Virus record (IMG/VR): IMGVR_UViG_3300033067_000837
Span: 1-33,176 of that record
Length of the DNA stretch: 33,176 nucleotides
Reading direction: 5' to 3' (one strand)
DNA from: a virus
Lineage: Duplodnaviria; Caudoviricetes
The position numbers and the translations under genes were made by a program. How positions within the stretch are numbered: position 1 is the stretch's first letter; the number at the start of each line of letters is the position of its first letter. Positions 1 through 33,176 of this stretch are shown here, in pieces. The notes under the pieces are model-generated. The model did no database searches. It was not told the DNA's origin and saw nothing but the letters and a program-made list of their open reading frames with translations.

Positions 1-246
1 GTTACAAAAATACCGCGCCGGCAGACAGCAAACGAGGAACTTGATAAGCTATTTGACGATATAATAAGGGAGTATTTGGGCCTTGATGATGTTGCAGCGC
101 TTGAAGCGGCAATTGAACGTTTGCCGATCAATTTTGACGTTGATTTGGAAACGCTAACACGGATTGAAGAAATAAAATACTTAATCGCAGCCTATGAGCA
201 ATATCTTGACGATGAAAAGGCCGCAGAAATACTTTTGATAGGGTGA
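1..246 (+). CDS. 3' end of an acidic phage hypothetical protein (partial)
   Basis: Frame 1 is open from base 1 to TGA 244-246 (...YEQYLDDEKAAEILLIG*). The stop abuts the next gene. Confidence 0.7.
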   Translation, partial: VTKIPRRQTANEELDKLFDDIIREYLGLDDVAALEAAIERLPINFDVDLETLTRIEEIKYLIAAYEQYLDDEKAAEILLIG

Positions 247-248
247 CA

Positions 249-665
249 ATGCCAACTTATACCTATGAATGCGGAACTTGCCGCAAATTATTTACCAAGT
301 TTTCGACCATGCGTGAGCACCGTAATACATCAGAATGCGAATGCGGAAGTATAGCCGGACAAATTATAGTCGCTCCGCCGATGATGATAATACCGCAAGA
401 TTTCTATTACGAATCACCTATAGATGGCCGGCCAATAACCAATAGGAAGCAGAGGTTAGAGGACATGGCAAGGAGCGGCTGCGTGGAGTATGATCCAGGT
501 GTTAAGCAGGACTACCAGCGTAGGATAGAGCAAGGCGAAAGGGATTTGGAGCGTGCAATTGATGAAACGGTTGATAGAGAACTTGAATTGATGCCATTAA
601 TTAAAAAAGAACGACTGGTCGAAGAAATGAAGGCTGGTTTTGATTTAGAAACAGTACGAGGATAA
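249..665 (+). CDS. FmdB-like zinc-ribbon protein of the head module
   Basis: MPTYTYEC-x2-C...C-x-CGS motif, followed by YESPIDGRPI. Lies upstream of scaffold and capsid genes. ATG 249 preferred over GTG 243. Confidence 0.75.
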   Translation: MPTYTYECGTCRKLFTKFSTMREHRNTSECECGSIAGQIIVAPPMMIIPQDFYYESPIDGRPITNRKQRLEDMARSGCVEYDPGVKQDYQRRIEQGERDLERAIDETVDRELELMPLIKKERLVEEMKAGFDLETVRG

Positions 666-666
666 C

Positions 667-810
667 ATGAGCGCAGACAATAGAATTATTAATTTAGTTG
701 ATGCTAAGCTAAAGCAATTTAAGGAGGAAAGTTGTTTGCTGGCTTTTTATGATATATTTAAACACATTAACAAGCGTAAAAAACAAACACAAAATAGGGC
801 AAAATTATGA
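667..810 (+). CDS. 47-aa AT-rich hypothetical protein (not in ORF track)
   Basis: GAGG RBS before ATG 667; MSADNRIINLVDAKLKQFKEESC...RAKL*; its TGA overlaps the scaffold ATG (ATGA). Confidence 0.5.
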   Translation: MSADNRIINLVDAKLKQFKEESCLLAFYDIFKHINKRKKQTQNRAKL

Positions 811-1718
811 GCGCAGAAGCTGACTTTGATTTAGATGCAGGCGTTGCCGATATAGCCGATAGTATGGGCTTGGGCGGTAATGATGATGAAAACGAACTTG
901 ACCTTGATAATGAGCAAGGACAGGAGCAAGACCAAGAAACCGAGGAAGTGCAAGAGCCAGAAGTAGTCGCGCGAAAAGCACCTGATTCGTGGTCTAAGGA
1001 GCAGCACGAAACGTGGTCTAAGCTTCCTAAAGAGGCGCAAGATTATATCGAACTACGCGAAAAGCAAATGCTTGACGGTATCGAGCAGTATAAACAAGGC
1101 AATCAGTATGCTGACTCCGTAAGCAAGGCTTTTGATCCGTTCCGTGGCATCGTTGAGCAACTGGGATTGCCCGATGAGCAGATTGTTCATAACTTGCTGT
1201 CTCATCATGCCGCATTGACTCAGGGAACGCTTGAACAGCGACAACAAGCGCTTTATCAAGTTGGCGTTGCTACCGGAATCATTCAACCTGACGGCCAACA
1301 AATGCAAGCCCCCCCGGTTAATCCAATCGAGCAAGAGCTAAAACAGCGGCTTGAGCGTATTGAACAAATGGAGCGTAAGCGGGAGCTTGACAAGATTGAG
1401 TCGACTATTCAGGAATTTGCATCTCGTCCTGAAAATGAATACTTTGACGAGCTTGCAAACGATATTGCCAAGTTTATCGACATAGGTGACGACCTCAAAA
1501 CGGCATACGATAAGGCTGTTTGGGCCAACCCTACGACACGCGCAAAGGAGATGGCAAAGCAAACGGCAGCTGCTAATTCTGGAAACATTGACAAAGCGCG
1601 TAAAGCATCATCTGTCAATATCAAGTCATCCCGTACGCAAAACGTAACGCGACCTAATCAACAGTTGGGATCATGGGACGATACCATGAAACAAAGGCTT
1701 GACGAGATTAACAGATAG
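807..1718 (+). CDS. Capsid scaffolding protein
   Basis: Very acidic N-terminus, APDSW...W..LP...Q..I..RE motif, coiled-coil, LKTAYDKAVWANP motif. Directly upstream of the capsid gene. Confidence 0.75.
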   Translation: MSAEADFDLDAGVADIADSMGLGGNDDENELDLDNEQGQEQDQETEEVQEPEVVARKAPDSWSKEQHETWSKLPKEAQDYIELREKQMLDGIEQYKQGNQYADSVSKAFDPFRGIVEQLGLPDEQIVHNLLSHHAALTQGTLEQRQQALYQVGVATGIIQPDGQQMQAPPVNPIEQELKQRLERIEQMERKRELDKIESTIQEFASRPENEYFDELANDIAKFIDIGDDLKTAYDKAVWANPTTRAKEMAKQTAAANSGNIDKARKASSVNIKSSRTQNVTRPNQQLGSWDDTMKQRLDEINR

Positions 1719-1796
1719 GTATACGCTATTATTATCTAATGGTTGATAGATAAGCTGACAGCCGACAGCTATCAATAACAATCAATTCAACACGCT

Positions 1797-1875
1797 TGGC
1801 CCCTGACAGGATCAGCCTGGATGTGTGAGTTATTAAACGTCGAAAGACTTTTTCTTATTCGCATTAAGGGGGCCA
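1797..1875 (+). promoter_or_regulatory. Structured 5' leader of the major capsid gene, pairing over the RBS
   Basis: TGGCCCCT 1797-1804 pairs with GGGGGCCA 1868-1875 and encloses further helices (see findings). Confidence 0.45.
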
Positions 1876-1876
1876 C

Positions 1877-2839
1877 ATGCCATCTGCAAATAGCACGTTC
1901 ACCGATTTGGTGACAACCACCTTCCGTAAACATCGGAAAGAAATCAAAGACAACTTGACCAACCGCAATGCATTGTTGAAGTACACAATGAAGCGCGGAA
2001 ACCATCTGAAAGAAGATGGTGGCACAACTATCGTTACCCCTCTTGACTACGCACAAAATGGCACTTATCAGCGCTATTCCGATTGGGACACATTGAACAT
2101 CTCCGCACAAGAAGTATTGAGCGCAGCAGAGTATCAGTGGCGGCAAATTGCCATTAATATCGTGGCGTCCGGTCGCGAACTTCGCATTAACTCAGGCGGT
2201 AGCAAAATCATCGACCTGTCAAAAGCGAAGATGAAAAACGCCATTCGCACATTCAACAACAACTTTTCATTCGACCTGTATTCAGCCGGCACGCTGGCAA
2301 ACCAGATCAATGGACTGCAAGCACTCGTAGCCGACACTAACACCAACACAGTCGGCGGCATTGATGCATCCGCGTTTGACTTCTGGCAAAACAAAGTTTT
2401 TGACTTGTCCGTTCAAGGTGTAACCATTTCCAGCACCACAATCGAAAACTCTGTCATGTTGCCATTGTGGCTTGACTTGGATCGTGGCCCGGATGATTGT
2501 CCAGACTTGATCATTGCCGACAACCTGTATTACAGCTATTTTGAAGGCTCACAAACCAGCCTGAAACGCTACATGGGCGCCGAGTCAGCCAATGGCGGCT
2601 TTGTTACGTTGAAGTACAAAAACGCTGATGTGCTCTATGACGGCAATTCAGGGATCCCGGCAAATCACATGTATTTCTTGAACACCGAGTATTTAAAGCT
2701 GGTTGTTCACCAAGACGCAGACTTGACAGAAGTGCCGGAACAGCGTCCTGTTAACATGGACGGAAGCGTTATCCCGTTATTGTGGATGGGTAACTTTACG
2801 TGCTCAAACAGAGCACAGCAAGGCGTAGTAATTCCCTAA
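1877..2839 (+). CDS. Major capsid protein
   Basis: 320 aa, after the scaffold; GGTTIVTPLDYA and QINGLQALV..T.TVGGID motifs typical of a podovirus-type capsid family. Confidence 0.85.
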   Translation: MPSANSTFTDLVTTTFRKHRKEIKDNLTNRNALLKYTMKRGNHLKEDGGTTIVTPLDYAQNGTYQRYSDWDTLNISAQEVLSAAEYQWRQIAINIVASGRELRINSGGSKIIDLSKAKMKNAIRTFNNNFSFDLYSAGTLANQINGLQALVADTNTNTVGGIDASAFDFWQNKVFDLSVQGVTISSTTIENSVMLPLWLDLDRGPDDCPDLIIADNLYYSYFEGSQTSLKRYMGAESANGGFVTLKYKNADVLYDGNSGIPANHMYFLNTEYLKLVVHQDADLTEVPEQRPVNMDGSVIPLLWMGNFTCSNRAQQGVVIP

Positions 2840-2885
2840 GTAGAAATATTGCAGGGTTCTAAACTTAAACTATAGGAATACAAAC

Positions 2886-3599
2886 ATGTTTGCAGCAACA
2901 TCACCCATCGCGGGAACACAACCTTTCAATGACTGGTTTGCGCCCGACACAACCAAGCGACACCCGCTTGGATTTACTGTTAACGCCGTCGATCCTTTTT
3001 GGGGTCACGGCAAATTTATGTATATCGAATCCGATGCAGCCATTTTAAAAGGCTCGTTGGTGGCTTGGGACGAGGAGTATAAAGGCGTTTTGCTTCCGTC
3101 CGCTGTAACTCAAGGCTTCCCTTTTGGCGTAGCTATGGCCCCTATGGCCGATGGCACTTATGGCTGGATTCAGCTTGAAGGCCGTGCGGTTTATAAAACC
3201 AACGCTACAGTTGCCGCTGATGGAGTTGTCGCTGTTGCCGCCGCTGGTATTTTGGGCGCGACAGCAACCGGTAAACAGTTGCTTGGTATCCGTAATCGTG
3301 TATCAGCGACAGGAACCAAAACAGTGACGGCCAATACTAAGAATGGCTCATACGTCCTGAAAACAGGCGGATATGATGGCTTTTTCTTGGGCATGGCTTT
3401 GTCTGGCACCGGCGTTCCTGCTTCAACGGTTGTCGCTAAGCTATCCCCTGACGGCATGACTATTTTCATGGGTTCAGCCATTGGCACCGTAGGCGATAAG
3501 CTTGCTACTGCCACCGGCACGATCACCTTGACGGGCACTTACACTGGTTACGGATCAGGCATGATCAATAACCCAACTTGCCATCAGATCGTTACTTAA
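2886..3599 (+). CDS. Capsid decoration/cement-type protein
   Basis: Directly after the capsid gene with AGGA RBS; Gly/Ala/Thr-rich; FMY...I.KGS.V.WD and YGWIQLEG motifs. Confidence 0.6.
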   Translation: MFAATSPIAGTQPFNDWFAPDTTKRHPLGFTVNAVDPFWGHGKFMYIESDAAILKGSLVAWDEEYKGVLLPSAVTQGFPFGVAMAPMADGTYGWIQLEGRAVYKTNATVAADGVVAVAAAGILGATATGKQLLGIRNRVSATGTKTVTANTKNGSYVLKTGGYDGFFLGMALSGTGVPASTVVAKLSPDGMTIFMGSAIGTVGDKLATATGTITLTGTYTGYGSGMINNPTCHQIVT

Positions 3600-3631
3600 G
3601 ATCGCTCAGCGCCCCTCGACCAGGATACAAC

Positions 3632-3796
3632 GGCGTATCCCTGGAACGCACGGACCTGTCAACCCTAGAATGGTTAAACCACGCCCAGGAAGAAGCGATG
3701 GACTCGGCAGGGTATTTAGAGGTTCTGATACAGCGGGAAGAAAAACGGCTTCGGAATCCTTTTTACCGACTTTGGGTATGGATATTTGAATTATGA
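3632..3796 (+). pseudogene. 5'-truncated small phage gene (GVSLERTDLSTLEWLNHAQEEAMDSAGYL; MazG-like helical family)
   Basis: Resembles the common phage motif KYG.TL.R.DL...WL.HA.EE.MD...YL but lacks its N-terminus. The ORF-track start at 3578 lies inside the upstream gene. Confidence 0.55.
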
Positions 3797-4569
3797 GACA
3801 CGACAGAATGCATCTAGTTAGCTTTTCTGGCGGCATGGGTTCTTTTGCCGAAGCGTATTATTGTGTAGAAAAATATGGAGCCGAAAATGTAAAATTACTT
3901 TTTGCAGATACGTCAATGGAAGACGAGGATTTATACCGATTCCTTAATGAGGCCGTCACATTCTTAGGCGTCAAATTAATATCGGTAGCCGATGGGAGAA
4001 CACCATTCCAGGTATTTAAAGACGAGAAATTTATGGGCAATAGCAGGATTGACCCGTGCTCTAAGATTCTTAAACGCCTCCTTCTGACCAAGACAATTAA
4101 AAGTCTATACTCACCAAACGAGGTATCCGTTCATTTAGGAATAGACTATTCCGAATGCCATAGGCTACCTCCGATTCAAGCACGGTACTTGCCATATACC
4201 TATCGTTCAACTTTAGTAGAGGACGGCAGGATAATTCCAAAATCATTTAGCGAGCGGTACGGAATACAAAGACCAAGGCTATACCATTGGGGGCTAGGGC
4301 ATAACAACTGCGGAGGTTTCTGCATTAAAGCAGGACTCGGACACTATAAAAAATTATGGGAAGCGAACCCGGAGCGGTATCTGAAATTTGAACAGGAAGA
4401 GGCTGACTGCTATGAGTCTATGGGTAGTACGCACCCGTTCCTGACCCGGACGGTTAACGGGGTAAAACAGCGAATAACGTTAAGGCACTATCGCATTCAC
4501 AGTCTTGAAACTGATACCACAACGGCCAGCGAGAGAGATGAGTTCGGCGGCTGCGGTTGTGCGCTATGA
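3793..4569 (+). CDS. PAPS-reductase-like / adenine nucleotide alpha-hydrolase (PP-loop) protein
   Basis: SFSGG PP-loop, FADT..EDEDLYRFL, CSKILK, HNNCGGFCIKAG and C-terminal GGCGC. Confidence 0.8.
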   Translation: MRHDRMHLVSFSGGMGSFAEAYYCVEKYGAENVKLLFADTSMEDEDLYRFLNEAVTFLGVKLISVADGRTPFQVFKDEKFMGNSRIDPCSKILKRLLLTKTIKSLYSPNEVSVHLGIDYSECHRLPPIQARYLPYTYRSTLVEDGRIIPKSFSERYGIQRPRLYHWGLGHNNCGGFCIKAGLGHYKKLWEANPERYLKFEQEEADCYESMGSTHPFLTRTVNGVKQRITLRHYRIHSLETDTTTASERDEFGGCGCAL

Positions 4570-4587
4570 ATGCGACACGGAGACAAA

Positions 4588-4680
4588 ATGACTGAAATAA
4601 TCTGCTGGGCCAATACCGAGACCGCGTCCGAAGCCGATCTAAAATCGCAGGGAACCTACAAATACGCTCAGCACCCCTCG
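4588..4680 (+). pseudogene. N-terminal 31 codons of a phage family-A DNA polymerase (exonuclease ExoI region), truncated
   Basis: GGAG RBS then MTEIICWANTETASEADLKSQGTYKYAQHPS, matching the D.ET.S..DL...G...YA.HPST start of phage PolA (D replaced by N). The frame runs into the terminator and stops at 4741-4743. Confidence 0.7.
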
Positions 4681-4704
4681 CCCCGGTTCGCCGGGGTGTT
4701 TTTT
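4681..4704 (+). terminator. Rho-independent terminator of the capsid transcript
   Basis: CCCCGG-TTCG-CCGGGG followed by TGTTTTTT. Confidence 0.85.
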
Positions 4705-4726
4705 AATCCTAACCATCATAATAATT

Positions 4727-5368
4727 ATGTCAAATATTGCTGAATTGATACAGGAAGAAATCAAGCCGTTTGTACAATTTAAACGCATTGCAGTAGAAGA
4801 TAAGGCCGAATCCTTACGCGCCGGACATTATGTCGCCAAAGACGTTGATTACGCTTTTATCACGCCTCCTTACTCTAAGGACGTAATGAAGTACAAGGTA
4901 ACAGCTTGGTTCGCCCAACTGGATGCGGAGCTTAAAATTAAGCGAGTCAATCAACAGTGGGTAGACGACTACCACAAAGCTTATGAATTCTGGTTAAAAG
5001 GGCAGGAATTGCCGCTTGATGGGATCCCTATAAAAGGCTGGGGTGTAATTGGCCCGGCACAACAGGAAACCTTAACAAAACTTCATATTTTGACCGTCGA
5101 GCAGCTTGCAGCGGCCAATGACGAGGGCGTAAGACGCATTGGCATGGGGGGCATGGAGCTAAAGAATAAGGCCCAAGCATGGCTTAAGTCATTGAAGAAG
5201 TCAGGCGCGTTATCTATCGAAATGGCCGCTTTACAGCGCGAAAATGAGTCGCTTAAGGCCAGCCTTGAATTGATGCAAAATAAAATTGATTCAATGACTA
5301 AAAACGTTAATGTTGTACACCTAAACAGTCAGGAGATAGGCTTCGATGACATTATTGGAACTGATTAA
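4727..5368 (+). CDS. Conserved-type phage hypothetical protein with C-terminal coiled coil
   Basis: 213 aa; HhH-like LTVEQLAAA...IGMG segment and heptad-rich tail. Lies between head and tail genes. Confidence 0.65.
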   Translation: MSNIAELIQEEIKPFVQFKRIAVEDKAESLRAGHYVAKDVDYAFITPPYSKDVMKYKVTAWFAQLDAELKIKRVNQQWVDDYHKAYEFWLKGQELPLDGIPIKGWGVIGPAQQETLTKLHILTVEQLAAANDEGVRRIGMGGMELKNKAQAWLKSLKKSGALSIEMAALQRENESLKASLELMQNKIDSMTKNVNVVHLNSQEIGFDDIIGTD

Positions 5369-6053
5369 TAGCCAGTCCATACGATCAGGTTTAGGCCGCG
5401 TTCCAACGGCTACGGGATCGACGGATAATCGCGCCCTACAACTTATAGCATTGCTTGAGGAAGAGGGCAATGACCTTGCCGCTCGCCATACATGGCAAGG
5501 GTTGACACAAGAAGCCATTATCACAACCAAGGCCCAAGAAAGCCAAGGCAAATTAAGTACATTAGCCCCAGGATTCAGCTTCATTAAGAATCAAACATTT
5601 TGGGACAGAACCGAACAATTGCCAATCATTGGACCATTGTCTGACCTTGACTGGCAATCACTCAAAGCCAGAACCAACACCGGCCCTCGCTTCCAATACC
5701 GCATCAGAGGCGATGAATTACTATCTAATCCAGTGCCGGCAGTCGGAAGCACTTGGGCGTTTGAATATCAATCGAATAACTGGATACTCGATATTGATGG
5801 CGTTACGCGCAAATCATCGTTTACCAGCGATCAAGACACGTTCTTGCTTCCTGATCATGTGTTATTGCTTGGCCTGCGTTGGCGTTGGCTGGCAGAAAAG
5901 GGATTAAATTACTCAGAAGTGTTTGCGGCTTACGAAATGCAGGTTAAAGACGCCATGAGCAGGGACGGCGGCGGTGCTATTGTTTACAGTGATGGCGGTA
6001 GGCTTGACATGCAACCGGGTATATTTGTGCCAAGTGGCAGTTGGGGTCTATGA
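5346..6053 (+). CDS. Head-tail adaptor (tail tubular protein A-like)
   Basis: MTLLEL start, 235 aa, LGLRWRW..EKG..Y motif; precedes the larger nozzle-type gene. Confidence 0.65.
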   Translation: MTLLELINSQSIRSGLGRVPTATGSTDNRALQLIALLEEEGNDLAARHTWQGLTQEAIITTKAQESQGKLSTLAPGFSFIKNQTFWDRTEQLPIIGPLSDLDWQSLKARTNTGPRFQYRIRGDELLSNPVPAVGSTWAFEYQSNNWILDIDGVTRKSSFTSDQDTFLLPDHVLLLGLRWRWLAEKGLNYSEVFAAYEMQVKDAMSRDGGGAIVYSDGGRLDMQPGIFVPSGSWGL

Positions 6054-7615
6054 GACTGGCTACGCAAACTAAGACGGGGCAGCAAAGGCGACAAATCAGT
6101 GCACTTAAGTCTGTTCCCGCGCCTATAGGCGGATGGAATGCAATAAACCCACTGGCCGATATGCCGGAGAAAGACGCGATTGTTCTTGATAATTGGTTCC
6201 CATCGCCAGGGTATTGTGAGATACGAGGCGGTAGTGTTGAATTTGCGACCGGCATGACCGGAGCCGGTAAAAGCCTGATGGTTCATAATGGCCTATCAGG
6301 TACAAATAAACTATTCTGCGCTACCGCATCAGGCGTTTATAACGTGACTAATGGCGGCGCCGTAGGCGCGTCAGTTGCAACTAGAACTAATGGCAAGCAT
6401 CAATCCTTGATGTTTGGCGACGGCACAAATCAATGGTTAATCGCAGTAAACGGCGTTGATAAGCCGCTTTATTATGATGGAACAACTTGGACAGCAGTCG
6501 ACGGGGCCACAAGCCCAGCGTTAACAGGATTAACGACCACAAGTCTTGTTAATCTGTGCGTGTTCAAGGGCCGGTTAATATTTATTCAGAACAACAGCAT
6601 GGCGTTCTGGTATCTATCAGCAGGTGCTGCCGGCGGAGCCTTAACAAAGTTTGATCTATCAGGCGTGGCGCAAAAGGGCGGCTATATCATGGCGGCCGGA
6701 TCATGGACGCTTGATTCAGGCCAAGGCCCAGATGACCGCATTGTTTTTGTTACATCCGAAGGAGAACTGATTGTTTACCAGGGCACCGACCCGACCAGTG
6801 CAGGAACCTGGGCTCTCGTTGGTGTCTACACAACTGGCAAGCCATTAGGCCGCAAATGCATACTTAAGCAGGGCGCTGACCTTGTTGTATTGACTCAGAA
6901 CGGCGCTTTTCAGATTAATAGAGTTGTACAGGCGACCGGAGCGAACTTCACCGACGCACTCAGCCGCAAGATTGAAACCGTGTTTAATCAGTCAGGCCGC
7001 GATTATGGCTCTAATTATGGCTGGAAAGCGATCGTATTACCAAATAAATCAGCCGCAATTGTTAATGTCCCTGTAGCCGAAGGAGGCACCCATTATCAGT
7101 ACGTTATGAACACGATAACCAGGTCATGGTGCCGATTCACCGGATGGGACGGTGAAGACTTCGAAGTATTCAATAGTGAGCTTTATTACTGCCAAGGCAC
7201 ATCGGTAATAAAAGCATGGACAGGGCAAAGCGATCAAGGCGCTAATATTGTAGCCATTGCTAAGACAGCATTTAGCTATTTCGGCAACAAATTTTCGCTT
7301 AAAAAGTTCAACCTGTTCAGACCAATGCTATCGGCCAATGGCTCATTAACCTATCTGATCGACGTTGACGTTGATTTTGAGGATAAAGCAATAAACGGCG
7401 TAGCATCGTCTAAATCATTTTCTGATCTATGGGGAACGGCCAATTGGGGCACGGCAAAGTGGGGATCATCAAAAGGCGTAATTATACGCGATTGGTTTAG
7501 CATAGCTTCATTTCCTGGATTTTGCGTATCTGGCAAGATACGAATAGATGTTAAAGCCGTCGAGGTTAAATGGTATTCATGCGACTACGTGTATGAAAAT
7601 GGCGGCATCTTATAA
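6050..7615 (+). CDS. Tail nozzle / packaged-DNA stabilisation protein (P22 gp10 / tubular B-like)
   Basis: PAPIGGWN...LDNWFP start, beta-rich repeats (NGVDKPLYYDG.TW), ending WGTANWGTAKW. ATGA overlap with upstream stop. Confidence 0.7.
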   Translation: MRLATQTKTGQQRRQISALKSVPAPIGGWNAINPLADMPEKDAIVLDNWFPSPGYCEIRGGSVEFATGMTGAGKSLMVHNGLSGTNKLFCATASGVYNVTNGGAVGASVATRTNGKHQSLMFGDGTNQWLIAVNGVDKPLYYDGTTWTAVDGATSPALTGLTTTSLVNLCVFKGRLIFIQNNSMAFWYLSAGAAGGALTKFDLSGVAQKGGYIMAAGSWTLDSGQGPDDRIVFVTSEGELIVYQGTDPTSAGTWALVGVYTTGKPLGRKCILKQGADLVVLTQNGAFQINRVVQATGANFTDALSRKIETVFNQSGRDYGSNYGWKAIVLPNKSAAIVNVPVAEGGTHYQYVMNTITRSWCRFTGWDGEDFEVFNSELYYCQGTSVIKAWTGQSDQGANIVAIAKTAFSYFGNKFSLKKFNLFRPMLSANGSLTYLIDVDVDFEDKAINGVASSKSFSDLWGTANWGTAKWGSSKGVIIRDWFSIASFPGFCVSGKIRIDVKAVEVKWYSCDYVYENGGIL

Positions 7616-8000
7616 GATTATCGATAATCAGCCAGAACGCTGTGCTGATTTTATGGAATCAGGAACCGAGACAAAGCTCGCTGGTAATGCGGTGTATATT
7701 GGCCTAGAGCATAATGGGGAATTGATCGCTTGTACTGGTTACGATAGATATATGCCAGGCCGGTCAATTAGTATGCATATATTTAAGCCTAGCAAAGCAC
7801 GATTGATACGTGAGTATTTGTGGTTCATTTTTTATTACCCGTTTATGCAATTAAAGCTTAATTGCGTATTAGGTTTTGTTGAAAATGGATCAAAGGCCGA
7901 GCTCGTAGCGGTTCATGCTGGCTTTACCCGTAAATGCCGAATAGAGGAAAATGGGATGAATTTAATGATTTTGAACAAGCATAGTTGCAGGTACTTATAA
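7593..8000 (+). CDS. GNAT-fold virion assembly protein (P22 gp14-like position)
   Basis: IGLEHNGELIA, FYYPFMQL, AGFTRKC pattern; sits between nozzle and ejection genes. Confidence 0.6.
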   Translation: MKMAASYKIIDNQPERCADFMESGTETKLAGNAVYIGLEHNGELIACTGYDRYMPGRSISMHIFKPSKARLIREYLWFIFYYPFMQLKLNCVLGFVENGSKAELVAVHAGFTRKCRIEENGMNLMILNKHSCRYL

Positions 8001-8839
8001 TGGGTGGATCATCAGCACCAGCACCACCGGATTACGTAGGCGCAGCGCAGGCACAAGGGCAGGCTAACCTTGAGGCGACTATTGCAAGCGGCAAGATTAA
8101 TAACCCAAACGTTACCAATCCGTACGGAACGCAAACCGTAACCTGGAAAGGCGGACAGCCGTCTGTCATTCAGCAGCTTTCACCCGACCAGCAAGCGTTA
8201 TTCGATAAAAGTAATCAAGCTAAATCGACTATAGCCGATACCGGTGTATTAGCTTCGAAAAACGTACAGCAAAGCTTGTCGAAACCCTTATCGTTTGACG
8301 GGTTACCCGCAGCGCCTAAAAATTCAGGCCAATATCGCGATGATGTAATTAAAGCGATGATGAGTCGCGTTGATACTGATACCGCTGGGCAGCGCAGTAC
8401 CAAAAATTCAGAGCTAATCGCCGCAGGCATACGACCCGGCACAGCAGCTTACGATAGTGCTATGGGGCTGATTGATCGGCAGTATAACGATGCACGTCAA
8501 AACGCCATTAAAGCCGGCGGTGATGCGGCCGCGCAAGATTACGGCATGGATTTGCAATCCCGCAATCAAGCCATATTTGAAGCATTACAACAACGCAGTG
8601 TACCGCTTAACGAAATCAATGCGCTCTTATCTGGCTCACAAGTTTCAAGCCCATTTGCTGGCAATCTCGGCTATCAGCCAGGGGCCAATGCCCAGGCCGC
8701 GCCTATATTCGGGGCGACACAAGCGCAAGGGCAATCGCAGCAGAACCAATACAACCAACAGCAAGCCATGTACAACAATAACGTGGCCGCTGGCGCTGGA
8801 TTGATTGGTTCATTGGGCAGCGCAGCGATGTATAAATAG
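8000..8839 (+). CDS. Small DNA ejection / pilot protein
   Basis: MGGSSAPAPPDY start, NPNVTNPYG, Gln/Ala-rich, C-terminal GxxxG hydrophobic helix. Confidence 0.65.
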   Translation: MGGSSAPAPPDYVGAAQAQGQANLEATIASGKINNPNVTNPYGTQTVTWKGGQPSVIQQLSPDQQALFDKSNQAKSTIADTGVLASKNVQQSLSKPLSFDGLPAAPKNSGQYRDDVIKAMMSRVDTDTAGQRSTKNSELIAAGIRPGTAAYDSAMGLIDRQYNDARQNAIKAGGDAAAQDYGMDLQSRNQAIFEALQQRSVPLNEINALLSGSQVSSPFAGNLGYQPGANAQAAPIFGATQAQGQSQQNQYNQQQAMYNNNVAAGAGLIGSLGSAAMYK

Positions 8840-8840
8840 T

Positions 8841-9731
8841 ATGGCTCAAAATTACGGCGATAATCAGATAAACTGGGGCCAATGGCAATCCATGCCTGAT
8901 TATCGGGCGGGGATGGTCAATAAAAACCGTAGCGCCATTGGTGCAATACTTAAGATGGACCCAACATCAAAGTGGAATCCTGTCTCAAAAACGCTGCACG
9001 AGGGTGAAGATAGAATATTGACTGGCGCCAACCAAGTTTTAGCGCCGATACTCAAGTTTGAAAGCGAAACCGGAGGCCAAGCAGACCCGATACGCCAAAC
9101 CTTAAGCCAGATTGCACCGGAAACGCATAAGCAATACCAAGATTGGTGGAACAATCACGGCGCGGATATTGCAGCGATTGCAGCTTTGACCTATGTTACC
9201 GGCGGAGCTGGCACTAAGGCGGCAGTCGGGGCAGGGGAAACTACAGGCGCAACAGCAGCACCAGCGGCAAGCGGCAGTTCATTATCAACCGGAGGTCTTG
9301 CCGGATCGACAGCCGCGACAACGAATGCGATAACACCGGCCTTAGCCTATGCCGGAGGCGTAGCCGAACCAGTAACAGCCGGCTCTGTCACGGGCGGCGG
9401 CATCTTATCCGCATCAGCTCCGGGAACCCTTGGCGCGGTTGGAACCAATGCAGCATTGCAGGCATTAACACCTGCCTTTGCAACTTATGGCGCATCGACC
9501 GGCGCAGGTTCAGCTGCATTAAAAGGCATCAGGCAAGCTAACGCTTACCGTGCCAATATTAACACCATTAAAGGCACCGATACTGCGCCAAGCGACAAAC
9601 AGCGGTATAATGCAATGGCTGAACAGCTATCGCAACAGATATTAAAGAGCGGCGAAAAAGGGCCGCAGAATGATAAAATGAAGAAAATGGCGAATCAGAT
9701 TTACATGAACCGTTTTGCAAGAGGGTATTAA
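8841..9731 (+). CDS. Ala/Gly/Thr-rich probable internal virion / ejection protein
   Basis: ATG 8841 directly after the upstream stop; hydrophobic IAAIAALTYVTGGAG followed by a long Gly/Ala tract. Confidence 0.55.
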   Translation: MAQNYGDNQINWGQWQSMPDYRAGMVNKNRSAIGAILKMDPTSKWNPVSKTLHEGEDRILTGANQVLAPILKFESETGGQADPIRQTLSQIAPETHKQYQDWWNNHGADIAAIAALTYVTGGAGTKAAVGAGETTGATAAPAASGSSLSTGGLAGSTAATTNAITPALAYAGGVAEPVTAGSVTGGGILSASAPGTLGAVGTNAALQALTPAFATYGASTGAGSAALKGIRQANAYRANINTIKGTDTAPSDKQRYNAMAEQLSQQILKSGEKGPQNDKMKKMANQIYMNRFARGY

Positions 9732-9732
9732 C

Positions 9733-11247
9733 GTGGCAATGAATGCAGACCAACTAAGGGGTGAATATCAATCGATTAAGCGCCGCCAAGCCATTGCACA
9801 GATGTTAATGCAACAAGGGCAGGAGCCTATACAGACAAATCAAACGGCTGGCGGCTATGTCGTGCCTGTTTCGCCATTGAGCGCTATATCCAAAATGGCC
9901 CAGCAACTGAGCGGCGCGTATATAGGTAAAAAGACGGACGAACGGCAACAAGCCTATGACAAAAATAAATCAGCATTACAAGCACAAGCCATTAGCGACT
10001 ATACCAATTCGCCGGACAAAAGAGCGGCAGCGATTAGTGTTATATCAAATCAAATGTTGCCGCCTGAGATTAAGGCGGCTGCTATTAATGAATTAAAAAG
10101 CCAAAATAAGCAACAATTGCCAAAATCAGGGACACCTGGTCAATTTTTTATTCCAGCAGGAGCAAAACCTGAAAACTTTGACGGGTTGCAAGGATTTAGG
10201 CTTCCAGATGGATCATTTATCCCAAGCCGTGCGGCTATGACGGATTACCAAAAGGAAGTAACTGACCCTGTTAAACGCGCCAAAGTTTCATTGGCAGTTG
10301 AAGGTACAAAAGGAGTTAAAGCGACCGACTCACAAGGGCATACATTCTATGCCCCGCAAAGTTCGCTTAACCCTGATTTTAACCCGACCAACACCATCCC
10401 CAATCTTATTAACGTTGAATCAGGCGGCGATCCTAACGCGGTTAGTTCAGCGGGTGCAGTTGGATCGACGCAAATTATGCCGGACACCGCTAAAAATCCC
10501 GGTTATGGCGTTAAGCCTATCAACACCAATTCAGTACGCGATCAAGTTCGCGGCGGCGCTGATTATTTATTAGGGCTGATGGATGATTATATGAAGCAAG
10601 GAATGCCAGAAGCTAAAGCCTATACAATGGCGCTTGCCGCATACAACCAAGGCCCAGGAAACGTTGCAAGGCGCGGCCCCGGTGCAGGCGGCATAAGCTA
10701 CGCAAATAAAGTTATGGGGCAAAGCCCGGCGGAAGAGGCAATGGCAAAGGCTGAGGCTGTTATACCTGCGACATTGGCGGAAAAACAAGGTTTAAATAAA
10801 CTTGATGTGCAAAAAACGCAAAACGAAAAAACGGCTGCAATGAAGTTTTCAGCACAACAGGCTCAGCCAATACTTGATAAAGTTATGGAACTGTTACCGC
10901 AAGCACCAAGCGGTGGTATGCAAGGAAATGCAAACAGCGCTATGAACTTTTTAGGTATAGACACTAATATGTCACGTGCTCAATCACAACTTGACGCAAC
11001 CGCTGCTGATTTAACATCAAAAGTACCGCGCGCACCGGGTGCACAGTCTGATGTAGAATTAAAGTGGGCGCAAAAACAAGCAGGCGACTTGGCAAATCCT
11101 AATTTGCCTTATCAATCCAGGGTTGCAGCAGCCAAGTATCTTTATGAGCGTAACCAGAAAATATTGAACGGCGAGGAAGTTTCGCCGCCAAAGGAAGCAA
11201 CATCAAATAGTGAACTTGAAGCCTTGCGCAAGAAGTATGCACAATGA
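9733..11247 (+). CDS. Ejection protein with lytic transglycosylase (SLT) domain
   Basis: VESGGDPNAVSSAGAVG.TQIMP.TA, ALAAYNQGPGNV and YANKV motifs. Confidence 0.8.
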   Translation: MAMNADQLRGEYQSIKRRQAIAQMLMQQGQEPIQTNQTAGGYVVPVSPLSAISKMAQQLSGAYIGKKTDERQQAYDKNKSALQAQAISDYTNSPDKRAAAISVISNQMLPPEIKAAAINELKSQNKQQLPKSGTPGQFFIPAGAKPENFDGLQGFRLPDGSFIPSRAAMTDYQKEVTDPVKRAKVSLAVEGTKGVKATDSQGHTFYAPQSSLNPDFNPTNTIPNLINVESGGDPNAVSSAGAVGSTQIMPDTAKNPGYGVKPINTNSVRDQVRGGADYLLGLMDDYMKQGMPEAKAYTMALAAYNQGPGNVARRGPGAGGISYANKVMGQSPAEEAMAKAEAVIPATLAEKQGLNKLDVQKTQNEKTAAMKFSAQQAQPILDKVMELLPQAPSGGMQGNANSAMNFLGIDTNMSRAQSQLDATAADLTSKVPRAPGAQSDVELKWAQKQAGDLANPNLPYQSRVAAAKYLYERNQKILNGEEVSPPKEATSNSELEALRKKYAQ

Positions 11248-12749
11248 CAAAAGATGAATTATTAGCCGACGCAAAAAAGGCGCGTGATCTTGGTGATAAT
11301 GACCTTGAGCTTGCTATTTATAAGAAGCTTGACTCGATACATGAAACCAGCGCCCCAAGCCAATTCCTCTCCGGCATAGGCGGCTCAATCCTGAACCAAG
11401 CTTCAAACGTGGCTGACTTATTGCCGAATAAAGGCATAAGCGAAAAGCTTAGCCAATGGGGTCAGGAAGGCATAAACAATGCACCAGGATCAGCAGGAAA
11501 GGCAGGGCAATTGGTAGGCGATATTGCCCCGTCTATGCTCCTTCCTGGAAGTCTACCAGCTCAGGTTGTAGGCAATGGCTTGCTGACAGCTGCCACAACA
11601 AAAGGCGACCTAAAAGAACGCGCCAAGTCTGGAGCAGAGGCCGCAACCATCAACGCGGTATTGGGAAAGCTAACTGATGTTGCTGGCAATGCCTTTGCGC
11701 AAAAGTTTGCCAAAAGCAAAAAGGCCGCAAATGTTGTAAATGCCGACAGAGCAGGCCGTCAGGCGGCATTAGAAGAGGCGAGGAAAGCAAACTTTGTAAT
11801 AAGTCCTGATGAAGCTAACCCGTCATTCATGAATGAATTGCTTGCCAGTATCGGCGGCAAGGCGGCAACCAAGCAGGCGGTTCAGCAGGCTAATGTCGGC
11901 CCGGCAACAGCGGCGGCTAGAACTGATTTAGGGTTGGCTCCAGATGCCTTGCTTAATGAAAAAACATTTGACGCCTTTATTAAACAAAACTTGAAGCCAT
12001 ATAAAGCCGTCGAAGCTTTGCCAACGCCGCTAAGCCTTGCACAAGGCTATAGCGTAGGCCGTGCTTTGCCAACAGCAAAGCAAGACATGCGGGATCTGAA
12101 AGTAGCTTATGATGATGTTAGGGCGCTTAATCGTGTGCAGGCAGGGCCAAACTTTAGCACAGAGAATAGGGAAAAGATTAACAAGGCTAAAGACTTAATA
12201 AATACCATTGAAAACAGATTTACCCAACGCGCCCAAGCAGCAGGCAAGCCAGAACTTGTTGATCAATTGCAGCAAGCACGTGTTAATTTTGGCAAGCTTG
12301 GAACCGTTGAAGATTCAGTAAACAAGGTAACCGGAACGGTTGACGGCAAAGCATTCGGAAAGCGCATTGACACCGGTAAACCATTAACAGGTGCTATGCG
12401 TGTAGCAGGGGAGCTTGAACAATCATTCCCAAACGCCATACGCGAAGCCGAGAAGATACCAAGCCCAGGTGTTAATCAACTCATGCGAACAATGGCACCT
12501 TTGATGTTTGGCGGGGCCGGGTATCAAGTAGGTGGCAATGAGGGTGCGGCACTCGGCGCTATTGGCTCATTATTAGCGCCAGGCATGGCCCGCAAAATAT
12601 TACTATCGCCAGGCTATCAAAAAGCCTTTGCAAACATACCAAAAGCCGAGGCAAGTAAGACGCTTAAGGTTGCAGAACAGATTTTAAAGAGTAAAATGAC
12701 TAAACGAGTAATTCCAGGAATAAGCAAGGAGATGGCCCAAGATGAGTAG
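11244..12749 (+). CDS. Large internal virion / DNA transfer protein
   Basis: 501 aa, Ala/Gly/Lys-rich and helical with GxxxG segments. Last gene before the tail fibre. Confidence 0.6.
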   Translation: MTKDELLADAKKARDLGDNDLELAIYKKLDSIHETSAPSQFLSGIGGSILNQASNVADLLPNKGISEKLSQWGQEGINNAPGSAGKAGQLVGDIAPSMLLPGSLPAQVVGNGLLTAATTKGDLKERAKSGAEAATINAVLGKLTDVAGNAFAQKFAKSKKAANVVNADRAGRQAALEEARKANFVISPDEANPSFMNELLASIGGKAATKQAVQQANVGPATAAARTDLGLAPDALLNEKTFDAFIKQNLKPYKAVEALPTPLSLAQGYSVGRALPTAKQDMRDLKVAYDDVRALNRVQAGPNFSTENREKINKAKDLINTIENRFTQRAQAAGKPELVDQLQQARVNFGKLGTVEDSVNKVTGTVDGKAFGKRIDTGKPLTGAMRVAGELEQSFPNAIREAEKIPSPGVNQLMRTMAPLMFGGAGYQVGGNEGAALGAIGSLLAPGMARKILLSPGYQKAFANIPKAEASKTLKVAEQILKSKMTKRVIPGISKEMAQDE

Positions 12750-13428
12750 AAACGGTAACGGCGTCTATTTCCCCCCTGGCGCCAACTTTCCGGCAGTTGA
12801 TAATACGGTTATTGAAGCCGACGATTACAATGCCGTAATCAACGATATAACCGTTGCTCTTACACAGTCATTGGCAGCAGACGGGCAGACTACAGTAACA
12901 TCAAATATACCTATGTCAAACCATAAGCTGACAGGCTTGTCAGCGGGGTCAACGGCGGGCGATTCAGTAGAGTATGCACAGTTTCAAGCGGGATTATCCG
13001 GAGTTTCATCGACCTTTCCCGCTACGTTTCCGGCCGGAACTAAATGCTTATTTATGCAAGCTTCTGCCCCTACCGGATGGACAATGGACACGTCTTTTAA
13101 CGATAGGATGCTGTATATCAATAACAGCTCTGGCGCAGACATTGGCGGAACCAGCAATCCATTATTAAACAATACGGTTCCGTCGCATACCCATACGGCA
13201 ACATCAGTTGTTACTGATCCAGGGCACAAGCATACTAATCCCTCATCGTGGCGATCCCTTGGAAGTCAAATTTTCTCGGTTGGATCAAACTGGCTAGGAA
13301 CATCTTCATCGCTTGATACCGGAACAGCCACAACTGGCGTAACGGTAACAACAACAGTTGCTGCAAATTCCGGGGCAGGCAACTGGACTCCTAAATATGC
13401 AACAGCCATTGTGTGTACGAAAAACTAA
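12742..13428 (+). CDS. Short tail fibre protein
   Basis: MSRNGNGVY..P...LT.SLA.DGQTT virion-anchoring N-terminus, FPAGT...F.Q..APTGW collar-like motif, and H-x-H repeats (SHTH, GHKH). Confidence 0.75.
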   Translation: MSRNGNGVYFPPGANFPAVDNTVIEADDYNAVINDITVALTQSLAADGQTTVTSNIPMSNHKLTGLSAGSTAGDSVEYAQFQAGLSGVSSTFPATFPAGTKCLFMQASAPTGWTMDTSFNDRMLYINNSSGADIGGTSNPLLNNTVPSHTHTATSVVTDPGHKHTNPSSWRSLGSQIFSVGSNWLGTSSSLDTGTATTGVTVTTTVAANSGAGNWTPKYATAIVCTKN

Positions 13429-13727
13429 TGAGCATAGAAATAGTTAAAAGCTGTCCATTAGGCGGCAAATGCAGTGAGATAAGAGACAATATTATTCATG
13501 AGTGTGAATGGCTTATTGAGATAGCAGGGATGCACCCCAGCACCGGCGAAAACATCAATCAAAAAAAATGCGCTATGTCATGGATACCCATATTGCTTAT
13601 TGAAAACTCAGCAACAAACCGAGGCCAGACCCAGGCCATAGAATCATTAAGGAATGAAACGGTAGATCATCAAAAGGCCGCCGTCATGACTTTAGCCGGA
13701 ATTTTACAAAAGAGAATAGCACCATGA
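13428..13727 (+). CDS. Cys-rich tail-fibre-associated protein
   Basis: CPLG..C...C.W...G..P.TGE...CA..W.P.LLIE pattern; translationally coupled to the fibre gene. Confidence 0.55.
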   Translation: MSIEIVKSCPLGGKCSEIRDNIIHECEWLIEIAGMHPSTGENINQKKCAMSWIPILLIENSATNRGQTQAIESLRNETVDHQKAAVMTLAGILQKRIAP

Positions 13728-15487
13728 GAATATTATTAATCCTGCTTTTAGTATTAGCGTCGTCATTAACGTCAACTATTGCTTATCCTGATGCATTGTT
13801 AAAGACGTTTAACGCTGAAACTGGAACGGTTGGTCAGTGTGCCCCAACGCCACTGGCCGCAGTTACTTATAATTGCTTAACGATCACCAATAGCCCGGTA
13901 CAAGCTGGAACTAAAGCATATAGTATGCTTTTAACTAATGACGGTTCACTATTTAATGGTGAGCCATTAGCCAAGTATAGAACCGAAATGCGTGGTATTG
14001 TCGATAGTGGATCGACAAGCGTAGCCAGGATGCAATTTGGTCATACTTATTATGTTAGGATTGATTTTTTTCAATCTGCCACACAGTGGCCGGACGATAA
14101 TACATCTGAAAGCTGGCCTATTCAGTTGCACGAAGTTCCATCCTCGTGGACAAATTGGGGCGTTGGTACTTGTCAGCAATCAGCCTTATCGACAGCGCCA
14201 TTTTTCATTAATAACCAAGACGGGATCATGTCTTTCCGGCGCTGGGGCGGCGTTGAGCAGTGGAATCAACGCATAACCAAAGGTGTTTGGCATAAGCTTG
14301 TCATACATATTAAGTTATCAACATCAAGTGATGGCTTTGTCGAAAGCTGGATTGATGGCGTGGCAAAGCCACGTTATACGGGGATTACGCATAGATCATC
14401 AAGCTCTATAAACGTTTATTGTGGGCCAAGCACCACTACAACAGGTGACGTTTCTTTTATTGAACCTCAATATGCTTTTGGTCTATACAAATGGCCTTGG
14501 AAAAATAATGCGACCAGCAATACCAATATTCGCCAAGGTTATCTAGACAATTTATACTGGGCCGAGGACACTGGCGGCGGCACGGCGGCGAGTTTAGTTG
14601 GCGGTACTGACGCGCTCGCGGGCGTAGATACAACGCCTCCAGTTATTAGCGCCATATCTGAAACCAGCATAGGAACAACCAACGCAACGATAAACTTTAC
14701 CACTGATGAGGCGGCTACAACAACCATAAATTATGGCGTAACAACATCCTATGGAACGACTTATACAAATGCGGCGTTAGTTACAACACATACGGCAGCG
14801 TTAACTGGATTAATACCGAATACACAATATAATTACCAGATTCAAACTTCGGATTCATCTGGCAATATCAGGACGCAGGCAAATAGGACGTTTACGACGG
14901 CAGTCGATTTAACAACAGTAGCCCCAATTATTTCATCTGTTGTCGCAACTCCGACCAGTACTGATGCTACTGTCACATGGTCTACAAATGAGTCTGCTAC
15001 GAGTAGAGTTTTGTTTTCATGGGACGCTGGTGCTTCATCATTTGCCGTTTTTCATCCAGCATTTGTAACGAGTCACAGTGTAACAGCATCAGAGGCATCT
15101 GACCTTCCGCCGGCTACGCTTATTAATTATAAAGTAACTGCCAGTGATGTTGACGGCAATTTGACTGATTACTTTGGATCATTTACAACAGATGTTGCCG
15201 TTGCTCCAGTTTTAAACATAACAAATATCATCGCTACATTAGAAAACGATTATATAGTTTTGACATGGACAACTAATAAAGCGGCTACAACTGTAGCCAT
15301 TGTTAACGGATTAACTTACAAAGTATCAGGCTTAAGCACAACTCATACCGTGAGAACAAGCCGAGCAAGGATCGGCGCAGGCACGTTTTCTGTCTCATCA
15401 GTAACGGCAGGGTCAGCGGAATCATTAACTGTTCCAAATATGACTTATTCAATTCTCGCATCATTGCAACAAGATTTAGTTCAATAG
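13724..15487 (+). CDS. Signal-peptide protein with polysaccharide-lyase-like beta-jelly-roll domain plus fibronectin-III-like repeats
   Basis: MRILLILLLVLASS leader; RTEM, IQLH, KGVWH..VIHIK.S...DGFVESWIDG, FGLYK; then DTTPPVIS..., ATI.FTTDE.A...YG.T..YG and HTAALTGL.PNTQY.YQI Fn3 repeats. Confidence 0.65.
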   Translation: MRILLILLLVLASSLTSTIAYPDALLKTFNAETGTVGQCAPTPLAAVTYNCLTITNSPVQAGTKAYSMLLTNDGSLFNGEPLAKYRTEMRGIVDSGSTSVARMQFGHTYYVRIDFFQSATQWPDDNTSESWPIQLHEVPSSWTNWGVGTCQQSALSTAPFFINNQDGIMSFRRWGGVEQWNQRITKGVWHKLVIHIKLSTSSDGFVESWIDGVAKPRYTGITHRSSSSINVYCGPSTTTTGDVSFIEPQYAFGLYKWPWKNNATSNTNIRQGYLDNLYWAEDTGGGTAASLVGGTDALAGVDTTPPVISAISETSIGTTNATINFTTDEAATTTINYGVTTSYGTTYTNAALVTTHTAALTGLIPNTQYNYQIQTSDSSGNIRTQANRTFTTAVDLTTVAPIISSVVATPTSTDATVTWSTNESATSRVLFSWDAGASSFAVFHPAFVTSHSVTASEASDLPPATLINYKVTASDVDGNLTDYFGSFTTDVAVAPVLNITNIIATLENDYIVLTWTTNKAATTVAIVNGLTYKVSGLSTTHTVRTSRARIGAGTFSVSSVTAGSAESLTVPNMTYSILASLQQDLVQ

Positions 15488-15496
15488 GGGTATAAA

Positions 15497-15856
15497 ATGG
15501 CTTTCGACGTAGTTTTAAACAATCAGAAAAAAGTCTTTCATCTGGTCAGCGCAGCATCAACAAATGCAACTGTTGTTAAAGCAAATCCAGGTAAATTGTC
15601 TGGATATTATATCTATAATAACAATGCATCGGCTCGCAAATTAGTTTTTCATGATTCAGCCTCAACGCCAACATCAGGTGCTAGTGTTTACTTTTCGCTG
15701 GTCATCCCGGCACAGTCTGGCGCTAATTGCCCGCTGCCAGAGGATGGCGTTGATTTTGCCAATGGCATAGCCATTACGACCGTGACCGGAATCGCTGATT
15801 CAGATAACACAGCAGTTGCGGCCAATGACTTGACTATCAATCTGTTTTACAAATGA
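15497..15856 (+). CDS. Small beta-rich putative structural protein
   Basis: AASTNATVVKA.PG.L.GY..YN.NA..R.L.F.D pattern; GGGG RBS. Confidence 0.55.
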   Translation: MAFDVVLNNQKKVFHLVSAASTNATVVKANPGKLSGYYIYNNNASARKLVFHDSASTPTSGASVYFSLVIPAQSGANCPLPEDGVDFANGIAITTVTGIADSDNTAVAANDLTINLFYK

Positions 15857-17952
15857 GAGCGTTTGATTTATCGCCGCCTATTGGGTTTCGATGGACTAAC
15901 CCGCCTATTAATCTTAAGCGTAATGGCAATATTATTACGCATGATTTTAATATACGGTCGTTTATACCGTCGATAGCTAAAACCTATTATGTTGACCCTG
16001 TAAACGGCAATGACGCTAATGCTGGAACTACATCAGGTGCAGCACTTAAAAAACTGTCAGTTGCACTGGCTAAATCGGACGTTGATCAAATTATCCTGGT
16101 ATTATCGGCTGACTATATTGCACGTACAACAGACGGATGGAATAACACACAGCCAGGGCGATCAATAAGCGTTATAAACGATACGGGCTTTCATTTTATA
16201 TGCCCAATGGTTAGCTCGTCTGTTGCGCCGACATGGGTAGCGCATGGAACGCTTGCCAATGTTTATAAAACCACCATTACATCGGCCAACTGTTCAAACA
16301 TGACTGATTTTAAACCGTCATCAGATGAATCGTTAAGCTATACAGATCGGTATGGCAATGTCGGCATTCCTACCAATATGATAGGCATGAGGGCTTTCAA
16401 TACGCTTCAAAAAGTAGCGGATGAGGCTTCCGTTGGATCGGCGCCTGGTTCATGGTTCCATAACGGTACAGAAGCGGTTGTTCAGGCAATAGACAGCCGC
16501 AGCCTTATCGGTGACGCGTACATGCAACCCACGGCTAACTCAAATAGCGGTAGACCAGCATCAGTTGCTAATGCAACTACTTATGTTAGAGGTATTGACT
16601 TTGTTGGTGGCCGGCCTTGGTATAACTTTCTTGCATCCGCTACGACCGGTACTACCGTTGCATTTGAGCGCTGCTCATTCCAAGGCGCTAACGTTGTCGG
16701 CGGTAGCTCGGGGCTTAATGTCGCGTCATTTTCAAATGTTTATTTAGATGGATGCCTGGAATGGAAAAACGGCGCAGATGGATTTAACTATCACTCTAAC
16801 GAGGGCGATGGAACAACGGCTAACACATCCCCCAGCGTTATCGAAATCGGTTGCATGGGCGGCTGGTCAGGCACAACCGGAAGCGCGAACGGATCGGATA
16901 ACACGACTACATCACATGATTTTTGCAATGTTATTCGGGTTAATGGTATTTATCTTGGTTCAAGTGATAGGGTGTTGGCCGATACTAACAGCGCGCACAG
17001 TTGGAATCTAGGTTGCTATATAGGGCAGGCGCAGACAGCCTCCGCAGCAAAAGAAAGCGTTGCATCAATCGGAACGGCCTCAAAAATGTGGATTGATTCC
17101 TGTTATGCAGCTCCCGGTAGCAACCCACAATGGATAGCCACCACCGGCGCGACGCTTACTCATTTCAATTCAGGCGCTGTTGTAAATGCGGGTACCGGGG
17201 AGGCCATTGGCACGATTAATAAATTTGTCTGGCAACTGGTTGGCACAGCCTCAAATTCATCGGTAGCGGCAAGCTATAACATAGCCTTGCCAACGACATT
17301 AAAAGAGAATGACCTTGTCATTGTTGTTTATGGTGTTACAAACCCTTCTGATTCAGCGATGGGCGTTAATACGTCCGGGTATACTGAAATAGTGAATGTT
17401 TACGCTGATGATGACCACGACACAAACTTGGCCGTTTCCTATAAATTTATGGGATCAACACCAGACACAGTAGTTAACGTGAATGGTTCAAGCTCATCTA
17501 ATCGTGGATCATCAGGTCTTGTGATGTGCTTCCGGGCTGTTGATATGTTTACACCTATTGATGTAACCACAACGACCGTTACCAGTGCGAACGCTAACGT
17601 TCCAAACCCGCCAAGCATTACGCCGGTAACGGACGGAGCATTGATTATGGCGATAGGCGCGGCATCCGGTATCGGTACAAGTTTTGGCGGCGCTGCGGAT
17701 GCTATTGGATCGGCCCCAAGCGGGTATACTGACCTTACAGCCGTTTCAAGTGCAGGCTTAACTGACTCTCTTGCTGTTATAGCGGCTCTAAAGTTTTGGA
17801 CAGGCGGTGCGGAAGACCCTGGAAACTTTACCGGATTTGACGTGCAGGGCGGCGGAGCCGGAAGTGTTTGTTCTGTTTCGGCAGCTACGGTTGCTTTGAG
17901 GATGAATAGTTCTTATGGCTCAAGTAGTCATTCATTATTAGGAGTTGGATAA
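15853..17952 (+). CDS. Tail spike / depolymerase-like beta-helix protein with extra C-terminal domain
   Basis: YYVDPVNGND.N.G...ALK.L..AL motif, N.ADGFNYH and DNTTTSHD beta-helix-like turns, C-terminal Ser/Thr/Gly-rich domain. Confidence 0.55.
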   Translation: MRAFDLSPPIGFRWTNPPINLKRNGNIITHDFNIRSFIPSIAKTYYVDPVNGNDANAGTTSGAALKKLSVALAKSDVDQIILVLSADYIARTTDGWNNTQPGRSISVINDTGFHFICPMVSSSVAPTWVAHGTLANVYKTTITSANCSNMTDFKPSSDESLSYTDRYGNVGIPTNMIGMRAFNTLQKVADEASVGSAPGSWFHNGTEAVVQAIDSRSLIGDAYMQPTANSNSGRPASVANATTYVRGIDFVGGRPWYNFLASATTGTTVAFERCSFQGANVVGGSSGLNVASFSNVYLDGCLEWKNGADGFNYHSNEGDGTTANTSPSVIEIGCMGGWSGTTGSANGSDNTTTSHDFCNVIRVNGIYLGSSDRVLADTNSAHSWNLGCYIGQAQTASAAKESVASIGTASKMWIDSCYAAPGSNPQWIATTGATLTHFNSGAVVNAGTGEAIGTINKFVWQLVGTASNSSVAASYNIALPTTLKENDLVIVVYGVTNPSDSAMGVNTSGYTEIVNVYADDDHDTNLAVSYKFMGSTPDTVVNVNGSSSSNRGSSGLVMCFRAVDMFTPIDVTTTTVTSANANVPNPPSITPVTDGALIMAIGAASGIGTSFGGAADAIGSAPSGYTDLTAVSSAGLTDSLAVIAALKFWTGGAEDPGNFTGFDVQGGGAGSVCSVSAATVALRMNSSYGSSSHSLLGVG

Positions 17953-18117
17953 ATGATAAATATTGATTGGTCACAAAATAGCACTAAACGCGGGGCCGTT
18001 TGGGTTGTCTTTTCAATCTTTGCGGTAGTGGGCTGGTGGATGGGTAAAGACATAGCACCATTGATGATGATAGCCGGGGCGGTAGCCGGCGGTCTGGGTG
18101 TCGCGTTAAAGGATTAA
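17953..18117 (+). CDS. Holin-like 54-aa membrane protein (not in ORF track)
   Basis: GGAG RBS; MINIDWSQNSTKRGAVWVVFSIFAVVGWWMGKDIAPLMMIAGAVAGGLGVALKD*; two hydrophobic segments; directly before the endolysin. Confidence 0.7.
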   Translation: MINIDWSQNSTKRGAVWVVFSIFAVVGWWMGKDIAPLMMIAGAVAGGLGVALKD

Positions 18118-18118
18118 C

Positions 18119-18793
18119 ATGACACTAAACCAAGAGCAAAAATCGACCATCATCAAGATAGTCAATGTCTTTGAGACTGGTAATCCTGAAGGCGACTATT
18201 CCAGTGTTACCGTTTTGGCAGACGGCCCAAGCGGACAAAGGCAGATTACCTATGGCCGCAGCCAGACGACAGAGCACAGCGACCTTGACGAGCTATTAAA
18301 AACTTATTTTGCTTGCTATGGCATTTATTCTAAAGAGCTGTCTCAATATGTGCCTATGATAGGATCGGGCCTCCTTGCCGATTCTGAGCGCTTTAAAGCG
18401 ATATTAAATCAAGCTGGCGGAGATGCAATTATGCATAAGTGCCAAGATGAGCTGTTTGAGCGCAAATATTGGGATAAGGCAGAAGGCTGGGCCGATGAAA
18501 ATTTGTTTTTTCTTCCATTGTCTATGTTAGTTATTTACGATTCTTATATTCATTCAGGCCATGTGCCAAACTTCCTGCGCGATAAGTTTTCAGAGCCGGT
18601 TCCGGCCAACGGTGGCGATGAAAAGGATTGGGTAAATGATTACACCAGCGTACGGCAAGCATGGCTTAAAACAGCCGCTAATCCAGTATTGCATAGTACG
18701 GTTTATCGTACGCAATGCTTTAAAAATTTAATCAAGGCCGACAACTGGTCATTAGAGCTGCCAATAATGGCACATGGAGTATTGATAAAATGA
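18119..18793 (+). CDS. Endolysin, GH46 chitosanase-like (lysozyme superfamily)
   Basis: IVNVFETG, DG...QITYGRSQTTE, QD..F...YW..A and VIYDSYIHSG motifs. Follows the holin. Confidence 0.7.
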   Translation: MTLNQEQKSTIIKIVNVFETGNPEGDYSSVTVLADGPSGQRQITYGRSQTTEHSDLDELLKTYFACYGIYSKELSQYVPMIGSGLLADSERFKAILNQAGGDAIMHKCQDELFERKYWDKAEGWADENLFFLPLSMLVIYDSYIHSGHVPNFLRDKFSEPVPANGGDEKDWVNDYTSVRQAWLKTAANPVLHSTVYRTQCFKNLIKADNWSLELPIMAHGVLIK

Positions 18794-19023
18794 TATGGTA
18801 TGATATAAAAACAGCTCCAAAAAATAAAGAAATATTGATCGGAAAATATTATATTGATGACTGCAATGGATATTCAGGTGATTCTAGGTGGCTATGGATA
18901 TGCCAAGGATATATTGATGAATGTGGGTTTTTTGATGCATTTAATGATGATTTGATTGAGCATAAGCATATGATATACGCTAGATTACCAACACATTGGT
19001 GTGATATACCAGAGGCCCCATAA
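18790..19023 (+). CDS. DUF551-like small phage protein
   Basis: W..I.TAPK start and PTHW..IP.AP end; AT-rich. Confidence 0.65.
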   Translation: MIWYDIKTAPKNKEILIGKYYIDDCNGYSGDSRWLWICQGYIDECGFFDAFNDDLIEHKHMIYARLPTHWCDIPEAP

Positions 19024-19163
19024 TGAGCGCATCAATATATATTTTAGGCTACATTATCGGCGTTATATTTTGGTTTCGCGATATGATCCTATTTGCCGTT
19101 ATTTCAACCATCCTATTAACCGCATTAATAGCCACATTGACGTATTTTTGGGCAAAAGAATGA
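19023..19163 (+). CDS. 46-aa membrane protein (not in ORF track)
   Basis: MSASIYILGYIIGVIFWFRDMILFAVISTILLTALIATLTYFWAKE*; TAATG and ATGA overlaps on either side; GAGG RBS. Confidence 0.6.
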   Translation: MSASIYILGYIIGVIFWFRDMILFAVISTILLTALIATLTYFWAKE

Positions 19164-19555
19164 ACGCATCAACGGAGACGCCACGCATGGATAGAAGAAT
19201 AAGCGATATGCACCTGGACGCCATAGACAAGATGATTACCGAAGAAAACGACGGTGATAAGCGGCAGACGTTGGTATTTTTACAGTCATTGACCAGGGCA
19301 TTATCGAGCAGTATATTGACTCTGGAAAAGATAGATAAAAAACTTGAGGCCCAGGACGACACGATTGAAGGCCATCAAAAGTTTATTGACAAGATAGAGA
19401 ACAGTATCAAACTTGCTATGTGGTTTATAGGATTAATTCATACTGGATTGCTGGCTGTTATGGGTTATGGTCTTATTTATGTTATCGATATGAGTGATCG
19501 AGTTTATGCCCTTGAGAAGTCTATGGCTGTCATCCAAAAGCTGATTGAAAAATAA
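19160..19555 (+). CDS. Coiled-coil membrane protein of the lysis region
   Basis: Probable start MNASTETP..DRR; coiled coil then one transmembrane segment (LAMWFIGLIHTGLLAVMGYGLIYVI). Confidence 0.6.
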   Translation: MNASTETPRMDRRISDMHLDAIDKMITEENDGDKRQTLVFLQSLTRALSSSILTLEKIDKKLEAQDDTIEGHQKFIDKIENSIKLAMWFIGLIHTGLLAVMGYGLIYVIDMSDRVYALEKSMAVIQKLIEK

Positions 19556-19794
19556 TTTATACAACCAAAGAGTAAATATCATGACCGAAAAAACATTACA
19601 CAATTCAGACGTATCAGGCGCAAGAGTTAACGTGCCTGACATTGGCGACATGTTTAAATTGCTATGCAAAGCATCAAGCCAAAATGAAGGCTGGATGCAA
19701 AATAATTTATACAACCAAAGAGTAAATATCATGACCGAAAAAACATTACACAATTCAGACGTATCAGGCGCAAGAGTTAACGTGCCTGACATTG
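19549..19794 (+). repeat. Perfect 96-bp direct repeat with 150-bp period
   Basis: 19549-19644 = 19699-19794 (AAAATAATTTATAC...CCTGACATTG). Confidence 0.95.
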
Positions 19795-20597
19795 AAGCAT
19801 TCAGGGATGAATGCGCCCCCCAGCCGAATCGCGTACGTTTTTCTTAGCGTGAGGCGCGAGGGCCGATTTAATCAGCATCCGCTTTCTGCTTTTGATTTTC
19901 AAACACCGGAGTTACAAATGAATTATAGAAATTTGAAGCCTATTTTAATAGGTTGTGAAGAAAGCCAAACTATTTGTAAAGCGTTTCGTGACGCTGGTTA
20001 CGAGGCGTTTTCGTGCGATATTGAACCAACACGCGGGAACAGTGAATGGCATTACCAGGCCGATATTATGAAAATAATACCTGAAAAACAATGGGGCTTG
20101 ATTATCCTGCATCCTGATTGTACAGCTATGGCATTGTGTGGCAATAGATGGTATGAAAAGAACATGCCTAAACATAATGAGAGAGTAAAAGCAATTGAAT
20201 GGACGCTTAAATTGTGGGAATTGGCAAAAAAACATAGTGACCGTGTGGCGCTTGAAAATCCATTGAGTGTAATTTTTTCTTATCTTGAAGCTAATTATGT
20301 GCATCCTTGGGAGCATGGACATGGAGAAACAAAGAAAACGGGGTTTGCATTGCACAATTTAGAGCCATTAAAGCCATCTAACATTGTCGATGGTAGGGAA
20401 CAACGGGTTTGGAAAATGCCGCCGTCGCCAACTCGTAAGAGAGATAGAAGCAAAACGTATGAAGGCATTGCACAAGCTATTGTAATGCAGTGGGGTGAAT
20501 GTGTTTCTTTTATCTAATTGGCGTGAAACTCGACCTAATTTAACTGTTAGCTTTCGCTTGGAGCGAGGCGGTCAGTTTGAAAGCGGATTCCAAAAAG
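19795..20597. mobile_element. 800-bp insertion carrying a methyltransferase-like gene, flanked by AAG
   Basis: AAG at 19795-19797 and 20595-20597. Removing 800 bp restores the host gene. No transposase or integrase inside. Confidence 0.7.
19918..20517 (+). CDS. SAM-dependent DNA (cytosine) methyltransferase-like phage protein
   Basis: GGAG RBS at 19908. ILIGCEESQ..C.AF...G..A.SCD, HPDCT (P-x-C), LENP, K.TGF and PPS..R...RSKT..GIA.A...QWG motifs. Confidence 0.7.
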   Translation: MNYRNLKPILIGCEESQTICKAFRDAGYEAFSCDIEPTRGNSEWHYQADIMKIIPEKQWGLIILHPDCTAMALCGNRWYEKNMPKHNERVKAIEWTLKLWELAKKHSDRVALENPLSVIFSYLEANYVHPWEHGHGETKKTGFALHNLEPLKPSNIVDGREQRVWKMPPSPTRKRDRSKTYEGIAQAIVMQWGECVSFI

Positions 20598-20824
20598 TAG
20601 TCGGTAACGGCGACATGTTTAAATTGCTATGCAAAGCATCAAGCCAAAATGAAGGCTGGATGAAATCAACAAAAGCAATGCAAGTTACTGGTGGTTGCGT
20701 TGTTCAGGTAACTACTCAACAAAAGAATCCAGACGGATCATATTCATTAGCAGAGGCGCTAACTTTTGTCCCTGATGCCGTTATTGTTGACGATGAAAAT
20801 AATGGCAGAAAACTGATCTAATCC

Positions 20825-21316
20825 GTGTTTAGCCTAGTCCCTATTCAATACAAACTTGCTATTACCGGTATAGTTTTGGCTATATCGGTAGCGAGCTATA
20901 CCGGCTTTATTGTGCATATTAACAATAACGCTTGGAAGGTAAAATTAGCAAAACAAACGGAAGAAAATTTAAAACAGGCGATGTACAACCAATCATTAAC
21001 CGAAGCAAGCGCAGCACTTGCAAACGAATACAGCAGGCTACACAGTGAAAAACAAAACGAGATCGACGCTATTAATGATCAGCTTCGCCATGCTCTCAGG
21101 GTGCCAAGCAAAACTGCCTGCGTCAGTGTCGTGTCCAAAGCTGGTCATCCCGGCAGCATTGTTAGTGAAACCGCCGTCACAGCCGAGATTTCAGAAGAAT
21201 TTAGAGAATTTCTTATTTCCGAAGCCCTAAGAGGAGACGAGCTTGGAATCTATGCAGAAACCGCCCACGAATGGGCGGTAAAGGCTTGCAAGCAGGCTAA
21301 TGTTATTTGCAATTAA
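20825..21316 (+). CDS. Inner-membrane spanin (Rz-like)
   Basis: N-terminal transmembrane helix, periplasmic coiled coil, Cys residues; contains a nested lipoprotein ORF. Confidence 0.7.
   Translation: MFSLVPIQYKLAITGIVLAISVASYTGFIVHINNNAWKVKLAKQTEENLKQAMYNQSLTEASAALANEYSRLHSEKQNEIDAINDQLRHALRVPSKTACVSVVSKAGHPGSIVSETAVTAEISEEFREFLISEALRGDELGIYAETAHEWAVKACKQANVICN
21045..21230 (+). CDS. Outer-membrane spanin (Rz1-like), fully embedded in the +1 frame
   Basis: GTG start, MKNKTRSTLLMISFAMLSGC lipobox, Pro-rich mature part (SCPKLVIPAALLVKPP). Confidence 0.75.
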   Translation: MKNKTRSTLLMISFAMLSGCQAKLPASVSCPKLVIPAALLVKPPSQPRFQKNLENFLFPKP

Positions 21317-21762
21317 TGATTAATCTCTAACCCATCCGAATGACTACCAACCGCAGCTCCTGCCGCCGCGTTGGATTGAGCAGCGGCGCTGGAGCTGGCA
21401 CTTGCTTTAACGGATGCCGAAGCATTGCCTCCAAGCCCTACGCCGTTAGCACTTGCCCCGCCTCCGTTTTGCGTGACCTTTGTTCCTGACTTGCCTATTC
21501 CTTGGCCTAACAAATAGCCCCCCGCAACAGTTCCGGCAGCATTGGCGACTTGGCCGACAATTGAAGGGCCGGCGTAAGTGCTGGCGCTATCTGTTTTAGT
21601 GTCCAGTACAGTTGTCACTGATGGAGCAAAAAAGCTTGCCGTGCTGGCTACTTGGAATCGATCATCCTGCCCCATTGTGCTGTTATAGGCGCAGCCGGTA
21701 GAAAATATGGATATAGCTATTAAAATTAATGTTGTTATATATGTTGTTTTATACGTTTTCAT
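21313..21762 (-). CDS. Gly/Ala-rich lipoprotein
   Basis: MKTYK...LILIAISIFSTGC lipobox; glycine-zipper-like AGTVAGGYLLGQGIG. Confidence 0.7.
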   Translation of the reverse strand: MKTYKTTYITTLILIAISIFSTGCAYNSTMGQDDRFQVASTASFFAPSVTTVLDTKTDSASTYAGPSIVGQVANAAGTVAGGYLLGQGIGKSGTKVTQNGGGASANGVGLGGNASASVKASASSSAAAQSNAAAGAAVGSHSDGLEINH

Positions 21763-21866
21763 TGGTATATTTCCTGTTGTTTACGTTTAAGTGAAGTCTT
21801 CGCTAAAAAGTAAAATTGTAAATATTAGTTTTTTCATCTCACCACCGTTAATTTTAAAAGTAATTA

Positions 21867-22223
21867 TTAAACAATCGATCTTGCATAATCATACATGGCC
21901 GCATCAAATAAGCGATCCAGTTCGTTCTTTTGGTTTTCGTTGATGTTTCTCCTTTCAGCTACGCGCTGCAGCATGGTGTAAAATAAGTCTACATTATCAT
22001 CTGATGCGGCTCCTGTTTTGCATCTTGTTATAAACGATATAAATGCATGAGCATAGATATTGGCGTTTTCATCGTTATTTGATGCATTTAAATAAAGTAA
22101 ATCAACTGTTGCTTCCACTTCATTTTCTTTGTCGATTTCTTCTTGTGTCTGCAAGTCTTCATCAAAAGGCGCTTCCATGTTGTCGTAAGCTTGTTGCATT
22201 GAGTTAAAGCGGTCTTGGTTCAT
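21867..22223 (-). CDS. Acidic hypothetical protein
   Basis: 118-aa ORF with GGAGAG RBS. Confidence 0.65.
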   Translation of the reverse strand: MNQDRFNSMQQAYDNMEAPFDEDLQTQEEIDKENEVEATVDLLYLNASNNDENANIYAHAFISFITRCKTGAASDDNVDLFYTMLQRVAERRNINENQKNELDRLFDAAMYDYARSIV

Positions 22224-22242
22224 TTTTCTCTCCGGTTAATTA

Positions 22243-22425
22243 TTAACAGCTTTCATTGCATTCTCTATACCCGCAAGTTTCGCATGGTTTAGAGCCCCAA
22301 TAACAACCTTTAAGAGAACGTCCATCATCGTCCACATCTGCCCCGCAATCAGGGCATGTTGGCGGTGGATGATCATGAGTTCGCTTGTACTCATTTGTGT
22401 TATTCCATCCATCGCAGCAGCTCAT
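22243..22425 (-). CDS. Small Cys-rich zinc-binding protein
   Basis: MSCCDGW...CPDCG...C.WG..PCETCG...C..SC. Confidence 0.65.
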   Translation of the reverse strand: MSCCDGWNNTNEYKRTHDHPPPTCPDCGADVDDDGRSLKGCYWGSKPCETCGYRECNESC

Positions 22426-22460
22426 TTTTCTCTATCCGGTTAATTTGTTAGCGTGTTTAT

Positions 22461-22489
22461 ATTTTAAAATACACATTACAAATTGCCAA
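22461..22489 (-). promoter_or_regulatory. Sigma70-like promoter
   Basis: Minus strand TTGGCA-17 nt-TAAAAT, 35 bp upstream of ATG 22425. Confidence 0.5.
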
Positions 22490-22498
22490 GAAAATATT

Positions 22499-23014
22499 TT
22501 ATTGCATCTCTGCAAACAAAGTTATTTGTTGCTTAAAATCATCAGCCCCATAACAAACCAGAACTGTTAATCCGCACTTAGCGCGTAAATAAGTATGCAG
22601 CTCTTCCTGCTCTTTCGACAAGCGCGAAAGCTTTACCCGCTTCATTTCAACCCTTAACCCCCACTCATCAATAATCAAATCAGGATAGCCAGGAAGCAAA
22701 CCCAAACACATTTGCTCGCTACGCTCACGAGGAGAGCGTGTACCGCCGTTATGCACGTAAGCAATACGAATATCAGGGTATGCCTGTTTAAACCACGCTA
22801 CGGCCTCTATTTGTTCGCTGGTTTCGCTTGGGGGTCGCTTTTTTTTGTTTATATTAGCGGCCTTATCTTTGCTAAATTCTAATATTTCGTCTCTATATTT
22901 AATTGGTAAAATTAATGCCATTTTTATGCTTTTATCTCGCTCATACCTATTAAGCTTCTGCGCTTTTAAATGCTTCTCAAGCTCAGCTATAAATACTTCA
23001 TCGCTTATCGTCAT
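22499..23014 (-). CDS. VRR-NUC domain nuclease
   Basis: E..EQ, HNGG.R, G.LPGYPDL, VEMKR and LSKEQ PD-(D/E)xK motifs. Confidence 0.8.
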   Translation of the reverse strand: MTISDEVFIAELEKHLKAQKLNRYERDKSIKMALILPIKYRDEILEFSKDKAANINKKKRPPSETSEQIEAVAWFKQAYPDIRIAYVHNGGTRSPRERSEQMCLGLLPGYPDLIIDEWGLRVEMKRVKLSRLSKEQEELHTYLRAKCGLTVLVCYGADDFKQQITLFAEMQ

Positions 23015-23071
23015 TTTACATGACCACCAGCATTACAGTTAATAGACATATATCCCATTTATATTGTAAAT

Positions 23072-23275
23072 TCATATTTTAACCTCATACTTCCACCTAT
23101 AATGCTTCAATATCATTGGCCTATCGCTCAAATCTTCCTGCAACAAATCATCAATATCAACCTGATCGACTTCGCACTCTTTCAACGCATTGATAAAAAC
23201 TACATCGTCAATTCCGTCAATCTCTTCACGTGTGTTACTTTTTCTGGCTTTTGCTAGGGTTTCTAATATGCTCAT
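23072..23275 (-). CDS. Hypothetical protein
   Basis: Probable start MSILETL; ATGA overlap with the upstream stop. Confidence 0.55.
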   Translation of the reverse strand: MSILETLAKARKSNTREEIDGIDDVVFINALKECEVDQVDIDDLLQEDLSDRPMILKHYRWKYEVKI

Positions 23276-23490
23276 ACTTTGCAAACCTTTTCGCCTTTTA
23301 AATCTTCGTCGTGCCACGGCTCCCAAAATATAGGTAAGGCATATTTATCGTCTAAGTCTTTTAATGCGTATAAAATTTCTGGATAGCATTCTTTGTCCCT
23401 AGTTCCTAAATATCTTCTATTAACCTCTATATCCGGCCCATGCTCATCCATTATTTTTTGCAGTTCGGTTATGTAGTCTGATATTTTCAT
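23272..23490 (-). CDS. Hypothetical protein
   Basis: MKISDYI..LQ....EHG.DIEV typical small phage ORF; GGAGG RBS. Confidence 0.65.
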   Translation of the reverse strand: MKISDYITELQKIMDEHGPDIEVNRRYLGTRDKECYPEILYALKDLDDKYALPIFWEPWHDEDLKGEKVCKV

Positions 23491-23769
23491 TTATTCTTCC
23501 TCCGCAGGCTTGCAGTATTTCCATTCCTCTGTCATTCCATGACTAGACCATTTTAGCCCTGCGCTCTCACCCGGCGCAGGTTAGGGCCGATTACTATTAT
23601 GCGGCGACTATGTTGTTGCATGTGTAACCGTACTGTTATCGACGGTATAGCCTAGTCAGAATTTTTAAAATATTGCCTAGTCTATTCGGCATACACCCAC
23701 TTGGCTAGGTGCTGTTGAATCAATACCACTCAAGTTGATATTGAATATGCCTTATTATTTTTTCTTCTA

Positions 23770-23946
23770 TCACTTTCCTTCCCTATCATAAAACGTGCAT
23801 CTAACAATAAATAAAGGAGAAAACCCAAATCCGGTGATTTTTTCAATAACTGGCATAGACTTAAAATCATAATTTGAGCAATTTTCGCCTTTACGCTTGC
23901 AGTTCATGCACATGCTTCCTTTTGGGATGTAATATAGTTCACTCAC
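23770..23946 (-). CDS. 58-aa Cys-containing protein (not in ORF track)
   Basis: GGAGG RBS, GTG start; SELYYIPKGSMCMNC...C...F.SMPVI...IVRC. Confidence 0.65.
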   Translation of the reverse strand: MSELYYIPKGSMCMNCKRKGENCSNYDFKSMPVIEKITGFGFSPLFIVRCTFYDREGK

Positions 23947-24110
23947 TTTATAACCTCCCTATACGCCAACTCCCTGGCATCCTCTAGCTCCATACAGCCA
24001 TCAACCAACTGGCCGACTTTTTCAACAAAGTCATAATATTCATCTTCAGTTTGATATCTATCAATACCAAGTCTTTTATCTAGCCATCTGTAATCAATCA
24101 ATGCAATCAT
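23943..24110 (-). CDS. 55-aa hypothetical protein (not in ORF track)
   Basis: MIALIDYRW...FVEKVG...DG......ARELAY; GTGA overlap with the next gene. Confidence 0.55.
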   Translation of the reverse strand: MIALIDYRWLDKRLGIDRYQTEDEYYDFVEKVGQLVDGCMELEDARELAYREVIK

Positions 24111-24132
24111 AATGGAAACACCTACTTATAAT

Positions 24133-24360
24133 TTATTGCTCATTTATAAACCTAATCATTTCTACGCCTATATTTTGTACACTTCCATCATTGTGCTCAA
24201 TTATTGCCGTTGAAAAATTACCCGCGCCGGTTTCAAATTCTTCATAATCAACTCCGAAGGAATGGAATATTGCTTCACATTTTTCAACCTTTCTACCCGT
24301 CCTTCTTCCTTTATCATTTAATTCCCATCTATAAACTTTAACTTTTCTATTATTGTTCAT
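24133..24360 (-). CDS. Hypothetical protein
   Basis: FHSFGVDYEEFE.GAGNFSTAIIE..DG.V pattern seen in small phage proteins. Confidence 0.65.
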   Translation of the reverse strand: MNNNRKVKVYRWELNDKGRRTGRKVEKCEAIFHSFGVDYEEFETGAGNFSTAIIEHNDGSVQNIGVEMIRFINEQ

Positions 24361-25975
24361 ATTCCCACCTAATCATTTTCCTGTTACTGATAATTATATT
24401 CTTAAATATTTTAAAATACAAATTATGGTTTTGATTTAGCAAAATAAGCATGTTTGTAATCGTATGCCCATCTTGAGCAAGCTCAAAAAAGTCATGCTCA
24501 TTTTTAAACATGCTCATCAAAAAATCCTTATGAGCCAGCAAGATATTACCTTTATCATCTGCCCACAATCTTTCCGTATGGCATAATAAATTATTTTGAA
24601 AAAAATAAATCGCCAGGCATTCTTTGCCATAATTTGAACGTGACCTATCAAACTTAACTTCTGTTATTTCAAAATACCTTTCATTCATCGCCGCGCGTTC
24701 AGCAATTAATTGCGCTTGAGATTTAATCGAGTACTTACCGTCCTCTGACTCACTAATAAACACCGCGTAGCACTTATGACATATCTTGGCGCTTAGCCGG
24801 TTTGGCGTATTGCACAGTAAGCAAAGCTTTTTAGGCGCTTCTTCGCGCTTTTTCTTAGTCTTAGGCGGGACGATTGAGTCGATTGATCCTAAGCGCTCCA
24901 GGTTCGTGCCGAAGTCATACAACAGGCCAACTTTGCCCTCATGCGGCCTTAATAACCTGCCTACCATTTGCACCATTAAAGCCGGACTTGTCGTAGCACG
25001 AAGCAGAACAATCGCCTCCAGGGCCGGAAAGTCGAACCCGGTAGTCAGGATATTAACGTTAACGATATAACGCCGACCACTCCCCCTTTTTATCCATTGC
25101 ACCGACTCAACCCGATCGTGCTTGGTCATATCCCCATGAACAACCCTTATCTGTTTTTTATCTGCCCACCGCTCAACTACGTGCGCAGCGTTAGCCAGGG
25201 TTGAAACGAAAATGATTGCGGTCGATACATCATTATCAATAAAGCTTCGCTCAAGTTCCGGCACAGCATCGTCTATGATTGCGTCAAACTTCACCCCGGC
25301 ATCGTTGGCGTTATAGTCAAGGCCAGACATAGCTACACAGGTTAGGTCTACCCGTGCCGACGTGTTTACCACGTTTACACGGGATAAATAACCCTCATCA
25401 ATTAAGCGCGGTATACCAGGATGAACCGTTGTGTCATAAACCAGATTGGTAAACAACGCTTCACCCTTGATACAATTTTGATGTAGCATGCCTTGACCAA
25501 GTCGCCAGGGCGATCCGGTTAGGCCGGCAATCAACATTTTTGGATTAAGCCTAAGCAATGAGCGTACTATTTTTCTATATTGGCTGTTTGGATCGTTGCC
25601 AACTAAGTGGCATTCATCTATAAGCAACACGTCAAACTTTCCTGACACTGTGCGTCGTGAATAGAAACTTGAGTGCATGGCAATAACAACAGGTTTATGT
25701 ACTTCAAACCGGTTCAACTGACCACAACAAATACCAACACCTTCGCATCCATGCCCTACCGTTTCAGCGTAGTTTTGCTTTACCAGTTCAAGGCGTGGAA
25801 CTAGTTGCAAAACGCGCTTTCCTTTTGCCAATGCTTGCTTGGTTATGTCGGCAATAATTAATGATTTACCCAAGCCTGTCATCACCGACACATAGGGGAC
25901 TTGGCTTTGTTTTTTGTTCCAGCTATTTATTATTGCATCGACGGCTTCTTGTTGATAATAGCGCAGCTGTTTCAT
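24350..25975 (-). CDS. Superfamily 2 DNA helicase (RadD/YejH-like) with Zn finger
   Basis: LRYYQ, TGLGKS, DECH, GLTGSP, QMVGRLLR and CLLC...CHKC motifs. Confidence 0.9.
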   Translation of the reverse strand: MKQLRYYQQEAVDAIINSWNKKQSQVPYVSVMTGLGKSLIIADITKQALAKGKRVLQLVPRLELVKQNYAETVGHGCEGVGICCGQLNRFEVHKPVVIAMHSSFYSRRTVSGKFDVLLIDECHLVGNDPNSQYRKIVRSLLRLNPKMLIAGLTGSPWRLGQGMLHQNCIKGEALFTNLVYDTTVHPGIPRLIDEGYLSRVNVVNTSARVDLTCVAMSGLDYNANDAGVKFDAIIDDAVPELERSFIDNDVSTAIIFVSTLANAAHVVERWADKKQIRVVHGDMTKHDRVESVQWIKRGSGRRYIVNVNILTTGFDFPALEAIVLLRATTSPALMVQMVGRLLRPHEGKVGLLYDFGTNLERLGSIDSIVPPKTKKKREEAPKKLCLLCNTPNRLSAKICHKCYAVFISESEDGKYSIKSQAQLIAERAAMNERYFEITEVKFDRSRSNYGKECLAIYFFQNNLLCHTERLWADDKGNILLAHKDFLMSMFKNEHDFFELAQDGHTITNMLILLNQNHNLYFKIFKNIIISNRKMIRWEYEQ

Positions 25976-26391
25976 CAGTACCCAAAAACTTTCATTAATT
26001 CTTCACAAACCTTTATTGCCTCTGCATGGTTTAGTTTTATCTGCTTTCCATATGCGCTTATTGTTATGAAGCAATCTACCGCTATTGAAGCTGGTGAGTA
26101 CATTTGTGGCGGTTCTATTGCTTCCCTGTATTCAAAATCCTGATACCACGATGGAACAGTTTTCATCCATCCTTCGCCGTCATCATTACTTGATTCTATT
26201 TTCAACGCAAAATCACTATCTATCCATTTTTTGCGCAATTTCCAATGCCGGTCGCCTTTTATTCTGTAATTGTTCTCCGTCCATTCAGGATTAATTAATA
26301 TTACCCATTTTTTACCGTCAATAGTCCCCTCCAATTCAGGCTTACCAATACTTTCCCAATACTTTTTAAATTTTTCGTGTTTGTTTTCCAT
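25975..26391 (-). CDS. Hypothetical protein
   Basis: 138 aa; two W...P.W....YR repeats; GGAGG RBS. Confidence 0.65.
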   Translation of the reverse strand: MENKHEKFKKYWESIGKPELEGTIDGKKWVILINPEWTENNYRIKGDRHWKLRKKWIDSDFALKIESSNDDGEGWMKTVPSWYQDFEYREAIEPPQMYSPASIAVDCFITISAYGKQIKLNHAEAIKVCEELMKVFGY

Positions 26392-26392
26392 C

Positions 26393-26899
26393 TCACACCT
26401 CCCTCAAATATGGTTCGTTAACCAGCACCGCACCGGGTAATTCTTCGCCGGCAAGCAAATGTTTTTTAATGGCTGCTGAAACTGGTTTTATTTCATGGAT
26501 AACTTTAAAGCAATCCTCCGGCCACACCTCAAAATTGGCGTTATCTTCATATGCCGGCCGCTTGTTATCGCACAAAGACAAGCTGATCACATCCCCATCA
26601 ATGCGTTTTATTCCTGCTTCAATCATTGACTCCAAAATATATTTTTTAACTCGATTAACCGCATTGGCAGAGCGCTTGCGTTTCTTGTCTGACTTCTCGG
26701 TTATATATTTATGCCTTGCCTCATCAGCTTCGTTTTCAGCACGAGCCTCAGACAGTACAGTAGTCAACCATGACAGTTTGCGTTTAATTTCACCTTGCAC
26801 TTGCATAAGGCGATGCTGTATCAACTCGTCATCTTCTTCAAAATAAAGGATATCGAGTAGTTCTTTTTGTTCTTGTGTTAGATCGTATATTGTGCTCAT
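26393..26899 (-). CDS. Gp157-family protein
   Basis: MSTIYDLT start, coiled coil, K.YI..SM...G.K, IKK.L.AGEELPGA.L end. Confidence 0.75.
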   Translation of the reverse strand: MSTIYDLTQEQKELLDILYFEEDDELIQHRLMQVQGEIKRKLSWLTTVLSEARAENEADEARHKYITEKSDKKRKRSANAVNRVKKYILESMIEAGIKRIDGDVISLSLCDNKRPAYEDNANFEVWPEDCFKVIHEIKPVSAAIKKHLLAGEELPGAVLVNEPYLREV

Positions 26900-26901
26900 T
26901 T

Positions 26902-27240
26902 TTATGTACCCTTGCATGTATTAGCGTTTTCTTTTATCCATTCAATTGCCTCACCTAATGTTTTACAACCGCTTCTTAAAACATCCTTGTTTCCAGACGC
27001 GAGCCAAAAATTTCCATCATTATCACGATATCCGCTTTCTACATCTCTTATATATCCGATATATCCGGTTAATCTATCCAATACGGTTATGCTCCCTAAA
27101 TTGGTATGTAATGCAATTTGAATGTTGTCTGTAATATCTTCATAATCAATTTTATAGAAATCATTTATATCAAGAATTGTGGATAGTTCAGCATCTTCAT
27201 AGTATGGTTTCCCTGATTTTTCATGAATTATTTTTTTCAT
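26902..27240 (-). CDS. Hypothetical protein
   Basis: Probable start MKKIIHEK with AGGTGA RBS; RD.ESGYRD..G.FWLASG. Confidence 0.65.
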   Translation of the reverse strand: MKKIIHEKSGKPYYEDAELSTILDINDFYKIDYEDITDNIQIALHTNLGSITVLDRLTGYIGYIRDVESGYRDNDGNFWLASGNKDVLRSGCKTLGEAIEWIKENANTCKGT

Positions 27241-27256
27241 TTCATCACCTGTATTT

Positions 27257-27288
27257 TTATGTTCCCGAAGCAAATTTCGGGAACATAA
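27257..27288. repeat. Perfect 13-bp-arm inverted repeat
   Basis: TTATGTTCCCGAA-GCAAAT-TTCGGGAACATAA. Confidence 0.9.
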
Positions 27289-27316
27289 TTGTTAATTATT
27301 GTTTAGTTATTACATA

Positions 27317-27979
27317 TCAAAATAGAATATCATCATCATAATAATCAAACTCGCCAGAATGAGGAGAAATAGTATACTCAGGAACAACCTCTGCCTGCGG
27401 CTGATTTCTTGCCTGTTTCATAATATGTGCATCCTCCACCCGAACCTTTTCATCCGGCGCCGAAACCCCCCTGATAAAATTTCCTTTTATATGCCGCTCC
27501 GTTCCATCTTCATTATATTGAACCGTTCCGTCTGGATTTTTTGCAGGGAACGAATACTCACCAAACGTAGCCATCACCGTCAACCCTGTAAACGCCCGGT
27601 TATATTGCTGATCGCTCAGGTCTGCCAATGACTTTGCATGTTTAGCCAATTTTTGAAGCCGACCGCCTGCAATCATGTCATATACCATCGCCTTATCGAT
27701 TGTAGCGTCCATAATTTCATCATCTTCGCTGAAAACAAACAGCTTAGCTTTTGCCGTACAGCCTCTGTATGCACCTTCAACCACTTTAACTTGCACCTCT
27801 AACAATTTTTTACCTTGCTTTGCCAGCTTGGCCGAATCACGCTCTTTATTGTCAACAATCTGACACCCGATCACGTTGCACAGTAATCTATCACCTTCCG
27901 GCACCCGTTTAAAATTTGCTGATTCATAGCTTGTTGATGGTGCAGCTTGTTCTCCGTTGCTTTTTGTAAATATACTCAT
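27317..27979 (-). CDS. Single-stranded DNA-binding protein-like (DUF669-type)
   Basis: F..VPEG start, V.EG.Y.G, N.I.G and acidic aromatic tail YYDDDILF; downstream of the Sak4-like gene. Confidence 0.65.
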   Translation of the reverse strand: MSIFTKSNGEQAAPSTSYESANFKRVPEGDRLLCNVIGCQIVDNKERDSAKLAKQGKKLLEVQVKVVEGAYRGCTAKAKLFVFSEDDEIMDATIDKAMVYDMIAGGRLQKLAKHAKSLADLSDQQYNRAFTGLTVMATFGEYSFPAKNPDGTVQYNEDGTERHIKGNFIRGVSAPDEKVRVEDAHIMKQARNQPQAEVVPEYTISPHSGEFDYYDDDILF

Positions 27980-28000
27980 GTTATTTCCTACTGTTAAAAA

Positions 28001-28195
28001 TTAATTAATTGTTACTCGTTTATTCCATTTTTCTATCGCCTTATTACCTCTAACTTCCGGCCTAAAGCTAACAAATGCTCCACATCCGTCGCTTCCATCA
28101 TCACGTTGACCGCATGTAATAAAAATAATTTTATTAATTCCTGTATGTATAAAAACAGTGCCACCACAAAATGGGCAAGCGAATAATTTATCCAC
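28001..28195 (-). CDS. Lar-like (restriction alleviation family) zinc-ribbon protein
   Basis: CPFCGG...I.C...GCGA...AIEKWNKR. Confidence 0.7.
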   Translation of the reverse strand: MDKLFACPFCGGTVFIHTGINKIIFITCGQRDDGSDGCGAFVSFRPEVRGNKAIEKWNKRVTIN

Positions 28196-28196
28196 G

Positions 28197-29063
28197 TTAT
28201 AACTCCAAATCACTAAAAATTACTTTCGACGTTTCATCGTCATATATATTAATCGGGTACATATCCGGCACATTATTTATGTCACGCGTCCAAACTTTCG
28301 CATCAAATGCGTTATTATTTCGCGTATAAACCATAATGGTTGGAGTAGAATTATTATCGGCAATATTCTTTTTACCGATAAAGCTTTTTATCTCCTTTGT
28401 TTTTGATTCGCTTCTCATGACATAGGTAAATCGTGACGCAGCAAAAAGCTTTTGCCCAAAATCGTAATTACCCCAGCTGAGAAGGTTTAACTCGGTTCGT
28501 TTGTATTCATCTCCGTCAAAATCCTGTCTTCTTTTTTCGTGCGTATGGCAAAGCAATAGAACATTTATGCCGCGTTTTTTAAAAGCATTTACAGCAACTA
28601 AAAAACGGTTCCATTTGGCCTCTACTTTCCCATAACCAGCACCGAAAAGATAATCGTCGATCGATTCTACTTTTTTAGGAACCTTGCTTTTTCCGTCAGC
28701 GCTTTTAACCATAATTGTCGGTTCTGATTCAATAACGTTTGCAATAAACATAGTTTCAAGCGGTTTTGCTGAATCGATTACAATAGTCTTATAGTTATGT
28801 TTTATAGTTATTAAATGCTTTAGCGCTTCCCAAAAATCATTTTCCTTTTCCGGCATCAATAAGCGGCCTTTGCTGTCAACAAACAAGCCGATATTTCTAG
28901 TACCAGACAAGTGTTCAACGCCAGACTCATTGGCTATAAAAAAAGGATCAGGCGCAAAACTTGCAAGGTTTGTTTTACCGCATCCAGGCATCCCGGCGAT
29001 AATGCCGAACCAAGCTGTTTTTATTGGTTCTGAACTAATAGTTGCGTTTTCTAAGAAGCTCAT
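28197..29063 (-). CDS. AAA_24 / Sak4-like ATPase (single-strand annealing recombinase family)
   Basis: Walker A GMPGCGKT, E.G, Walker B TIVIDS, GAGY and LLCH motifs; linked to SSB-like and Gp157 genes. Confidence 0.8.
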   Translation of the reverse strand: MSFLENATISSEPIKTAWFGIIAGMPGCGKTNLASFAPDPFFIANESGVEHLSGTRNIGLFVDSKGRLLMPEKENDFWEALKHLITIKHNYKTIVIDSAKPLETMFIANVIESEPTIMVKSADGKSKVPKKVESIDDYLFGAGYGKVEAKWNRFLVAVNAFKKRGINVLLLCHTHEKRRQDFDGDEYKRTELNLLSWGNYDFGQKLFAASRFTYVMRSESKTKEIKSFIGKKNIADNNSTPTIMVYTRNNNAFDAKVWTRDINNVPDMYPINIYDDETSKVIFSDLEL

Positions 29064-29242
29064 CGATGCAGTCCCCATAAATTTATAACCGCATCGTCAA
29101 CTGATATTAAATTAAACTTATGACATTGACATTTGCTTTTTTTAATTGCATTTTGAATAATCCTCTCCCCGCACCAATAGACAATATTGTGAGGAAGTTT
29201 AGAAGCAATCCATCGCTCTATTTTATACTTGTAAATATTCAT
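29060..29242 (-). CDS. Hypothetical protein
   Basis: 60 aa, WIA.KLP..IVYWC; ATGA overlaps on both sides. Confidence 0.6.
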   Translation of the reverse strand: MNIYKYKIERWIASKLPHNIVYWCGERIIQNAIKKSKCQCHKFNLISVDDAVINLWGLHR

Positions 29243-29397
29243 TTTTTCTCCACCTCATTCAAGTGCTTTTCCAATGCCTCTCCAATAAAGGCGATCATGG
29301 TAACACTTAGCCCAACACATGCCTTTTTAACGCGCTCGTGCAGGTTGTTTTTGTCTGGTATGGCATAGACATGCCTTTTTGTTTTATATTTTTTCAT
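29239..29397 (-). CDS. 52-aa ribbon-helix-helix-like regulator (not in ORF track)
   Basis: AAGGAG RBS; MKKYKTKRHVYAIPD..LHERVK.AC....VTM..FI.EALE..L. Confidence 0.6.
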   Translation of the reverse strand: MKKYKTKRHVYAIPDKNNLHERVKKACVGLSVTMIAFIGEALEKHLNEVEKK

Positions 29398-29466
29398 TTT
29401 TTCTCCTTTTTAAAATTCATTATTAGTCTATCACGAATATTTTAAAATATAATAATTATTTTAAGC

Positions 29467-31380
29467 TTATTTTTTCCAGTAGTAAAAAGTAGTTGGACGT
29501 TGTTTGCCAATATCTTTTTTCGCTTCAAAAATAGAACCATCGTCAAGCAATGACGCTATTATCCTATCCCTAATTAAAATATTGATTTGTTGCGTTTTTC
29601 TTGATAGCTCTCTCCTTGATATGCCATTCTTACCCGCTTCTTTAATGGCTCTGGTCAATATTTTAAACTGCCTTTCGTTTTCGTTATCAGATCCCAGGTG
29701 ATTAAATTTTTTGCAAAATAGCTCAACAGATTTTAATTCCAGGTCTCTGCACCAGTGCAGGACATCAATTGATTGACATTGATCAATCAACATAGCTTGC
29801 TGAATGGAGCGAACGGCGACACGGTTGTATAGTGGAATAAAATTAGAGTCTTTTAATTCGTTGCCGGTTTTTTTGAGCAGCACGGTTAAGTCATATTTAG
29901 CATTTGAATAGGCTTTGCTGACCTGCAATTCTTCACATTTTTTAAAAATGTTTTCTCGTGAATATTTATTTTTAAGCGCTGTTAACTTTTCAATCAACCA
30001 TCTTGGTGGAGTCAGTGACGGCTTAACTCGGCATGGCATCAATCGTGATTCACCAAATAAGATGCTATACCGAGCTAACATTCCGTTAGCTAAGTCAGAC
30101 GTTCTTAGCCCATCGAATATTTGTCGCTCCGTAGATAGCCCTAGAATCGACAAATTAGGCTCCGTAATGGTAACCCCAGGGTTGGTGACAGAATGCTTAC
30201 TACGCCAGCTTGAAGCGGCCCTGGTGTATAGCTCAGTTATGGATATCGTAATCTCGCGCGCATAAGTATTGGCATTTTTGCCGTTAATGCTATTCAGATA
30301 CTGGCCGAATTCATCGATAAAAAATAATAGATTGGGCGATCCTTCCAGGCATTCTTTCAGTGCCGCGCCGGATGCCAGCTTGCTGATAATATTGTTGCCC
30401 ATGTCCAGCTCAAGCAGCAAAGCATCAACGCACTTTGCCGGCCAGTCCTTACCCTCTCCTGATTCAGCCGCGCAAATAAACATGAGATTGCCTTTTATAT
30501 CCTCATAGGCAACATTGCGCCCTATCAACGTGCCAACGCAGACCATAGCGGCAGCATAGGCTATCGCCGGTTGTGGGTAGATTGAAGTGGACAATATCCA
30601 TTGCTGTATGTCTCGTGCTTCACAATCGAATGGAATGATATAGTCGATTGCACTTGATATGTTTTGAATCCATTCTTGGGCTTCATAATCAGGCTTAATC
30701 AGCGCTAAAAATTCATCTTTTGATAGCCCGCTATCTGATATGTCCTTACCAGGTAAATCGATTATTTTTACCGATCCTACAGACTTGCTTACATCCTTTT
30801 CAATTGTTTTAGCCAGTTTTAGCCCTGGCTCATCCTGGTCAGGGCAAATAATGACATTTGCGCCCTTAAACACTTCCGCATATTTACACTGCCATGAATT
30901 AACGCCATTAGGCGGCGAAGTTGCCAGCAAACCGTAATTGTTTACGATAAAATCAACGTCCTTTTCCCCCTCTGTAATGACAACTGTTTTCCCTTCTAAA
31001 TCATTCAGCGTATGCCGCATATAAAGCGGTTTTTCGATATGTTTTGTGCTCCAACTGCCGTCCGGCGCTTGTGCTCTAAAGGATTTAGGTTCGTAACGAT
31101 GCTTAAGATAAAGCACCTTTGCATATTCATCGGTGTAGACATAGGTTGCAACAATCCTTTCTTTTTCTGTTTTTTTTACCTCAACAAACCCTGATTCTTT
31201 CATGTGATTAAAAATTGCAGATTGATCGCATCCGGCGTGACAATAAAAAACAATTCCTTTTTCACCGTCAGATATCGATAGCGATGGTTTATTGTCGTCA
31301 TGCAATGGACATTTGCATTGCCAGGCGCCTGATGTACGCTTAGCACCGCCTATTTTTTTTGCTATTTGTTCGGCGTTCAT
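29467..31380 (-). CDS. Primase-helicase: Zn finger + TOPRIM + DUF3987-like P-loop domain
   Basis: CPLHDD..PSL...CHAGC; TEGEKD, PDQD..G, KDISD; AESGEGK and IDEFG motifs. Confidence 0.85.
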   Translation of the reverse strand: MNAEQIAKKIGGAKRTSGAWQCKCPLHDDNKPSLSISDGEKGIVFYCHAGCDQSAIFNHMKESGFVEVKKTEKERIVATYVYTDEYAKVLYLKHRYEPKSFRAQAPDGSWSTKHIEKPLYMRHTLNDLEGKTVVITEGEKDVDFIVNNYGLLATSPPNGVNSWQCKYAEVFKGANVIICPDQDEPGLKLAKTIEKDVSKSVGSVKIIDLPGKDISDSGLSKDEFLALIKPDYEAQEWIQNISSAIDYIIPFDCEARDIQQWILSTSIYPQPAIAYAAAMVCVGTLIGRNVAYEDIKGNLMFICAAESGEGKDWPAKCVDALLLELDMGNNIISKLASGAALKECLEGSPNLLFFIDEFGQYLNSINGKNANTYAREITISITELYTRAASSWRSKHSVTNPGVTITEPNLSILGLSTERQIFDGLRTSDLANGMLARYSILFGESRLMPCRVKPSLTPPRWLIEKLTALKNKYSRENIFKKCEELQVSKAYSNAKYDLTVLLKKTGNELKDSNFIPLYNRVAVRSIQQAMLIDQCQSIDVLHWCRDLELKSVELFCKKFNHLGSDNENERQFKILTRAIKEAGKNGISRRELSRKTQQINILIRDRIIASLLDDGSIFEAKKDIGKQRPTTFYYWKK

Positions 31381-31382
31381 GC

Positions 31383-31544
31383 TTAATTCATTTTCAGCTC
31401 TTTGTCTACCGCCTTGCTGATTAAGTAATCAATCTGTTTTGACATGCTGCGTTTATTTTGTTTTGCCAATGAGCGTAAAGCATCAATTGTGATTTCATCG
31501 GTTCGATAGGTAAATGTAATCTTTTTTTCTGATAAGTTTTTCAT
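31383..31544 (-). CDS. 53-aa Arc-like ribbon-helix-helix regulator (not in ORF track)
   Basis: MKNLSEKKITFTYRTDE.TIDALR.LAKQNKRSMSKQIDYLI. Confidence 0.7.
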   Translation of the reverse strand: MKNLSEKKITFTYRTDEITIDALRSLAKQNKRSMSKQIDYLISKAVDKELKMN

Positions 31545-31576
31545 GACGGCTACTGTGACTTGTTTTGTAAGTCATT

Positions 31577-31604
31577 AGCTTAACCTATATTGGTTTTATG
31601 TCAA
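31577..31604 (-). promoter_or_regulatory. Sigma70-like promoter for the RHH-primase operon
   Basis: Minus strand TTGACA-16 nt-TAAGCT; AACC-N6-GGTT palindrome in the spacer. Confidence 0.5.
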
Positions 31605-31611
31605 ACCTTTC

Positions 31612-31900
31612 AAAAACTCATGTCATAAAAAGTCGCGTCAAAACTCGCGCATTTGCCCTCAGTTTGACCTGTAACCCGCATGGCTCTAAGGATTGTTAAC
31701 TCAAGTCACGAGTCAAGTGCTTCTAAGATATATATACACATAGTTTCCTCTATATAAATATAAAATGTTAGTAGATTAATATTATTTAGTTTTAAGTATA
31801 TATATACATGTTAAAAAAAAATTAAATGTATATATAACAATAGTTTATAATTAAATTATAGGCAAAACTCGCGTCAAACTCATGTCAAGCTAGCGTCAAA
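31612..31900. other. Putative replication origin: AT-rich core flanked by iteron-like repeats
   Basis: AT-rich 31727-31860; AAA(C/G)TC(GC/AT)GTCA-type repeats at 31613, 31628, 31864, 31877 and a variant at 31888; next to the primase gene. Confidence 0.6.
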
Positions 31901-31928
31901 TTTAATGACTTTAGTTTTCAGCAGACAT

Positions 31929-31964
31929 AAAAAAGCCCCTAGTCACGCTAATGACTAGGGGCTT
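31929..31964 (-). terminator. Rho-independent terminator
   Basis: 13-bp perfect stem AAGCCCCTAGTCA/TGACTAGGGGCTT, 6-nt loop, T-run on the minus strand. Confidence 0.85.
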
Positions 31965-32087
31965 AGTGCTGCTGATAGAGCATCCAGACGAGGTAATTGG
32001 AAAGGCCGGCCTCTATCCCCGGTAATTTGTGCTTCTCGACACCCGATTATCCGGTACGGTGCTATTTATCGCATAGCTGCGGTTTTT

Positions 32088-32267
32088 TTATTTTAATCTA
32101 TCAATCAGCACTTTGTCCAACTCATGATTTATCCTAACCAACTCGGCCACCATATCTGCTTTCATGCCAAACCAAAATAACGCATCTTGTTTGTTTTTGG
32201 CATTGAGCGCAGCGGTTAGGCTTTCTATGCGTTGGCTAAGTGTTTCAATATCATTGCTTAGATTCAT
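32088..32267 (-). CDS. 59-aa hypothetical protein (not in ORF track)
   Basis: MNLSNDIETLSQRIESLTAAL...LIDRLK*; AGGTGA RBS. Confidence 0.55.
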   Translation of the reverse strand: MNLSNDIETLSQRIESLTAALNAKNKQDALFWFGMKADMVAELVRINHELDKVLIDRLK

Positions 32268-32439
32268 AATAGTCTATCACCTTGGTTAAATGGTCTCTAA
32301 TTTTTACGACATCATCAAAATATAAATAAGCTGAGTAATATCCATCGTTAAAAAATACTTGTATGTCTCCATCTTTGTCAAATTCGTTATCTATAGCTAT
32401 AACTTCATTTCCGTATTCGTTTTCTATTTTAAAGCTCAT
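32251..32439 (-). CDS. Hypothetical protein
   Basis: 62-aa ORF coupled by an ATGA overlap. Confidence 0.6.
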   Translation of the reverse strand: MSFKIENEYGNEVIAIDNEFDKDGDIQVFFNDGYYSAYLYFDDVVKIRDHLTKVIDYYESKQ

Positions 32440-32708
32440 AACTCACGCTCAGCTTTTCTTAAATTTATTCTAGTCAACCATAATTCATCAGATTTGGAAT
32501 AAATGCCAACGCATAACGAAGGATATTGTTTAAACATCTTTTTTGTCACTGCCGTGTCCCAAAATACGCAGTTTAAAAGCTTTGGCTCTTCATGGGCACC
32601 AAGGCCGCCTTCTTTTTTCCATCCTACTTTTTTAAATACCGCAACTGGCCGGTCATAGGGTGTTACGCTTATGCGGTCCAGTATCATTTCCATAGTTGAG
32701 TAGCTCAT
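32436..32708 (-). CDS. Hypothetical protein
   Basis: Probable start MSYSTMEM (ATGA overlap with the upstream stop). Confidence 0.6.
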   Translation of the reverse strand: MSYSTMEMILDRISVTPYDRPVAVFKKVGWKKEGGLGAHEEPKLLNCVFWDTAVTKKMFKQYPSLCVGIYSKSDELWLTRINLRKAEREL

Positions 32709-32890
32709 AATCCCCACCACCACCCAACAAATACCACCGCCACGACAACATACCCCAAAATCGCACAAAAAAGCATGCTGTCTTGATGTTTTATGTATAG
32801 GTCTAACTCTCTATCGAATTGTTCCTGTTCGCGCTTTAAATCGAGTCTGGCGCGTCTTAATTGTTCTACACTGAATTTAATCATGTTCAT
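32705..32890 (-). CDS. Small membrane protein
   Basis: C-terminal hydrophobic helix (LFCAILGYVVVAVVFVGWWW). Confidence 0.6.
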   Translation of the reverse strand: MNMIKFSVEQLRRARLDLKREQEQFDRELDLYIKHQDSMLFCAILGYVVVAVVFVGWWWGL

Positions 32891-33174
32891 TTTTTCACCA
32901 ATAAATTTGATTGATAAACATTTCTTATGTTGTCGCTTCTTTTACTGGGCTTACCGTTTTTGTTAATTACTATCCCGGAATATAAACATTCAGGAACCGA
33001 CCTTCCAAATGGTAAACATATACTAATTTTTTCAACCAAAACAGAGCCCATATGATCGGTGACGATATCGCCAATCTTCACAGCATTATTAGATAATGCG
33101 TAATCCATATACAATTTACGCTTATCTAAATCATATTTTTTTGTAATTTCAGATAACTTTTGTTTGTATTCTTC
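32887..33174 (-). CDS. Hypothetical protein (5' partial)
   Basis: The frame stays open to the window edge (EEYKQKLSEITKKYD...), beyond the ORF-track start. Confidence 0.6.
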   Translation of the reverse strand, partial: EEYKQKLSEITKKYDLDKRKLYMDYALSNNAVKIGDIVTDHMGSVLVEKISICLPFGRSVPECLYSGIVINKNGKPSKRSDNIRNVYQSNLLVKK

Positions 33175-33176
33175 TA

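Follow-up and report, generated by a model that had tools for sequence, protein, structure and literature searches.

By what route did 1,062 nt of foreign phage DNA come to lie, in permuted order, between two genes of another phage? The window analysed here is the whole of one record of an uncultured virus, a linear sequence of 33,176 nt that is about 64% complete. According to a PHROG scan, its plus strand carries capsid and tail genes and its minus strand a primase, a helicase, an SSB and a Sak4-like gene; a DNA polymerase was absent among the 33 recipient proteins scanned. Relatives of this recipient phage are also present as proviruses, and because one of them sits in a Methylobacter MAG, a methanotroph is a plausible, if undemonstrated, host.

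Architecture of the insert and its flanks

The insert lies directly 3' of a structural gene of the recipient and 5' of a terminator-like hairpin. The features discussed below are the following (positions in the window).

2886 to 3599, plus strand: left flank, host virion structural gene following the major capsid gene (PHROG 29386; 65 viral loci matched)
3603 to 3618, plus strand: left copy of the 16-nt crossover core, with G at position 9
3619 to 3630, plus strand: donor polA codons 32-35 (TRIQ), the displaced continuation (residues 32-35 of the homologue P0121)
3630 to 3631, no strand: internal joint of the permuted fragment (1 nt common to both genes, a second possible)
3630 to 3796, plus strand: 5'-truncated small phage gene of unknown function (PHROG 17558, E 5e-8)
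3793 to 4569, plus strand: intact 258-aa PAPS-reductase-like (SspD/PptA-like) gene, whose start overlaps the stop of the small gene (PHROG 424, E 2.5e-35)
4588 to 4680, plus strand: donor polA codons 1-31 (phmmer match to P0121)
4665 to 4680, plus strand: right copy of the 16-nt core, with A at position 9 as the polA His needs
4679 to 4704, plus strand: host terminator-like hairpin and T run, now 3' of the insert (similar hairpins follow the structural gene in many relatives)
4727 to 5368, plus strand: right flank, next host gene (in the relative L014 it lies 64 nt after the stop codon, with 60% identity)
27317 to 29078, minus strand: genes for the host SSB and a Sak4-like annealing protein, which may supply the recombination machinery (PHROG 9002 and 124)

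A direct repeat of 16 nt, 15/16 alike, brackets the insert, its two copies being 1,062 nt apart. A first-pass annotation of this DNA had described the match as 12/13 nt; as measured, it extends over 16 nt with one mismatch. The core is present in only these two copies in the window, even when up to 3 mismatches are allowed. Between the copies are found, in order, 12 nt, a small gene cut at its 5' end, an intact PAPS-reductase-like gene (the cargo), and a 31-codon ORF start.

The insert is extra gene content between genes that are adjacent in relatives. Cargo, small gene and polA are missing from all of the 65 related loci (64 viral loci with the upstream structural gene and the MAG locus), and the insert is absent from all three whole records of close relatives. 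In the usual layout of the relatives, the next host gene follows within about 60–170 nt, or after another short gene. Base composition is uninformative, the GC content of 0.46 showing no useful difference from the flanks, and Rfam gave no match in the window. The upstream gene had been called a decoration gene in the first-pass annotation; PHROG gives only "virion structural protein".

Other extras occupy the same spot 3' of the structural gene in three relatives: two large genes in L012 (4712-7076), one of which resembles by eye positions 13724-15487 of the window, and HNH-like genes, also recognized by eye, in L027 (3853-4547) and L046 (4712-5220). The site tolerates insertions.

What the data show directly is how the parts are ordered, that polA is split and the small gene truncated, that a repeat is present, and that relatives lack the insert. 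The first-pass reading of foreign origin and circular permutation is supported. As read from the sequence, the insert is foreign phage DNA in circularly permuted order, with the start of a polA gene split between its two ends.

A split polymerase gene, a cut small gene and an intact cargo

The right end was identified with a phmmer search that used its 31 residues alone. Among 1.84 billion representatives a single match was returned, P0121, a protein of 1006 aa with the Pfam DNA_pol_A domain (family A polymerase) and 87% identity to the 31-residue stretch (E 8e-9). A tblastn search with the PolA N-terminus against 50,697 phage records matched 712 of them, and 35 of the 40 matches listed were annotated as DNA polymerase. 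Both searches confirm that 4588-4680 encodes a PolA N-terminus. P0121 reads YAQHPS-TRIQ-LFSYG, and positions 3619-3630 of the window, in the frame of the left repeat, encode TRIQ. When all six frames of the window are read (66,330 positions), this tetrapeptide turns up once; in a fixed frame it would be met by chance with a probability of about 1e-5. P0121 was found without TRIQ in the query, and its own continuation after HP is STRIQ, so that the proposed displacement of the polA continuation to the left end of the insert is upheld by an independent homologue.

Other homologues point the same way with less force. Among 20 further PolA homologues, the position of TRIQ is occupied by TRIQ (5), TEIT (4), TDIQ (3), TRVQ (2) and six single types; this tally is supporting only, as the query contained TRIQ, and the search pattern missed 3 of 24. 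Two PolAs of cultured phages continue with HPTTEVI and HPTTEIV. A pattern that included STRI found three loci, all polA, a result biased by design and not counted as proof. No viral contig was retrieved with a degenerate pattern built on the residues that precede the junction, and a word-index protein search with the 57-aa ORF at 4570-4740 returned no match among longer proteins. At one position of the polA stub an Asn replaces the Asp found in all 15 of the 15 relatives aligned, a sign that the stub has probably decayed somewhat after its capture. P0121 itself holds, at residues of about 458-745, a long insertion with ends that look intein-like by eye, most of its relatives having about 700–740 aa.

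The small gene, whose reading frame is counted from 3632, is the other broken partner. Its full-length relatives in cultured phages have about 20 extra N-terminal residues, ending in G-K-Y-G-V. A separate contig, present in both runs (X1 and X2) described below, is about 85% alike over 3630-3786 and unrelated upstream of the 3630 point, where the K-K-Y codons lacking from the insert can be made out by eye. The gene is placed as cut at 3630, because the likeness to this intact relative starts exactly there, and the PHROG 17558 match, the longer relatives and the intact contig all agree with the truncation first noted. Since TRIQ ends and the small-gene likeness starts at base 3630, this base belongs to both polA and the small gene; base 3631 may also be common to both if the Leu codon of the donor began with C.

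By contrast with these two stubs, the cargo ORF is open and keeps the conserved columns of its family. Its best profile and structure-database matches, over about 200 residues, are to SspD in PADLOC (E 1e-10) and to PptA in PDB 21FY (E 1.5e-10). Against Pfam PF01507 it scored 20.1 bits, under the curated cut-off of 22.5, and none of the CysH models of NCBIfam matched it. PptA is linked to DNA phosphorothioation. Given the better matches to SspD and PptA, a sulfur-transfer role in DNA modification would be at least as likely for the cargo as one in sulfate assimilation. It is nevertheless a distant member (E about 1e-10) and differs from SspD/PptA in having arrived without partner genes, none of which was found in the insert.

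How these genes were arranged in the donor can be approached from other phages. Of 134 other loci with a PAPS-like gene, 123 of which had at least 100 nt downstream, 13 have polA as the next gene; these 13 are partly redundant, many coming from one clade, and are about 60–65% alike to the cargo. In most of the loci L074-L089, L127 and L130 the gene is located between an SSB-like gene (by eye) and polA. Elsewhere it has many different neighbours, so that the PAPS-like gene itself moves often. The small gene was beside it in none of the 134 loci, and none of the 80 polA loci of the relatives of P0121 matched the insert DNA, the small gene or the PAPS-like gene. In both runs, the relative of the small gene is followed by a different gene. 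The order proposed for the donor thus derives from the overlapping stop and start codons and from a more distant polA clade. A blastn search of the insert against phage records returned short parts only, in 8 records.

Probable entry of the fragment at a short match

We consider most probable, at roughly 60%, that a 1,062-nt fragment of a polA-carrying phage was circularised, and that a single crossover, at a fortuitous match of 15/16 nt just 5' of the terminator, then brought the circle into the recipient. The donor DNA would have been broken in the small gene and at polA codon 35/36, and its ends joined over 1-2 nt; a tandem duplication popping out a circle would be equivalent. A general annealing or recombination protein, plausibly the Sak4-like protein of the recipient with its SSB, would then have recombined the circle with the recipient genome. 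Should the G/A difference between the core copies be older than the event, the crossover would fall within the last 7 nt of the core. The recombinant would owe its survival to the fact that all host genes stayed whole and that the hairpin, itself undamaged, was only displaced downstream. Read-through of the late capsid transcript would in that case reach the PAPS-like gene, and the two gene stubs would decay.

The recipient proteins are candidates only for this role. The Sak4 of HK620 anneals oligonucleotides with a divergence of up to 20% (PMC5928155). For RecET, recombination between matches of 5-13 nt is cited, at a frequency of about 1e-8, whereas the minimal homology cited for RecA or Red is roughly 30 bp, above the 16 nt available here (PMC2327257).

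Chance suffices for the 15/16 match, which needs no special explanation. When 200 random 1,062-mers were compared with the rest of the genome, at least one match of 15/16 or better was found for 55% of them (mean 0.96), in agreement with the earlier proposal of an entry at a fortuitous short match. Apart from its own site, the real insert matches the genome nowhere at 15/16 or better, so that the insertion site is the best one that was available.

The empty site can be compared with that of L014, the closest relative lacking the insert, which shows 86% protein identity upstream and whose DNA match resumes at position 4664 of the window. After the stop codon of its structural gene, L014 carries the first 11 nt of the core motif, with A at position 9. 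A motif search for closer empty sites returned 71 loci, and only the L014 contig had the motif after the structural gene; no close empty site was found among the relatives, and in the relative from the Methylobacter MAG (L207) the intergenic stretch is different. Many relatives have a hairpin of similar kind after the structural gene; a different terminator in relatives lacking the insert, which would have spoken against the first-pass reading, was not observed. The hairpin proper (4679-4698) overlaps the 16-nt core by 2 nt only. It was likely pushed downstream intact by 1,062 nt, and the earlier suggestion that the terminator was broken and rebuilt is less likely. As there is no terminator-like site on the plus strand between 2971 and 4679, transcription from the capsid genes would probably read through into the cargo. 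The insert contains 8 promoter-like sites against 6.0 +/- 2.6 in shuffled sequences, which is the chance level.

The main rival of the circle is a cointegrate of the whole circular donor genome with the recipient, perhaps then a prophage, formed at the same 16-nt match and then trimmed by one or more deletions that left 12 nt on the left side and about 1,050 nt on the right. The final sequence would be identical. Scaled from the simulation, 15/16 matches are far more numerous between two whole genomes than between a fragment and a genome, and the occurrence of relatives as proviruses or in the Methylobacter MAG would give time for trimming. On the other hand, the intermediate would presumably be too large for packaging in one piece, and it would have to persist despite the activity of the donor genome; no such intermediate was seen. 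We hold this route to be unlikely, but a serious contender. Of the circularised segment of about 1.06 kb first proposed, the permuted foreign fragment thus stands, and its sequence fits equally a small circle or a whole genome later trimmed as the substrate. Neither the circle nor the donor genome was found; the contigs of the two runs, which drop rare forms, contained no joint of a free circle. Neither model explains why a mere 12 nt separate the core and the internal joint, a closeness that a random circle gives about 2–5% of the time. It could be accounted for, as a speculation, by an unsealed joint that made nearby DNA recombinogenic.

A further alternative keeps the staggered crossovers of the first-pass annotation. 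Starting from a host site with a longer hairpin, synthesis would have switched template at the 12/13-nt match, gone once round plus 3 nt, and returned at a 2-nt match. Hairpins can stall replication, which counts in its favour, and the modelled site folds slightly better, with the predicted 10-bp stem at -18.2 kcal/mol against 8 pairs and -16.5 kcal/mol for the one-crossover site; this fold is reproduced, but not the former existence of the site. The distance from motif start to hairpin loop, counted by eye, is 21 nt in L014, close to the 22 nt of the one-crossover model and far from the 15 nt of the staggered one. Moreover, two separate switches are invoked where one crossover in the 15/16-nt match, itself in no need of special explanation, accounts for everything. 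Staggered crossovers are hence unneeded, and we judge this alternative improbable.

A site-specific or transposase-driven insertion with a 16-nt target duplication is largely refuted. A direct repeat does bracket the insert, as the duplicated core of a Campbell integration at an att site would, and an integrase may be unseen, the record being incomplete. The repeat nevertheless belongs to the coding sequence of polA, whose reading frame is kept across the permutation, so that the core splits polA, whereas an att site is gene-sparing and reused; this insert is absent from the site in all 65 relatives. The ends consist of polA and small-gene codons, with neither terminal inverted repeats nor an end-to-end inverted repeat, unlike an insertion sequence or an integron cassette with its attC-type hairpin, and the only recombinase-sized ORF of the insert is the PAPS-like gene. 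The absence of an integrase noted at first agrees with the lack of any PF00589 (tyrosine integrase) match in the record, about 64% complete, and of any integrase among the 33 PHROG-scanned proteins.

Finally, an assembly or amplification chimera is scarcely credible. It is true that the data are at contig level, that X1 (possibly the source sample) and X2 belong to the same study, and that only one of the two bridges the left junction. However, an independent (Logan) assembly of X1 gives a single 4,030-nt contig at depth 28 (29 for its neighbour) that covers 2102-6131 and both junctions with no differences and no joints, a 647-nt contig of X2 bridges the right junction (the left is not covered), and the polA stub has changed at an invariant residue as expected of a resident, drifting remnant. 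The junctions are therefore spanned, in contigs and not in raw reads, and no joint that skips the insert is among those listed for the contigs of X1 and X2, which hide rare forms.

Relation to known systems, and a second insert

Circle-mediated gene transfer has precedents in phages and in yeast. In the T4-type phages RB49 and phi1, PeSL mini-circles are sub-kilobase to kilobase gene circles packaged in about 1 in 100,000 virions (Arbiol et al. 2010, PMC2839356). As described there, they resemble the present case in that circles of phage genes are proposed to move between phages and to enter the new genome through one crossover close to a stem-loop terminator, no integrase having been identified. 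However, both the formation and the reinsertion of PeSL circles take place at promoter-terminator cassettes that are conserved and repeated, so that genes stay whole (PMC2839356). In the present insert the two joints fall within coding sequence, the ends at the closing joint have 1-2 nt in common, the entry match is a one-off due to chance, and donor and recipient are unrelated phages that are not T4-like. Repeated flanking cassettes of the PeSL type are lacking, since the core occurs only twice in the window, promoter hits are at chance level and the closing joint is coding. In wine yeasts, region B consists of foreign DNA in permuted order, interpreted as a circle that integrated at a site of microhomology (Galeote et al. 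2011, PMC3053389). The permuted order is shared, but region B, according to that report, is eukaryotic, measures 17 kb, has a replication origin and shows several independent openings that support a circle, against one opening and a 16-nt core here.

The insert also recalls morons, extra genes located between conserved structural genes and absent from relatives, whose mechanism of entry is given as undefined and perhaps illegitimate (Hendrix et al. 2000, as cited in PMC2839356). Morons are there said to bring their own promoter and terminator; the present insert uses the host terminator, has no promoter above chance level, and keeps stubs that reveal its route. A further likeness is with relaxed homologous recombination, by which phages capture genes from one another at imperfect homology (De Paepe et al. 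2014, PMC3945230; Martinsohn et al. 2008, PMC2327257; PMC5928155), and the recipient encodes Sak4-like and SSB proteins. These exchanges, as reported, use longer diverged homology on the flanks, in contrast with the single 16-nt match and permuted order found here, and illegitimate events have been argued to be the rarer route (PMC3945230). Among the main texts of the open-access literature, no report of cassette-free permuted inserts in phages was found. What is known are thus the PeSL mini-circles of phages and circle-mediated transfer in yeast, and what differs here is that no conserved cassette is involved.

The locus is one fixed scar and not an active system, and it represents a clean, unusually legible case of a known kind of event, circle-mediated gene transfer. 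If the circle reading is true, phages could gain genes without an integrase, by means of a small circle and one crossover at a chance 16-base match. The entry of single genes without integrase or conserved linkers is usually filed as undefined illegitimate recombination because the junctions are eroded; here both joints are readable to within a few bases and can be checked against independent homologues. They provide a concrete signature, a short direct repeat with a gene split in permuted order, to be counted across phage genomes. More tentatively, random sub-genomic circles, crossed by annealing proteins into unrelated phages at the best match of about 16 nt, may be a regular route of moron gain that leaves this searchable scar, and that here would have put a lone SspD/PptA-like enzyme under late capsid control. 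PAPS-reductase-like genes are often reported as metabolic auxiliary genes (PMC13369170). A gene often counted as such a "cysH" can arrive by accident with broken neighbours, and the presence of a "cysH"-type gene alone therefore says little about benefit.

A second and different insert, with a DNA methyltransferase gene (PHROG 757), is found at 19794-20596 of the window, where it interrupts a small gene without a change of frame. A 10-nt inverted repeat is common to both ends of this insert. The same ends flank TnpB genes (IS605 OrfB, Cas12f1-like) in L279, L280 and L283, the left end being also present in L282; in L281 they flank the same methyltransferase inside another gene, with 77% DNA identity over 823 nt. 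From these sequences it looks like an IS200/605- or IStron-like element in which TnpB was replaced by a methyltransferase; it had no credible Rfam match. Duplications of 108 nt and 57 nt (19537-19794 and 20609-20665) accompany the element and give a short extra copy of the interrupted gene, minus 5 codons, placed before it. Since long Logan contigs break there, they may be an assembly artefact or a local rearrangement. Lastly, in a contig of X2 (window 20593 to 19855), sequence like the right end of the element is joined to its left end, with 42 nt on the short side; this may be a circular or tandem form of the element, or the copy of another organism.
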